Origin: Phycisphaera mikurensis
GTDB lineage: Bacteria > Planctomycetota > Phycisphaerae > WQYP01
Length of the DNA stretch: 59,029 bases
Reading direction: 5' to 3'
Assembly: GCA_022730455.1 (NCBI GenBank)
Contig: DZDI01000002.1
Span: forward strand, 1 to 59,029
Shown here: in pieces, positions 1 through 59,029 of the stretch
How the letters are laid out: each line of letters starts with the position of its first letter
Numbering within the stretch: position 1 is the stretch's first letter
Position numbers and translations under genes: made by a program
Notes under the pieces: model-generated
What the model was told of the DNA's origin: nothing
The model's input: only the letters and a program-made list of their open reading frames with translations
Databases searched by the model: none

Positions 1-68
1 TGTGAATATTTGCCGCGGAGCGGTAAACAGATACCGGCCTGATCGCCGTTTTAGCGAGTGGGGCAACC

Positions 69-692
69 CTAAATTGGGCTCCTTGCCAAATGCCGAAGGA
101 CCATCGCCTGGGCCTCTCTGAAGTCGCCTTTCATCGCCGCTGCCATCGCGGCGCCGTAGGCTGGACCACGGGGGCGAAGGCGTATCCGAACCTGTGGGTT
201 CACCCCGGCCCTGCGAAGTGCAAACGCCCAGATGATCCGCGAAATCCGGCCGTTACCGTTTAGGAATGGGTGTATTTGCACAAACCTCCCGATCAAAATA
301 CCGATCACGGTTGCGGCATTGATCGATCGCTCGCTGGCGCTATAGGCGTGCCATTCTCGAGAGAGGGCCAACCATTCACGATTGAAGTCCGAACACAGCC
401 TTTCAACATCAGGAATGACGGTCGCGTGGTCGGAGCCGCGTAATCCACCCACTTCAACATCAACGGCGAGGCAGGGTATGGTGGGGGCGCTTTGCCGGAA
501 ATTTCCAGCGTAATAGTTTACAGGTACCACCGAACTAAAAACCGTACGGTGCCAGTCACGGCAGCCTTCCGGGGTGATGGGTTGGTCGGCGCCAGCGCAA
601 TTCATGGCGTTTCTATAGGCGACAGCCGCGTCGCTCCTCGAACTCCCTCCTCGTGACGATGGGGCGTCGTGCGACCAGTCAGGACAAGTCAT
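69..692 (-). CDS. Fic/DOC family protein (putative AMPylating toxin)
   Basis: ORF 69..875 carries the Fic core motif HPFLNGNGRISR. I placed the start at the internal ATG at 692 (MTCPDW...), which overlaps the stop of the upstream ORF by 14 nt. Starts as far up as 875 are possible. Confidence 0.75.
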   Translation of the reverse strand: MTCPDWSHDAPSSRGGSSRSDAAVAYRNAMNCAGADQPITPEGCRDWHRTVFSSVVPVNYYAGNFRQSAPTIPCLAVDVEVGGLRGSDHATVIPDVERLCSDFNREWLALSREWHAYSASERSINAATVIGILIGRFVQIHPFLNGNGRISRIIWAFALRRAGVNPQVRIRLRPRGPAYGAAMAAAMKGDFREAQAMVLRHLARSPI

Positions 693-1071
693 CACTAAGC
701 CATTCCTCATCGTCCTCCACCAGTTGCTCGATGATATCATCCGGCAGCGGTTCGCCATTGGGTACCAACCGGGCAGATTTGAAGTGCTCGCCTGCTTTGG
801 CGGCCAAAGCATCAAAATTTTCACCTTGCGACCTGAGATATTCTCTGAGTGCGGCTTCCGCTCCCTTATAGTCAATTGGCGCGGAGGCAGTCAGAACGGG
901 CTCCAGCCCCCGGTACGGTGCCCATTTCAATTCCTCGATAACGGTTCTGCCGAAAAGCGATCCCGCCGGGCCCTCGTCTACGACTTCCCCGGAAGGGTTA
1001 GGGGTACTACGCGAGGAATCAAATGGCGCCACGATTGCGGGTGGTGATGGGTGTGCATACACCGGCGTCAT
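679..1071 (-). CDS. Hypothetical 130-aa protein with acidic C-terminus (candidate antitoxin/adaptor of the Fic protein)
   Basis: The ORF overlaps the upstream gene by 4 nt (ATGA at 1068-1071) and the Fic gene by 14 nt. Its C-terminus is DDIIEQLVEDDEEWLSDDLS. I recognise no domain. Confidence 0.5.
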   Translation of the reverse strand: MTPVYAHPSPPAIVAPFDSSRSTPNPSGEVVDEGPAGSLFGRTVIEELKWAPYRGLEPVLTASAPIDYKGAEAALREYLRSQGENFDALAAKAGEHFKSARLVPNGEPLPDDIIEQLVEDDEEWLSDDLS

Positions 1072-1820
1072 GAAATAATCTCCCGAATCTTATCCGTAAT
1101 GGAATTTTCAAAGAACTCATTTTCTCGGTCATGGAGATGAGCAAGCGATTTCATCAATTCCTCCACAGGCAACGGCCCCGGCCGCACTACGTCAATGTCT
1201 AAGATGATTGGCAATTTATCGCCCCCGGTGAACGGTGGCATGGACTGGACAAATATGACGAAAGCACCTGTGTCGGCCAATGGAATCTGCAGTCGCATGT
1301 CGTAGGCCAGCAAACCACCAGGTAGCCCGTCGCCGATGGTTGGAAGCGTGTTAAAGTATTCCCTAAAGTTCACCACCGGCAGCGGTAACAGAATTCGGTT
1401 GGTGTACCGGACTCCTATTCTCTTAATACCCGCCACAGTCACAACGGTCGTGTACCATTTCCAAATCTCCAGAAATTGCTGTTTGAGAGATTCCCAGCTT
1501 TCGTAGGGTGCCCCTCGGCTCACCGTCAAGCCATCCTGCCTGACCTGCATTCCCGAAGGGGCCGATCTGCTTCGCCGAAAATAACCCACCTGGACGGGAT
1601 GGTAGCTGGCTGTTGATCGTGCCCCCAGTGAAATATTGGCCGTGCCCGACACCACGGGGTTACTCTCGGGGTAGCGGTCGCGAATTTCCTGCGGCGGGGC
1701 TGCGAGGAGGGCCATATCCGAAAGCGCAGATGACTCCACTTGCACGTCGATTATGGCGCTTTCGATCGGGGCATTTCTGTAGATTCGCTTTTCTGTCAAC
1801 AGCGGTCCTTCCAGCACCAA
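1068..1820 (-). CDS. TIGR04255-family uncharacterised protein
   Basis: 250 aa. The N-terminal NAPIESAIIDVQV and central IGVRYTNRI resemble the TIGR04255 signature (N-A-P-[IL]-x-E-A ... G-x-R-Y-x-N). It has the same length class as the paralogous ORF at 23378. Confidence 0.65.
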   Translation of the reverse strand: MVLEGPLLTEKRIYRNAPIESAIIDVQVESSALSDMALLAAPPQEIRDRYPESNPVVSGTANISLGARSTASYHPVQVGYFRRSRSAPSGMQVRQDGLTVSRGAPYESWESLKQQFLEIWKWYTTVVTVAGIKRIGVRYTNRILLPLPVVNFREYFNTLPTIGDGLPGGLLAYDMRLQIPLADTGAFVIFVQSMPPFTGGDKLPIILDIDVVRPGPLPVEELMKSLAHLHDRENEFFENSITDKIREIIS

Positions 1821-1847
1821 CAGATACGCTTGAATAGTACTGCCCCA

Positions 1848-2576
1848 TCACACATGCATCAATCCCAATGCCGCTTGCGCCACCGGCGTTACAGGCGGCC
1901 ACGCGTGGCTGTCTCGCACCGGGTCCGCCGCGGTCAGCCGCATCAAGGTGCTGTGTTCATGGTTTGCCGCCAACTCAACTGCCTTGCCACTGCGCACGTT
2001 TCCGGCCCACACCAGTTCCGGCTGGTGCAGATTCGGCTCATATAAAATGCCGCATAGCAGTGGGGCGGTGACCAGATCGGCAGGCGATAATCGCAATTCT
2101 TCATGCATCTCCCGCTGCAATTCATGCATCACATCCACACCCGTCGTTCCCTCCGCCAGTGTCAATATGCCTCCGAACAGGTGCAGATGTTCCGGGTATG
2201 ACGCCACGGATTTACTGCGTAAGCCCAATAGGTTCTGCCTACCCTGCGTCAGCAGTATGCTTGATCCCACCGCTGGTCGGCGGTGGGCGTCGCTGAAGTG
2301 ATCTGCATGCCGCACACACGTGATCTGAAATTCTGAATACTTCGCGGGGTATAACTTCAATATCAACGCCGCTTCGCGGTGTTCCCAGCCGGCCAGGGCC
2401 GCGACTGGCCCGTCAAATATAACCCGCCCGCGCTCTGCTGCTTTATTGCTTTCCAGCTCCCATAGCCGGTCGATCAACTGACTTGCGTCCGGTGGCATCT
2501 CCGGCGGAGGTACCCACTGCAAACGTAAACACCCGGCACCCCAGCGCCCCCAAGCCCATTTTTCGGCATGTCGCAT
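1848..2576 (-). CDS. NUDIX hydrolase-like protein
   Basis: Nudix-box-like segment GGILTLAEG...ELQREMHEELRL (G-x5-E ... RE-x2-EE). The start is the ATG at 2576, because the longer ORF (to 3011) runs antisense through acpS. The stop lies 27 nt upstream of the TIGR04255 gene on the same strand. Confidence 0.6.
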   Translation of the reverse strand: MRHAEKWAWGRWGAGCLRLQWVPPPEMPPDASQLIDRLWELESNKAAERGRVIFDGPVAALAGWEHREAALILKLYPAKYSEFQITCVRHADHFSDAHRRPAVGSSILLTQGRQNLLGLRSKSVASYPEHLHLFGGILTLAEGTTGVDVMHELQREMHEELRLSPADLVTAPLLCGILYEPNLHQPELVWAGNVRSGKAVELAANHEHSTLMRLTAADPVRDSHAWPPVTPVAQAALGLMHV

Positions 2577-2672
2577 AATATGTCCCCTGCTCGCGCCGCA
2601 TGGATAGTGGTTCTTTAAGCGGCACACTTGAATGATAACGGCTATTTTATCCGCCGTCTTGTGGAGTGCTTT

Positions 2673-3053
2673 ATGCCTGTTGTCGGTTGTGGTATTGATA
2701 TGGTAGATATGGCTCGCATCCAATCCATGCTCGATAAGCATGGTGACGCCTTTCTCGCCCGCTGTTTTACGGTTGCTGAACGCGCCTGGCTGGCGGAATA
2801 TAAATTTCCACTGCCGCACATCGCCGGCCGTTTTGCCGCCAAGGAAGCTATTGTCAAAACCCTGGGTACCGGCTTTCGGGATGCGATTTCCTGGCTGGAT
2901 ATGGAAATTCTGCCAGATCGACTCGGCAAACCCGTCATTGCCCTGCGTGGCGCCGCAGCACAAAGATCCGCCGGACTCGGTATCCGCTCCTGGCATATCA
3001 GCCTCAGTCACACCGACACCGCCGCCGTGGCCAGTGTCATTGCTGAAAATTAA
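2673..3053 (+). CDS. acpS: Holo-[acyl-carrier-protein] synthase (4'-phosphopantetheinyl transferase)
   Basis: GCGIDMVDMARI ... GRFAAKEAIVKTLG ... ISLSHT is typical of AcpS. The product is ~127 aa from the ATG at 2673. Confidence 0.9.
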   Translation: MPVVGCGIDMVDMARIQSMLDKHGDAFLARCFTVAERAWLAEYKFPLPHIAGRFAAKEAIVKTLGTGFRDAISWLDMEILPDRLGKPVIALRGAAAQRSAGLGIRSWHISLSHTDTAAVASVIAEN

Positions 3054-3439
3054 CTTGCAGGCCCCCAGCTTACCGTATACGGGCCGGTGGAAATAATCGT
3101 GGCACGAAACTCCATCAGTTCATCGGCCGCAAGTGCCCAGGAAAAACCATAAACGTTAAAGGTGCCGCTGATGCTCCACTCACCCGCCGCTGTGAATGTA
3201 ATCTCCACTGCGTTAAATACACTCCCAAGCCCCGGTGCCGCACTATTGGCCCAACCGCTGATCTCACCACGAAGCTGCTGCCCGGTCAGGATGCTGCTGG
3301 TAAAACCGCCGTCGGAATAAGCTGTGCTGTCCACGGCGCGAAATTCTTCCTGCAATTGCGCCCGCACCACATTGAGGCTCAGGCCGGCGGGCAGTAAAAC
3401 CTCCGCCTGCCAAGCAGTTGTGGGAATAAAGCCACTCAT
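3050..3439 (-). CDS. Phage-like hypothetical protein (possible small major tail protein)
   Basis: 129 aa, last gene of the head-tail module. This is the position the major tail gene takes in HK97/RcGTA-type orders. I recognise no motif. Confidence 0.4.
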   Translation of the reverse strand: MSGFIPTTAWQAEVLLPAGLSLNVVRAQLQEEFRAVDSTAYSDGGFTSSILTGQQLRGEISGWANSAAPGLGSVFNAVEITFTAAGEWSISGTFNVYGFSWALAADELMEFRATIISTGPYTVSWGPAS

Positions 3440-3462
3440 CCGAGACCCCGTTTACCGCAATA

Positions 3463-3900
3463 TTATCGGCCAGCAAATAACTTTCCGCTGATGCGCCATC
3501 GTATCTGATACACCGGCGCATCGTCCGAGCTGATCACCGCCAGTGACGCCGCTGGCGATTCCGATGCGATGCTTGTCAACAGCGCCATTCCATTAACGGC
3601 AAAATTCACCCCGTCAATGGCGGCCACAATCGCCTGCGCCCCGGCACTGGCCATGGCCAGCACATGGCTGCAAACCGTAATATCCGCTTCCGCATCGATG
3701 TACCGGTTCAGGGCTAAATCATGCGTTACATGCGACGCCCTAGCGGCAATCACCACCAGCGGCAGTACCGCTGATTCCGGTGCCGCGTCAAGATAGACCG
3801 CCGGCGCAGTTCCCATAGCAACGCCCAAATCGGCGTTATTGATTTGCCCAATAATGGCCGTTATCCATGCCTGCATCCTGCGCTCCTGCTGTTGCAGCAT
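3463..3900 (-). CDS. Phage tail-completion / HK97 gp10-like protein
   Basis: 145 aa and Ala-rich. Called from position and size between the head-closure and tail-like genes. The assignment is by synteny only. Confidence 0.45.
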   Translation of the reverse strand: MLQQQERRMQAWITAIIGQINNADLGVAMGTAPAVYLDAAPESAVLPLVVIAARASHVTHDLALNRYIDAEADITVCSHVLAMASAGAQAIVAAIDGVNFAVNGMALLTSIASESPAASLAVISSDDAPVYQIRWRISGKLFAGR

Positions 3901-3927
3901 CCGCGAAACGGCCCGCCGCGTCGATTC

Positions 3928-4266
3928 CTATTGACCACCTTGAGGGTCAAGCCACGCGGCATATATGCCCCACGCCTGATCGCGATCGCCCAGATTCATC
4001 ACCCATTGCACGCGGTAATACCCATGGCCATCAAAAATGCGGTCGTCCAGCCGCGCGCCGGTATCCACGGGCGTCATAATGACCGTATCCACCGCGACGG
4101 ATGCCCGAAATGCCTCCGGCTGCCGCCGGGCCCGCAGCTTAAAAATACTTGCCGGCACGCTGCTGGCTAAGTTGCTCCACACTTGCACCTGCGATCCATC
4201 CGGCCCGGCCGATACCACGGCGCGCTGCAGGGTGATTGTTCGGCGGCACAGCAATTTCAGCGTCAT
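3928..4266 (-). CDS. Phage head-tail adaptor (head-closure) protein
   Basis: 112 aa. Size and sequence style (...VQVWSNLASSVPASI...RIFDGHGYYRVQWV...) resemble SPP1 gp16 / HK97 gp9-type head-closure proteins. It sits directly downstream of the connector gene. Confidence 0.6.
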   Translation of the reverse strand: MTLKLLCRRTITLQRAVVSAGPDGSQVQVWSNLASSVPASIFKLRARRQPEAFRASVAVDTVIMTPVDTGARLDDRIFDGHGYYRVQWVMNLGDRDQAWGIYAAWLDPQGGQ

Positions 4267-4281
4267 CGAATTTAATATCCA

Positions 4282-5112
4282 TTAAACAATCACGTCGCGG
4301 TAAGGCATAAGCAGATTCTGCACTTCAGGCGTGAGCAATAAATCCCCTGGCCGCACCACATATTCATACCCCACGGTCCGCCCCTGCGATTCACGCGCTT
4401 TGGTCAAATCCGCCTGATTGATTGCGTTGCCTGCCATCAGCGCCGCCGCCCATTGAACATCCAGCGGTACCATTGCCCCCAGCAGCGGTCCGCCGCTGTG
4501 CGCCATCGCAAATACGGCGGTAAAACTCGCGCCATTTACTGCCGTTATCACCACCGTTTCCTGCGTGTTCAGCCCTGCATCCACCGTCAACAGCATGCCG
4601 GTTTGCAACAGCCAAGGTTCCCCCTGACTCACGCCGGAACCGCTTTCGACAGGGACCGTGCTTGTGCCGGCGGCAATGGCTTCCAAGGCGGTAACGGTAA
4701 AACCGAAACCGGCAGTGTAATCCACTTCAATCGCGTCGGCGCCCGCTATGGGCAAATCAGCCAATGGCCAATTCTCAACGGAAAACCACGCCATCGCACC
4801 GGGGCGAAAAATCACTCGGCCCACCGTCGGCCGCAGATCAAATTGGTCGGAGTTAAACGTCATCGGAGTGCTACTGGTGGGCATTAAGGTGACGGTATTG
4901 AGAGTGATGATCGGCGTCTGCCGTAAGATCAATTGCCCGCTGCGCGGTGCATCGTAGAGTTCGATATATCGGTTGGGGATGAAATCCCGACGGCAATATT
5001 GCACAATGCGTCGGCTTACGGCCGAAATAACTGCGGCCGTCATCGCCGCCGGAGCATCAGTCACAGTCGGCACCACACTTTGCGCATAGCCGATGGTAAT
5101 TAAATCGCCCAT
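4282..5112 (-). CDS. Phage gp6-like head-tail connector protein with C-terminal extension
   Basis: The N-terminal segment AAVISAVSRRIVQYCRRDFIPNRY is typical of gp6-like connector proteins. The start is the ATG at 5112 (MGDLITIGYA), because the longer ORF runs into intergenic repeat sequence. Confidence 0.6.
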   Translation of the reverse strand: MGDLITIGYAQSVVPTVTDAPAAMTAAVISAVSRRIVQYCRRDFIPNRYIELYDAPRSGQLILRQTPIITLNTVTLMPTSSTPMTFNSDQFDLRPTVGRVIFRPGAMAWFSVENWPLADLPIAGADAIEVDYTAGFGFTVTALEAIAAGTSTVPVESGSGVSQGEPWLLQTGMLLTVDAGLNTQETVVITAVNGASFTAVFAMAHSGGPLLGAMVPLDVQWAAALMAGNAINQADLTKARESQGRTVGYEYVVRPGDLLLTPEVQNLLMPYRDVIV

Positions 5113-5125
5113 CCGGGGGCTGTAG

Positions 5126-5164
5126 GAGTCTGTCCAAGTAATAACAGGGACTGCGCCGTGCCGG
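5126..5164 (+). repeat. Short dispersed repeat, family D copy 1 (GAGTCTGTCCAAGTAATA...CTGCG.CG)
   Basis: Matches 11230-11267, and in reverse complement 16950-16973 and 18511-18545. A weaker relative lies at 32180-32222. Confidence 0.7.
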
Positions 5165-5286
5165 AAACGCTGCGGATGCAAGGGTCGGGCCCACGGCGAC
5201 GCTGGTGAAGGTGAGTCCGAGACTGCCGCAAACCCTGCGTGACACGGCGGCCCCATGCCGGCGGCCAAATGCGCGAATTCACCCGC

Positions 5287-5323
5287 CCACCCCTTTTAGC
5301 CGCGGGCCTTGTGCCCGCGCGTT
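5287..5323 (+). repeat. Short dispersed repeat, family B copy 1 (TTAGCCGCGGGCcttgtGCCCGCGCGTT hairpin)
   Basis: Near-identical cores lie at 10625-10654, 10752-10788 and 16875-16903. The core contains a GCGGGC/GCCCGC stem. Confidence 0.75.
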
Positions 5324-5644
5324 GGCGGGTTGGTGCGTCGATATGCGGAAAACTGCGACAACGCAGCGCGCCAGGTCAAGCCCGGCTACGCGGCCGGACA
5401 TTCATACCATAAGCCGGCCACCCTGGTGGCCGCTCCCCGCTGTGGTTCAATGCCGGTCGTTTCGTTTAACCGCCATCGTCGGGCACGCCCGCGGCAAGTG
5501 TTATAACCGTTTCGCATGCAATGCAGCCAATTTTTGCTTTATACTGGACACGTGAGAAAATGTTTCTATAATTTCAATAAGATTTGAAAGTTTGCGGTGC
5601 GTCACTGCATGCCACTGTGGAACTTTCGGGAAGGAGCTTTATCG

Positions 5645-6631
5645 ATGGCCGCTCAGTTAATCGCCGATGGCGTCGCCATGTTGGAAGCGCGGCTCGCCAA
5701 GGTTAAAGAACTCTTTGAACGCGAACTGACCGGTTCTACCGATGCTGTCATGCCTCTGATTCGCCACATCAGTCATTTTCGCGGCAAAATGCTCCGCCCG
5801 CGACTGGTGCTGCTCGGGGGTGCCGCTGCCACCGGCCTGCCCTCTTTACACAGCGACCTTACACTATTGGCAGCGGTGGTGGAGATGGTGCACGTTGCCA
5901 CCCTCATCCATGACGATGTGCTCGATGGTGCTGAAGTGCGCCGCCGCGCCGCAACCATTAACCATCTTAAAGGTAATCAGACAGCCGTCCTGCTGGGTGA
6001 CATGCTCATCAGCCATGCATTCCACCTGTGCAGCAGCCTTGACTGCCAAGCGTATTCTCGTCTCATCGGCAAAACCACTAATTTGGTATGCGAAGGAGAA
6101 TTGCTCCAGAACTTGGCAGAACGTAACTGGCATCTGACCACCGACGCCTACTTTGATATTATTTACCGTAAAACCGCCAGCCTGATTGAAACATCCTGTC
6201 GTCTTGGTGCGATGGCGGCCGGTGCCGATGATGCAGCGGTCGGCGCCCTGGCTCAATATGGCCGCCATGTTGGCATCGCGTTTCAAATAGTCGATGACAT
6301 TCTGGATATTACCGGGTCCACGCGTGTGGTGGGCAAATCGCTGGGTACGGACATCGAGCAGGGCAAGTTAACCCTTCCCATGATTCATTTTCTGGCGACC
6401 GCCGATCAACCACATCGGGACCTGCTCATAGGCCTGCTGGAATCATCGGACCCGGATCGCATCGATCATGTGCGAAAATTGCTTCAACCCACCGACAGCA
6501 TGACCTTTGCCAGGACGGAAGCTCGCGTCCGCGTTGATCGGGCAATTGCTGCCGTTGATATCCTGCCCGATTCCGAATTCAAGTTGCACCTTATTGAGAT
6601 GGCTGGATATGTAACCGAACGCGAGAAATAA
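5645..6631 (+). CDS. Polyprenyl diphosphate synthase (long-chain, quinone side chain type)
   Basis: Two aspartate-rich motifs, LIHDDVLD and FQIVDDILD. GGAG RBS 8 nt upstream of the ATG at 5645. Confidence 0.9.
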   Translation: MAAQLIADGVAMLEARLAKVKELFERELTGSTDAVMPLIRHISHFRGKMLRPRLVLLGGAAATGLPSLHSDLTLLAAVVEMVHVATLIHDDVLDGAEVRRRAATINHLKGNQTAVLLGDMLISHAFHLCSSLDCQAYSRLIGKTTNLVCEGELLQNLAERNWHLTTDAYFDIIYRKTASLIETSCRLGAMAAGADDAAVGALAQYGRHVGIAFQIVDDILDITGSTRVVGKSLGTDIEQGKLTLPMIHFLATADQPHRDLLIGLLESSDPDRIDHVRKLLQPTDSMTFARTEARVRVDRAIAAVDILPDSEFKLHLIEMAGYVTEREK

Positions 6632-6663
6632 GCGGCGGGCCATTACCGCCGGGAGAACCAAGC

Positions 6664-7920
6664 ATGCCCACGATATCCGACGCCCAACGACTTCCGACCG
6701 GCCCTCTCCTGTCCGCAGGTGAACTGCAAACGCCGCCCATTGACGCGGCTGCCTTATCCATGGCCGATATTCGTGACCCGGCCCTGCGGCCCATCGCTGA
6801 AAAAATATGCACCCGACGGCGCCTCTCGGCCGAAGACGGCATGGCTCTTTTTGAAACCCGCGATATTCACAGTCTCGGTGCCTTGGCCAACAGCGTTCGT
6901 ACGGCTCGTCATGGTCGTAAGGCTTTTTACAACATCAATCGGCATATTAATTATTCCAATATTTGTGCTCTGTCCTGCAAATTTTGTGAGTTCCATCGCA
7001 AGCGTGGCGAAAGCGGGGCGTATGAATACTCTGCTGAAACGATATTTGAATTTGCCGATCAGGCCGCCGTGGCCGGTGCTACCGAATTGCACATCGTCGG
7101 CGGTTTGCATCCCTGGTTGCCATTTGATTGGTATACCGGCCTGTTGTCGCACCTGCGTCGGCGCCATCCGCAGATGCACCTCAAGTGCTTTACCGCCATT
7201 GAGATTGATCACTTCTCTCGCATCGCGCGCCTTTCAGTGAGGGAAGTGCTCATGGCACTCAAAGAAGCCGGCCTCGGCTCGATGCCCGGCGGCGGTGCCG
7301 AGGTATTTGATGACCGCGTGCACGATGAGGTCTTCAAAGGCAAGCTGCGCAGTGACGGCTGGCTGGATATCCACCGCACCGCCCACGAAATGGGCATCCG
7401 CACCAATGCAACGATCCTGTATGGCCACATAGAAACCCGCCGCGAGCGCATCGACCATTTAATCAAACTACGTGAATTACAGGATGCGGCACCGGGCTTT
7501 CAATGCATTATTCCACTGTCGTTTGTACCCGACGGCAGCGAATTGGGCCATCTCCCCGGCCCGACGGGGCTGGAAGATATTAAAATGCTGGCGCTGTCAC
7601 GCCTCATGCTTGATAATTTTCCCCACGTGAAGGCTTTCTGGATCATGCAGACCATGAAGCTCTCTCAAGTGAGCTTGAATTTTGGTGTTGATGATATTGA
7701 CGGCACGGTAGTGTGGTATGACATCACCAAGCGCGAAGGCGGCCTTGGCAATCGCCATCAGGAACAGACGGTGGCCGACATGCGGCGCTTAATTGCAGAG
7801 GCTGGCTGCATTCCGGTTGAGCGTGACACGCTATATCGGCCGGTGGAACGATATCCCGGCGGCTGGCGTGTTCTGGAAAGTGCCGCGCAGAAAGGTCAGG
7901 TACACGGGTTTCAAACGTAA
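6664..7920 (+). CDS. Radical SAM enzyme of the futalosine menaquinone pathway (MqnE/MqnC family)
   Basis: CxxxCxxC cluster NICALSCKFCEF, with family-typical length and C-terminal region. It is adjacent to the polyprenyl synthase. I cannot separate MqnE from MqnC by eye. An alternative start is at 6760. Confidence 0.8.
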   Translation: MPTISDAQRLPTGPLLSAGELQTPPIDAAALSMADIRDPALRPIAEKICTRRRLSAEDGMALFETRDIHSLGALANSVRTARHGRKAFYNINRHINYSNICALSCKFCEFHRKRGESGAYEYSAETIFEFADQAAVAGATELHIVGGLHPWLPFDWYTGLLSHLRRRHPQMHLKCFTAIEIDHFSRIARLSVREVLMALKEAGLGSMPGGGAEVFDDRVHDEVFKGKLRSDGWLDIHRTAHEMGIRTNATILYGHIETRRERIDHLIKLRELQDAAPGFQCIIPLSFVPDGSELGHLPGPTGLEDIKMLALSRLMLDNFPHVKAFWIMQTMKLSQVSLNFGVDDIDGTVVWYDITKREGGLGNRHQEQTVADMRRLIAEAGCIPVERDTLYRPVERYPGGWRVLESAAQKGQVHGFQT

Positions 7921-8281
7921 CCGGTGTATTAAATGTTCAGTACTTTGGAAAAATTCAATATTTAAACCACCTGCGTTGTTGGCCGACGGTGCCCTTGCGC
8001 CGTTGCCTGTGATGGCCTTTGTCACAACGTTTTCGATTGTGATGCACGTCGGGCCTTCACTTTGGCTCCATTGGCGGCAGAAATCCAATGGTGTGGCGGA
8101 AATTGGGGTGAGGATAATCGGGTGCTGGCGATCATCGGGCCCTCCAAGTGCGGGGGCGATGGGGTTGTGCCATGACCAATAACAAGAAATAGGTCAAAAA
8201 GCGTCATTTTTTGCCCTGTTTTGCAGCAAATATGGGTCCCCGCGGACATCAAAAAAAAACTAAAGTTTTTCTGGATTTCTA

Positions 8282-8310
8282 TTGACTTATTATCTTATGC
8301 CTGCTAAACT
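8282..8310 (+). promoter_or_regulatory. Near-consensus sigma70-type promoter (TTGACT - 17 nt - TAAACT)
   Basis: TTGACT at 8282-8287, a 17-nt spacer, and TAAACT at 8305-8310, preceded by an A/T-rich tract. It lies ~580 nt upstream of the next convincing CDS (8891). Confidence 0.4.
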
Positions 8311-8890
8311 AATGCGGTCGACTGGATGAGTCCCCGCGGGGCAAATCAAGTTGACATCGCGGTCACCGCGCTTGCCGCTTGCCCGGTTTTGGCCTCTGGC
8401 TCAAACATCGGGGAGCGGATGAGGGCTGCAGGCTGCAGATATGCAGCTCTCTCTTGGAGCGGGTTTGGCGGATGAGAGCTTGGCGGCCGCCAAGTCCCCA
8501 CCCCAAACCGGTGATCAATGGTAGCCGAAGTTGACGCACAGTAAAGTGCAGCACGGATTGCGATAGTCGGTTTCGGGAAAAGCGCAGGGAACCTAGGGTG
8601 AGCAAGCGTCAGTGTTTGCCAAGATAATTCGCGTATAAAGCACTGATGTACACCTGATCGGCCCATTTGAAGTTCGGCCTGCGCCACTTGAGTGTGGCGT
8701 CCTCCAAGGTCCTGCAAGGTAAGGTTTGTCCATTCCGCAGTGAGGCGGAGCGTTCCTACGGTGGCCGGTGCGATGGCGAACATCGTATCATGCCAGGAAT
8801 TGTCGCTGGCAGGCTTTTTTGATGGATATGTTTCCATTGGCCTGTCAGCGGGTTTTTAGGTTGAGTCCTTTTGATAATTAGGAGTCCCAA

Positions 8891-9610
8891 ATGAAAATGA
8901 CAATGGTAGTTCTCTTGGCGGGTGCAGCTCTGGCTGCCGCCCCGTGCTTGGTTCAGGCGTCACCGCAGTTGACGCTGACCGTCGGGTCAAACACTCCCTC
9001 AACGTTCCCCTCCGGTGGGTCGTTCAGCGTCCAAAATGCCAGCAGCAATGGCGTAACGGTGAGTATCTCCGGTGCGTCGAACATTGCATCGACGTCGGCT
9101 ACCAACAACAACATCAACGCCAACTCGATCGACATCGAGAACACCACCGGGCTGACGAAGACATTGGCCATCGACATCCTAGACAATGGCTTTACCGCCA
9201 ATGGCTCCCTGCCCAACGAACTGTACAATGCGCAGGAAAGCTTTGGTGGTGAAATTGCGGCCGGATCGGCTTCGTTTGTTTTCACCACAACCGCCACTTC
9301 GTTAACCAATTCGTCGTCAGCCCAGGTGGTTTATTCGTCCGGTAGTTATACCACTTCTAGTACTCCTTTTGCCGTGCCGGCCCAGACGTCGGGCGATACC
9401 CTTATCCTGTCACCTGGCGATCTGTTCTCGATTGACTCGAATATGGTCGTCACGCTGGCGGCGAATTCAACGGTATCGCTGGATATTCTCAATGACAACA
9501 CCATTTCGACGGTAGTACCAACGGGTAACGTGGTGCCGGAACCGGCGGCTGCTGGATTGGCAATGGTAGGTTTGCTACCGATGTTCTTCCTGCGTCGTCG
9601 TCGGGCCTGA
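8891..9610 (+). CDS. PEP-CTERM sorting domain-containing secreted protein
   Basis: Signal peptide MKMTMVVLLAGAALAAAPCLVQA, a Ser/Thr/Asn-rich body, and the C-terminal VPEPAAAGLAMVGLLPMFFLRRRRA. AGGAG RBS upstream. Confidence 0.85.
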   Translation: MKMTMVVLLAGAALAAAPCLVQASPQLTLTVGSNTPSTFPSGGSFSVQNASSNGVTVSISGASNIASTSATNNNINANSIDIENTTGLTKTLAIDILDNGFTANGSLPNELYNAQESFGGEIAAGSASFVFTTTATSLTNSSSAQVVYSSGSYTTSSTPFAVPAQTSGDTLILSPGDLFSIDSNMVVTLAANSTVSLDILNDNTISTVVPTGNVVPEPAAAGLAMVGLLPMFFLRRRRA

Positions 9611-9706
9611 AGATAGATCAATGTTGACAGGGTGGATTGTTTCTGCCCCGTCGCAATTAAATGTGGTTTAATTTTTGACAGAGTTATTTTTATGCGAGGA
9701 ATACAA

Positions 9707-10480
9707 ATGAAAGTTCAATTAGCAGCCATTGCGGCCGTTGGTATGTTTGCTCCCGTTGCGTTCGCAATACCAACGTACCCCTCTCTTCCGGCTACGAAGT
9801 CCGTTGGGTTCTACTACTTCCAAGGGCCGAGCTCGAGCGCTGATTCAGTCACGAGCGGAACAACTTCCGCGAGTATAAGCGGCCCCTTGACTTTTGCCAG
9901 CGGAAGCTACGGCAGCCTGACCGTCGCAAGCGGCAACGTGTACGTGAATAGCGGCTCCAGTGTGAATTACCAGCTTGGCGGAACCAATAACTTGGTTAAC
10001 ACAGGCTCGGGTATTGCCACCATCAATTTTTTCGTTACCGCTACCAACTTTACCACTCCCCCCGTAGGTCCATACGGGACGATTTTGGTCAATCCGCTGT
10101 CCGCAAGCTTGTCCTTTGCGAAACCTGGCAATGGCGGCAGCCTGACCTTTACGCAGTTCGCCGACCCATCGGCTACGGCCTTTGGCATGACGGCTCCCAG
10201 CAGTACGACCACCCTTTCTCTTACCGCGGCATCGACGGTATCCACTGTGTCGGGAACCACAGGTGCGATCACCTTTGCACCCAGTGCCAGCTATCCGTCG
10301 CAACCCTTCTCCGTATCGGAAGAATTCACGGTTAAACTTGATCCGGGTTCTACGGCCACGCTGACCTTCCTGAACAGCATGGTGCCGGGTAACCGTCCCG
10401 TCCCCGAGCCGGCATCAATCGGCTTGTTCGGTGTAGCCGGTGCGGGCGCCCTGTTACTGGGCCGCCGCCGCAAGGCCTGA
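9707..10480 (+). CDS. PEP-CTERM sorting domain-containing secreted protein
   Basis: Signal peptide MKVQLAAIAAVGMFAPVAFA from the ATG at 9707 (GAGGA RBS) and the C-terminal VPEPASIGLFGVAGAGALLLGRRRKA. Confidence 0.85.
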   Translation: MKVQLAAIAAVGMFAPVAFAIPTYPSLPATKSVGFYYFQGPSSSADSVTSGTTSASISGPLTFASGSYGSLTVASGNVYVNSGSSVNYQLGGTNNLVNTGSGIATINFFVTATNFTTPPVGPYGTILVNPLSASLSFAKPGNGGSLTFTQFADPSATAFGMTAPSSTTTLSLTAASTVSTVSGTTGAITFAPSASYPSQPFSVSEEFTVKLDPGSTATLTFLNSMVPGNRPVPEPASIGLFGVAGAGALLLGRRRKA

Positions 10481-10528
10481 TTTGGCTAAGCCGCAGCCTG
10501 CTTTGTGAGGCAATAGCATGTTTATGAG

Positions 10529-10562
10529 CCCGGTTGAAGTTAAATTCAACCGGGTTTTTTTT
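10529..10562 (+). terminator. Rho-independent terminator
   Basis: A 10-bp stem CCCGGTTGAA / TTCAACCGGG with a 6-nt loop, followed by a run of 8 T, ~50 nt after the stop at 10480. Confidence 0.8.
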
Positions 10563-10624
10563 ACCCAGACAGATTCCTACCTCGGCATCGACGCATCCTT
10601 CCGCATGTTGGTAATTGCCCACCC

Positions 10625-10654
10625 GGCTAAGCCGCGGCCTTGCGCCCGCGCGTT
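10625..10654 (+). repeat. Family B repeat copy 2
   Basis: GGCTAAGCCGCGGCCTTGCGCCCGCGCGTT, matching 5287-5323. Confidence 0.7.
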
Positions 10655-10675
10655 GATGCATGATGCGTGCCCATG

Positions 10676-10744
10676 GTAGCGCAGGCGTCTCGCGTGCTTA
10701 GGATGCAGACAAGATGTCTGCGTTGCGGGGCGTCTCGCGTGTGG
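10676..10744 (+). repeat. Family A repeat copy 1 (GTAGCGCAGGCGTCTCGC.TGCTTAGG.TGCAGACA.GATGTCT)
   Basis: The first ~47 nt are almost identical to 22220-22266. It contains GCAGGCG/CGC.TGC and GCAGACA/TGTCTGC hairpins. Confidence 0.75.
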
Positions 10745-10751
10745 ATGATCG

Positions 10752-10788
10752 CCCCCACCCCTTTAGCCGCGGGCATTGTTCCCGCGTG
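10752..10788 (+). repeat. Family B repeat copy 3
   Basis: CCCCCACCCCTTTAGCCGCGGGCATTGTTCCCGCGTG. It shares the CCACCCCTTTAGCCGCGGGC prefix with copy 1. Confidence 0.7.
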
Positions 10789-10911
10789 AACCGCCGCAAA
10801 CCGTGAACGCATTCCCGCATTTGCATATTTTGCAACTTTGCACCATAATGCGGGGCTTTACCGGCACCATGAGGATTTGGCGGTCGGGTGTCCGCAGAGA
10901 TGAGGAATATC

Positions 10912-11229
10912 ATGGCATACGCAATATTTGAAGACAGTGGAACCCAGTTCAAAGTTCAACCGGGTGATACCCTGAAGATTGATCTTCGTGATGTCCCGGA
11001 CAACACGACCAGCATCAACTTTGATAAAGTATTATTGGTGTCGAACGACACTGGTGTACACATCGGCGAGCCGGTGCTCAGCGGTGCCACTGTGTCGGCC
11101 GATATCATCGGTCAAGTGAAAGCTGATAAGATTTACGTCGAACGCTTTACACGCCGCAAAGGGTTTCATCGCCGTGTAGGACACCGTCAGAAATATATCG
11201 CCGTCAAAGTCACTGCCATCAACGTCTAA
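10912..11229 (+). CDS. rplU: 50S ribosomal protein L21
   Basis: MAYAIFEDSGTQFKVQPGD...YVERFTRRKGFHRRVGHRQKY is a classic bL21 sequence. GAGGA RBS before the ATG at 10912. Confidence 0.93.
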   Translation: MAYAIFEDSGTQFKVQPGDTLKIDLRDVPDNTTSINFDKVLLVSNDTGVHIGEPVLSGATVSADIIGQVKADKIYVERFTRRKGFHRRVGHRQKYIAVKVTAINV

Positions 11230-11267
11230 GAGTCTGTCCAAGTAATAGCAAGCCTGCGACGGCACGG
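11230..11267 (+). repeat. Family D repeat copy 2
   Basis: GAGTCTGTCCAAGTAATAGCAAGCCTGCGACGGCACGG, directly after the rplU stop. Confidence 0.7.
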
Positions 11268-11287
11268 ATTTTGGCGGGCATCAAGAA

Positions 11288-11335
11288 GCGGCTTCCTCGG
11301 CGTATCGGGCGAAGATGATACGCCGAGGAAGCCGC
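11288..11335. repeat. Perfect 19-bp inverted repeat (possible bidirectional terminator)
   Basis: GCGGCTTCCTCGGCGTATC, a 10-nt loop, then GATACGCCGAGGAAGCCGC. It lies between the convergent rplU and peptidase genes. No clear U tract on either side. Confidence 0.5.
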
Positions 11336-11448
11336 GCCGCAGCGGCCATACACCTGATCGCGATTGTGGTGAGTGCCGTGGGCACCGTGGCCCGTGTCAC
11401 GCCGGAATATCGTCAGACCGCCATTTTCAGATATGCATTGGATAGTGA

Positions 11449-11498
11449 TATAAAAAGCGCGCGGCGGCTGCAGTGTGCTTCTGGCCCACTGCAGCCGC
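11449..11498 (-). terminator. Probable terminator of the peptidase gene
   Basis: A 12-bp stem GCGGCTGCAGTG / CACTGCAGCCGC (11464-11498), ~22 nt past the stop at 11520. On the minus strand a TTTTTAT run follows a few nt later. Confidence 0.55.
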
Positions 11499-11519
11499 TC
11501 GGGCGTTGTACCCCAATTA

Positions 11520-13139
11520 TCAGGGTTGCCGTAAGCGCAACCCACGCTTGCTCATCAATCCCAACATTCCCACCGCCATCAGACCAAGTGCGGTCGGTTC
11601 GGGCGTGCTGCTTGCCGGATCTTTTATCGACCATGCCAGTGCGTAGGTTTCGCTGGCCGATACAAAAGTGCCGCCGAGTTTCATGACGGCCAGATCGTAG
11701 GTGCCGGGTGTGAGGTCATTAAGTGCGAGTATTTGCAGATTGTCGGTGGTATTTACGCTTTGGCCGACGATCTGTCCGGAGGAATTCAGCAGATAAAGGT
11801 TCAATTGATTCATGGTGTATTGGGCCATCGGGAGGTTCCACACAAGGGTGGCTGTGAGGTCGTAGCTGTTGTTACCGATCTGCGGCATGGAGAAATCGTA
11901 ATGGTCAACGGCCGCCTGCGCAGCGCTGCTGGTGATGGTGGCGAGATTCCATCCTATCAATGATTTTTCGATGGCGGCTTTATTCAGTTGAAACTGCACG
12001 GTAGATGCGTTGGCCTGGGTGGTAGTGGTGGATGCCGCGTGCTCTCCGCCGGCGAGATTCTGATACGAGTTATACGCGTTTACGACGCCTGCTCCGTAGA
12101 CCGGGTTCAGCGGGCTGCCCGTCGCCGTACTGGATGTATTAGACCATCCGGCTGGCTTGACAGCGCCATTGAGCAGCAGGGCTTTAATGACGCGCATGTT
12201 CGTGGCCGCGGCAGCGGTGCCTGACCCGCCAACTTCCTGGCGTGCGGCCTGCACCAGATCGGTGGCCACGCCCGATACCAGCGGCGCGGTAAAGCTGGTC
12301 GCATAGCCTGGCGCGGTGATGTCGGCTCCGGTGACGTTGGGCAGTCCCAAGGCGCCGACCGAGATTCCATTGGGTGCGGTGGCCGGCGGGTTGACATAGC
12401 TGGCGGGTGTGGTTGCGGTGGTGGTGCCATCCCCGGCCGCGGAAACGAAAATGGTGTTATAAGAGTCGGCGTAGTCGTCGTAGCCGAGGTTGTATTCATC
12501 GATGCTGCTGGCGTCAGAACCTTCCCAAATGAAGCTCTGATTCACCACCGCGGGGGACGCATAGGTGGGTACGCCGCTGGGTGAGCCAGCGGGGGTAGAG
12601 CCCAGCGGCGCGTAGTCATTGGCGACGGGGTTGTAATAATAATAATCTGCTTCGTACACATCAACGGCGGAGACGCCGGGGGAAACGCCGGAGCCGGTAT
12701 TTCCATAAAAGAGGCTGGCCACATATTCGGCGTGACTGGAATATTGTCCACTGCTGAACGTCGTCGATGGCGTGGTGTAGGCGTAGTAGGCAAATTTGGA
12801 CGCCGGCTGATTGAGCTTGGTGGGATTGGGTTCAAACACGCTTAAGTTGGCATAAGGCTGGCCGGGTGGATCGTAGTAGCCATCGGGCGCTTCGATCTGG
12901 GCGACGGTGACGCCGGCGCCATCGATGGATGGATTGATCTGCTGGAGGGCTGCGACCCCAATTTGTGTCAGCGTGGGATTGGTGGTGACAGCGGCGCTGG
13001 CGCCGCCGGTAAGCGGCACAATCGCCGCCAAGGCAGCGGCGGTCAATGCTGCGTTCCGTAACGAGCGCATCGTCACCGTCGCCACTGAAGTTCCATCAGT
13101 GCGTGACCGGTTACCGGTTTGGTTTTTCGTGGCAGGCAT
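11520..13139 (-). CDS. S8 (subtilisin-like) serine peptidase with PEP-CTERM anchor
   Basis: S8-like motifs SSHAEYVAS (His), FVSAAGDG (Asn box region) and ATSFTAPLVSGVA (Ser). The C-terminus is TPEPTALGLMAVGMLGLMSKRGLRLRQP. The start is uncertain (13139, 13070 or 13223). Confidence 0.7.
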   Translation of the reverse strand: MPATKNQTGNRSRTDGTSVATVTMRSLRNAALTAAALAAIVPLTGGASAAVTTNPTLTQIGVAALQQINPSIDGAGVTVAQIEAPDGYYDPPGQPYANLSVFEPNPTKLNQPASKFAYYAYTTPSTTFSSGQYSSHAEYVASLFYGNTGSGVSPGVSAVDVYEADYYYYNPVANDYAPLGSTPAGSPSGVPTYASPAVVNQSFIWEGSDASSIDEYNLGYDDYADSYNTIFVSAAGDGTTTATTPASYVNPPATAPNGISVGALGLPNVTGADITAPGYATSFTAPLVSGVATDLVQAARQEVGGSGTAAAATNMRVIKALLLNGAVKPAGWSNTSSTATGSPLNPVYGAGVVNAYNSYQNLAGGEHAASTTTTQANASTVQFQLNKAAIEKSLIGWNLATITSSAAQAAVDHYDFSMPQIGNNSYDLTATLVWNLPMAQYTMNQLNLYLLNSSGQIVGQSVNTTDNLQILALNDLTPGTYDLAVMKLGGTFVSASETYALAWSIKDPASSTPEPTALGLMAVGMLGLMSKRGLRLRQP

Positions 13140-13462
13140 GGGCAGGCTCCTAAATAACTTGACGAGTCGCATGAAACAACCCGTCGGTAAGTCCAACAGA
13201 ACAGTGAATCGGCATTCATCCACAAAAGGGAAAGTAAAATTGGGGCAAACTTCGTGTCCGCGCGTTATGAGCCTTAGCCCGGTGCGCCATCAATAATGCG
13301 GCCGGTATGTGTGGTCATAGCGGCGATTGGTGAATGTTTTTATCGGTCAGGATGCCGCGGCGGTTATACGCTGACGATCAGGGGCCTGTGGTCAAATATT
13401 AAATCTGGCGGGAGTACATATAAAAGCAGGTGCAGAACCGCAGAGGGGCGACGAGCCGTGCT

Positions 13463-14785
13463 TCAATTGCCCCAGATGCGCTCTGAGCTGCGGCGTAAAT
13501 CGGGCCGCATTTTATCCGCGGTCGGCGGTATCCCGGGCGGCTGCCTCAGCGCTGCTTCCGAAGTATCTCCCAGCCCCATAATTAAATACCGCAGAGCATC
13601 CATCGCATGATCCGCCTTTTGTATAGGCCCATGCCCGTCGGCCTGATACCGATATTGTGCCGCCTCCTCCACCAGATGGCGGCAGCATGACAGGGTAAAA
13701 AGAGAACGCTGCATCAGCCGCGATTCCACGGATGCAATGCCCGCCTCAACGCCGTGAACCGGTACGCCTCGCACGGGCAGTTGCCGGCGACGCAGCCAGT
13801 CCACCGATTCCGGCCGAGAGCGATCGGCAAACATCACCTCAATGTTCCATCGGTGTAACAATTCTTCTAGGCGTTTGGCCAATGCATCAATATCCATGCG
13901 GCTTTCGTAGAGTTCATCCACAATCCAAATTCGATTGGAACTATCCAGAACGCCTACGACCACGGCGGTTGGTTCGTACCAGCCCCAGTCGATGCCGGCG
14001 GCTGCGTAAACAGGATCACCGTTCAAGTGCTGGCAGATGCAGTGGGAAAACCCTTCATACACCAATCCTTCCGCCGCCGACCACTGGCCATCGAGCAGCC
14101 GCTGCCGCCGTGCACCGCTCAAACGCCGCAGTGTCGCCAGGTAGGCTTCGCCCGCAGGGGTCCATTTTGAGATGGAGTGGTTAAACCACTGCGGATTATC
14201 GGTATGGCGGCTCTCCAGCCAATGCATCAAACCACTTTGTGCCCGCCGGTACAGCCAATGCGCCGGATACGCCGGATTGCAATCGGCGATGGCCTGCTGG
14301 TAGGGCATCACGCCGTTGCGCAGGCGAGTTAATAATTTCTCCCAGTCCTCCAGGGTAAGTTCGGTCGCTTCACAGGCTGCAATCAGATCATATTCACTGG
14401 ACATAATTCGGTCTGCGTTATCCAGACCGCCCAGCACCAGTTCAGATCCATTGCCCAGCATGTAATTGCTGCGATAGCCTCGGCTGGCGTCGCCGATCAT
14501 CGCGTGTCCGTCAGGTATCACCTTTTCTTCCAGCGTTACCAATGCACTTTGGGTGAGACTGGCGCGGGTTTTACGCACCAGCAGCGCCCGCATGGCAGGA
14601 TATTTTTGCATGCATAAAAACAGCTTCTCCAATATGGCTCGCGTTTTGCCGGTGCCCGCCGGGCCGACCAGCAATATCTCGGCACTGCGATCGCTCAGGA
14701 CGGTCAAAGCGGCACCAAAGGGTTGATACGGCTTGTGCCGCGGATCCATCCGGTGCGGTGCGGGTTTACACGTTTTCGACATCAA
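13463..14785 (-). CDS. terL: Phage terminase large subunit
   Basis: Walker A LLVGPAGTGKT, the ATPase coupling region, and a C-terminal RNaseH-like nuclease half (GIDWGW...VVVGV...ADHAMDALRY). 440 aa. Confidence 0.85.
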   Translation of the reverse strand: MMSKTCKPAPHRMDPRHKPYQPFGAALTVLSDRSAEILLVGPAGTGKTRAILEKLFLCMQKYPAMRALLVRKTRASLTQSALVTLEEKVIPDGHAMIGDASRGYRSNYMLGNGSELVLGGLDNADRIMSSEYDLIAACEATELTLEDWEKLLTRLRNGVMPYQQAIADCNPAYPAHWLYRRAQSGLMHWLESRHTDNPQWFNHSISKWTPAGEAYLATLRRLSGARRQRLLDGQWSAAEGLVYEGFSHCICQHLNGDPVYAAAGIDWGWYEPTAVVVGVLDSSNRIWIVDELYESRMDIDALAKRLEELLHRWNIEVMFADRSRPESVDWLRRRQLPVRGVPVHGVEAGIASVESRLMQRSLFTLSCCRHLVEEAAQYRYQADGHGPIQKADHAMDALRYLIMGLGDTSEAALRQPPGIPPTADKMRPDLRRSSERIWGN

Positions 14786-15116
14786 ATTGCACGTAAGTTT
14801 TAATATTTTTATCCGGCGTATGACTGATCGGGTCGTCGGTCTGATGGAGATATTGCCGGCCCAACCACATCAATAAACGCGCATCGCCATCTTCTTCGCA
14901 CGCCGACTGCAATTGCTTGCTGCGTAGCGCAATACGCAAATTGGCCCGTCCCCGTCGGATGGCCGCACCAAAACGCGCATGGAGCACTTTCCAGCGTATG
15001 CCCAGCGCGCCGGCAATTTCGCCGTTGGTTGCCCCGGACCGTGCCAGGGCGTATACCCGATTGGCGTCGATCAATTCTCCCTGCCAGTCAGCGAGAGGTT
15101 TTGTCGGCCGCATCAT
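14766..15116 (-). CDS. Terminase small subunit-like HTH protein
   Basis: 116 aa with an HTH-like segment SGATNGEIAGALGIRWKVLH. It overlaps terL by 20 nt, the usual TerS position. Confidence 0.5.
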   Translation of the reverse strand: MMRPTKPLADWQGELIDANRVYALARSGATNGEIAGALGIRWKVLHARFGAAIRRGRANLRIALRSKQLQSACEEDGDARLLMWLGRQYLHQTDDPISHTPDKNIKTYVQFDVENV

Positions 15117-16242
15117 TCACCTTTGCCTTGCCCGTATATACAAATGAAACCGTTCGTCGAAGGTGACCGCTGGTTTTTAACCCCGCCGCGCCCGTGCTGT
15201 AGGCAACGGCCACGCGCCGCCATAAGGCACTGTTTTCCAGACTACGAATCATGCCCGGATGGCTGGTGACCAGACTTAATCGGCGGCAGCGGCGCACCTC
15301 TATACCCGCCACGACATCGCGAAAACGTGATCCAATGCTGATGCCCTGATAATCCGGCAGCACCACAATCCGCGAAAATCGTAAATAGCCCGCAAAGCCG
15401 ATACAGCCAGCCACCGCTGCAAAGCCCACCGGATGCCCATCGTGAAGCAGCGTCCAGCAGCGGCACCCTGCCGGCAAACTATGACTTAAATAATGATGAC
15501 GGCTGAACATGGCCCATAACGATACGCCGCATTGCCGGACTTCAAACCGCAATTCCGGTCGACAAAGACGCCCCCGTGTCTGCCGAGTGGACGCATCATG
15601 CCCGGTACATGTATCCACGGCCGGTGCGCCGTTCGCTTGCCCAAAACGCTCAAGGCCGCCGGTCGACATGTCCAAAATCCAGTCGGGGTCCAGCCATGGC
15701 AAAATGTCATAGTGGCAGGACACCGCGACCAATCGTATTCCAGTCTTTCGCCGAATCGCCTTGGCCAACGCTGCGGAACATACCTGCGCCACTTGGCGGT
15801 CTACTACACTGGTAAATTCATCCACCACTGCCACGGGTAGGTTTGCCAGCAGCAGCCTTGCCATCTGGGCCCGAAACTGTTCGCCATTGGATAGGACGTG
15901 AAATGGTCGCAGCCATGCTGGCGGACTTGATAAGCCCACACTCACCAGTGTCTGGGTAACAGCCCGTATATCCGGTTCTTCAAAGCCGTCAATCATTGCG
16001 CGTTTCTCGGGCCAGGTAAAATGCGGCATTGTGCCATAAGCCGCTCTGGCCAGCGTGGTTTTTCCGCTGCCTGATGGGCCGACGATCACGCCGATCTGCC
16101 AGTCATCCTGCAGCGACGGGACATCGGCACCCACTGCTACGCGCGTTGCCTTTGCCGCCGGCAAATCAAACATTCCCTGTACCTGCCTGCTGCGAAAGGT
16201 GTCTTCAATTGTGCAGTCGTTTACAACGTCAACACGCGGCAT
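15088..16242 (-). CDS. ABC-type ATPase fused to a GNAT acetyltransferase-like domain
   Basis: Walker A GPSGSGKTT, ABC signature LSNGEQ and Walker B VAVVDEF. The C-terminal VVLPDYQGISIGSRF resembles GNAT motif A. Confidence 0.65.
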   Translation of the reverse strand: MPRVDVVNDCTIEDTFRSRQVQGMFDLPAAKATRVAVGADVPSLQDDWQIGVIVGPSGSGKTTLARAAYGTMPHFTWPEKRAMIDGFEEPDIRAVTQTLVSVGLSSPPAWLRPFHVLSNGEQFRAQMARLLLANLPVAVVDEFTSVVDRQVAQVCSAALAKAIRRKTGIRLVAVSCHYDILPWLDPDWILDMSTGGLERFGQANGAPAVDTCTGHDASTRQTRGRLCRPELRFEVRQCGVSLWAMFSRHHYLSHSLPAGCRCWTLLHDGHPVGFAAVAGCIGFAGYLRFSRIVVLPDYQGISIGSRFRDVVAGIEVRRCRRLSLVTSHPGMIRSLENSALWRRVAVAYSTGAAGLKTSGHLRRTVSFVYTGKAKVNDAADKTSR

Positions 16243-16769
16243 GATCGCCCCTCCGTGGTGAGTCGCTCATAGAGTTCCTGCTGATCCGCCTGATCGCGGC
16301 AGGTGACGGCAATTTCATAACTCTCGGGCAACGGTGATACAGGTTCGTCGCATGACGGTAGCGAAAATTCGGCGAGCTTTTCAATATCTTTGCCGGTAAA
16401 CCCGGCAGCCGCCGCAAGACGCGCATCCAACCCGCCGAGTTGCCGGATCAGCGCATCATGATCCCACGCCGCCAATTCGGCTGTGCGGTTATCGGCAATC
16501 GCATAAGCAATGGCATCGGCACCGACCAACTCCGTACGCACGACGCCGATGTGGGTCCAGCCCAGGGCCTTGGCGGCTTCAAATGTGCCGTTACCCGCGC
16601 GTATCACATTCTGCCCGTCGATCACTATCGGCTTTTGCTGGCCAAACCGCTGCAGGCTCTGTTTGATCGCGGCCATATTCTTTTCATCGTGCCGCCGCAC
16701 ATTGGCCGGGTCGCACACCAAATCTGCCATCGCCACCATTTGTAATTGCATCGCTTTTGGTTGATTCAT
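16221..16769 (-). CDS. ParB N-terminal (ParB/Srx nuclease-like) domain protein
   Basis: LVCDPANVRRHDEKNMAAIKQSLQRFGQQKPIVID...IRAGNGTFEAAKALGW matches the ParB-like nuclease domain layout. Confidence 0.8.
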   Translation of the reverse strand: MNQPKAMQLQMVAMADLVCDPANVRRHDEKNMAAIKQSLQRFGQQKPIVIDGQNVIRAGNGTFEAAKALGWTHIGVVRTELVGADAIAYAIADNRTAELAAWDHDALIRQLGGLDARLAAAAGFTGKDIEKLAEFSLPSCDEPVSPLPESYEIAVTCRDQADQQELYERLTTEGRSCRVLTL

Positions 16770-16874
16770 GCAGAGGTTCTATGCTTTACAGGCTCGGATA
16801 ATTACGGGGGGAGGGGGTGTAAAGCGTGTTATGGCGTACCCGCCGTGCCGCCTAATTCGTAACCGCCCGTCATG

Positions 16875-16903
16875 TTTAGCCGCGTACTCTGTGCCCGCGC
16901 GTT
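16875..16903 (+). repeat. Family B repeat copy 4
   Basis: TTTAGCCGCGTACTCTGTGCCCGCGCGTT. Confidence 0.65.
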
Positions 16904-16930
16904 CCTGCATGGTGGCAATCGAATTGCGTC

Positions 16931-16973
16931 GTGACAGAGCACTAGTGCTCTGCTATTACGTGGACAGACTTTC
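16931..16973. repeat. Family C copy 1 (GTGACAGAGCACTAG, within the perfect palindrome CAGAGCACTAGTGCTCTG) fused to family D copy 3 (reverse orientation)
   Basis: The 15-mer recurs at 41436-41450 and 55324-55338. The adjacent CTGCTATTACGTGGACAGACTT is the reverse complement of the family D core. Confidence 0.7.
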
Positions 16974-17018
16974 AAGGCGCCTGGCATGCCATATGGTCGT
17001 GGATATGCCGGTCGCCGC

Positions 17019-18389
17019 TCAGTGATGGAATGCGCCGCTGGCCGCCTTAGGCTCTTGGGGTGTGTGATGGTTGAGGGTTTCGATTGCCCGTTTGAGATCG
17101 TTCATTAAAAGATCGGCCATGTCGCGGGAAAAACCCTCGCGCAGGACGATCCGGAGCACCGCTACGTCTTGTGCATTTGCTGGCATGGTGTAGGCGGGAA
17201 TCTGCCAGCCGCTCGTCCGCATTTGATCCGAAACATCGAAAACCGAATAGCGCCTTGTGTCCTTCAGGCGGAAGGCAAATACAGGCGTCTCGCTGCCGTC
17301 GCTGAGCATTTCGAACGGTCCGATCGCAGCGATGCGGGCCGACAGGTCCGTTGCGATGTCACGCAGGGAGCGCATGATGCGTCGATAGCCATCATGGCCA
17401 AGCCTGAGAAAGTTGTAATATTGGCCGACAATCGAATTGCCTGGCCGTGAGAAGTTGAGCGTGAAGGTGGGCATGTCCCCGCCGAGATAATTGACGTGAA
17501 ACACCAAATCGTCGGGCAGATGCTGCTTATCTCGCCACACGACCCAGCCTACGCCGGGGTATACCAAGCCGTATTTGTGTCCGGAGGTATTGATCGACAC
17601 GACGTTCGGCAGACGAAAATCCCAGCGCAGTTCAGGATGAATGAACGGCGCTACAAACCCACCGCTGGCTGCGTCAACGTGCATCGGCACCGCCAGCCCC
17701 GTCGCTTTGTTGTGCGCCACAATCGCATCATGAATTGCTTCGATGGGCTCGAATTCGCCGGTGAACGTTGTGCCGAGAATCGCTACGACGCCGATCGTGT
17801 TTTCATCAAGTCGGCTGACCACTTCCTCCGGAGTTATGACGTAGCGCCCTTCCTGCATTGGAATGTAGCGAGGTTCAATGTCCCAGTAGCGGCAAAACTT
17901 CTCCCAGACAACCTGCACGTTTGCGCCCAGAACGAGATTGGGCTTGGTGGTCGTCTTGCCTGCGGCATCCTGTGCCTTGCGCCACCGCCATTTCATCGCC
18001 ATACCGGCCAGCATCACCGCCTCACTCGAACCGATCGCCGAAACCCCCACCGGTGCAGAGTGCTCGGGCGCGTGAAAGAGACGTGCGACCATATTCACAC
18101 AGCGCGTTTCAATTTCTGCGGTCTGGGGGTACTCGTCTTTGTCGATCATGTTCTTATCGAACGTTTCAGCCATAAGTTTTTGAGCTTCCGGCTCCATCCA
18201 CGTCGTGACGAAAGTTGCCAAATTTAACCTTGCATTGCCGTCGAGCATGAGCTCATCGTGAATAAGCTGATAGACCGTACGCGGATCCATTTCGGCTTGC
18301 GGCAGGCGGTAGCGCGGCACGGGCTTGGACATGGCACGGCGGCTGTAGGTGGGGGTAAGTTCGGTATCCGGTTGCAATGTTTTAACCAT
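17019..18389 (-). CDS. Glutamate decarboxylase (PLP-dependent)
   Basis: SINTSGHKYGLVYPGVGWVVWR contains the PLP-lysine motif. Full-length similarity in style to GadA/GadB. 456 aa. Confidence 0.9.
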   Translation of the reverse strand: MVKTLQPDTELTPTYSRRAMSKPVPRYRLPQAEMDPRTVYQLIHDELMLDGNARLNLATFVTTWMEPEAQKLMAETFDKNMIDKDEYPQTAEIETRCVNMVARLFHAPEHSAPVGVSAIGSSEAVMLAGMAMKWRWRKAQDAAGKTTTKPNLVLGANVQVVWEKFCRYWDIEPRYIPMQEGRYVITPEEVVSRLDENTIGVVAILGTTFTGEFEPIEAIHDAIVAHNKATGLAVPMHVDAASGGFVAPFIHPELRWDFRLPNVVSINTSGHKYGLVYPGVGWVVWRDKQHLPDDLVFHVNYLGGDMPTFTLNFSRPGNSIVGQYYNFLRLGHDGYRRIMRSLRDIATDLSARIAAIGPFEMLSDGSETPVFAFRLKDTRRYSVFDVSDQMRTSGWQIPAYTMPANAQDVAVLRIVLREGFSRDMADLLMNDLKRAIETLNHHTPQEPKAASGAFHH

Positions 18390-18510
18390 GATCGCATGCC
18401 TCCTGTCGGTGGGCGGATTTTCAGCCGGGTGTCACTCGGCGACGTCGTCGGAGCGTCGGCTGAAGGCTCTGCTGCCATTCTATACAAATTTGCCGATTCA
18501 CCGAAATCCA

Positions 18511-18545
18511 TGCCGCCGCAGTCCTTTTATTACTTGGGCAGACTC
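18511..18545 (-). repeat. Family D repeat copy 4
   Basis: The reverse complement reads GAGTCTGCCCAAGTAATAAAAGGACTGCGGCGGCA. Confidence 0.65.
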
Positions 18546-18598
18546 ATGGGCCCGATTTGCCCATTTAAGACGTCATAGATATACTACGGTGCTCGGTT

Positions 18599-18671
18599 GC
18601 CCTCATCGTCTAGAGGCCTAGGACACGGGCTTTTCACGCCTGTAACTGGGGTTCGAATCCCCATGAGGGCA
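18599..18671 (+). tRNA. tRNA-Glu (anticodon UUC)
   Basis: Cloverleaf: acceptor GCCCTCA/TGAGGGC, D arm GTCT..GGAC, anticodon stem CGGGC/GCCTG with loop TTTTCAC, T arm TGGGG-TTCGAAT-CCCCA, discriminator A. Confidence 0.92.
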
Positions 18672-18743
18672 TATGGATCGGCGGCCGGCAGTGGCACGCT
18701 GGTAACGTTTTAGGCGGTTGGCTAGATTTAGGATCATTTTTTA

Positions 18744-19310
18744 ATGGCTATCAAGGCAATTGATCTCCGGCGCGGTATTGCAGTCGAATACAACAGTAAA
18801 CTTTACGTCGTGCATGACTTCATGAAGGTATCCAAAGGCAATTGGCGGTCTTTCATGCAGGTGAAATTGAAAGATACTCAAACTGGCAGCATTATAGAAC
18901 AGCGCTTCCGCGTGGATGACACCTTGGAACAGGCCTTCCTTGAACAAAAACCGATGGAATACCTCTATTCCGCCGCCGACACCCATTACTTCATGGACCT
19001 TAAGGACTATGAACAGTTGGAGCTTGCCGGTGAGGTTGTAGGCGATGCGGTTAAATATCTCAAACCCAACACGCAGGTGCAAATCACCATGTACCAGGGC
19101 AAACCGTTCTCGGTGGAGTTGCCCAACACCGTTGAACTGCAAATAACGGACTGCCCGCCAGGTATTAAGGGTGCAACGGTAAGCAACGTCGGTAAAGATG
19201 CCACCTTGGAGACAGGTTTGGTGATCAACGTACCGGACTTCATCAGCAATGGCACCGTGGTGCGTGTGGACACCCGAACGGGTGAATATCTGGGCCGGGT
19301 AAATGACTGA
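18744..19310 (+). CDS. efp: Translation elongation factor P
   Basis: 188 aa. KVSKGNWRSFMQVKLKD loop region and the C-terminal VRVDTRTGEYLGRV are typical of EF-P. Confidence 0.95.
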   Translation: MAIKAIDLRRGIAVEYNSKLYVVHDFMKVSKGNWRSFMQVKLKDTQTGSIIEQRFRVDDTLEQAFLEQKPMEYLYSAADTHYFMDLKDYEQLELAGEVVGDAVKYLKPNTQVQITMYQGKPFSVELPNTVELQITDCPPGIKGATVSNVGKDATLETGLVINVPDFISNGTVVRVDTRTGEYLGRVND

Positions 19311-19479
19311 TAGTCCTCAGGGCGGTTGATCCGACCGGCCTTGAGCATTCGTGGGCTGTGGAATTCGGGGGAGGCAAGGAAGATTCGGCAGGCGGGCCGA
19401 CACTGAACGTGGTGACCATCGGGCTGTGGTAATCGGCTATGCGACGATCCTCTTGTGTCCCGCTTTTACATGGTTGTAG

Positions 19480-20439
19480 ATGATGCCCCCCATGAATATG
19501 TCTCCATCCCCGCAAAAACCCGGCGGTCGCCCCAATGATCCAGTCCGCACCATCCCACCTCCAGGCAATGTTTTTGTCCGAACATTTTATTTAATGATCG
19601 ACCCGGCGGCATGGCCCCGCGCCGCCATGTATGGCTTTCGCATCACCCTGGCGCCTCTGGTCATCGTAGCGCTGATTATGGCGTCGATTATTGCCGTCAA
19701 TGGCAGCCATAAAATGTATGGTTTGATTATGGCTTTTGCCCGGAACTACGATTCGCACTTTGATCCTATGACCCTTTCCAATGCAAAATTAACAGTGGTT
19801 TCCACCCCCGGTAAAAAGCCACTCCATTATGTCACGCCCCTCTTTGCCATCACGTACAGCACCAAAAAACAACCCCCCAAACTGTCTCATGGTCAACTGT
19901 TGGCGGTACGTCTGACACCCGCCGGGTATTACATGGCGGGGAACGGGCTGTTCAGTCGTACGCACCTTCAGCCGTATAAGAATTTGCAACAGATATTTGC
20001 CCGCTCACTTGGCCTGCCTGTCACGCACGGCAAAATGCCGGCGGTAACCATAAACTCCCACAGTTTGCTGGTAATAACGCATCGGTTTTTCTTCTACTTA
20101 GTTGTTATCGCGGCCATGGTTTTATCACTGATGGGAACGATTGGCATGTTGCTCTGGGCGGTCGTGGCGATGGTATTTGCTGCTCCGCTGGTCGCACTGG
20201 TGAATATGCGCCTGCGCATGCCGCTGCTGGTAGCCTACCGTATTGCGTGTGCGGTGATGGTGCCCATGACGGTCTTGCGGGCCGTTTTGCTGATGTACAA
20301 CGTTTTGCCATCAGCACCGCGCACTTTTACCGAGGAAATGCTCCCATTTATTTTGCCGGTTGCGGTATCCATTTGGGCTGCGTACATGGCGCGAAAAATG
20401 TATGATCGCCCGAAGCCATCCGCCGGTACCCGGCAATAG
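19480..20439 (+). CDS. Hypothetical multi-pass membrane protein
   Basis: 319 aa with several hydrophobic helices in the C-terminal half. I recognise no motif with certainty. Confidence 0.55.
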   Translation: MMPPMNMSPSPQKPGGRPNDPVRTIPPPGNVFVRTFYLMIDPAAWPRAAMYGFRITLAPLVIVALIMASIIAVNGSHKMYGLIMAFARNYDSHFDPMTLSNAKLTVVSTPGKKPLHYVTPLFAITYSTKKQPPKLSHGQLLAVRLTPAGYYMAGNGLFSRTHLQPYKNLQQIFARSLGLPVTHGKMPAVTINSHSLLVITHRFFFYLVVIAAMVLSLMGTIGMLLWAVVAMVFAAPLVALVNMRLRMPLLVAYRIACAVMVPMTVLRAVLLMYNVLPSAPRTFTEEMLPFILPVAVSIWAAYMARKMYDRPKPSAGTRQ

Positions 20440-20460
20440 CCGAAGCCGCACTGCTCCCAA

Positions 20461-20666
20461 CCAATCCTCGCGGATAAACCGCGAGGCTCGCCCTCGTCCA
20501 CTGCAATGGCAATCCGCACCCACAAAACAGCGAGCCGGGCAAGTATCGTCGACGCCAGCCGACCGGATCTGCATTCCTCCCCGCGAGCCGGGCAGTTGAA
20601 CGGAATCGCAAGTCGCCAGCCACCCCGCGAGCCGGGCAGTTTATCTGCCCGGTCTCCCCGAACGCG
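20461..20666 (-). repeat. Family E composite repeat, copy 1 (inverted relative to copies 2 and 3)
   Basis: The reverse complement aligns with 25036-25253 and 23041-23130. Hairpins: CCTCGCGG-ATAAA-CCGCGAGG (20466-20486) and CCGGGCAG-TTTAT-CTGCCCGG (20632-20652). CGAGCCGGGCA occurs three times. Confidence 0.85.
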
Positions 20667-20782
20667 AACTGATTTTTGCATCACCGAGCTTGCCAATATT
20701 TGAAAATTTATTTGATATCTGACTTGAAACTTCGGCTGCGGTCACATATGTTCCGGTACTGAGCCGGTTCTTTTTTCAGGAG

Positions 20783-22084
20783 GTGCCCATGGACGAATTG
20801 ACCATTGAATGCCCCAATTGCCACCACAAAATCAAGCTCACCGAGTCCATAGCTGCCCCATTGATTAAGCAAAAACAGGCGGATTTTCAGCGGCAGTTGG
20901 AAGAAGCACATATCCAAAATGAAAAAGTATTAAAAGAAGCGACGGATAAAATTGCACAGCGGGAAGCGGCCATCAAGGCCGAACGCGAAAAGCTTGCCGC
21001 CGAAAAAGCGGATATTGATGAGGCGGCGCGACGGATCGCCGAGCAGCAGCGCAAGAAAATTGCGGTTGAAGAGACACGCAAGGCCCGCCTGGCGGTTGAG
21101 GCGGAAATGGCGCAAAAATCGCGAGATATTCAGGAGTACGAGGAGATGTTAAAAGCCAACAACGCCAAGCTGGCCGAGGCGCAAAAGGCGCAGGCTGAGC
21201 TGGTCCGGAAACAGCGCGAGCTTGACGACGCCCGACGCGAGATGGAACTTAACATTGAAAAACAGGTGCAGGCGGGTTTGGGGCAGGCTCGCGACAAAGC
21301 CCGCAGGGAAGCGGAAGAAAGCCTGAAACTTAGCCTTACCGAAAAAGAACATACGATTGCTGCGATGCAAAAGAAAATTGAAGAACTCAAACAGCAGGGG
21401 GCACAGGGATCTCAACAATTACAGGGCGAAGTGCAGGAGTTGGAATTGGAATCAACGCTTCGCGACAAATTCAAGCATGACACTATTGAAGCAGTGCCGA
21501 AGGGCGAATTTGGCGGCGATGTACTCCAACGTATTATCAGTCCTAGCGGGCAAGCCTGCGGCACGATTCTTTGGGAAGCTAAACGCACCAAAAATTGGAG
21601 TGCCGCTTGGCTACCCAAACTGCGCGATGATCAGCGGGCCGCCAAGGCCGAAATTGCGGTGATCATTTCCAAGGTGTTGCCGGTTGAGGTGGAGACCTTC
21701 GATTTCATTGATGGTGTATGGATCACGTCTAGGGTATGCGCGCTGCCGGTGGCCATGGCACTGCGGCAATCTCTCATGGAACTTGCCGCCGCCCGGCAAG
21801 CCGGCGAAGGCCAGCAGACCAAAATGGGAATGGTATACGATTATTTGACCGGACCGCATTTTCGGCAGCGTGTGGAAGCGATTGTGGAGGCTTTCACTTC
21901 CATGCAGGACGATCTGAACGCCGAGAAAAAGGCGATTACCAAGCAATGGGCGAAAAGAGAATCACAAATCGAACGCGTGATGCAGGCCACCGTTGGCATG
22001 TACGGCGACTTGCAGGGCATCGCCGGTCAACAATTAAAGGAAATTCAAGGGTTGGACATCAAATCGCTGGGGTCGGGAGAATAA
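20783..22084 (+). CDS. DUF2130-like protein: N-terminal CxxC, long Lys/Glu coiled coil, C-terminal PD-(D/E)xK-like nuclease motif
   Basis: IECPNCHHKIKL at the N-terminus, ~200 aa of EK-rich coiled coil, then GGDVLQRI...ILWEAKRTKNW (D...ExK). The architecture resembles RmuC. Confidence 0.65.
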   Translation: MPMDELTIECPNCHHKIKLTESIAAPLIKQKQADFQRQLEEAHIQNEKVLKEATDKIAQREAAIKAEREKLAAEKADIDEAARRIAEQQRKKIAVEETRKARLAVEAEMAQKSRDIQEYEEMLKANNAKLAEAQKAQAELVRKQRELDDARREMELNIEKQVQAGLGQARDKARREAEESLKLSLTEKEHTIAAMQKKIEELKQQGAQGSQQLQGEVQELELESTLRDKFKHDTIEAVPKGEFGGDVLQRIISPSGQACGTILWEAKRTKNWSAAWLPKLRDDQRAAKAEIAVIISKVLPVEVETFDFIDGVWITSRVCALPVAMALRQSLMELAAARQAGEGQQTKMGMVYDYLTGPHFRQRVEAIVEAFTSMQDDLNAEKKAITKQWAKRESQIERVMQATVGMYGDLQGIAGQQLKEIQGLDIKSLGSGE

Positions 22085-22219
22085 ATCCTACCCGCCATTT
22101 TCATGCAGCCGGGTTGCCGTCGCGCGGGTATTATCGGCCATTTGCGAAGGCCTCCGCCGCTGGTTCAGGGCCGTGCGGACTGATTTGCCTTGCCCTCCGG
22201 TTCAAATAGCCACCGGCTT

Positions 22220-22290
22220 GTAGCGCAGGCGTCTCGCCTGCTTAGGTTGCAGACAGGATGTCTACGACACCGGGCGTCCCTCGCACGCCC
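22220..22290 (+). repeat. Family A repeat copy 2
   Basis: GTAGCGCAGGCGTCTCGCCTGCTTAGGTTGCAGACAGGATGTCTACG..., matching 10676-10744. Confidence 0.75.
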
Positions 22291-22476
22291 TGCCGCTCTG
22301 CGCGAGATAATAAAAATCCTTCGTGTGGCATAAGGTTTCATGCTGACCGCATGATGGTATTTGGTTTATGTGTCGCGCAGAGGAAAAGAGACGCAGAGGT
22401 CTAATCACCAGATGAGACGCTCAATACTGGCCGAAACACCGGCAGTTGAATCACTCCGGGCCGGTCCCCAGGGTGA

Positions 22477-22504
22477 TTGACGCATCCAGCCGGCAATGTA
22501 CAAT
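22477..22504 (+). promoter_or_regulatory. Candidate promoter (TTGACG - 16 nt - TACAAT)
   Basis: TTGACG at 22477-22482 and TACAAT at 22499-22504, preceded by TG. It lies ~80 nt upstream of the ATG at 22586. Confidence 0.35.
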
Positions 22505-22585
22505 CCCCATCGTATGCGGCGGGGAAGCATGTCCCGGTTTATCGTGCGCCGCAACAGAGTGTCAATTTCGATGGGGAGGTTGTCC

Positions 22586-22948
22586 ATGTCAAGTGCTGCC
22601 GACGTATCGCCCGTGCCGAGTGGTGCGCCAAGTAACGAAGATAAAAACATGGCCATTGTCATTTGGATACTCGGCTTGTTCATTGGCATCTGGATGAGCT
22701 TGATCTTCTATCTGCTGAAAAAGAGTGAGGGCGGATGGATTACCGATGTTGTCCGCGAGGCATTGAATTTTCAGATATCATTTTTAATATATTTTGCGGT
22801 GAGCATTGTGCTTATCTTTGTCGTCATTGGCGTCATTATCGCCCCTGTGGTCGGAATTTTGTTTATCGTTTTCTCAATCATGGGTGCGGTGAAATGTTCG
22901 TCCGGCCAGGTGTACCGTTGCCCGCTTGCCATCCGCATGCTTAAGTAG
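22586..22948 (+). CDS. DUF4870-family small membrane protein
   Basis: EALNFQISFLIYF...VFSIMGAVKCSSGQVYRCPLAIRMLK matches the DUF4870 pattern. GGGGAGG RBS before the ATG at 22586. Confidence 0.75.
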   Translation: MSSAADVSPVPSGAPSNEDKNMAIVIWILGLFIGIWMSLIFYLLKKSEGGWITDVVREALNFQISFLIYFAVSIVLIFVVIGVIIAPVVGILFIVFSIMGAVKCSSGQVYRCPLAIRMLK

Positions 22949-22957
22949 CGGGGGCCC

Positions 22958-23192
22958 GCCGGTTTCCCATGCGCGCCGCCGAGTTTATCTCGGCGGGTTC
23001 GGCAGGAGACCGGTGCGCGGTGCGGGGGCTGGCGCGCGTTCGGAGAGACCGGGCAGATAAACTGCCCGGCTCGCTGGGTGGAGTGCAGATCGGGTCGGAT
23101 GGCGTCGGCGATGCCTCGTACCTGCGAGCCGCGCCGGTTTCCCATGCGAGCCACCGAGTTTATCCCAGCGGATTCGGCAGGAGACTGGTGCT
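22958..23192 (+). repeat. Family E composite repeat, copy 2 (about 1.3 tandem units of ~175 nt)
   Basis: GCCGGTTTCCCATGCG begins both at 22958 and at 23133. Hairpins: CCGCCGAG-TTTAT-CTCGGCGG (22976-22996) and CCGGGCAG-ATAAA-CTGCCCGG (23049-23069). Confidence 0.85.
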
Positions 23193-23344
23193 ATAAAGAG
23201 AGGCGGTGCCGCGGGCGTTTTATTAGCGCTCGGCTTGCCGGTGGTTGGCACCGTAAATGGTCCAGAATGTTCAAAACGCCGAGAGACCGGAGCACACCGC
23301 GCCGGTGCGGCTGTGCGCATTTAATGGCCTGCGTACTATCGCCA

Positions 23345-23353
23345 TGGTACAAT
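23345..23353 (+). promoter_or_regulatory. Candidate extended -10 element (TGgTACAAT)
   Basis: TGGTACAAT lies ~25 nt upstream of the ATG at 23378 (GAGGA RBS). The -35 is weak. Confidence 0.3.
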
Positions 23354-23377
23354 CTAAGGCGCTGCTGAGGACTGATT

Positions 23378-24139
23378 ATGAATTTGCCACCAAATGAACG
23401 AATTCCCATTCGTCTGGGCAAGGAGCCTCTGGTTGAAGCCGTCTGGGAGCTCCGTTTTGACGGCGAGGAGTCGGTTGGCAGCGCTTTGCCGGGAATCCTT
23501 TACGAAAAATACCATAGAGAAAATCCGGATTTGAAGGTTCAGGCATTACCTTTGGTGAGGATGCCGGGAGAGGTTCGATCCCTCCAACCATCCTTCCGAT
23601 ACATGCCCATGCACTCACTGAAGTTTGGAAATTTTGTGGTCTTTACGGGAGACCATGTGGTGGCGTTAAGCGTGTCGGCACCCTACCCCGGCTGGAGCTG
23701 CTATTGCGAGGCTATTTGCCGACTTGCGCATTGGATGAAGGAATCAGGCTTGGTTCGCACGCCCACGCAATTCAGCCTTCGATATACCGATTTTTTTGAG
23801 GGCGACCGGCAAATCTTGGGCAATTTCAGGTTGGCGCTGAAGGCGGGCTCGTACGAACCATCGGAAGATGGCTTTCAACTACAGATGGGAATAAAGGTGG
23901 ACGGTATGGCGGGCGCAGTGCAGATGGCGTTTCCGGCACAGATGACGCATCAAGACAGCCGTATCCGCATTGGCTTGGTGACCCACGTGCAGGCAAATTG
24001 GACGGCTGCCTCCGCAACCACCTTCTGGGCCCAATACGAGGCATCTCTTGGCGTGGCCAAGGCCGCCTGCCACAAAGTGTTTTTTAACCTCCTTACCGAT
24101 GAGGCTATTAAGGCAATGGACCCCGTTTACGGAGCATGA
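23378..24139 (+). CDS. TIGR04255-family uncharacterised protein
   Basis: 253 aa. N-terminal KEPLVEAVWELRF and central FSLRYTDFF follow the TIGR04255 pattern. It is a paralogue, by architecture, of ORF 1068..1820. Confidence 0.65.
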   Translation: MNLPPNERIPIRLGKEPLVEAVWELRFDGEESVGSALPGILYEKYHRENPDLKVQALPLVRMPGEVRSLQPSFRYMPMHSLKFGNFVVFTGDHVVALSVSAPYPGWSCYCEAICRLAHWMKESGLVRTPTQFSLRYTDFFEGDRQILGNFRLALKAGSYEPSEDGFQLQMGIKVDGMAGAVQMAFPAQMTHQDSRIRIGLVTHVQANWTAASATTFWAQYEASLGVAKAACHKVFFNLLTDEAIKAMDPVYGA

Positions 24140-24143
24140 ATAA

Positions 24144-24566
24144 ATGTTTGGCTATCCAATACACTTGAGCCAGAACAAGATCGTTCATCTCGGCGGCGAT
24201 ATCACCTCGGGCTCATCGTCGCTCATCCTTGGGGGACTGGCAACGACTAAACCCGCGGAAAATACCGTGTCCGAGGGGCGGCTGACGATACGCCCATACG
24301 CCCTGATATCGGGAATATCCGCGCAGAACGTCAGGGCGCCCACCGCGGGGCTTCCCAGCCAATTTCAGGAGGCCGGTGCGAGTGACGTAGCCGGCAACCA
24401 CACGGGTACGCAAGCCCATTCGGCATGGGAATATGAGCCCAAAACCGAACTGGGCCGTAAACTCCGAGACATCCGCCAGCGGGCCATCGCTGATGGATTG
24501 CAGTTGCTCTCTCCGGACGAAATCGCGGCCGAGGTGCAGGATCGGCGTTATGGTCGGGATGCCTGA
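24144..24566 (+). CDS. Hypothetical protein, antitoxin-like C-terminus (putative partner of the PIN protein)
   Basis: GGAG RBS. The C-terminal ELGRKLRDIRQRAIADGLQLLSPDEIAAEVQDRR resembles small antitoxins that pair with PIN toxins. Its stop overlaps the PIN start (TGATG). The N-terminal ~90 aa are low complexity, so the true start may be internal. Confidence 0.5.
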   Translation: MFGYPIHLSQNKIVHLGGDITSGSSSLILGGLATTKPAENTVSEGRLTIRPYALISGISAQNVRAPTAGLPSQFQEAGASDVAGNHTGTQAHSAWEYEPKTELGRKLRDIRQRAIADGLQLLSPDEIAAEVQDRRYGRDA

Positions 24567-24979
24567 TGCCAGCGGCTACGCGGACTTACCTTGATACCGG
24601 CGTCCTCATCGCTGCATGGATGGGCAACCACCCGGTGGGTGCCAAATCCCGCGCCCTTTTGGATAGCACAGGACGGGTCTATATCCACAGCTTCTTTCTT
24701 GAACTGGAACTTTTTCCGAAGCCTATTTTTAATAAGTTCTACAACGAAATCGAGTTTTACCGGGCGGCCCTTGGCGGGTTTGAACGCGTGACAATTACCC
24801 AAACCGGTCTTGAAAAGATGGCGTTGAAAATTGCCGGGAAGTATGGCCTTGCCGCCATGGACGCGATCCACATTGCTGCGGCCATTGAGGGCAAAGCAGA
24901 GGAGTTCATCACCACGGAAAAGAGCGGTAAGCCGATCTGCCGCGTCACCGAAATAAGTGTCACATCCCTCTGGGCGTAG
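24566..24979 (+). CDS. PIN-domain ribonuclease (VapC-like toxin)
   Basis: YLDTGVLIA (first Asp), ELELFP (Glu) and AAMDAIHIAAA (third acidic residue). 137 aa. Confidence 0.8.
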   Translation: MPAATRTYLDTGVLIAAWMGNHPVGAKSRALLDSTGRVYIHSFFLELELFPKPIFNKFYNEIEFYRAALGGFERVTITQTGLEKMALKIAGKYGLAAMDAIHIAAAIEGKAEEFITTEKSGKPICRVTEISVTSLWA

Positions 24980-25035
24980 TCCGGCAGGGAACGCACGTTT
25001 TGGACAATCTGGGATAGCCTCGCGCAATGCGGGAC

Positions 25036-25253
25036 GGCCCGGCTCGCGGGGCGGAGTGCAGATCGGGCCGGATGGCGTCGGCGATGCCTCGTACCTGCGA
25101 GCCGCGCCGGTTTCCCATGCGAGCCGCCGATTTTATCTCGGCGGTTTCGGCAGGAGACCGGTGCGGGGGCTGGTGCGCGTTCGGGGAACCGGGCAGATAA
25201 ACTGCCCGGCTCGCGGGATGGCTGGCGACCTGCGATTGCGTTCACCTGCCCGG
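25036..25253 (+). repeat. Family E composite repeat, copy 3
   Basis: Circularly permuted relative to copy 2. It starts and ends with CCCGGCTCGCGGG. Hairpins at 25124-25144 and at 25189-25209 (CCGGGCAG-ATAAA-CTGCCCGG). Confidence 0.85.
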
Positions 25254-25286
25254 ATCGCTTAGGGACGGCATACGGCAGGCTTTGCC

Positions 25287-26300
25287 TCACACACTTCGCG
25301 GGTGCGCCTTTTCGTACGCTTCCTGCAGGCGTTTGGTGGTCAGGTGTGTGTACACCTGCGTGGTGCTGAGGCTTTGGTGGCCCAGTAGTTCCTGAACGGC
25401 CCGCAGGTCCGCACCATGGTTGAGCATGTGCGTGGCAAAACTGTGCCGCAGCGTGTGCGGGCTGATGTCTGGGTCTAAATGTGCCTCAATGAGGTATTTG
25501 TCCAGCTTGCGGCGTACCGATCGGGTGCTGAGCCGCTGGCCGTGTTTGTTGATGAACAGCGGCAATTCCGCTTCTGTATCGCTGACGATATTCTGCCGCA
25601 ATGCCAGATATTTCCGCACGGCCGTCAAGGCGGTTGGACTAATGGGGCTGATGCGTTCCTTTTTGCCTTTGCCCCGCACCTTTAATATGCCAGTATTAAA
25701 GTCCACATCCATCCGATTGAGTCCCACCAGTTCGCTTACCCGCAGGCCGGTGGAGTAAATAACTTCCAGCATAGCCTTGTCGCGGGCGCCGAGCAGATCG
25801 GTATCCTTGGGCGTGTTGAGCAGCGTGGTGACCTGTTCTTCCGTCATGAATTTCGGCAGGCGCTTATCCAGTTTGGGCGTGCGGATGACCTGCATGGGGT
25901 TGTTGTCCGTCAGGCCGCGCTTATTGAGAAACTTGAAAAAGCTTCGCAGCGTCGCCAATTTGCGGGCCACGGTCGCCTTGGAATAATTGTGGTCGCGCAT
26001 GTGCTGCAGGTATCGGCGCACATCGTCGGTACTGGCGTTGACCAGATGCGATTCAATTTGCTCCAGGCTCGGCCCGGGCTGCTGGGCCGCCGCGGCCGCG
26101 GCAGCCTGCATCTGTGCGTGTACAGCGCGTGACTGCGCATTGACAATGGATGGTGGCAAATCAGGCAGTCCGGCAAGATAGTTGCCAAATTGTCTCAGAT
26201 CAGCACCGTAACATTTACTCGTGTAGGTGGAAAAGTGCCTTTCATATTGTAAGTAGTCGAGGAACTCGTTGACTTTTTTGGGAAGCGGAGCGTATTCCAT
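25287..26300 (-). CDS. Tyrosine site-specific recombinase, XerC/XerD family
   Basis: N-terminal SAM-like domain (FLDYLQYERHFSTYTSKCYGADLRQF). Catalytic region: STGLRVSEL ... HTLRHSFATHML ... LLGHQSLSTTQVYTH. It has an Ala/Gln-rich insert in the N-terminal domain. Confidence 0.9.
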   Translation of the reverse strand: MEYAPLPKKVNEFLDYLQYERHFSTYTSKCYGADLRQFGNYLAGLPDLPPSIVNAQSRAVHAQMQAAAAAAAQQPGPSLEQIESHLVNASTDDVRRYLQHMRDHNYSKATVARKLATLRSFFKFLNKRGLTDNNPMQVIRTPKLDKRLPKFMTEEQVTTLLNTPKDTDLLGARDKAMLEVIYSTGLRVSELVGLNRMDVDFNTGILKVRGKGKKERISPISPTALTAVRKYLALRQNIVSDTEAELPLFINKHGQRLSTRSVRRKLDKYLIEAHLDPDISPHTLRHSFATHMLNHGADLRAVQELLGHQSLSTTQVYTHLTTKRLQEAYEKAHPRSV

Positions 26301-26605
26301 TTTCGGGCCTCTTTGGCATGGGCCTCACGGCCCTGCACATTCCATTCCAGACAGGGGCGGCGAGACAAAACAACAATATTATCCAGGCCCCTTCCATTGA
26401 GCCTGACACATCGGCCTCTATCTCCTCGCCAGCCAAGTGCGGCTATCCGAGGAGACCCAAGCCCGACAAGCAGTTTTATCGGCAAATTAGCCGTGCTGGA
26501 TGAGATTCGATTCAGCTTGGGGTAAAAATATACCAAAGCTGAAAGTGCAGATGGGTTCAATATGAAATATGGGACGCAGACCGGCCGTCACTGGATTGCA
26601 AGGGC

Positions 26606-28156
26606 TTATGCACCCATTCGGTCGGCACGGGATGCAAAGTGAATTTTCGCCTCGCCCACCAGATAGAACGATCCGGTGACCGTTATCAAATCTTCGCGGG
26701 TGATGGCACGTGATGCGATGGCCATGGCCGACGCGAAATTCGGTGCCACCTGCGCCATGCGCCCAAAGCGTTCAGTAAAGTGGGCGGCAAGCTCATCGGG
26801 ACTCGCCGCCTTAGGGTTGGAGCCAGCTTGGGTAAAGATAACTTTATCGGCACCGTGCGACACCCGTTCCAGCATGCCGTCGATATCTTTGTCGCAATTG
26901 CATCCAAATATGACCACTAGGGAGTCATACGGGATGTATTGGCTGATGCCGCGAAACAGCGCCTGCATGGATGCCGCATTGTGCGCTCCGTCCAAAATTA
27001 CCCGCGGATCGCGCCACACCATTTCCATCCGCCCCTCGATGGATAGGTCCTTTACGCCCTCCAGAGCCCGAGCTTCTTCAATTTTGAAACCGCGCTGTTT
27101 TAATTGATCTAAAATTGCCAGCGCCAACCCAAAATTAATGGCCTGGTGCTCACCGATCAGTGGTACCACAAGCTGCTCAAACCGCGAAATGGAAGAATGC
27201 AGGGTAGCTCGGATGTGCGGCCCCAATGGCCGGGTGATTTCAAACCGATAGCTAAACTCGACATCTTCACCGACCACTTCCAGCTTGGCGCCGTTCGTTA
27301 CTGCAACGCGGCGAATGGCATCCAGCACGCTTGGCGGCTGCACCACGGTTAACGCCGGGATGTCACGCTTGAAAATGCCGGCTTTTTCTTCGCCAATCTT
27401 TTCCAGCGTACTGCCCAAAATCGCCGTGTGGTCATAGCTGATGCTGGTGACGGCTGCGACCTCGGGGGTAATGACATTAGTGGAGTCCAGCCGCCCACCG
27501 AGGCCGACTTCAATAATCGCAATATTCACCTCGTGCTGGGCGAAATGGCAGAAACCGATGGCGGTGATAATTTCAAAAAAGGTTGGCTTATCCGACCCCA
27601 TCTTAGCGATGGCCTGTTCTACACGTTTCACCCAATGAGTCATCTCATTCGGGGCGATCATGCCGCCATTAATTTGAATGCGCTCACGCATATCAACCAG
27701 ATGTGGGCTGGTATACAGACCCACCTTATATCCGCACGATTGGAGCATGGCCGCGACCATATAACAGGTGCTGCCTTTACCCTTGGTGCCCGCAATGTGG
27801 ACGGATTTAAATTTTGTATGAGGATCACCTAAGTGCTTAAGAAGCAATCGCATACGATCTAAATTAAACGTGGTGGTATTGTATCGTACCACCCGCATGC
27901 GTTCATAGTCGGTTTGTGACAGGAGAAAGTCCAGCGATTTTCGATAGGCTCGTTCTTCGGTTGACGTTTCCGCCTTACGGGCAGGAAAATCCTGGGGTGC
28001 CAAAACACGTTTCACTGCCGCTTGCGTCGCTCGCAGGGATGCCCGTCGCAAAGTTGCACTGCCTTTAGAGTCGCTTTTTTTCCCACGCCGGACTTTAGCC
28101 GTGGCAACAGGCCTGCGAGCAGCTTTGGTATGTCGGAGCTTTTTAGCCATAACCAT
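26606..28156 (-). CDS. folC: Bifunctional folylpolyglutamate synthase / dihydrofolate synthase with basic N-terminal extension
   Basis: P-loop HIAGTKGKGST and Mur-ligase-type middle and C-terminal domains. The first ~55 aa are Lys/Arg/Ala-rich. Confidence 0.87.
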   Translation of the reverse strand: MVMAKKLRHTKAARRPVATAKVRRGKKSDSKGSATLRRASLRATQAAVKRVLAPQDFPARKAETSTEERAYRKSLDFLLSQTDYERMRVVRYNTTTFNLDRMRLLLKHLGDPHTKFKSVHIAGTKGKGSTCYMVAAMLQSCGYKVGLYTSPHLVDMRERIQINGGMIAPNEMTHWVKRVEQAIAKMGSDKPTFFEIITAIGFCHFAQHEVNIAIIEVGLGGRLDSTNVITPEVAAVTSISYDHTAILGSTLEKIGEEKAGIFKRDIPALTVVQPPSVLDAIRRVAVTNGAKLEVVGEDVEFSYRFEITRPLGPHIRATLHSSISRFEQLVVPLIGEHQAINFGLALAILDQLKQRGFKIEEARALEGVKDLSIEGRMEMVWRDPRVILDGAHNAASMQALFRGISQYIPYDSLVVIFGCNCDKDIDGMLERVSHGADKVIFTQAGSNPKAASPDELAAHFTERFGRMAQVAPNFASAMAIASRAITREDLITVTGSFYLVGEAKIHFASRADRMGA

Positions 28157-28373
28157 TTCGTCATTGTATCAAAAGATGGATATTTTTGCAAATTTGGCAT
28201 TATTCTTGCTCGGTGGCACCATAATTTGTGTTAGAGGATGAATTGTTCGTGTTTAGGTATTTATTGCACCGTTTTGCCACCAATTCAACCCGCGCCCTGA
28301 CTTCTTTTGAGGAGGATTCCGTCGCAATTCTCGCGTGGTGGCTTTTTTGCCTGAGGATACAGGCTTCGTCAGC

Positions 28374-29639
28374 TTATTTTTGTGTCATCGTAGCTGCGGG
28401 AGAAAATCGATAGTGATAAAGCTGCCTCTTATTGCCGAGTGAATCGCGGCACACAGACTGTGTGCGCAACATCGGCCGCAGGCGCCGGGCGTAGGCGGCA
28501 TCCTCACCCCGATTGACGGCGTCGAACCGGGCCGCCAGTGCCAGATGCCTTTTTACGGGGCATAGATGGTTGGGGGTACGCTCATATTTCTCTGCAGTAT
28601 TGCGATAAGCCGGGTATTGCAAATCAAAATCAAATTCCAATTCCGCCCGTCCGTCTACATAATACCGCCCGCGGAAGACCACGCAGTCGGCGTGGGGTGA
28701 TGCATCCATGGCCGCCAGCAGGGCTGCGATGTAATCCGGCTCCACCCAGTCGTCATCATCCACAAAGCAAACATACCGGCCTCGCGCCTTGGTCAGGAGA
28801 TCATTCCGCTTTTGCCCAACCGGGCGCTCTTGCTCGTCGAGAGCTGTGAGTATCTCCACCCGCGGCGGTTGAGGAAGTGTTTCCACCTGTCGGTATAGAT
28901 CGGCAAAAAGTGCCCGCGCAGCACCCTGGCGCGATTGCAGGGTCGGGATCAAAACCGATAAATCCGGAGTCGGCAATGTAAACCCCATCGCGCGCCGCCT
29001 CTGAAATAATTGTTGATCCGCGGCGTAATGCCGCTGATTGGCAGCGTAGAGGGCATCTCCGTTGGGGCCACCATGGCTGTGCCGGGCCAGCACCAGGTCC
29101 ATCCATGCATATTTATTCAACCGCCGCGATACTTCGGTAAGTTCGTTATCACAGAACAGCGAACGGTATTCTGGCTGATACACATAACCAAACCGGCGGT
29201 AATAGTGAATGCCCATGATCGGCAGGGTAACAAGCCGTCCGGCGCCCATGTACCCATCATGAAAATGCAATACGCCGTCAATTGCGGGGAAATGCCACGC
29301 CATGGCTGCCGCCACGCAATCATCCCAACCTGAAAGCATGGGAAGAAAATCATCACTGACCAGCAGCAGAATGTCCCAGGGCAGCGCGTCAGCCAGGCCG
29401 GCGTTACACGCGTGGATTTTTCCCTTCGGCGGGCAGACGTGCACGGTGGTGAAAATTCCAGCAGCGTCCAAGGCCTCAGCAGCGGACCTTGCCATATGAC
29501 GCTCGGACGCATCGGTGGTGATCTGGTAGCTTATGTTGTGCCGTCCGGAAGCCAGGGCCTTCCATTGCATCAACCGCCTGGTTGCCGCCGGCCAACGGCT
29601 TTTGGTCGGCAATTTCAATAAAATATTCATTATTGACAT
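28374..29639 (-). CDS. Two-domain glycosyltransferase (C-terminal GT2-like domain)
   Basis: LSVLIPTLQSR...RYVCFVDDDDWVEPDY is a GT-A/GT2 DxD region. The N-terminal half has a second GT-like fold signature (LLLVSDDF). Start at ATG 29639 or 29630. Confidence 0.7.
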   Translation of the reverse strand: MSIMNILLKLPTKSRWPAATRRLMQWKALASGRHNISYQITTDASERHMARSAAEALDAAGIFTTVHVCPPKGKIHACNAGLADALPWDILLLVSDDFLPMLSGWDDCVAAAMAWHFPAIDGVLHFHDGYMGAGRLVTLPIMGIHYYRRFGYVYQPEYRSLFCDNELTEVSRRLNKYAWMDLVLARHSHGGPNGDALYAANQRHYAADQQLFQRRRAMGFTLPTPDLSVLIPTLQSRQGAARALFADLYRQVETLPQPPRVEILTALDEQERPVGQKRNDLLTKARGRYVCFVDDDDWVEPDYIAALLAAMDASPHADCVVFRGRYYVDGRAELEFDFDLQYPAYRNTAEKYERTPNHLCPVKRHLALAARFDAVNRGEDAAYARRLRPMLRTQSVCRDSLGNKRQLYHYRFSPAATMTQK

Positions 29640-29696
29640 CTGTCCTCGAAAAGGTGGGGGCATCAAGGTGACAGCGACAATTACGCACCGTGCCCA

Positions 29697-30032
29697 TCAG
29701 CGACTGTCCGCTGTCGATATGTTGTCCTGGTGGGCGATGCGATCTAAGACCAGTTCCATGTGCAGCAACAGTCGTCGGGTACGCCGCTGATTGGAGAGTA
29801 TCTCGTCAATCTGCTGAGTATGCTCCTGCTGATGGTCCAGCAAGGTCTGCACGGCCACGGCCCGATGAATATCGTGTGTGGCATGCCGCGCTGCCTGCCG
29901 CCACGCAAATGACGCCACGGAAAACGATGCACCGCCGGCTCCAATGGCTGCTCCCATTAGCGCAAAGAGGGCTGACCACCGCACAGGTTCTTCCTTCAAG
30001 CGATTAAGAAAGTCTTTCATGGCGTCTCTCAA
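29697..30032 (-). CDS. Hypothetical single-pass membrane protein with coiled-coil tail
   Basis: 111 aa. TM segment WSALFALMGAAIGAGGASFSVASFAW, then a helical Gln/Arg-rich tail. Same strand as the capsid gene. Confidence 0.45.
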   Translation of the reverse strand: MRDAMKDFLNRLKEEPVRWSALFALMGAAIGAGGASFSVASFAWRQAARHATHDIHRAVAVQTLLDHQQEHTQQIDEILSNQRRTRRLLLHMELVLDRIAHQDNISTADSR

Positions 30033-30092
30033 AAAAACAGGCCGACCCTGCGGTTGCCAAGGTCGGCCCGTCGGTACTGGGCTGGTGCCGCG

Positions 30093-30506
30093 TTAACTCG
30101 TGGCGGCGGTCACCACCCGCTGCGTAGCGGGATGCAAAATGGTTCCCGGTGCAATCGCCCGTGCCAGTTCACTGATGGCCTGTTTATGTTGTGACAACTG
30201 CTTTCGGCTTCGCGCTGCCACAGTGGTCGTTGCTCCGGCAATCAGACTGGCTATTGCCGCCACAATGCCCAATGCCTCACCGCCGATCGGCCCGGCCGCC
30301 TGCGCCGCAGCCTGAACCGCGGGCCGCAAAATGGCAACGGCCGGGTTGGTGGCTTCTGGCCCGCTGGGCGCACTGGCTTGTGTAATGGCTGCAACAGACT
30401 GCAATTCGCGGTGCATCATTGTATGCATCGACTGACTGCATCCGCCTGCTGTCAGATATAATGCAACGGTCGGTATCACCCACCAATGGGTCTTGAACTT
30501 CCACAT
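30093..30506 (-). CDS. Putative lipoprotein
   Basis: From the ATG at 30506: MWKFKTHWWVIPTVALYLTAGGCSQ (lipobox-like LTAGGC). The body is Ala-rich. Confidence 0.5.
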   Translation of the reverse strand: MWKFKTHWWVIPTVALYLTAGGCSQSMHTMMHRELQSVAAITQASAPSGPEATNPAVAILRPAVQAAAQAAGPIGGEALGIVAAIASLIAGATTTVAARSRKQLSQHKQAISELARAIAPGTILHPATQRVVTAATS

Positions 30507-30702
30507 AGTCGTGTCCTTTCTATTATTAAAAATGCAGGATGATTTCAGATAACACATCCAACCAAAAGTGTGTTGGTAATGCCTCGGTCTACGGTGTGGC
30601 CGGCGAGGTGGTGGGCGGCCCTGGCTCGGACAGGCCACCTCGGCCGCAATGAGAATCGGTCCTCACCCGCCACCCCACCCGCCTCGCCAACCGCTGGATC
30701 CG

Positions 30703-32055
30703 TTAGCTCGCCGGTCCGCCACCGCGAGGTTCAATGCATACAAAGCCGCTGCGGCTATTGGGACTGCTGGGTAATTTAAGCGGTTGCTGGCGCATCACCT
30801 TGCCATCGATGCGGTAAATCATGCGGAAGGCGACCTCGGCGGCATCAAAATAGAGATGCATCGACATGGCCGTCTCCACCTGTCCACCCGCCTTGGTTGC
30901 TACACCGTATTGTTTCAGATCGGCGAGGATCACGTCGCCGGCATCACCCAAAGCGGGGCAGTGATAGCTGTAGATGACCGGTATGCCAAAGAGTTTAGCG
31001 ATGGGTGTTTGCCCGATCGTGCCCGCCGCGTAGTACAAATTTCTTCCGGAGGAATCTTTAAGCTGTTCAAATTGCGCCTCGGCATCAGGATTGGCAATCC
31101 ACACCACACCGGACATATCACCGGGTGCCGCAGTCCAAAGCAGGCTCTTCATATTCACCAGATTGCTGTAGCTGATGGTACCCGCCACCTGCCCCGCATC
31201 AGCCGGAGCCTGCACCAAGGCGGTAGATGCCAGGATGCCCGACGGCTGTGCCATGCCGGAACCATTGATGAACGCCTGGTTCAAATCCCACGCCAGCGCG
31301 ATGCCACCTTCATCTAATATAAAATTACTCAATGCCACATTGTTGTCGGCAAGCAACTCATCGGTCACGGGCAGCAGCGTGCCCCAGCGATTGAGTGTGA
31401 ATTGAATGCGGCTGTATACCGGTTTTTGCGGGGCGATGGCAACGCCATCCGCATTGAGCCAGCTTCCCAGCGATCCGCCGGCGGCGGCGGTGACGCCCAG
31501 TTCCGTCATCGACCGCACCGGCACAAAAAGCGAGTTGCCCAGAGTGATTGGGTATTTGCGGGCCTTTTCAAACAACAGGCTTTCTTCCAGCACATCGCGG
31601 TAAATCTGATTGGCGTACTGGGTGGGCACCAGCGCGCCGCCGTCCGTCAAAGCCGTTTCATCCATGCCGTCGGCTTTACGCACGCCTGCAAGTCGGGGGT
31701 CTGATCCTTTATGCGTGGCAAGTTGCCGAACGGCCTGGGCGAATTCGCCTAAATTGGCGAATCCGCCCGTAGGGTCAGCACTCCGCCGCTCGGGCCCGAC
31801 GACAATGGCGGGTTTCACCTGCCGCAGTGATTTGGAAACCTCATCCATCACGCGCTGCGTTATCACGCCTGTGGCATTTTGCAATTGCTGATCAATCGAC
31901 CCCTGAATGGCCTGCAGGGCTTCATCCAGGCCCGATGCCGACGGTGCCGGTTGTGCTAATTTCTGCTCGATCAGACCTTTGGCCTGTTCATCAGGTAATT
32001 CAACCAGCGAAGCTTTTTTGTGCCCCAGAAAATCATCGCACAATTTTACTTTCAT
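30703..32055 (-). CDS. Phage major capsid protein, HK97 family, with N-terminal delta/scaffold-like region
   Basis: TDGGALVPTQYANQIY, LLPVTDELLADN, and LFGIPVIYS...GDVILADLKQY are typical of HK97-type MCPs. GGAG RBS 8 nt before the ATG at 32055. No protease or portal gene is adjacent. Confidence 0.85.
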   Translation of the reverse strand: MKVKLCDDFLGHKKASLVELPDEQAKGLIEQKLAQPAPSASGLDEALQAIQGSIDQQLQNATGVITQRVMDEVSKSLRQVKPAIVVGPERRSADPTGGFANLGEFAQAVRQLATHKGSDPRLAGVRKADGMDETALTDGGALVPTQYANQIYRDVLEESLLFEKARKYPITLGNSLFVPVRSMTELGVTAAAGGSLGSWLNADGVAIAPQKPVYSRIQFTLNRWGTLLPVTDELLADNNVALSNFILDEGGIALAWDLNQAFINGSGMAQPSGILASTALVQAPADAGQVAGTISYSNLVNMKSLLWTAAPGDMSGVVWIANPDAEAQFEQLKDSSGRNLYYAAGTIGQTPIAKLFGIPVIYSYHCPALGDAGDVILADLKQYGVATKAGGQVETAMSMHLYFDAAEVAFRMIYRIDGKVMRQQPLKLPSSPNSRSGFVCIEPRGGGPAS

Positions 32056-32365
32056 ATTTGAGTCTCCATTAAAAAACAAAGAGTCGGTCGCCATTGACGC
32101 GGCGAATCGAGCAGGTTTATGCTGTTGGCTCCGGGGTCGTTCTTCGCCACCGGCTGACGGCATCTGCCCGCAACGCAGCGGCTGTAGGTATTGAAATGTC
32201 GGATAACAGGGAACTCAGGGGCGATTACATCACCATAATATGCCCGGCGGCCTTCACCGGCAGCGGGCCGGCGGGGAAAAGTGTCCAGCAACCCGACAAC
32301 CCTCTGCGGCCGCGAGCGAATCACCGGTCGGTTGAGCTGGGACAGGCTCCTGGAAAGCCGAATGT

Positions 32366-33196
32366 TTATTGATTAGGCAGGATATTTAATATCTGGACGG
32401 TATTAGCCGCCATCGACTGGACGTGGCCATCGCAAAATACCGCATTGGCGTTGCCGGAGTCTGGCCCTGCTGATCCATGCCGATATCTCAATCCTTGATC
32501 GTTGATAATCTGCGTCGTCGCATCGGTGTTGCCGGGGTTTGGCGGGATAACGGTACCCTTGGCGTAATGGCCACATTGCAAGGTCAACTGCGACGGCAGC
32601 CAGGAAAACAGGAAAGATGCGCAACTGCCCCCGGGCCGACTTTGGTTGGTGTCGCCCACGCTGATGACATTGGATGGATCGGTAATGGCATTGAGCCGCA
32701 TGGTGTGATCCTGTGCGTAGCCTGTCGCCGAATCGATGCCTGCCGTGAGAAATATATTGGGATTGCCCGCGTAATTCGTTCCCCATGGACCGCTCATGGG
32801 CATTATCCGCCCCGGGCACCAGAAGATGGCATCCCATTTGGCAGCCATCTGCGGCGGGATGTTCTTGCCGACGACGCCGTCGTTCGCTGCCGTCACCGGC
32901 GAACCAACAAGCGTGTAAAACTCCAGGTTGGCCCACGCGCCATCATAGGAGTTTGAATTGCTGATCGGCAATTCCGGATTGGAATAAGTGCCGTAGGGTA
33001 ACGATCCATTGTAGTTATTGGCATAAATCAGAGTCATCTGACCCAGCGTACGCAGGTTGGCCTCACAGGCTGAATTACGCGCCGCTTCCTGCGCCCAATG
33101 AATGGCCGGCAGCAACAGAGCAATGAGAAGCATAATAATGGTGATCACAACAATCATTTCCAAAATTGTAAAGCCGTTCCTGCAGCCTTTTACCAT
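32366..33196 (-). CDS. DUF1559 protein with prepilin-type N-terminal cleavage/methylation domain
   Basis: [24 protein letters not shown] at the N-terminus and the H-X9-DG-type tail [12 protein letters not shown]. Confidence 0.85.
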
Positions 33197-33550
33197 CCGC
33201 TGTGTTCGCGGTTTACAAAAGTGGGGGTTTATCATGACATACCTCACAGGCTTCCGCATGCGGCGGCACCGCCCTCGGCTGCCGGTCCGTCCGGTAACCT
33301 TCATCCAAACAACAGCGCCATTACGCGTATCGGCTCTTGGGCTTTCAAAATAAAGCGGAGGCTGGTTTTAGGACGCGCCGTTGGTTTGCGTCTAATGGCG
33401 AACGCGCGTGCACAAGGCGCGCGGCTACACATGGCGGGCTTCACCAGCACGATCACCATCCCGTCATCGGCCAACGCATGGGCGTACCGGTAGCGCGATG
33501 CATTTCAATTCGGTGGCGAGAGAGCGCCTACTCCAACAGGCGCGGGTATA

Positions 33551-34975
33551 TCAGGGGTGGATATTCGCCGCGCGATCGTGGGCGAAAGTGTGATCGGCAA
33601 ATAATTCCGCCACCTTCAGCGGCATGACGGTTGCGGCCGTGGCGGTGCGATCCGGTGTCTTGCAGATAATCTTCAATGGATTAGCGTGCTGATAAGCCTG
33701 TTCCAATATTCGCCCGCCGATGCGCATATCCAGCAGCACCATGCCGGGGTGGGTGTCGTAATCGCGGGTAATGATGCGGGCAAATTTTTCCAGAAAGGTG
33801 ATGCCGCGCGTGTCGGCAAGATGCAATTGGGCCTGCACCTGCCACAGGTTACCGAGCATATGCTCACGTACACTCTGCGCCAGCAGGGCAGCGCCGCTTC
33901 CTTCACGCGCGCTCACTTCCAAGGCATGGGGAAACTGTGTCCGCCAGCATGCCAGGCTTTCTTTCTGGGTCACGGCATCGATTTTATTAAGCACCAGGAT
34001 GGCGTCCTGCGCTGCGCAGCCGATCTCCAACAAAACTTTCTGAACGCTTTGAAGCTGTGCCGAGGCATTGGGATCCGCTGCATCCACCACGATAAGCAGC
34101 AAATCCGCATGGGTGGCTTCTTCCAGCGTGGCTTTAAAAGATGCCACGAGGTGGTGGGGGAGATCGCGAACAAACCCGACCGTATCGGACACCAGCGCCC
34201 AGTGGGCGTCGCCCAATTTCCAGCGGCGGGTTTTGGTGTCGAGAGTGGCGAACAGGCGGTCTTCCACAAAAGTATCAGCCCCGGTGAGGGTATTAAAAAG
34301 TGTACTCTTGCCGGCATTGGTGTAACCCACGAGGCTCACGGTGAAATGTCCCATCCGCCGTGCAGATACCTCGCGCGATTTACGCGATTGCACCTGTGCA
34401 ATGCGCCGTTTGAGATCAGAAACCTTGTCGCGCACCAACCGGCGATCGATTTCCAACTGCATTTCACCGGGGCCACGTGCACCTACCCCCGCTCCGGCTC
34501 CGGCCCCGATGCGCTCAAGGTGGCTCCACATATGTCGCAGCCGCGGGTAGGTGTACTCAAGTTGTGCCAGTGCCACCTGCAATTGCGCCTCGGCCGTGCG
34601 GGCACGGGTGGCGAAAATATCGAGTATTAACTCGCTGCGGTCGAGAATCTTACAGTCGCACACACGCTCAATATCCCGCAGTTGATTGGGGGAAAGATCA
34701 TGATCAAAAATGACTACATCGGCCGCATGCTGTTTAACGAGTGTGGCGATTTCAAGCACTTTTCCTCGACCGATAAATGTGGCAGGATCAATTGTGGTGC
34801 GTTGCTGCGTAACGCGATCGACCACCATGGCTCCGGCGGTGCGGGCAAGGCTGGCCAATTCATCCAAAGGCGCGGCAGGGTCGGCTGAAGTATCGGGCAG
34901 CAGCACACCAACGAGAATCGCTCTCTCACTACGGACGGAAAGCTCCATCCGTTTGTCGCCAGCCAAGTTGATCAT
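33551..34975 (-). CDS. hflX: GTPase HflX
   Basis: G1 GYTNAGKST, G3 DTVGF and G4 NKID, with the HflX N-terminal domain (ERAILVGV...). The start is placed at ATG 34975. Confidence 0.9.
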   Translation of the reverse strand: MINLAGDKRMELSVRSERAILVGVLLPDTSADPAAPLDELASLARTAGAMVVDRVTQQRTTIDPATFIGRGKVLEIATLVKQHAADVVIFDHDLSPNQLRDIERVCDCKILDRSELILDIFATRARTAEAQLQVALAQLEYTYPRLRHMWSHLERIGAGAGAGVGARGPGEMQLEIDRRLVRDKVSDLKRRIAQVQSRKSREVSARRMGHFTVSLVGYTNAGKSTLFNTLTGADTFVEDRLFATLDTKTRRWKLGDAHWALVSDTVGFVRDLPHHLVASFKATLEEATHADLLLIVVDAADPNASAQLQSVQKVLLEIGCAAQDAILVLNKIDAVTQKESLACWRTQFPHALEVSAREGSGAALLAQSVREHMLGNLWQVQAQLHLADTRGITFLEKFARIITRDYDTHPGMVLLDMRIGGRILEQAYQHANPLKIICKTPDRTATAATVMPLKVAELFADHTFAHDRAANIHP

Positions 34976-35322
34976 CTCCTGAACGGTACCGTAAATTTCG
35001 GCATGCTGCCGCAGCCCCTTATGATAGCAGGGCTGCGATGAGCCGGAAACGCGCCGGTGCAAGGCGTCGGGCGGAGGGCGAGCGGATCGCAACCGGCACG
35101 GGAACCCATTCAAGTCGTTCCGATTGGGCGGTTCTTACTCAATTCGCTGGAATCGAAGCCACAGGCGTATGCGATGATTCTTGATCGGCGACATTCATGG
35201 ACGCATCGGCATCATCAATAAATTGGCCGCCAGATTGCGGGCCAGCGTCGTGATTCATGCCGGCGACTTTGGCGTCAATTCCATTTCCGACTGAAGCAGC
35301 ACAACCCGCCCATCCCGCTCAA

Positions 35323-35395
35323 TACCCCCAACCGGATTCGAACCGGTGTATGCAGACTGAGAATCTGCTGTCCTAGGCCTCTAGACGATGGGGGC
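35323..35395 (-). tRNA. tRNA-Glu (anticodon CUC)
   Basis: The reverse complement folds as acceptor GCCCCCA/TGGGGGT, anticodon stem GCAGA/TCTGC with loop TTCTCAG, and T arm ACCGG-TTCGAAT-CCGGT. Confidence 0.9.
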
Positions 35396-35515
35396 GTACA
35401 TGCGATGCCGTACTTGGATAAACGTTAGGCGGCAGAGGCCTAATTGTCAACGGCGCATGAAAAAGGAGCTTGTTGCCAAGCCCCTTGGTATCAGTGATTC
35501 ACCGGTTGGTGGTAT

Positions 35516-36970
35516 TTAAGCACTTACCGGTACTCTTTGTTCAGAAGCAGAGTCAGATGTCACCCAGTTGCTTTCCCGGCCAGCTTCTTCGAGCGATTTT
35601 CCAGCCGGTTCCTGGATACAAAAGGTTGTAAGCACCACTCCGACCACGCACATCCCGGTGGAGATGAGCATGCCTCCGGAAAAACCGATGCTGGCCAAGA
35701 TCGGATTGAGGAACAACACGCCGAGGAATGCACCAAACTTGGCGATACCGGCGGAGATTCCAAATCCGGTGGTACGGATATTAACGGGGTAAACCTCCGA
35801 AGATAGAACATAAGTGGTGACGTTGGGACCGAATTCCGTAAAGAAGTAGCTGATGCCGAAGACACCGATGAAAAGCCAGGGTTCACGTGACAGGGCCGGC
35901 ACCGTTCCAAGGAGCAGGAACGAGAGTCCCATTACGACAAAGCCCAGATTTTGAATGAATTTACGACCCAATTTATCGCACTTTATAGTAGCGAGCACAT
36001 AGCCTGGGACGGCGAACACGCCAAAGATGAGTACGTTCCACGCTACCACCGAGAGCAGATTGGCGTGTGGTGCGACGGAGTGAATAATCGTCGGCATCCC
36101 GACGGTGTTGCCGTAATATGCGTAGTCCAGCACAAACCATGTACCAGCGGTGCCCAAAAGCGTGATCCAGTATTTGCTTAGAGGCTCGCGTACCAACTTG
36201 TCCTTGCCAGCTGAGGAAGTAACTCCGTCAGAATAGCGTGTGAGAGCGGCTGCGGCTTCATCGCCACGCCCTTTGGCCCGAGCCAGCCAGCGCGGTGATT
36301 CCGGCATGGTGCGGCGGAGAACAATCACGCCAAGTGCCGGCAGTGCGCCGAGGCCCAAGGCAATTCGCCAGACCAATTCATGGCTGACACCGGCCGCGAG
36401 AAGTGTCAAAGCAACCATCGGCCCGATTAAAAAACCAAGAGCCTGGCAGGAGAAAACCATTGACACCATCAGACCACGTTTTTCGCGATTGGCGTACTCG
36501 GCCATGATGGTGCCGGAGAGCGGATAATCGCCACCGATGCCAAAGCCCATGATGGTACGCCAGGCGATCATTGAAATCGGTCCCAAGGCGAATGCGCTGC
36601 CAATGGCGCCAATCGCCATAAGGGCCGCTTCGATGCCATATACGCTCTTGCGTCCGAATTTGTCAGCAAAGAATCCAAAGACGAAACTACCCAGAAACGT
36701 TCCGGCAAGCGAGACCGCGGCGACCAAGCCCATCAAAAAAGCGAATTGCTGTGCCGCGTGCGGGCTGTGGTTAGATGCCATAAAAGCCTTTTTCCATTCC
36801 GGTGCCGCCAGCACAAGGGCGGTGCCGATAATGGTCAGGTCATATGCCGACGCGAAAAATCCCATTCCCGCCGTGATGATGGCGCGAAGGTGGAAGCCGC
36901 TGAACTTTACCTCGTTGAGCGCTTCTGACACTTCGCGGGCATGAATTTGATTGTTGACTGCCGCAGCCAT
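35516..36970 (-). CDS. MFS transporter (sugar-porter / PHS-like)
   Basis: 12-TM layout with the motifs GRKSVYGIEA, PESPRWL and AEYANREKRG. Confidence 0.85.
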   Translation of the reverse strand: MAAAVNNQIHAREVSEALNEVKFSGFHLRAIITAGMGFFASAYDLTIIGTALVLAAPEWKKAFMASNHSPHAAQQFAFLMGLVAAVSLAGTFLGSFVFGFFADKFGRKSVYGIEAALMAIGAIGSAFALGPISMIAWRTIMGFGIGGDYPLSGTIMAEYANREKRGLMVSMVFSCQALGFLIGPMVALTLLAAGVSHELVWRIALGLGALPALGVIVLRRTMPESPRWLARAKGRGDEAAAALTRYSDGVTSSAGKDKLVREPLSKYWITLLGTAGTWFVLDYAYYGNTVGMPTIIHSVAPHANLLSVVAWNVLIFGVFAVPGYVLATIKCDKLGRKFIQNLGFVVMGLSFLLLGTVPALSREPWLFIGVFGISYFFTEFGPNVTTYVLSSEVYPVNIRTTGFGISAGIAKFGAFLGVLFLNPILASIGFSGGMLISTGMCVVGVVLTTFCIQEPAGKSLEEAGRESNWVTSDSASEQRVPVSA

Positions 36971-37305
36971 TGTGATGTCTCCTGTTTAGAACTCTGTTAC
37001 CACTCTCGATCAGGTGCGAGACAATCTCTCGCAGCCGTCCGCCGGGCCAGCAGCTCCAGAACAACTGTAGCAGCGAAATACCATCGGCGGCCATGTGAGT
37101 AGGTTAGAGGTGCAAGGTTAAATGAGGCTTAGGCTTGTGTTAAGGTTTGGCTAAGCTTGCAGGCGGCGGCGGTAATAAATCGTAAGTATATGTTTTATAG
37201 TTAGTTAAGTGGTTATAATGGGTGGCTAAACCGACCCATAATAATACATAAACGCGAAATTATGGCCAAAACTATTGGTATTCGCCATTTTTATGAGGTA
37301 GAAGG

Positions 37306-38826
37306 CTATATGCCACCCTCCGCCATGGCGACGGCCTTTAACAGTGCGGCGGCCTTATTGAGCGATTCCTGATATTCCGCAGCGGGCACCGAATCAGCTA
37401 CCAACCCGGCCCCGGCCTGAACGTAAACGGTGTTTCGGCCAGTTAGTGAATTTTTAGTAATTACCATGGTACGCAGTGCGATGCAGGTGTCCATGTTGCC
37501 GGAAAAATCAAAGTGTCCTACGGCTCCGGCGTACGGGCCGCGGCGCGTGGGTTCAAGCTCATCAATAATCTGCATGGCGCGGATTTTGGGGGCCCCGCTG
37601 ACAGTGCCAACCGGCAGTGTGTTCCGAAGCGCATCAAAGCAGGTTTTATCCCTTGCCAGCCGCCCTGAAACATTCGTCGTGATATGCATGACATGACTGT
37701 AGCGTTCAACTGAAAGCGCATCGGAAATTTGTACCGAACCCAATTCAGCTACACGCCCGACATCATTACGGCCTAAATCAACAAGCATCACATGCTCGGC
37801 GATTTCTTTAGGGTCAGCCAGTAACTCCTTTTCCAACGCGGCATCTTCTTCGGGCGTGGCTCCGCGCCGGCGCGTACCCGCCAGAGGTCGGTTGGTCACA
37901 ACCCCATCTTCAACCCGGCACATGATCTCCGGCGAGGAACCGACAAGGATGCACTGCGGGCTTTTGAGATAAAACATGAAGGGCGATGGATTGATCATCC
38001 GTAAGGCGCGGTAAACATCAAATGGGTCGGCGGCTGTCGTCATCTCCAGACATTGCGAAAGTACCACCTGGAAGATGTCGCCGGCGGCGATGTACGCGCG
38101 GGCTTTTTCCACAGCGGCCTCAAATTCAGCGGGTTGGAAATTGCTTCGGTAAGCAGGCATGGGCGGGGGTGTGAAGGGGATAGTTTTAGCGGTTGCTTTT
38201 GTCGGTCCATTGAGCTTTTCCACCATCCGTTTGATGCGTCGGGCTGCATCGGCGTAAAGGGCTTTGGGAGGTTGACCGTCGGCGCTGACGTTGGCAATCA
38301 CCATGATCGTTTTGTTGACATGATCGAAAACCACCAATTCGTGGTACAGGCCGAAAATAACATCGGGCAGATGTCGAAAATCGGGCGGAGGAGAATTCAA
38401 TTTTTCGCCTTCAAGATAGCGCACGGTGTCGTAGCCGGCGTAGCCCACGGCACCGCCGGTAAAAGTCGGCAGATCCGGTAGATACGGCGAGCGGTGCGTG
38501 CCGAGCATTTTTTCAAGGTCGGCGATGGGGTCGGATGACTGCTTTTCGTCAATGCCTTTGCTGTTGGCAATAGTGAGTTTATTTCCATAGGCCGTCAGGA
38601 CAGATTGTGGGTCAGCGCCCAGAAAACTATAGCGGGCTACGCGCTCGCCCCCGACAATGGATTCCAGTAAAAAGGCATGATCGCTGTTTTTGGCGATAAG
38701 TTGATAGGCGGTCACGGGTGTGAGGTGATCAGCCATGACGCGGACATAAACGGGCACGACAGCACCGGGTTTAAGCAGGGATTCGAAATGAGAAAACTCG
38801 GGCCAAGTGTGCAGATCAGACGACAA
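37306..38826 (-). CDS. trpE: Anthranilate synthase component I
   Basis: LLESIVGGERVARYSFLG (Trp feedback region), PSPFMFYL, and GAGLVADSVPAAEYQES. Confidence 0.92.
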   Translation of the reverse strand: MSSDLHTWPEFSHFESLLKPGAVVPVYVRVMADHLTPVTAYQLIAKNSDHAFLLESIVGGERVARYSFLGADPQSVLTAYGNKLTIANSKGIDEKQSSDPIADLEKMLGTHRSPYLPDLPTFTGGAVGYAGYDTVRYLEGEKLNSPPPDFRHLPDVIFGLYHELVVFDHVNKTIMVIANVSADGQPPKALYADAARRIKRMVEKLNGPTKATAKTIPFTPPPMPAYRSNFQPAEFEAAVEKARAYIAAGDIFQVVLSQCLEMTTAADPFDVYRALRMINPSPFMFYLKSPQCILVGSSPEIMCRVEDGVVTNRPLAGTRRRGATPEEDAALEKELLADPKEIAEHVMLVDLGRNDVGRVAELGSVQISDALSVERYSHVMHITTNVSGRLARDKTCFDALRNTLPVGTVSGAPKIRAMQIIDELEPTRRGPYAGAVGHFDFSGNMDTCIALRTMVITKNSLTGRNTVYVQAGAGLVADSVPAAEYQESLNKAAALLKAVAMAEGGI

Positions 38827-38902
38827 TAAAAGCTCCTTAAGCAGCCGACACTATTTGTGATTGTACCGACGCCCCGCCGGTTCTGCGAAGTGGATGCGAG
38901 TG

Positions 38903-39928
38903 TCAATAGCTATGACTTCCAAGGCGGACTTTATCGCGGAATACCCAGTAAATATAGATGGTGTAGGTAAGCACCATCGGTATGCCGATGACGGCGGCGA
39001 TAAGCATGATGTTGAGGGTCTTGAGTGTGGATGATGAATTGAAGATGGACAGGCTCCAATCAGGATGATTGGGGGCGTAGACCAGATCGGGGAACAGGCC
39101 GATCGAAAGCACCACCAGGAGGAATACGATGGAAAGGCAACTGGATACAAAAGCACGTCGGAATCTATTACGGGCGATTTCCCTCGGCACGTTGGCGATG
39201 GCCAGCATAAGCAGCAGAGGGAAAACAAAAAAGCCGGGATTGTGCCGAAACGCACTGGTGAGGCGTGGATAATAAACCAGCGTGACCAAGGCAGTGGTAA
39301 CCGCAGTGATAATGAAAAAGGTGATGGTCCGGTTCACCCATTGCCGTACCCTGGCTTGGAGTTCGCCTTCCGTACGGAGAACCAGATAAATAGACCCGTG
39401 CATGCTGAAAAGCGCTACAGTGGTGATGCTGACCAGCAGTGGATAGGGGCTGATGAGATGAAGCAATCCGCCGATGTAGTCACCTTTGGCGCTGAGCGGC
39501 AGGCCAATAGCGAGATTGCCGACAAAGGCGCCAAGTAGAATAGCCGCCAGCAGGCTCGATATAGCGAACGCCCAATCCCACGTGGATCGCCAATGGGGCG
39601 AGAGGAGTTTGCTGCGAAATTCAATTGACACCGCCCGGAAAATTAGGGATGCCAACAGCGCCATAAAAATCAGGTAAAAGCCGGAAAACAGTGTGGCGTA
39701 CACATAGGGGAATGCGGCGAACATGGCGCCGCCACCGGTTACCAGCCAGACCTCGTTGCCATCCCAGATGGGGCCGATGCTGTTGATCAGCAATCGCCGT
39801 TCGGTATCGTCCTTGACGAACACATGCAGAATTCCCACGCCGAGATCAAAACCATCGAGAATGGCATAACCGGTGAACAGTATGCCAAGGAGAACAAACC
39901 AGATTATCTGAGCAACTTCTAAACTCAT
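38903..39928 (-). CDS. cydB: Cytochrome bd ubiquinol/menaquinol oxidase subunit II
   Basis: N-terminal IWFVLLGILFTGYAILDGFDLGVGIL is typical of CydB. It lies directly downstream of cydA. Confidence 0.9.
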   Translation of the reverse strand: MSLEVAQIIWFVLLGILFTGYAILDGFDLGVGILHVFVKDDTERRLLINSIGPIWDGNEVWLVTGGGAMFAAFPYVYATLFSGFYLIFMALLASLIFRAVSIEFRSKLLSPHWRSTWDWAFAISSLLAAILLGAFVGNLAIGLPLSAKGDYIGGLLHLISPYPLLVSITTVALFSMHGSIYLVLRTEGELQARVRQWVNRTITFFIITAVTTALVTLVYYPRLTSAFRHNPGFFVFPLLLMLAIANVPREIARNRFRRAFVSSCLSIVFLLVVLSIGLFPDLVYAPNHPDWSLSIFNSSSTLKTLNIMLIAAVIGIPMVLTYTIYIYWVFRDKVRLGSHSY

Positions 39929-39964
39929 TTCGGCTCCTGAACCACGGGGCTGGAGTAATATGAA

Positions 39965-41359
39965 CTACGCGTCCAACCGCGCGTTGGGCTGCACGACCAT
40001 ATCCGTTAACACTGGATGCTCGACATCATGTGGTGGCTCGATGGGGGCGGGACCGGCAAGGATCTTCCGAGTCAGCAGAAAAACAAACAGGATGCCGAGC
40101 AGCAGATAAATTAATGAAAACATAATGATACTGGCGAGCACTTCGCCGGCAACCAGATGCGGTGAAATGCCTTGTGAGGTTTTCAGGATGCCATAGACAA
40201 TCCACGGTTGGCGGCCCACTTCCGCCGAGAACCATCCCGCTTCATTGGCTATCAATGGCGCAATGGCCGAGAGGACAAACGCCCAGAGAAGCCAGCGATG
40301 CTTCAGGAGAGAGCCGCGCCACCAATAAAACACTCCCAGCATGGCCAGACCGATCATCGCCATTCCCATGGCCACCATAATGTGGTACGACTGAAAAACA
40401 GGATTGACGGGCGGCCGGTCAGATGGTTTGAAATGGTCCAGCCCGATGACGGGGTGCTTGGGGTTCCAGTAAAGCAGCCAACTGAGCATGCCGGGAATTT
40501 TCAGGCCGTAGACTTTTTGCGCTTTGGTGTCCACCCACCCCGCGATGCTCATGCCGGAGGGCGCATCTGCCTTGAAGTGTCCCTCGAAGGCGGCAAGTTT
40601 TGCCGGTTGATATTTGGCAATCATGCGGGCATTGGCATCACCTGTGAGCAACTGAAGCAGCGATGTGCTTAACGCGACCACAAGTGCTATCTTGATGCAT
40701 CGCTGGGCACAATCCATATGCCGATTGCGGAGAATATAAAACGCACTAACCGAGAGAACCAGAAAAGCGCCCGAAAGCAGCGCTCCGATGATCGTATGTG
40801 AAAGCCTGTCCATGGACGATGGGTTGAAGAGCACTTGGGCGAAATTGGTGACGTGGGCGGCAATCGGTTTGCCATTTTTGTAAATAAGCTTAAACCCGCT
40901 GGGCGTCTGCATCCAGGAATTAGCGATGGTGATCCACACGGCACTGAAGGCTGAGCCCAGAAACACCATGATGGTAGAAAAAAAATGCAGCCGTTTACCC
41001 ACCTTGTCGTGGCCGAAAAGCAGGATGGCCAAAAAGCCCGATTCGAGAAAGAAGGCAAATATACCCTCCATGGCGAGCGGCCCGCCGAACACGTCGCCAA
41101 CAAAGCGGGAATAGTTTGCCCAGTTGGTGCCGAATTCAAACTCCATCACGATGCCCGTCGCAACGCCCAAGCCGAAGGTGAGCGCAAAAATGCCGGTCCA
41201 AAACCGGAGCATTTGTGAATAAACCGCTTTACCCGTTTTTAAGTACAGGCCTTCCATGATGACCATCATCAAGCCCAACCCGATGCTGAGAGGTGGGAAG
41301 ATATAGTGAAAAGATATCGTAAGGCCGAACTGCAGGCGGGAAAGAAAAAGCGCGTTCAT
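39965..41359 (-). CDS. cydA: Cytochrome bd oxidase subunit I
   Basis: LSRLQFGLTISFHYIFPPLSIGL, GWFSAEVGRQPWIVYG. Start at ATG 41359. Confidence 0.92.
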   Translation of the reverse strand: MNALFLSRLQFGLTISFHYIFPPLSIGLGLMMVIMEGLYLKTGKAVYSQMLRFWTGIFALTFGLGVATGIVMEFEFGTNWANYSRFVGDVFGGPLAMEGIFAFFLESGFLAILLFGHDKVGKRLHFFSTIMVFLGSAFSAVWITIANSWMQTPSGFKLIYKNGKPIAAHVTNFAQVLFNPSSMDRLSHTIIGALLSGAFLVLSVSAFYILRNRHMDCAQRCIKIALVVALSTSLLQLLTGDANARMIAKYQPAKLAAFEGHFKADAPSGMSIAGWVDTKAQKVYGLKIPGMLSWLLYWNPKHPVIGLDHFKPSDRPPVNPVFQSYHIMVAMGMAMIGLAMLGVFYWWRGSLLKHRWLLWAFVLSAIAPLIANEAGWFSAEVGRQPWIVYGILKTSQGISPHLVAGEVLASIIMFSLIYLLLGILFVFLLTRKILAGPAPIEPPHDVEHPVLTDMVVQPNARLDA

Positions 41360-41435
41360 AATGAGATGCCTTTCGACCGTATGGCGCACGGCAAACCCAA
41401 AACAGCCCTCCCCGATTCATCGCATGGGGACGGGC

Positions 41436-41450
41436 GTGACAGAGCACTAG
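41436..41450 (+). repeat. Family C motif copy 2 (GTGACAGAGCACTAG)
   Basis: Exact 15-mer shared with 16931-16945. It lies in the divergent region between cydA and the hydrolase gene. Confidence 0.65.
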
Positions 41451-41638
41451 CTCCCAGTTGACGCATTTTGTCGATCCATCTTCCTGGAGTCGACATCAAT
41501 CCTCTGCGGCCCACGCGCGCCGCGTGGAGGCGCGTTGCAGCCACCGCCTCGACAGGGCTGACACCCACGACTCTAGCCACGGGGTGGGGCGGTGTCAAAC
41601 TTTTGGCCACACCAGACTCCTGGCTCTATAATAAAACC

Positions 41639-42652
41639 ATGAGCGAAATGGACATCCGGGATTCTATTGGGAGCGCGGCCGATCATGCGGGTGCCGCTCG
41701 CAATCCGGTTGTCATGTGCACGGTGCAGGGCCCGTTGGTGTCGGTAGATAAATTTTCGCATACCGACCCACCGGAAAAGACCAATGAAATCAGCTACTTT
41801 GCGGAGGCGGGCGAGCGGAAAATCCCATTTAAATTTTTACGGTCGGGACCCGGTCGGCGACCGGTGGTGGTATTTCTCCATGGGATGGGGCTTACAACCG
41901 CGTCGTATTGGGGCATGCTGGCATACACGATGCGCAGCCACGACGTCCTGCTGATCGATTGGAGCGATTTCGCCACCGGCGATTACTGGCCCCGGCGAGG
42001 GCTTTCATTGGAACGCCTCGCCGCGGATTTTTTGGCCGTGCCCCATGCATTGGGGATTGATCGCTTCGTGCTTTCTGGCTCGAGTCTGGGTGGCGGCTTG
42101 AGCCTCATGACAGCCATTGGCCATCCATCGCTGGTCACTGGGCTGATGTTATTTAACCCCGCCGCCTACCCGCAGTCACTGCCCATGTTTTATCAAATCG
42201 CCCGTATCCCCCTGCTGGGAGAATTTATAATGCGCACCGTCGGTTCTCGAAGCCTTACCTATGGCGTCTTCAAGACCGGCTACGCCGACCCGCGAAAGGC
42301 GCATCCAGATTTAGTTAAAATGTATGAGATCAACATGCGCCCGCTGGCCAACCGCCTTAAACTGATGCATTTAATACGTGCGTTGCCGACGCGGCACTCA
42401 CATGTGGCCCGATATGCCGATCTGGCCCGGCACATTGATCAGCCCGTGATGGTGGTCTGGGGTGTCAAGGATGGTCTTCTGCACGGGGCAACACCGAATC
42501 GGCTCCAGAAGGATATCCAAGGTTTGCAACTGGAGATGGTGGATCACGTGTCGCATCTGCCGCACGAGGAAGCGCCGGAACGTGTCGGGCCGATGGTGGC
42601 AGAATTTTTGCAGCAGCGCATGATGGCTTCGGCCAATCCTCAAGGCAATTGA
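41639..42652 (+). CDS. Alpha/beta-fold hydrolase
   Basis: VVVFLHGMG oxyanion region and nucleophile elbow GSSLGG. The start is placed at ATG 41639. A TATAAT at 41627-41632 sits 7 nt upstream and there is no RBS, so the mRNA may be leaderless. Confidence 0.7.
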   Translation: MSEMDIRDSIGSAADHAGAARNPVVMCTVQGPLVSVDKFSHTDPPEKTNEISYFAEAGERKIPFKFLRSGPGRRPVVVFLHGMGLTTASYWGMLAYTMRSHDVLLIDWSDFATGDYWPRRGLSLERLAADFLAVPHALGIDRFVLSGSSLGGGLSLMTAIGHPSLVTGLMLFNPAAYPQSLPMFYQIARIPLLGEFIMRTVGSRSLTYGVFKTGYADPRKAHPDLVKMYEINMRPLANRLKLMHLIRALPTRHSHVARYADLARHIDQPVMVVWGVKDGLLHGATPNRLQKDIQGLQLEMVDHVSHLPHEEAPERVGPMVAEFLQQRMMASANPQGN

Positions 42653-42698
42653 ACCTGCCACAGGCGGCTTTGGGCAAGATCGGCTACCATGACGTTCG

Positions 42699-44063
42699 AT
42701 GGTTTGGGATGCAAGGACTGCCTGTACACGATTATTGTCCGAATGGAAGACGTTGAGTGATCCGCCGCGGATTCCGCCGCATGAGGATGCTTTTTGGGCG
42801 AATCTGCCCGCCATGGAGCGGGGTGCTGCCATGGATATGCTTACGGGCATACTGCGCCGCCGCCTTACCTTGGATGCGGCCATTCGTGCTGTGAGCAATC
42901 GGCCGGGGGAGACGATTGAACCGCTGGTGCGCGCAATATTGTGGGTGGGGACTTTCCAGTTGCTGTTTTCCGATCATGTCGCGGACTACGCGGCCGTTGA
43001 TTCGGCGGTGAAATTGGCGGGTAAATTGCAGGTGAGCCGGGCGGGAGGATTTATTAACGCGGTGCTGCGATCCATACAGCGATTGGAGCCGACCATCGAA
43101 GCGTCGGGTTCGGCATCATTGCGGAGTTGCCCGACAGACCAAGGGCGCTGGTTGGTTTTTCAGCGTGCTATATTTCCATCGGTAACGCAGCACCGAGTTG
43201 CGTATTGGTCGCAGGCGGCCAGTATTCCGATGGAATTGGCAGCCGAATTGTTTCAAGAACTCGGCGACGGTGCCGCACAAATAATGATTGCTGCCAACGG
43301 CCGTCCGCCAGTGATCTGCCGGGTTGATCGCCCTGACGTACTCCACGCGTGTGAGCGCCTGCGGCCGCACGCGCAAGCCGGCTACGTTGTGGCCGAGGGC
43401 GGCGTGAATGGCGATACCCGGTCGGCCATCGACCGTGGTGACATCTCGCCGCAGGATCCGACTGCCGGATTGGCGGCACAATGGCTGATGGATGCACTGG
43501 CGGAGCCTGACACAACTTCGCACGACGATCGGGTCTCGCCACCCCATGTTTTGGATTTATGCGCAGGGCGGGGCACGAAGACGATTCAGTTGGCCATGGG
43601 TGGTTTGCGGGTGACGGCCAGTGATATTGCCGCGGATAAATTGCAAACATTGGCGCAGCGAGAAGCATTGCTTCGCACCGGGCGAATCACCGTCTGTCCG
43701 TCGGGAGAACTTTCGGAGCAGCCCGAATCTTTTGACGGTGTGCTGGTGGACGTTCCATGTTCCAACACAGGCGTATTGGCGCGGCGCCCTGAAGTGCGGT
43801 GGCGGCTTATGCGGCTTAACACAGATGAGTTATTGCAAACACAATATAATATTCTGCGGCGTGCCGGCACGTTGGCAAAAGCCGTTCTGGTTTACAGTAC
43901 GTGCAGTATCCTGCCGCGGGAAAATGAAAAGCTGGTAAAACAATTCCTGAACAGTGAACAGGGACGCCGCTGGCGATTGTTCAAGGCGCACACCACACTG
44001 CCCGTCACCGGCAAGGACCAATGGCGCGACGGCGGTTACGTTGCCGTGATGCGACGAAACTGA
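42699..44063 (+). CDS. rsmB: 16S rRNA (cytosine-C5)-methyltransferase RsmB/Sun
   Basis: NusB-like N-terminal domain, SAM site DLCAGRGTKT, and the catalytic motifs VDVPCSNTG and VYSTCSILPRENE. Confidence 0.85.
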   Translation: MVWDARTACTRLLSEWKTLSDPPRIPPHEDAFWANLPAMERGAAMDMLTGILRRRLTLDAAIRAVSNRPGETIEPLVRAILWVGTFQLLFSDHVADYAAVDSAVKLAGKLQVSRAGGFINAVLRSIQRLEPTIEASGSASLRSCPTDQGRWLVFQRAIFPSVTQHRVAYWSQAASIPMELAAELFQELGDGAAQIMIAANGRPPVICRVDRPDVLHACERLRPHAQAGYVVAEGGVNGDTRSAIDRGDISPQDPTAGLAAQWLMDALAEPDTTSHDDRVSPPHVLDLCAGRGTKTIQLAMGGLRVTASDIAADKLQTLAQREALLRTGRITVCPSGELSEQPESFDGVLVDVPCSNTGVLARRPEVRWRLMRLNTDELLQTQYNILRRAGTLAKAVLVYSTCSILPRENEKLVKQFLNSEQGRRWRLFKAHTTLPVTGKDQWRDGGYVAVMRRN

Positions 44064-44143
44064 ATTGTCGCATGCCATCCGTGATCGAGTTCATTGGGCT
44101 GTCGAAAGGCGCAGGCCACGGCCCGACACCACAAGCCCGTTAA

Positions 44144-45286
44144 TCAGACGGTGAGCCCCTTGGCTGCACTCCCTTTTTTGCGGGCTTTGCCGGTAACTGT
44201 TGCCGCTTGCACCTTGGCTACCGTGGTCTTTTTAACCATACCGGCACCGCGATTCAGGGCGTCGAGTTTGGGGCCAAATTCTTTGGCGATGCGGGCTTTG
44301 AAGCTCTTTTTGTGGTACGCATAGCCAACGATCAGCGGCATGGCCAGCGTGGCTTCCGCATAGACCATCTGCTCATCAACAATATCCACCTTGCCCCAAC
44401 TGCTGGCCTCCCGCAGGGTGGAACTGGAAAGTGCCCCGTCGCGTACATCGGCCACCGTGATTTGAATGGCGTATTTATGCATGGGGGCGTCCACACCCAG
44501 GATTTCCGCCGCAACGACGATGTCCTGAGTGAAATTCTTTGGTACCCCGCCGCCGATCATAAAGATACCTGTTTCGCGGTTCATCACCTTGATCTGCGTC
44601 AATTCACGAAAATCTTTAACGGAGTCAATACTGACATGCGATTCCGGAGAGTTGAGTTGATGCACGACAAGCCCAAATCCGGCCGAGCAATCAGAAAACG
44701 CCGGACAGAATATCGGTACACCTTTTTCATAGGCAGCCAGAACGATGCTGTCGCGATTTTTGGCGTGCTTGGTTAAATATTGACCCATAGCGGAGATAAA
44801 TTCGCGACTGCTGCATGGTCCCGGCGGCAGGCTATCGGCAATAATGCGAGTGGTGTCGTCGCAGATGCGCAGTTCGTCTTCATCAATGAAGGTATCGTAG
44901 ATGCGATCAATATGCAGATCACGGAGCACGGTGTCATCGACATACGGCGACCCGACATAATGCCGAAAGCCGAGGGCTTCAAAAAAATCCTGATCCACCA
45001 TATTGGCACCGGTGGAGACGATGGCATCAACCATATTGTTACGCACCATTTCAACAATGACTTTCTTAAGCCCCGCCGAAATCAGTGACCCGGCCAAGGT
45101 CAAAATCACTGCACATGATTTATCACGCAGCATCCGGTCGTATATATCAGCGGCGCGATGCAGATCACGGGATGAAAACGCCATGTGCTCCATCGATTCA
45201 ACCAGTGGCACAATGCCTTCAAGTTTGGCAATGTCAATGTGCCGGATGGTTTTGTTGAGCAGGTCTTTACGGGTCAATTTCGGCAT
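44144..45286 (-). CDS. Deoxyhypusine synthase family protein with Lys/Ala-rich C-terminal tail
   Basis: Family-typical GGGVPKNF, AGSLISAGL and STGANMVDQD segments. The last ~55 aa (KKSFKARIAKE...KARKKGSAAKGLTV) are strongly basic. Confidence 0.8.
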   Translation of the reverse strand: MPKLTRKDLLNKTIRHIDIAKLEGIVPLVESMEHMAFSSRDLHRAADIYDRMLRDKSCAVILTLAGSLISAGLKKVIVEMVRNNMVDAIVSTGANMVDQDFFEALGFRHYVGSPYVDDTVLRDLHIDRIYDTFIDEDELRICDDTTRIIADSLPPGPCSSREFISAMGQYLTKHAKNRDSIVLAAYEKGVPIFCPAFSDCSAGFGLVVHQLNSPESHVSIDSVKDFRELTQIKVMNRETGIFMIGGGVPKNFTQDIVVAAEILGVDAPMHKYAIQITVADVRDGALSSSTLREASSWGKVDIVDEQMVYAEATLAMPLIVGYAYHKKSFKARIAKEFGPKLDALNRGAGMVKKTTVAKVQAATVTGKARKKGSAAKGLTV

Positions 45287-45693
45287 GATGATTCTCCATT
45301 GCGTCCGATGCCATTTCCATCAATATGGATGGTCGCTGCAGGCGATGGCTACCGAACGCGGTGTAAGAGTGTACAAAAGAAATGTAAACTTTGCATGAAG
45401 ATACGATGCGTCAATGCCGATTGCACTGCGAGGATCGGCAGGCACAACTTTCACAAAGGGGTTTTGAGCATGTCCGTTGCGGACTTCGTAAGATTGCGGG
45501 CCTCCGTGACCGCCACCACTGCGTCGGCATCGGGGACATGCGGTTTTAGTTCGCAGAGCCTCTGGGCCGCTCGATTTGCGGGGTTGTCGGCCGGCAGTGT
45601 CTGAAAAATAAAAAGGACGGTGGCTACGCGTTCTAATTCGAGACCCCTTTTTTTTCCACGGCGTGGGCGATGAAATCGATACATCTTTTATAT

Positions 45694-47001
45694 TCAACGA
45701 GGGCCTTCCGTGCCGACGTTTCCACCCCGGCCGCATTGGCCGTTGGTACGATGGCCGGGCCGCAGATACATCGCCCCAAGAACACGAAAGGCGGTCACCA
45801 GCATGACCCCATTTGCCGTTAGCACGAGAATGGCAATGATCGGATGAACCGTGGCAAGGCCCGAAAGCAGCACGATAAGGAATCGGCATGCAGGCATTAC
45901 CGGCAGAAACTGCATGGCTAAAACCAGCAGTAAAAGTCCGGCGGCATTCCACTTTCGACTGAAGCGCCAGCCGATGATTGTATCCAAGTTAAGCCGTCTA
46001 CTAGGGGAAGCCAGCAGATCAGATGACAGCCAGCAATCGGCCGTCATGAATACCAATATCCACGACACGTTATGCCGCAGCATCCCGACCAATGGCCAAT
46101 GACGTGTATCCAGCCCGGCTAGAAAACTGCCAATCCATATGTACTCCATCAGCGACAGGATCGCCGGCACATCGCGTTCCATCAGCAGAAGTGATCCGAC
46201 AACGACCAGCATGGCTCCCGACAGGATGGTGACAACGGAGAGGGTAAATGGACTGTGAGTGATGAGCGGTCGCAGGTGCAGCAGCACCAGCAAAATGGCG
46301 GCCACCGATGCAACGCGCACCTGCCGCTGCATAAGCCAGAAGGGGTTCACAGATGTTCCCGGGTGCTGGCCTCCGGGCACATCATGATTAGGCTGCCCGC
46401 TGATAAGATGAAGCAATAATTGCCAAATTAACAATGCCACAACCACGCCCAGTGCCACACTGCTGACTGGCGATAATGCATCGGGAGATGTTGCTGGGAT
46501 GAAGAAAGCCGCCAGTACCGAGCCGGTCGCCAGTATAGCCGCCGGTGCTACGGGACTAAGCGAGGGTGGTAGCCACCGTCGGATTATTCCATCGCTGGAT
46601 TTGGACGTATTACCGACGGCGGTGGGCGGCAATGCGTGCAGCAACAGGGCGGGCAAATTGGCTAATAGGACCAACGAGGGCGGATGGCTCACGTTGAGAA
46701 TTAAGAGTACTACAAAGCCAAGGAGCAGAATCAGACTCGCGTGCACAAATGGCCATGCAACGGCCTGCTGCAACCAGCGATAGGCGAAGCCTGCAGAAAA
46801 CAACGCCACCAGCAGGGAGAAAAGACGCCATTGCGGCATCAGGGTTGGAGGTGCCCGGTGCAGGTATATGCCGATAGCCAGGATCACCAGCGGCACCAAT
46901 GCCCAAGCAGCTAAACGCCGAGCGGCTGCCATTGGCATGCGGCGCAGCATACCACCGATGGCGATGGGGAAAATGATGGCAATCAGCAGCAGAAGGTTCA
47001 T
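45694..47001 (-). CDS. Divergent proton-antiporter-like membrane subunit (NuoN/MrpD-like)
   Basis: ~14 predicted helices. Its start overlaps the upstream stop (ATGA at 46998-47001). It has only weak resemblance to the PF00361 core (LLMERDVPAILSLMEYIWIGSFLAG). Confidence 0.5.
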   Translation of the reverse strand: MNLLLLIAIIFPIAIGGMLRRMPMAAARRLAAWALVPLVILAIGIYLHRAPPTLMPQWRLFSLLVALFSAGFAYRWLQQAVAWPFVHASLILLLGFVVLLILNVSHPPSLVLLANLPALLLHALPPTAVGNTSKSSDGIIRRWLPPSLSPVAPAAILATGSVLAAFFIPATSPDALSPVSSVALGVVVALLIWQLLLHLISGQPNHDVPGGQHPGTSVNPFWLMQRQVRVASVAAILLVLLHLRPLITHSPFTLSVVTILSGAMLVVVGSLLLMERDVPAILSLMEYIWIGSFLAGLDTRHWPLVGMLRHNVSWILVFMTADCWLSSDLLASPSRRLNLDTIIGWRFSRKWNAAGLLLLVLAMQFLPVMPACRFLIVLLSGLATVHPIIAILVLTANGVMLVTAFRVLGAMYLRPGHRTNGQCGRGGNVGTEGPR

Positions 47002-48650
47002 CGGTAACTCCCGCGCAAGGATGTCACGCGGCGCTGCAGCATGATACGCTCAACAATCACGCTGTGCGGCAAGACAATGGGCGGTATCGAAGGGCGTGGT
47101 GGCATCACATGGGGCTCCGCCCGTGGATTAAATGACTTCAAGAGTGAGCCCATAGCCAGAGTTGGAAATATTCCCAGCGTCAGCGAAACCAACATCGCTC
47201 CGATTGCCCATCGGCGGGCCGTGCGCACGTATGCGTCAAGATTCAGCGGGGCGGTAAAGTGGGTATCTGGTCCGAGGCCTGCATTTCCTGCGTAGACGTT
47301 AATATCAGGGCGACGCACGTTCTGGGCCGGATCGCGAAAGGCCAGTAGACTGCGGGATACAACACCTAAAATCATCGGCATGAGTGCCAGGAGAAAGATG
47401 AACCCGAGAAAAAACGTTTGCCAATTGATGTCTCCCGCCTGAGTGGTGGTCAATATCATTCCGACCAGCGCCAGCCACACACCGCGAAACACCGCGGTGG
47501 CAGGCATTCCGACGCATGCGGCGGTTAGCAGAAGGAAAAGCAGATGGACGGCTCCGCGCGAGTTTGTGCGGTCATCGGGTGACACGGTTATATCTCGAGC
47601 CTGCAGAAATAACAGGTCGATGCCACGCTGAAAACCAAAAACAGTCACCGGCAAAACGCCGAGGATTAAAACGGCGCCCACCACGCCAAGTCTGTTTTGC
47701 GCAAGCCATGCCAAGTATGCAAACGCTGATATTGTACCCGCGGCGTACGCCATGGAACGGGATAGTTCGCGTTGGGCAAAGCAGGCGACGGAACAGGCGG
47801 CCATTGCGATGACCCCCAACAGCGCGAGCCAGAGCGTGGCATGATGCAGTTGTCCTGCCAGGGGAGAACGTTCCATCCACAGCATCAGGGCCAAACCCAC
47901 CCACAAATTGGAATTCAGCGGGAGAAGATTTTGTCCATCGATCGTCATACGGGCGTTCTGCACGTTGTGAAATGGAAACAGCGACAGACTCATCCAGATG
48001 GAGGCCATGATGAAGACAAACGCGGTCCGCGATGCTGCCTCATCGGCCATCGCCAGGTGCCCTGACATTGGCAATTGAAAAAAAATGACGGCGGCGAGGA
48101 TGCATGCGTTACTGACAATGCTGCTGAAAAGCATTCGGCGGGCGATACGCCGGCTATGCGCCGCCCCGGCACCCAGATTGAGAAAATACTGAGGTACCAT
48201 CAGCAGTTGGGCGCAGATAAAAATCGTCGATAAATCGGCGGCGGTGGAAAGGCCCCATATGAAGGCGAATTGCAAAACCAGCCAGAAAAGACTTTTATTC
48301 CCCGGACGGGCGGCCACCAGCCAGGATATAGAAAATAAAAATGAAAGCAATACAAAAATAAGAATCGTGACGGATGGGGCTGATAAACTCCAAGTCGCCG
48401 GAGCGCCCAGCCAGGAAGTGGGTAAATTGATCGTGGCCGGTGATCCGCCTGTAGTCAGGCGATAGCGCAGAGCATCATTGGCGCCGGTTATTTGAATGGC
48501 CGCCACCAACGCCACCACCAAGCATAGTTTTTCTGCCATGCCGACGGAACGGCGCGTGATCAATATCAGTCCCGCGACACACAGGGTGACGACGGGTGCG
48601 AGCCAGAGGCCGGACGACGAGGAGATCAACAGTAAGCCTGAAGGTGCCAT
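46998..48650 (-). CDS. Divergent proton-antiporter-like membrane subunit (NuoM/MrpD-like)
   Basis: Polytopic. The LFPFHNVQNARMTIDG...LWVGLALMLWMER segment aligns with the PFHxWLPDA...LLKxGxYGxxR core but has most signature residues replaced. Confidence 0.55.
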   Translation of the reverse strand: MAPSGLLLISSSSGLWLAPVVTLCVAGLILITRRSVGMAEKLCLVVALVAAIQITGANDALRYRLTTGGSPATINLPTSWLGAPATWSLSAPSVTILIFVLLSFLFSISWLVAARPGNKSLFWLVLQFAFIWGLSTAADLSTIFICAQLLMVPQYFLNLGAGAAHSRRIARRMLFSSIVSNACILAAVIFFQLPMSGHLAMADEAASRTAFVFIMASIWMSLSLFPFHNVQNARMTIDGQNLLPLNSNLWVGLALMLWMERSPLAGQLHHATLWLALLGVIAMAACSVACFAQRELSRSMAYAAGTISAFAYLAWLAQNRLGVVGAVLILGVLPVTVFGFQRGIDLLFLQARDITVSPDDRTNSRGAVHLLFLLLTAACVGMPATAVFRGVWLALVGMILTTTQAGDINWQTFFLGFIFLLALMPMILGVVSRSLLAFRDPAQNVRRPDINVYAGNAGLGPDTHFTAPLNLDAYVRTARRWAIGAMLVSLTLGIFPTLAMGSLLKSFNPRAEPHVMPPRPSIPPIVLPHSVIVERIMLQRRVTSLRGSYR

Positions 48651-48659
48651 AAAACCGCC

Positions 48660-50705
48660 TCACCACCCACCGGAGTGGGCAACCGCCGTTGCGATGCTGG
48701 CTGCGATGATAGTTAATGTTACCAGCATGATGACAGCCATCAGCCGCCACGCCCCTTTGATCTGTAAGCCGCGCCGCGCTGCTGTGGCAATCAGATGTGG
48801 AATCAGGCCCGATGCGCCGACGATGGACTCCAGTCCCAAGCGGTCGCAGGCCGCCACAAATTTGCCCGCCACCCACAGCAGTGCAACGACCGCGCCGGCG
48901 GTGAACTGTTCGAAATTCAGCACGATCAGCATGATTTGCCGCAACACCACCACTTTGGCCAGCTGCCCGCGCATGGCTGCCTTACCCGCTAATTGTAGAA
49001 ACACGCCCAACACCAAACCGGCCACCGTCGCCAATCCTCCCAGTGCCATGGATATAGCCGGATTCCGCAGCGAGGTTGGTCCGCCTCCGGAATAGTGGGC
49101 GAACTGAGAAGGCATGAGCCATCCAACGCTCTGGGGGGAAATTAAATTAAGCGTGCACGAAAATAAGGCGATGGCGCCCATGATCAACAGTATTCCGGTG
49201 CTGATGGCGGATGGTCTGGGGGCCGGCAGGGCGGCGACGGGACGAAAATCAGAGCGGGCAGCCGGGGTCGCGCGGCCGCGCAGCGACCAGACAATTAAAC
49301 CTGTTCCCGTGATCGTATTGAGTGCAATAGTAAGCCAGAGCAGAAGTAAATCGGGCAGAATCATCGCTTGATGAGCATTGGCCACTGCGGCAAATACACC
49401 GCCCAGAGTGACCGATGCTGAAAAGCCGGGTGTCAGGCAGAGATTGATGCAGCCGGCGACGATAAGAATGGAAGCCAGGGTGGACTTGTAACCCGGACGG
49501 CGCGACGGATAAAACGGGCGACGATTCAGCGGTGCTGCCAGCATGAGGCCAAAGAGCAGCACAAATATGGATGGGAATAAGATCATCATTCCTGCTTCTG
49601 CCGTTCCCTTTTCACCTCCGCCGATCAGCACCAGTAGCAGAGATATGTTACTGACGGCCATATAAAAGGCAGCCTTAAACCGATCCGTCTGCCAAGTGCC
49701 CGCAAAAGCATAGACTCCCGCGGATAGAGCTGCCCAGTCGATCATCAGTGACAGGCTGTGTACCGCGATACCGGGGCTTACCCATAATGGCAAGAGTCGC
49801 AGCAGCATCAGCACCGCCACCAGCGGTGTACCGCAACTGAGTTGCAGATTCAGCCACGATGTGTTGTCGCGCCGGCTTGGTATCAGCCAGTAAGAAAATG
49901 GAAACTGAGCGCATTTGATAAATATCACGGCAATCAGCAGTGGTTCGATAAAAGATCGCAAATGCTGCGGGATAGACGTGTGTGGCAAGAACGCTATTTT
50001 GTAGTAGATGGTCTGTAGATCGGTCGTGTGGTAGACGGCCGCAAGCAGGGCGATAACCAGTAAAAAACCGCAGTCGCCAATGATGGAAATCAGCCAGCGG
50101 CGCCAGGCGACGAGAGGCGCCAGCACTTGGCCGTCGGGGTAAGACGTCTGCAGATGATGGGCGGCGGTAATAAATATCCAGGCCGACGCGATGACCAGCA
50201 GGTTGCCGGAGAGGATGGCGATGCAGCATGCCAGCAGATGCAGTCCCATGACCGGGGCGGCATTGGCGGTATTTTGCAGGTGAAAAACGCGTTGGGACTG
50301 CAGATTAAAAATCAGGGCAGCGCCCGTGGACACAAATAATACAACTGCCGCCGAGAGCCGGGTGATGGCCAGCAAATGGTCGGGAAGAATCGCCAGATGA
50401 GGCACATACGCGGCGCCCGTGAATAAATATACGGCGGCCCCCGTCATCAGCAGTGCACAGGCCACCATCCAACCACGCAGATGGGATGGGGAGGTTGCCG
50501 CTCGTGCCTGATGCGACAGTCCAACCGCGGCCACGCCGACCGAAGTGATCACCAGCAGGGCCAGATCAAGTAAACCGGCGATGATGAAGATTCTGGCAGT
50601 TAAAAGAATCGCTTTTTCCAGTATGTGACCACCCCGTATAACTTCCCCTGTCCGGTGCATTATCGAATGCGCAACGCTGCGGTCAAATGAGTTGCAACTT
50701 TGCAT
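48660..50705 (-). CDS. Divergent NuoL/MrpA-like proton-antiporter-like membrane subunit
   Basis: IGDCGFLLVIALL ... KCAQFPFSYWLIPSRRDNTSWLNLQLSCGTPLVAVLMLLRL ... QTDRFKAAFYMAVSNISLLL parallels the NuoL core ([32 protein letters not shown] ... DIKRVLAYSTVSQLG). The start is uncertain (50705, 50660 or 50783). Confidence 0.65.
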   Translation of the reverse strand: MQSCNSFDRSVAHSIMHRTGEVIRGGHILEKAILLTARIFIIAGLLDLALLVITSVGVAAVGLSHQARAATSPSHLRGWMVACALLMTGAAVYLFTGAAYVPHLAILPDHLLAITRLSAAVVLFVSTGAALIFNLQSQRVFHLQNTANAAPVMGLHLLACCIAILSGNLLVIASAWIFITAAHHLQTSYPDGQVLAPLVAWRRWLISIIGDCGFLLVIALLAAVYHTTDLQTIYYKIAFLPHTSIPQHLRSFIEPLLIAVIFIKCAQFPFSYWLIPSRRDNTSWLNLQLSCGTPLVAVLMLLRLLPLWVSPGIAVHSLSLMIDWAALSAGVYAFAGTWQTDRFKAAFYMAVSNISLLLVLIGGGEKGTAEAGMMILFPSIFVLLFGLMLAAPLNRRPFYPSRRPGYKSTLASILIVAGCINLCLTPGFSASVTLGGVFAAVANAHQAMILPDLLLLWLTIALNTITGTGLIVWSLRGRATPAARSDFRPVAALPAPRPSAISTGILLIMGAIALFSCTLNLISPQSVGWLMPSQFAHYSGGGPTSLRNPAISMALGGLATVAGLVLGVFLQLAGKAAMRGQLAKVVVLRQIMLIVLNFEQFTAGAVVALLWVAGKFVAACDRLGLESIVGASGLIPHLIATAARRGLQIKGAWRLMAVIMLVTLTIIAASIATAVAHSGGW

Positions 50706-50727
50706 CCGGGGAGGCAAACTATCGGCC

Positions 50728-51954
50728 ATGCCGAATGAATGGGATGTTTTGGTGGTCGGTGGTGGTGTGGCGGGCAGCGCCATTGGTACATTTCTGACCC
50801 GGGCGGGCCTGCGGGTGCTTATTCTTGAAAAGGGCAGACATCCGCGGCATCACATTGGCGAATCTTTGCTGCCTGCCAGCATGCCCATTCTTACATCGCT
50901 CGGCTTAAGCATGCAAGAAATGGCGACGCAGTATCAGCCCAAGCACGGTGCCAGATTTTGCGATTCCGCCTTGGATCGATGTGAAACCTTCCGATTTGCC
51001 GCCTCGGGTGATGCTCCGCCAGCATTTCAGGTGTTGCGGGCCGAATTTGATGCAGAGCTAAAATCGCGGTGCATTGCCAGTGGTTGCCGATACCGGGAAA
51101 ATTGTCAGGTTACCACTTGGCGTCCATTGCCGGATGGAGTCGAGGTCCTCACATCCGACCAGCAGATACACCGAGCTAGGTTTCTCGTCATCGCCGCCGG
51201 CCGGTCGCGATTGAATTGTTCCACCGCCGATGGCATCAGTGATGCGCGCGACATTTCCAATCGGTTCGGCCATTTGGCCATTTACAATTACTTCCCCAAT
51301 CTGCCATCTGCGATGGAAGATGAACGGGATTACATAACGGTGCACCTGATTGCCAATGGATGGATATGGTGTATTCCACTTCGCGCGGGGGAAACCAGCG
51401 TCGGTGTGGTATTACAAAATGATGGCGTGCGATTTGGCCTCAGCCATCGAGAACAATTTGAGCTGGCCCTGCAGAGTTGCCCGGCATTAAATGCCAGGCT
51501 TAAAGGTCTCACCCCGCGGGATGAATTCCGCACCGCCGCCGATTACAGCTATCGATCCGCCGCACGTTCTGGCTCGGTCTGGCTGAAAATTGGAGATGCC
51601 GGGGGATTTTTAGATCCTGTTTTTTCCAGCGGTGTGCATCTGGCGTTAAGCTCGGCACAGCTTGCCGCAGCGGCGCTTGTCCAATATTTCACCAATGGCA
51701 ACAGGGCGGTGCTTGAAGCCTATGACCGAGAGATGGATTGGGCCGAAAATGTCTTTGAAGCGTTTATCGACCGTTTCTACAACCGTGATCTGGCACGACA
51801 ACTCTTCTTTGCCGACTACCGGCCACCGTACATGAAGGTGGCGATTACAAACCTGCTTGCCGGGTATGTATGGGATCGAACCAATCCAGTCATCGCGATG
51901 TTCGTTGGTAAAAGGGACGAGTCGTCCATGTCTGAACAGGCCGACACAAAATGA
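50728..51954 (+). CDS. Flavin-dependent halogenase-like FAD oxidoreductase
   Basis: GxGxxG VVGGGVAGSA, GESLLP, and the halogenase-type WxWxIP motif (GWIWCIPL). The stop overlaps the next start (ATGA). Confidence 0.72.
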   Translation: MPNEWDVLVVGGGVAGSAIGTFLTRAGLRVLILEKGRHPRHHIGESLLPASMPILTSLGLSMQEMATQYQPKHGARFCDSALDRCETFRFAASGDAPPAFQVLRAEFDAELKSRCIASGCRYRENCQVTTWRPLPDGVEVLTSDQQIHRARFLVIAAGRSRLNCSTADGISDARDISNRFGHLAIYNYFPNLPSAMEDERDYITVHLIANGWIWCIPLRAGETSVGVVLQNDGVRFGLSHREQFELALQSCPALNARLKGLTPRDEFRTAADYSYRSAARSGSVWLKIGDAGGFLDPVFSSGVHLALSSAQLAAAALVQYFTNGNRAVLEAYDREMDWAENVFEAFIDRFYNRDLARQLFFADYRPPYMKVAITNLLAGYVWDRTNPVIAMFVGKRDESSMSEQADTK

Positions 51955-53174
51955 GCCCATCATCCAGCATGCACGACGCGGTGGCCGTTACCGGCCTTGG
52001 CATGGTGACGTGCCAGGGCATCGGATGCCAGCGGTCGTGGATGGGCATTTTCAACTCATGCGACGCGGCAACCGTCTGGAAAAATGAACTGGGGCCGAAA
52101 TTCGGTGCACTGCGGGTGGCCGCTGCACCGCCCATTCCGCGCCCGCCGGATTTACCCACCCACTTCTGGCAGGCGCTATCTCATGTGCAGCAGATGGCCT
52201 GTGTGGCCGTGGATGAGGCGCTGGACCAGGCCCAACTACCCCAACATCTGACCCATTTCAATTGCGGATGTTTTGTGGCCACCAGTGTTTGTGCCATGGA
52301 CCTCAATGAAAAATTTTATGCGGATTATCGGCGCGATCCTGCGGCGGCATCCATAAGACTGCTCAAACGCGTGCATCCCTTTGAACTTCCTCATCTGCTG
52401 CTTAGACGGCACCGGATTAATGGCCCGCATTATCTCAATTTGACCACGTGCGTGGGGTCGGCTGCGGCCATCGGTGCCGCCATCGATGCCATTCGTTGCG
52501 GACTGATATCTATGGCCATCGTCGGCGGGTTTGACAGCTTATGTCATTTGCTGGTCTCGGGATTTAACTCTCTAAGGCTGATTTCTCCAAGCACTTGCCG
52601 TCCATTTTCCCCATTGCGTGACGGCATTTTGCCCGGTGAAGGCGGGGCGGCACTTGTATTAGAATCGGTTCAGCATGCTGCGATCCGGGGTGTACGGCCG
52701 CTGGGGTACCTTCGAGGTTTCGGATCGTCGGCAGACGCCTTTCATATCACTAAACCGGAGCCCGAAGGTCGCGCGGCCCGACAGGCGATCGAATCATCGC
52801 TGGAAGATGCGGGTGTGGCGTGCCGTCACATTGATTATGTGCACAGCCACGGTACGGGCACACGCGATAACGACGCCATGGAAACCACGCTTTACAGTCG
52901 GCTTTTTGCTGACGAAAGGGTACGCATAGCGTCCACTAAGCATCTCACGGGACATACGTTTGCCGCCAGCGGTTCTATTGAAACAGCTATTTGCCTGCTG
53001 GGCATGCGAGCGGGAATTTATCCACCGGGTCCAGGTCCGCTGGGAGCATCTGCACCGACCATAGACGCTGGCCAACGTCATCGGGGTTTTAATGTGTCCC
53101 TCATCTGCAACTTTGCCTTTGGCGGAAATAATACGGCCATCGTTGCCAGCCGGGCGGCGGAGCTACCCGCATGA
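51951..53174 (+). CDS. Beta-ketoacyl synthase (FabF-like KS, Cys-His-His intact)
   Basis: Active-site Cys in LTTCVGSAAA, and His residues in HSHGTGTRDND and TKHLTGHTFAASG. Confidence 0.85.
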   Translation: MSPSSSMHDAVAVTGLGMVTCQGIGCQRSWMGIFNSCDAATVWKNELGPKFGALRVAAAPPIPRPPDLPTHFWQALSHVQQMACVAVDEALDQAQLPQHLTHFNCGCFVATSVCAMDLNEKFYADYRRDPAAASIRLLKRVHPFELPHLLLRRHRINGPHYLNLTTCVGSAAAIGAAIDAIRCGLISMAIVGGFDSLCHLLVSGFNSLRLISPSTCRPFSPLRDGILPGEGGAALVLESVQHAAIRGVRPLGYLRGFGSSADAFHITKPEPEGRAARQAIESSLEDAGVACRHIDYVHSHGTGTRDNDAMETTLYSRLFADERVRIASTKHLTGHTFAASGSIETAICLLGMRAGIYPPGPGPLGASAPTIDAGQRHRGFNVSLICNFAFGGNNTAIVASRAAELPA

Positions 53175-54028
53175 AAGGCATTTCAGACGTGACGGTGGCG
53201 TTGGTGGGATTGGGTGTCTGCGGAACCGGATTTGATTCGGCCTCGCACCTCGCCCGGCAGTTGTCAATTCCATTGGCTGATGAAACGTTGCTCCCCGGCC
53301 CGAGCGAAAATAATCTCGATGCGTGGGCGGCCGCTTCCGCACGAGCCGCACTGTCCGCTGCACAAAAGATACAGCCTGCCGACAGTGAACGAATCGGCCT
53401 GCTGTATTTAAGTTTCTGGGGTTCGGTCAATCAGACGGTGGGCTACCTTGAAAGCATGTTGGATCAGGATGGAAGGCATGCGTCGCCGCGGCTCTTTACG
53501 CGTTCTGTTTATTCGGCGGTGGCATCGCAGACGGTCATCGACCTTGCAATCCATGGCGGATGCGAAACTCTGTCTTTTGCCAACCTGCCAGTTTATCGGA
53601 CGCTGCAACGCGCATGGATGCTGCTGGAAACACGTCGGTTGGATACCGTCATAGCCATGTGGGCCGATCAGGTTGAGACGCCGGTGCTGCACCTTTGCCA
53701 ACGTGCTGCCACTGAATTGCATCGTCTTGAACTGGCTCGCTACTCGCGCCCCGGTGGTGGCAGTGTGGCGATGGCGTTTACACGCTCGGATGCGATGGCG
53801 GAGGGCATTCACCTGACCCTTGATCCCAAAATCGATCGATTCGGTAAAGAAAGGATGGCTGTATCCCAAGGTGTTCTAACGTCCATACCGGCGTATCCCA
53901 CAGACGGTGCTCTGCATCTGGCCATCGCGATATTGCTTGGCGAGGCGCACCGTGAATGCCGCACCTGGAACGAATTTGATTCACCCTACCGAGCCACCAT
54001 CCGGCTGCGCGCGGCGAAAAATGGTTAA
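53171..54028 (+). CDS. KS-like partner lacking the active-site cysteine (chain-length-factor-like)
   Basis: 285 aa with 4-nt overlaps on both sides in operon context. It is thiolase-fold-like, but where the KS has Cys it reads YLSFWGSVNQ. Confidence 0.55.
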   Translation: MKGISDVTVALVGLGVCGTGFDSASHLARQLSIPLADETLLPGPSENNLDAWAAASARAALSAAQKIQPADSERIGLLYLSFWGSVNQTVGYLESMLDQDGRHASPRLFTRSVYSAVASQTVIDLAIHGGCETLSFANLPVYRTLQRAWMLLETRRLDTVIAMWADQVETPVLHLCQRAATELHRLELARYSRPGGGSVAMAFTRSDAMAEGIHLTLDPKIDRFGKERMAVSQGVLTSIPAYPTDGALHLAIAILLGEAHRECRTWNEFDSPYRATIRLRAAKNG

Positions 54029-55283
54029 AAATGATAGAATTTCCGGCATGAGTCAAACTGCCGATACCACTGCTCCAGTAAGCGCGTCAAATGGCGCTTC
54101 CAGGCCGGACCTAATCACGCAACTGGAGGAGCTTAAAGCGCTTCTGCCCAGTATTCCGCCCGACCGATTCAAAACCATGGAAGCCGTCACTCAACGGTAT
54201 CAATTTCGCCTGCCACGATTTTATGTGGAACACATCCTTAACGACGACCCGGCTGATCCGCTATGGGACCTGGTCCTGCCCGGATCGCAAGAATTGACCG
54301 ACACCGGCGACGAACGGTGGGATGCCTTTCAATTGCAGAATAAAGCCGTTGAGCACCCGCGATGGATTCAAAAGTATCGCTATGAAGCCCTGATTCGGAC
54401 CACCGACTATTGCAGTGGTCTGTGCCGGTATTGCTATTTGAAAAATCGTGATGTAACACCGGGAACGATCACTCTCCGGGATATCGACGACATGTTTGGC
54501 CAGTTGGCCACAAGTCCACATGCCGCCGCCATGCGTGAACTGATTTTAAGCGGTGGCGATCCGCTGGCCTTGTCGGCATCGGTGTTGGAGCATTTTGCGG
54601 ATCGGCTCGCATTTTTTAATCGTACGCGTTCGCGCGCCGTTACCGTCAGCATCCACACCCGCGAGCCAGTATGGTTTCCTCAGCGGCTGATGCGGTCGAC
54701 CGCCTTGCAGACGGCTCTGACCAAACTGGGGCCCAGCTCGCACATTCTGCATCTCGTGCATCCGCGCGAAGTTACACCGGAGTTGCTCTCGTGCATTGAA
54801 TTGCTGCACGATTTAGGCCAGCAACGCGTTCCTCTTATCATGACGCAGCACCCTTTGTTTCGCGGCATCAATGACGATCCTGCCATCATCACTGAAATGT
54901 ACGGCCGGGTGGACAGTGGCCGCATACCTGTCAAACCGTATTATCTCATTCATCCCTTTCCCGACGGCACGCTGCCTCAACACCGCCTGATGCTGCCGGA
55001 GAGTCAGATCATACTTCGGGCGCTGGCGTCGGCCCCGGGCACGCGCGTACCGCTGCTGACGGTTCCCACCCCCATGGGCAAATGCGTCATTGGCCCCTAT
55101 GAGCGGCTTGAAGACCGGGGCGGTTACTATCTGCTGCACACCAAAGATGGCGTTCCGGTTGAATATTCAATAGATAAATACTATAATCCGTCCGAATCAA
55201 GACTGGCGATTCCTGCCGTCTCACTGCCCATCTGTACCGATAAATCTGAAAACCTGCAGCCTGTCCAACCTCGCGGGATATAA
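54021..55283 (+). CDS. KamA-family radical SAM protein (lysine 2,3-aminomutase / EpmB-like)
   Basis: CxxxCxxC in TDYCSGLCRYCYLKNRD, followed by LILSGGDPLAL, as in KamA/EpmB enzymes. Start at 54021 (8-nt overlap) or 54048. Confidence 0.78.
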   Translation: MVKNDRISGMSQTADTTAPVSASNGASRPDLITQLEELKALLPSIPPDRFKTMEAVTQRYQFRLPRFYVEHILNDDPADPLWDLVLPGSQELTDTGDERWDAFQLQNKAVEHPRWIQKYRYEALIRTTDYCSGLCRYCYLKNRDVTPGTITLRDIDDMFGQLATSPHAAAMRELILSGGDPLALSASVLEHFADRLAFFNRTRSRAVTVSIHTREPVWFPQRLMRSTALQTALTKLGPSSHILHLVHPREVTPELLSCIELLHDLGQQRVPLIMTQHPLFRGINDDPAIITEMYGRVDSGRIPVKPYYLIHPFPDGTLPQHRLMLPESQIILRALASAPGTRVPLLTVPTPMGKCVIGPYERLEDRGGYYLLHTKDGVPVEYSIDKYYNPSESRLAIPAVSLPICTDKSENLQPVQPRGI

Positions 55284-55323
55284 CCACCCGCCAAGTTCGG
55301 CCCGCCGTGCCTAATTGGTAGGC

Positions 55324-55338
55324 GTGACAAAGCACTAG
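55324..55338 (+). repeat. Family C motif copy 3 (GTGACAAAGCACTAG)
   Basis: 14 of 15 positions match 16931-16945 and 41436-41450. It lies ~170 nt upstream of the kinase start. Confidence 0.55.
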
Positions 55339-55505
55339 GAGCATCGCCGGGCGATGGGCGGTAAACGATCCGCATGCGGCAAAATGTGGTGCCATTTCGT
55401 CACCGTGGTGTTGACTCATCCGGAGGCTGCCGTCCATGTCATATGACGCATCGGCGCAGGCGATACTATAATTCGGCACCATTGAGCATTCTTTGCGGAG
55501 TACTT

Positions 55506-56840
55506 ATGCCCACGGCCGCGGATGTTATCCAACCACCGGCTCAGACAACAGGCGGCAGGAACAATACCGTCCAATGGCATGGCCGACTGAACCTCGACTC
55601 CGTCGCCATGTTCCGATACGCCGTCATCGGGGGGCAGTCGCTCATTGTGCTCGCATCCTGGTTTATCAGCGGCTGGCAGGTATTTTATTTTCCAGTGGTG
55701 TTGATTCTGGCATTTGAGGGCATCGAGAACGTGGTGCTCCTGATACCGGCTCGGACCCGCAGTTTCATGCAGGCCCCGGCGGCTGTGGGCATCCTGCTAT
55801 TGAGTGATATTGTACTGCTGACCGTCATTTTGCTGTTTTCCGGCGACGCGATGAACCCTTCCACCATCTTTTACCTCGTCGAGCTTGTCGCGATTGCCGT
55901 CCTTTGGGGAGGCATATGGACATGGTTTACGGCCGGCATGTGTATGTGCTGCTATGGAATGCTTTTCTTTCTGCCCGGCATGGCAGCAGGGAATACGCCA
56001 CCGAGTATGGGCAGCGGTGATATGCGGCTCCATCTCATTGGGATGCTTGTGTGTTTTGTCATCGCGGCCATATGCATCGCATCTCTCATTACCCTGCTTC
56101 AGCGCGACCAGCACCGTCTTAACTGCGAGCTGGCTGAGATTCGTGATAAAACGCGCAGAATGGAGGCGTTCACCTCCCTGACGGCCCTTGCCGCTGGTGC
56201 CGCGCATGATCTGGCCACGCCGCTAAGCACCATTGCCGTCGCCGTTGGCGAAATGAGCCACGAAATGCAGCAGCTCGCCATCCCAGCCCATCTCGCTGCC
56301 GACGTCGAACTGATTCAATCGCAGATTGATCGATGCCGATCTATTCTGGATCAGATGAATCCGACCGGCCACGATCAACGCCCCATTGAGAATATCGAAC
56401 TGACGGAGTTAATACACACCCTCATTGAAAACCTGCCATCCGAATTCGCCCACCGGGTGCTGACGTTTATCGGCGAAGACGGTAAATATCGGCTTCCGGT
56501 CCGCCGGTTATTGCAAGGACTTACGGCCATGGTGCATAACGCCATTGAAGCCTCTCCGCCGGATCGTGTCGTTGAGATTCACACACGTCGGTCGGCGCAC
56601 AATCTTATCTTTAGTATCATCGATTCAGGCACAGGCGTTCCAGCTGGCGTGGTTGACCGCGTGGGAGAGCCGTTTTTTTCTACCAAACCAACCGGCAGGG
56701 GGATGGGGCTTTTTCTCGCGCGGCAGTTAGCCTTTCAATACGGTGGCCGATTGACCTTGACCAATCGCCTAGGAGGGGGTGCACTAGCGGAATTGGAGTT
56801 TCCGCTTACTCAAATTATGGTACCTCACGATGCACAGTAA
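55506..56840 (+). CDS. Membrane sensor histidine kinase, RegB/PrrB-like
   Basis: Six N-terminal TM helices, H-box AAGAAHDLATPLSTIAV, and the ATP-binding motifs IIDSGTGVP and STKPTGRGMGLFLARQ. Confidence 0.8.
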   Translation: MPTAADVIQPPAQTTGGRNNTVQWHGRLNLDSVAMFRYAVIGGQSLIVLASWFISGWQVFYFPVVLILAFEGIENVVLLIPARTRSFMQAPAAVGILLLSDIVLLTVILLFSGDAMNPSTIFYLVELVAIAVLWGGIWTWFTAGMCMCCYGMLFFLPGMAAGNTPPSMGSGDMRLHLIGMLVCFVIAAICIASLITLLQRDQHRLNCELAEIRDKTRRMEAFTSLTALAAGAAHDLATPLSTIAVAVGEMSHEMQQLAIPAHLAADVELIQSQIDRCRSILDQMNPTGHDQRPIENIELTELIHTLIENLPSEFAHRVLTFIGEDGKYRLPVRRLLQGLTAMVHNAIEASPPDRVVEIHTRRSAHNLIFSIIDSGTGVPAGVVDRVGEPFFSTKPTGRGMGLFLARQLAFQYGGRLTLTNRLGGGALAELEFPLTQIMVPHDAQ

Positions 56841-57408
56841 TCTTAAATTGAAGGAAGAAAAAACTCTGCACTCAGACCGGACTATATTGGTCGTAGATGA
56901 TGACGCCATGTTTCGTGATCGCGTGGTCAGGGCCCTGGCTAATCGTGGTTACCGCGCCTTTGGCGCGTCGGGTATGCGCGATGCCGTCGCACAGGCGCAG
57001 TCCATTTCGCCAGACTGTATTTTTCTCGACCTGCGCCTGGGAGATAAAAATGGTCTCGATGTGCTGCCGGAAATCAAACGGGCTGCCCCGCAGGCACGGA
57101 TAATAATTCTGACCGGCTATGGAAGCATTGCAACCGCAGTTACCGCTTTGCAGCACGGCGCCGCAGATTACCTGACCAAGCCGGTAAATATTGAACAAAT
57201 AATAACCTATGCGGGTGGTACCAAAACGGGCATGCCTGCGGCGAGCCAGCCTTATTCCATCCCGCCCCTGGATCGCGTCGAGTGGGAACACATCCATCGC
57301 GTTCTGCAGGATTGTGATGGCAACATCAGTCGTGCCGCGGCGGTGCTTGGTATCCACCGCCGATCTCTTCAACGCAAGCTGGCCAAGCGGCCATTCCCGA
57401 CAAAATAA
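56830..57408 (+). CDS. Response regulator, RegA/PrrA/ActR-like (receiver + Fis-type HTH)
   Basis: ILVVDDD...DCIFLDLRLGD...LTKP receiver domain. The C-terminal GNISRAAAVLGIHRRSLQRKL is typical of the RegA family. Confidence 0.85.
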   Translation: MHSNLKLKEEKTLHSDRTILVVDDDAMFRDRVVRALANRGYRAFGASGMRDAVAQAQSISPDCIFLDLRLGDKNGLDVLPEIKRAAPQARIIILTGYGSIATAVTALQHGAADYLTKPVNIEQIITYAGGTKTGMPAASQPYSIPPLDRVEWEHIHRVLQDCDGNISRAAAVLGIHRRSLQRKLAKRPFPTK

Positions 57409-57575
57409 AACCTTTGGGTTGCGACAAATTGCCGCATTGAAGCAGTCATGCCGATCAGCAACAATGATTCACGTGCAACGCCATCGCAGCGGCGTTGGAG
57501 AATATTGGCGCTATACCGTGGTGGTATCGGCAATGGCCACTGAAATATGGGCTGCATACGAAGAGGCCGGTTCTC

Positions 57576-58877
57576 ATGTCAACAAGTCTGTCGCGTTTCC
57601 CGGCATCCGTAGTAAATGAATGCAGGTTGGCTCTCCGCCGACTTGTCGCGGTCTTCGCGGTGGCCGCCTTTACCATTTCGCCGCTGGTGGCTGCGGCCGC
57701 CACGCCAACGGCCTGCGTGCGCTGGACGGTCAACGTGGGCCAGCCGATTTACAACCCACCGCGTGTGCGGGATGGCGTGGTTTACCTTGACACGGTACAG
57801 GCGGGCGGCCCCAACGTATTCGCCGTACAAGACGGTAAAATACTCTGGAAATACCCCACCGATGGCGCCATCGCGATACCCGTAACCCTAGGCAGGTCCC
57901 AGTTGTTTGTGGCATCGGATATCGGATCCACGCATTTTATGCGGGCTTTGGACATCAAAACAGGTCAGTTGATTTGGGATTATACCCGTCACCATCCACC
58001 CGAGTGCATGTGCAGTCATGTGAGTCATTACCTTCGGCATCTCCTTTTTGCGGAGACTGATGGACATTCACTCTATGCCCTTGATCCGCAGAAGAATATT
58101 CCGGCTCGACGTCTGTGGGTATTCTTCGGGGATGGGGCCAAACTCACTGCGCCGGTGGTCGCGGGCGGTGTGGTGCTGTTCGGTTCTGCCGATCACTGCC
58201 TCTACGCACTGCAGGCCACATCAGGAAGCGTACTGTGGAAAAGGAATACCGGTTACAGTTTTGTGGCCCAGCCCGCTGTAGCCGGAAGTGTTGTGATCGC
58301 TGGTGATCGCGGAGGTAATATGTTTGCCTGTGCGGTGGCTACCGGAAAAACTCTTTGGACGGCGGCTGCTAACGGGCCCATTGATGTCGCTCCGGTGATT
58401 TACCATTCCAAGGCATTTATCGCTGCTGGGGCTGGTGATCGAGGCATATATGCCTTGTCCGTGTCGACCGGCAGGCAACTCTGGTATCACCAGATGGCTG
58501 ATTACACGAATTACGCCCCCGTTATTCTGGATAAAGCGCTAATCGTTGCCTCTCGTGATGGAAATGCCTTGGGGATTGATCCCGGTAACGGCCAGATATT
58601 GTGGACAACTGATCTGCATGGCGTGCCATTTTCAAGGCCGGTAGTCGATGGCAACGCGGTGGTCATCAAGGTGGGTGATCATCGCCTTGTGAGTATCCGT
58701 GCCCGGACGGGGCAAGTTCTGTGGTCCTACCATACCGCGTCGGTCATCACTTCCCCAGTGGTGGAGAGCCGTCAATCGACAGACGTCAAAACCTCAACGC
58801 CCGTCACGGTCTACATCGGTACCAGTATGGGCAAAGTGCTCGCATTGGAGGGCACTCATGGTCATGGGGCGGGGTAA
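57576..58877 (+). CDS. PQQ-like beta-propeller repeat protein (BamB-like fold)
   Basis: Signal peptide, then repeated ...G.ILW...A.DG.LYAL...TG..LW... blades through the whole protein. Confidence 0.8.
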   Translation: MSTSLSRFPASVVNECRLALRRLVAVFAVAAFTISPLVAAAATPTACVRWTVNVGQPIYNPPRVRDGVVYLDTVQAGGPNVFAVQDGKILWKYPTDGAIAIPVTLGRSQLFVASDIGSTHFMRALDIKTGQLIWDYTRHHPPECMCSHVSHYLRHLLFAETDGHSLYALDPQKNIPARRLWVFFGDGAKLTAPVVAGGVVLFGSADHCLYALQATSGSVLWKRNTGYSFVAQPAVAGSVVIAGDRGGNMFACAVATGKTLWTAAANGPIDVAPVIYHSKAFIAAGAGDRGIYALSVSTGRQLWYHQMADYTNYAPVILDKALIVASRDGNALGIDPGNGQILWTTDLHGVPFSRPVVDGNAVVIKVGDHRLVSIRARTGQVLWSYHTASVITSPVVESRQSTDVKTSTPVTVYIGTSMGKVLALEGTHGHGAG

Positions 58878-59029
58878 GTCGAACCTTCATCGGTGCCAAG
58901 CATTTGACATTGTATAACTTTGTCTTACAATGTATAACCATTACCGCCGCGGTACGCATTAAAGATGGCCGAAATATTGTAACCGTTCACGGGTAAAAAA
59001 TGGCCAAAGAAATGAAATTCAACTGATAT

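What the first reader, a model, noticed from the sequence alone, without database searches (positions are those of the whole stretch)
23378..24979. TIGR04255-like gene translationally coupled to an antitoxin-like gene and a PIN toxin: candidate three-component TA or defence module
Seen in the sequence: three plus-strand ORFs are packed with a 4-nt gap (24139/24144) and a TGATG stop/start overlap at 24566. They have GGAG-type RBSs and an extended -10 (TGGTACAAT, 23345-23353) in front. Copies of the ~175-nt family E repeat sit on both sides (22958-23192 and 25036-25253). ORF3 has the PIN acidic residues. ORF2 ends in a charged helical tail typical of PIN-partner antitoxins. ORF1 has the N-terminal PLVEAVWELRF and central LRYTDFF signatures I associate with the uncharacterised TIGR04255 family. 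The same gene order recurs at 69-1820 with a different toxin domain (Fic). Established knowledge: VapBC-type modules are normally two genes, and TIGR04255 has no assigned function. Inference: the TIGR04255-like protein is a toxin-agnostic third component (sensor, chaperone or regulator) of a modular TA or anti-phage system.
Basis: partly seen in the sequence, partly recalled or inferred. Interest (0 to 1): 0.72.

Follow-up and report, generated by a model that had tools for sequence, protein, structure and literature searches.

The report
TIGR04255-anchored three-gene toxin–antitoxin cassette
These three genes are one copy of a widespread, undescribed cassette in which an uncharacterised protein (TIGR04255) always precedes a two-part antidote gene and an interchangeable poison gene, here a PIN RNase; it looks like a new kind of three-part toxin–antitoxin or anti-phage module.

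Summary
ORF1 (23378-24139) passes the NCBIfam TIGR04255 cut-off, ORF3 (24566-24979) is a PIN/VapC-like domain, and ORF2 (24144-24566) matches no family in the libraries searched. A second triplet on the minus strand (1820-69) ends in a Fic gene.

The linkage is not chance. In two independent scans, 29 of 30 and 51 of 52 loci had two tightly packed downstream genes; only loci with an intact TIGR04255 gene and enough downstream sequence were counted. The third gene varies: four PIN subtypes, Fic, zeta toxin, DUF7689, phrog_4575 and unknowns.

The middle protein is modular. Its C-terminal helix-loop-helix tracks the toxin type. Its N-terminal, disorder-like part tracks TIGR04255. One natural recombinant (L022 vs L027) swapped only "ORF2 C-module + toxin".

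Cassettes occur in temperate phages, on plasmids, inside a BREX locus and next to restriction-type helicases. Here the cassette is only 42-52% identical to relatives whose flanking xerC and folC genes are 84-91% identical.

Best reading: a tripartite TA or defence module that works like toxin-antitoxin-chaperone systems but uses an unrelated, TBP-like-fold partner. The partner's role (stabiliser, sensor or regulator) is inferred, not shown. I found no paper on it.

The parts
23345..23353 (+). Extended -10-like element TGGTACAAT upstream of ORF1 (candidate promoter, unverified)
   Evidence: Read directly from the sequence. The sigma-70 consensus scan found no full promoter in 22900-25400.
23378..24139 (+). 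ORF1, 253 aa, TIGR04255 family protein. It is the constant first gene of the cassette. The predicted fold is a pseudo-two-fold alpha/beta fold with TBP-like repeat topology.
   Evidence: NCBIfam TIGR04255 at 62 bits against a cut-off of 30. phrog_5464 at 99.5 bits. AF2 model with pLDDT 86 and pTM 0.85. No informative Foldseek match. 1,320 clusters at 50% identity with E<=1e-3.
24144..24428 (+). ORF2 N-terminal part (residues 1-95). It is poorly conserved and predicted to be unstructured. It is the proposed TIGR04255-interacting module.
   Evidence: pLDDT below 50 with no secondary structure. It cannot be aligned even to syntenic relatives. In the main subfamily the N-module is inherited together with TIGR04255 across a toxin swap.
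24429..24566 (+). ORF2 C-terminal module (residues 96-140): AWEYEP..LGRKLRDIRQRAIADGLQLLSPDEIAAEVQDRRYG. It is a helix-loop-helix and the proposed PIN-neutralising part.
   Evidence: pLDDT 90-96, with helices at 102-116 and 124-136. The C-module profile scores 46.9 bits, and only in loci with PIN type 1. G104, L107, R111, A114, G118, E126, E130 and R135 are invariant. The family has 336 members, all 'hypothetical'.
24566..24979 (+). ORF3, 137 aa, PIN-domain (VapC-like) putative RNase toxin. Its start overlaps the ORF2 stop (TGATG).
   Evidence: PF01850 at 40.3 bits. A profile built on ORF3 and its homologues (A5) matches VapC structures 7by2 and 5x3t. D10, D99 and T116 are nearly invariant across 31 homologues.
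22957..23195 (.). Upstream copy of a dispersed ~175-nt repeat (tandem 1.3 units). It flanks the cassette but is probably not part of it.
   Evidence: Only a 30-nt piece is present at the syntenic site in relatives.
25034..25221 (.). Downstream copy of the same repeat, in the PIN-xerC intergenic region.
   Evidence: The 131-nt core is 92% identical to 23061-23191.
1068..1820 (-). ORF1', the second TIGR04255 paralogue. It is about 15% identical to ORF1, and its start is probably at 1799.
   Evidence: TIGR04255 at 122 bits. Identity to ORF1. The database copy P0007 is 243 aa.
679..1071 (-). ORF2', 130 aa, the middle gene of the Fic triplet. It matches no family and has an acidic C-terminus. It overlaps the ORF1' stop by 4 nt.
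   Evidence: It is conserved in relatives L012 and L013.
69..608 (-). Fic-domain protein carrying the HPFLNGNGRISR motif. It is the putative AMPylating toxin of the second triplet. The long ORF extends to 875, but homology begins near the ATG at 608.
   Evidence: PF02661 at 35.1 bits. PADLOC PDC-S04 and SoFic hits. Alignment to the 183-aa L012 Fic begins at residue 94 of the long ORF.

Best explanation
The locus is a tripartite toxin-antitoxin-type module.

Proposed roles:
- ORF3 is a VapC-like PIN RNase toxin.
- ORF2 is a two-module antitoxin. Its conserved C-terminal helix-loop-helix, with invariant Arg residues, binds and blocks the PIN. Its N-terminal ~95 residues are unstructured on their own.
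- ORF1 (TIGR04255) is a constant partner that binds the ORF2 N-terminal module.

Proposed mechanism: TIGR04255 stabilises or licenses the antitoxin, as the SecB-like chaperone does for the ChAD element in TAC systems. A trigger, most plausibly a phage protein or proteotoxic stress, competes for TIGR04255 or alters it. The antitoxin is then lost and the toxin is released, causing growth arrest or abortive infection.

The 'antitoxin C-module + toxin' pair is an exchangeable warhead. 'TIGR04255 + antitoxin N-module' is the conserved platform.

Shown: gene architecture, family memberships, near-universal triplet organisation, diversity of the third gene, the recombination breakpoint inside ORF2, fast evolution relative to flanking genes, and location on mobile elements and in defence loci.

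Inferred: physical binding between ORF1 and ORF2, stabilisation, toxicity, the trigger and the anti-phage role.
For: Family assignments.

Triplet architecture. 29 of 30 genome loci and 51 of 52 metagenome loci with an intact ORF1 and at least 950 nt downstream have the triplet. Median ORF1-ORF2 gaps are 2 and -4 nt. The same order is found on 3 plasmids, in 3 phage genomes and on 6 of 7 IMG/VR contigs.

Third gene. PIN in 29 of 31, Fic, zeta toxin, DUF7689 in 30 of 53, and phrog_4575.

ORF2 modularity.
- The C-module profile hits only loci with PIN type 1.
- The N-module profile hits L027 at 89.7 bits, although L027 has a different C-terminus and a different PIN.
- L022 and L027 share 84% ORF1 identity. 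Their DNA is 82% identical through ORF1 and the first 82 ORF2 codons. Homology is lost over the ORF2 C-module and the toxin, then resumes at 92% downstream.

ORF2 structure: N-terminus pLDDT below 50, C-terminal helices pLDDT 90-96.

Conflict-system signature: xerC is 89-91% and folC 84-87% identical to relatives, against ORF1 42-49% and ORF3 50-52%. ORF2 is alignable only at its C-terminus.

Defence context: embedded in a BREX locus, next to ResIII or SNF2 helicases, and at moron positions in prophages.

TAC precedent for a chaperone that acts as sensor, and for swappable TA warheads: bioRxiv 10.1101/2024.02.24.581848.
Against: - No experiment or complex prediction shows that ORF1 binds ORF2, or that ORF3 is toxic.
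- TIGR04255 is not SecB-like and resembles no known chaperone.
- The window's own ORF2 N-terminus does not match the N-module profile (-1.5 bits). No motif common to the middle proteins of all toxin types was found.
- Window ORF1 lacks three of the family's most conserved polar residues (R131Q, D205Q, H228K), so this copy could work differently or be degenerating.
- ORF2 has no DNA-binding domain, which leaves operon autoregulation unexplained. TIGR04255 could fill that role instead.
- Both window copies sit among housekeeping genes, not in a defence island.
- DUF7689 and other third genes are not established toxins.
Confidence: 0.5

Rival explanations
1. TIGR04255 is the transcriptional autoregulator of a three-gene TA operon. 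It would be analogous to omega in omega-epsilon-zeta or PaaR2 in paaR2-paaA2-parE2, where the antitoxin lacks a DNA-binding domain and a separate first-gene product represses the promoter.
For: ORF2 and its family have no recognisable DNA-binding domain. TIGR04255 is always the first gene. Its repeat topology is TBP-like, and weak Foldseek hits include TBP and a Rep protein. One cassette carries a zeta toxin.
Against: The family is acidic, with a median pI of 5.6. No HTH, RHH or AbrB family hit was found. No operator-like palindrome lies upstream of ORF1. TBP matches are weak (TM 0.23-0.35, probability 0.13-0.54). The toxin swap keeps an 82-residue antitoxin N-module together with TIGR04255. 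That points to a protein-protein relationship, which a purely DNA-binding regulator would not need.
Confidence: 0.15
2. TIGR04255 is the infection sensor or activator that acts directly on the effector. The middle protein is an adaptor or immunity protein rather than a labile antitoxin. The module would then be a dedicated anti-phage system rather than an addiction-type TA.
For: The cassette occurs in temperate phages, in a BREX locus and next to restriction-type helicases. It evolves very fast relative to its flanking genes. Many third genes are not classic TA toxins, for example DUF7689, phrog_4575 and unknowns. Some middle proteins have folded-looking, immunity-like C-domains.
Against: The middle gene's C-module co-varies strictly with the toxin, as antitoxins do. 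The window's copies are stably chromosomal among housekeeping genes. No PADLOC model hits any component except Fic.
Confidence: 0.15
3. TIGR04255 is an enzyme that modifies the toxin or antitoxin (type VII-like TA), or that makes or binds a small-molecule signal.
For: Conserved polar residues lie on the beta-sheet: E24, R26, Y103, W106, R131, Y136, D205 and H228. The best PDB Foldseek hits are to AdoMetDC.
Against: TM-scores are only 0.33. No enzyme family was hit. In the window's ORF1, R131, D205 and H228 are replaced by Q, Q and K, yet relatives of this clade keep the cassette intact. The paired R-to-Q and D-to-Q change looks like a lost salt bridge rather than a catalytic site.
Confidence: 0.07
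4. This is an ordinary two-gene VapBC pair that merely happens to lie next to an unrelated TIGR04255 gene.
For: VapBC pairs are abundant. ORF2-ORF3 alone has the classic overlapping antitoxin-toxin layout.
Against: 80 of 82 loci from two independent scans keep the triplet. ORF1 and ORF2 are coupled, with gaps from -8 to +12 nt in nearly all loci. The 336-member ORF2 family was found only as ~120-125-aa proteins, and every locus examined had an adjacent TIGR04255 gene.
Confidence: 0.02

Closest known systems
Toxin-antitoxin-chaperone (TAC) systems: HigBAC, CmdTAC and M. tuberculosis Rv1955-1957, with a SecB-like chaperone
   Same: Both have three genes. A constant accessory protein is combined with different TA 'warheads'. 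The antitoxin carries an extra, aggregation- or disorder-prone segment besides its toxin-binding part. Both are modular, as shown experimentally for TAC and by a natural warhead swap here. Both occur in defence contexts.
   Different: The accessory protein here is TIGR04255 (~250 aa, TBP-like pseudo-dimer fold), not SecB (no PF02556 hit and no SecB Foldseek hit). It is encoded first rather than last. The extra antitoxin segment is N-terminal rather than a C-terminal ChAD. The toxins differ (PIN, Fic, zeta, DUF7689 against HigB, MqsR, HicA, CmdT). Chaperone dependence is untested.
VapBC type II toxin-antitoxin systems
   Same: The toxin is a PIN-domain protein with the acidic residues. The upstream gene overlaps it and has a C-terminal Arg-containing helical segment. 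The locus is small and mobile.
   Different: ORF2 has no AbrB, RHH, Phd or HTH DNA-binding domain. An obligatory third gene precedes the pair. The PIN subfamily is only distantly related to solved VapCs (E=3e-5).
Three-component TA systems with a separate regulator (omega-epsilon-zeta; paaR2-paaA2-parE2)
   Same: The gene order is accessory, then antitoxin without a DNA-binding domain, then toxin. One TIGR04255 cassette carries a zeta toxin.
   Different: Omega and PaaR2 are small RHH or HTH repressors. TIGR04255 is a 250-aa acidic protein with no DNA-binding signature. The antitoxin here has an extra N-module that is co-inherited with the accessory gene.
Panacea (PanA, DUF4065) hyperpromiscuous antitoxin domain and the NetFlax combinatorial TA network
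   Same: One conserved component is combined with many unrelated toxin families. Both are found in phages and defence contexts.
   Different: Panacea is a domain within the antitoxin of two-gene systems. Here the promiscuous element is a separate protein plus an adaptor segment of the antitoxin. There is no sequence relationship (no Pfam hit).
Fic/Doc toxin-antitoxin modules (VbhT/VbhA, FicT/FicA), for the second triplet
   Same: The Fic domain has an intact HxFx(D/E/N)GNGRxxR-type motif (HPFLNGNGRISR) and follows a small upstream gene.
   Different: By eye, the upstream 130-aa protein lacks a clear (S/T)xxxE(G/N) inhibitory motif. It is separated from Fic by 70 nt and is itself preceded by, and overlapped with, a TIGR04255 gene.

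Membership tests
NCBIfam TIGR04255 (sporadTIGR04255) | Full-length HMM score at or above the curated cut-off (30 bits) | tested here: met
   ORF1 scores 62 bits over model positions 2-251 of 252. ORF1' scores 122 bits.
PIN domain / VapC toxins | Pfam PF01850 score at or above the gathering threshold (23.6 bits) | tested here: met
   40.3 bits over residues 8-117. The profile of homologues hits VapC structures 7by2 and 5x3t.
PIN domain / VapC toxins | Conserved acidic active-site residues: Asp in beta1, Glu in alpha2, Asp before alpha5, and a C-terminal acidic residue | tested here: met
   D10, E48/E50, D99 and E118 align with the VapC positions. D10, D99 and T116 are nearly invariant in 31 homologues.
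PIN domain / VapC toxins | Mg2+/Mn2+-dependent RNase activity and toxicity | not testable with these tools
   Needs expression and cleavage assays.
Canonical type II VapBC | Antitoxin with an N-terminal DNA-binding domain (AbrB, RHH, Phd/YefM or HTH) that autoregulates a two-gene operon | tested here: not met
   ORF2 has no Pfam, NCBIfam or PDB hit. The AF2 model shows an unstructured N-terminal 95 residues. The operon has three genes.
Canonical type II VapBC | The antitoxin gene lies immediately upstream of the toxin gene and overlaps it; its C-terminal part is toxin-specific | tested here: met
   TGATG overlap. The C-module profile co-occurs only with PIN type 1.
TAC (toxin-antitoxin-chaperone) | The third component is a SecB-like chaperone (PF02556 / SecB fold) | tested here: not met
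   No Pfam hit for ORF1 or ORF1'. SecB is absent from the Foldseek PDB matches.
TAC (toxin-antitoxin-chaperone) | The antitoxin carries a dedicated extension (ChAD) recognised by the accessory protein | tested here: inconclusive
   An extra, disorder-like N-terminal module exists and is co-inherited with TIGR04255. It is N-terminal, and binding is not shown.
TAC (toxin-antitoxin-chaperone) | The accessory protein combines with unrelated TA warheads | tested here: met
   Four PIN subtypes, Fic, zeta, DUF7689, phrog_4575 and others. Natural warhead swap between L022 and L027.
TAC (toxin-antitoxin-chaperone) | Antitoxin stability and toxin neutralisation depend on the accessory protein | not testable with these tools
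   Needs co-expression and stability assays.
omega-epsilon-zeta / PaaR2-type three-component TA | The first gene encodes a small RHH or HTH repressor | tested here: not met
   No DNA-binding family hit. Family median pI is 5.6. No upstream palindrome was found.
Fic/Doc family (second triplet) | Pfam PF02661 at or above 24 bits and the HxFx(D/E/N)GNGRxxR motif | tested here: met
   35.1 bits. HPFLNGNGRISR is present in the translation.
Catalogued anti-phage defence systems (PADLOC-DB v2.0.0) | HMM hit of the components to a known or candidate system | tested here: not met
   No hit for ORF1, ORF2, ORF3, ORF1' or ORF2', nor for the phage and plasmid homologues. Only the Fic protein hits PDC-S04 and SoFic.

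The most novel reading that the evidence does not exclude
TIGR04255 proteins define a large (at least 1,300 clusters at 50% identity) and so far unrecognised class of tripartite conflict systems. In this reading, a TBP-like-fold protein is a universal sensor or stabiliser platform. It is coupled through a disordered adaptor segment of the antitoxin to freely exchangeable effector-plus-immunity 'warheads': PIN, Fic, zeta, a DUF7689 putative Cys/His hydrolase, phrog_4575 and others. This would be a second, SecB-independent invention of the toxin-antitoxin-chaperone logic, used by bacteria, plasmids and temperate phages for abortive-infection defence. It would also expose several new toxin families.
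Probability: 0.4. Interest if true: 0.85.

Novelty: new variant of a known kind. Interest (0 to 1): 0.72.

Why it matters
If correct, a family that has been annotated for years only as 'TIGR04255 family protein' gains a testable function. Its members are spread across many bacterial phyla, plasmids and phages.

It adds a second, structurally unrelated example of the accessory-protein-controlled TA design known from SecB-type TAC systems. It offers natural, pre-mapped module boundaries for engineering hybrid systems, because the L022/L027 breakpoint lies inside ORF2.

It also flags several uncharacterised third-gene families as candidate new toxins or effectors: DUF7689, phrog_4575 and about 125-aa unknowns. 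Their middle-gene partners become candidate immunity proteins.

For this genome, it explains two fast-evolving three-gene islands embedded between highly conserved housekeeping genes.

Tried and rejected
I narrowed to motif-sharing subsets (A4, A11, A12). Each survey is therefore biased towards one TIGR04255 subfamily.

2. Foldseek of the ORF1 model against PDB and BFVD gave only weak matches. These were AdoMetDC (TM 0.33), TBP (TM 0.23-0.35) and unnamed viral proteins. No functional inference was drawn beyond the repeat topology.

3. I looked for a motif shared by the N-termini of all middle proteins; by eye this was 'P-x4-RST' or 'APFD'. The N-module profile scored L028 at 6.1 bits, no better than the best of 1,350 shuffled sequences (6.2 bits), and scored every other type below 1.3 bits. 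I rejected the motif as unsupported.

4. The 255-aa 'antitoxin-PIN fusion' in L045 is an ORF-calling artefact. The real ORF2 lies in another frame, followed by a type 2 PIN.

5. The flanking repeats are not cassette termini or evidence of a mobile element. Syntenic relatives hold the same cassette with only a 30-nt piece of the repeat.

6. The xerC-like neighbour is not a phage integrase marking an island. It is 89-91% identical across relatives, so it behaves as a housekeeping gene.

7. Searches for an operator palindrome and a sigma-70 promoter upstream of ORF1 found nothing.

8. Literature searches returned no paper for 'TIGR04255' or 'DUF7689'. Searches on tripartite TA systems found nothing describing this architecture.

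9. Rfam and tRNA scans found nothing in or near the cassette.
Full report
**1. Observation**

The three plus-strand ORFs are present exactly as described:
- ORF1, 23378-24139, 253 aa
- ORF2, 24144-24566, 140 aa
- ORF3, 24566-24979, 137 aa

The sequence shows a 4-nt ORF1/ORF2 gap, a TGATG stop/start overlap between ORF2 and ORF3, a GAGGA 6 nt upstream of the ORF1 ATG, and TGGTACAAT at 23345-23353. A sigma-70 consensus scan found no complete promoter, so the promoter remains a suggestion.

A 131-nt core repeat (92% identical) brackets the cassette at 22957-23195 and 25034-25221. A further partial copy lies at 20545-20666.

The second triplet is real but lies on the minus strand: 1068-1820, 679-1071, and a Fic ORF. 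Homology to relatives places the Fic start near the ATG at 608, which leaves a 70-nt gap after the middle gene.

**2. Family assignments**

- ORF1 passes the curated TIGR04255 cut-off (62 bits against 30, full length). ORF1' scores 122 bits. The two paralogues are only about 15% identical.
- ORF3 is a PIN domain (PF01850, 40.3 bits). It aligns with VapC structures and has acidic residues at the expected positions.
- The left-hand third gene is Fic (PF02661) with an intact HPFLNGNGRISR motif.
- Neither middle protein matches anything in Pfam, NCBIfam, PADLOC, PHROGs or PDB sequences.
- ORF1 matches phrog_5464, a phage family of unknown function.
- No paper in the searchable library contains 'TIGR04255'.

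**3. Is the linkage more than chance?**

*Close relatives.* Relatives of ORF1 at 42-49% identity carry the same TIGR04255 / ~140 aa / PIN triplet at the same chromosomal site, next to xerC and a folC/Mur-ligase gene. Relatives of ORF1' carry TIGR04255 / ~130 aa / Fic.

*Genome survey.* A scan of one genome per species returned 41 loci from Planctomycetota, Thermodesulfobacteriota, Synergistota, Chloroflexota, Nitrospirota, Acidobacteriota, Lentisphaerota and Armatimonadota. Of 30 loci with an intact ORF1 and at least 950 nt downstream, 29 have two close, co-oriented ORFs, with a median ORF1-ORF2 gap of 2 nt. 29 of 31 third genes hit PIN.

*Metagenome survey.* A scan seeded on the ORF1' subfamily returned 80 loci. 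Of 52 informative loci, 51 have the triplet, with a median ORF1-ORF2 overlap of 4 nt. In this set 30 of 53 third genes are Pfam DUF7689 and the rest have no Pfam family.

*Annotated records and viral contigs:*
- a Vibrio plasmid with TIGR04255 / hypothetical / zeta toxin
- a Crinalium plasmid and a Thermus megaplasmid
- Pseudomonas phages Dobby and VW-6S, Sulfurimonas phage SNW-1 and seven IMG/VR contigs; most end in a ~199-aa phrog_4575 protein

*Family size.* The family has about 1,320 clusters at 50% identity with E<=1e-3.

Chance adjacency is excluded. The TIGR04255 gene is combined with many unrelated third genes.

**4. Anatomy of the middle protein**

The PIN-type ORF2 family has 336 members. 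The 120 best-scoring hits listed are mostly ~120-125 aa (range 104-137 aa), and the few that carry a name are 'hypothetical'. It has a strongly conserved C-terminus, F.PRT.LG.KL..LR..AI..G..LLS.DEVLEEV.RRRGE.

For the window's ORF2, AlphaFold2 predicts residues 1-95 without secondary structure (pLDDT below 50). Residues 102-136 form a confident helix-loop-helix (pLDDT 90-96).

I split the family alignment into N- and C-module profiles and scored them against middle proteins from all cassette types, with 1,350 shuffled controls.
- The C-module profile hits only the proteins paired with PIN type 1: the window's ORF2 (46.9 bits), L001, L005, L008, L017 and L019.
- The N-module profile hits L027 at 89.7 bits, although L027 has an unrelated C-terminus and a different PIN.

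The L022/L027 comparison makes this concrete:
- ORF1 is 84% identical at the protein level.
- The DNA is 82% identical through ORF1 and the first 82 codons of ORF2.
- Homology then vanishes across the rest of ORF2 and the toxin gene.
- It resumes at 92% identity downstream.

This is a natural swap of 'antitoxin C-module + toxin' with its breakpoint inside ORF2. The C-module therefore belongs functionally to the toxin, and the N-module to TIGR04255.

Other PIN subtypes likewise come with their own ORF2 C-termini: L016, L018, L028 and L045 form one group, and L047, L050 and L051 another. In the DUF7689 set the middle proteins have effector-specific C-domains behind variable N-termini.

**5. The TIGR04255 protein**

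The AF2 model is confident (pLDDT 86, pTM 0.85). It shows two beta-alpha-beta4-alpha repeats, which is TBP-like topology.

Foldseek finds only weak similarities in the PDB (AdoMetDC at TM 0.33, TBP at TM 0.23-0.35) and in BFVD. A family profile finds no solved relative.

The family is acidic, with a median pI of 5.6. Conserved positions include E24, R26, PYPGW (102-106), R131, Y136, D205, H228 and F235.

The window's ORF1 has Q131, Q205 and K228, whereas ORF1' keeps R, D and H. The paired R-to-Q and D-to-Q change looks more like a lost salt bridge than a lost catalytic site. It also means this copy is atypical.

**6. Context and evolution**

*Defence and mobile contexts elsewhere:*
- inside a BREX locus in Desulfacinum infernum DSM 9756, between a 728-aa gene and pglZ/brxL
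- directly upstream of ResIII helicases in four loci, and of an SNF2/DUF3670 helicase in one
- next to the portal gene in phage Dobby and downstream of cI in phage VW-6S, on the same strand

*The window's copies.* Both sit among housekeeping genes. Against syntenic relatives, XerC is 89-91% and FolC 84-87% identical. ORF1 is only 42-49% and ORF3 50-52% identical, and ORF2 is alignable only over its C-terminal 45-56 residues.

So the cassette either diverges far faster than its neighbours or is repeatedly replaced at the same site. Either behaviour is typical of conflict systems.

L022 and L027 come from MAGs assigned to different phyla yet share 82-92% DNA identity. This indicates recent horizontal transfer or a binning error.

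**7. Mechanism**

I commit to a TAC-like model.
- ORF3 is the toxin.
- The ORF2 C-terminal helix-loop-helix neutralises it. By analogy with VapB and FitA, Arg residues would reach the acidic pocket; this analogy rests on established knowledge and was not tested here.
- TIGR04255 binds the otherwise unstructured ORF2 N-module and so controls antitoxin stability or availability.
- A trigger acting on TIGR04255 releases the toxin.

In SecB-type TAC systems the chaperone recognises the antitoxin's ChAD element. A phage protein competes for the chaperone, and chaperone and warhead can be recombined experimentally (bioRxiv 10.1101/2024.02.24.581848).

The architecture, modularity, context and evolutionary rate are shown. 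Binding, stabilisation, toxicity and the trigger are inferred.

Rivals:
- TIGR04255 as an omega- or PaaR2-like autoregulator, since ORF2 lacks a DNA-binding domain
- TIGR04255 as a direct sensor or activator, with the middle protein acting as immunity protein or adaptor
- TIGR04255 as a modifying enzyme

The acidic pI, the absence of DNA-binding signatures, the absence of an operator palindrome and the co-inheritance of the N-module argue against a pure regulator. None of these points is decisive.

**8. Comparison and novelty**

The module works most like TAC but fails TAC's defining membership feature, a SecB-like chaperone. It also differs in gene order and in where the antitoxin extension sits.

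It contains a VapC-like toxin but is not a canonical VapBC pair: the antitoxin has no DNA-binding domain and the operon has three genes. No component apart from Fic matches PADLOC v2.

Literature searches found nothing on TIGR04255, DUF7689 or this architecture.

I rate it a new variant of a known kind: a tripartite, accessory-protein-controlled TA or defence module.

**9. Limits**

- Each survey was seeded on a conserved peptide motif and therefore samples one subfamily at a time.
- ORF calling in the loci was mechanical.
- No multimer prediction or experiment was possible.
- The library searches do not cover subscription-only literature.

Noticed in passing
window 22957-23195, 25034-25221 and 20545-20666 (minus orientation): A dispersed ~175-nt GC-rich repeat containing an internal 20-nt inverted repeat (80% complementary). 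It has at least three sites in this window, and two of them bracket the cassette. Syntenic relatives carry only a 30-nt piece. It may be a lineage-specific REP- or MITE-like element.
   Followed up: partly
L022:531-2483 vs L027:1507-3516: MAGs labelled Thermodesulfobacteriota and 'Anaerolinea thermophila' share 82-92% DNA identity across the cassette flanks but carry different 'antitoxin C-module + PIN' inserts. This indicates recent inter-phylum transfer (or a binning error) together with a clean warhead swap.
   Followed up: yes
L075:3481-3906 and 29 other loci among L074-L153: Pfam DUF7689 proteins (~140-160 aa; motifs YNCxAWA, PTHAARQ, DIEH) are the commonest third gene after one TIGR04255 subfamily. 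The motifs suggest a Cys/His hydrolase. No literature or PDB relative was found.
   Followed up: partly
L060:2187-2786 (Pseudomonas phage Dobby gp03); L061:4548-5144; L066-L068; L071: A ~199-aa protein family (phrog_4575, unknown function; conserved LSNSCDI and FKLSIHFCR motifs) is the third gene of TIGR04255 cassettes in temperate Pseudomonas phages. It is a candidate new toxin or effector.
   Followed up: partly
L063:3716-5245 (Desulfacinum infernum DSM 9756, FQVB01000062.1): A canonical TIGR04255 / 123-aa / PIN triplet sits inside a BREX locus, between a 728-aa gene and pglZ/brxL. This is a cultured strain and would suit experiments.
   Followed up: no
window 23378-24139 (ORF1 residues 131, 205, 228): The window's ORF1 replaces three of the family's most conserved polar residues (R131Q, D205Q, H228K). 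Position 205 is also Q in its three closest relatives (P0003, P0005, P0015); position 131 is Q in two of them and H in P0015. Other members, including ORF1' in the same window, mostly keep R, D and H. The paired R/D to Q/Q change suggests a salt bridge.
   Followed up: partly
window 25287-26300 (-) and 26606-28156 (-): The xerC-like recombinase and the folC/Mur-ligase gene next to the cassette are 84-91% identical to relatives in which the cassette genes are only 42-52% identical. The xerC-proximal site may be a hotspot for cassette turnover.
   Followed up: partly
L014:2734-4385; L118, L122, L132, L135, L149-L153: This is another cassette type. The middle proteins carry a conserved WDGY...PEI..EP.GEIGLEW domain, paired with ~125-aa third proteins that have no Pfam family. 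One example has cyanobacterial-looking neighbours.
   Followed up: no
window 18598-18672 (+) and 35323-35395 (-): Two tRNA-Glu genes (anticodons TTC and CTC) are the only Rfam or ARAGORN hits in the window. Neither is near the cassette.
   Followed up: no
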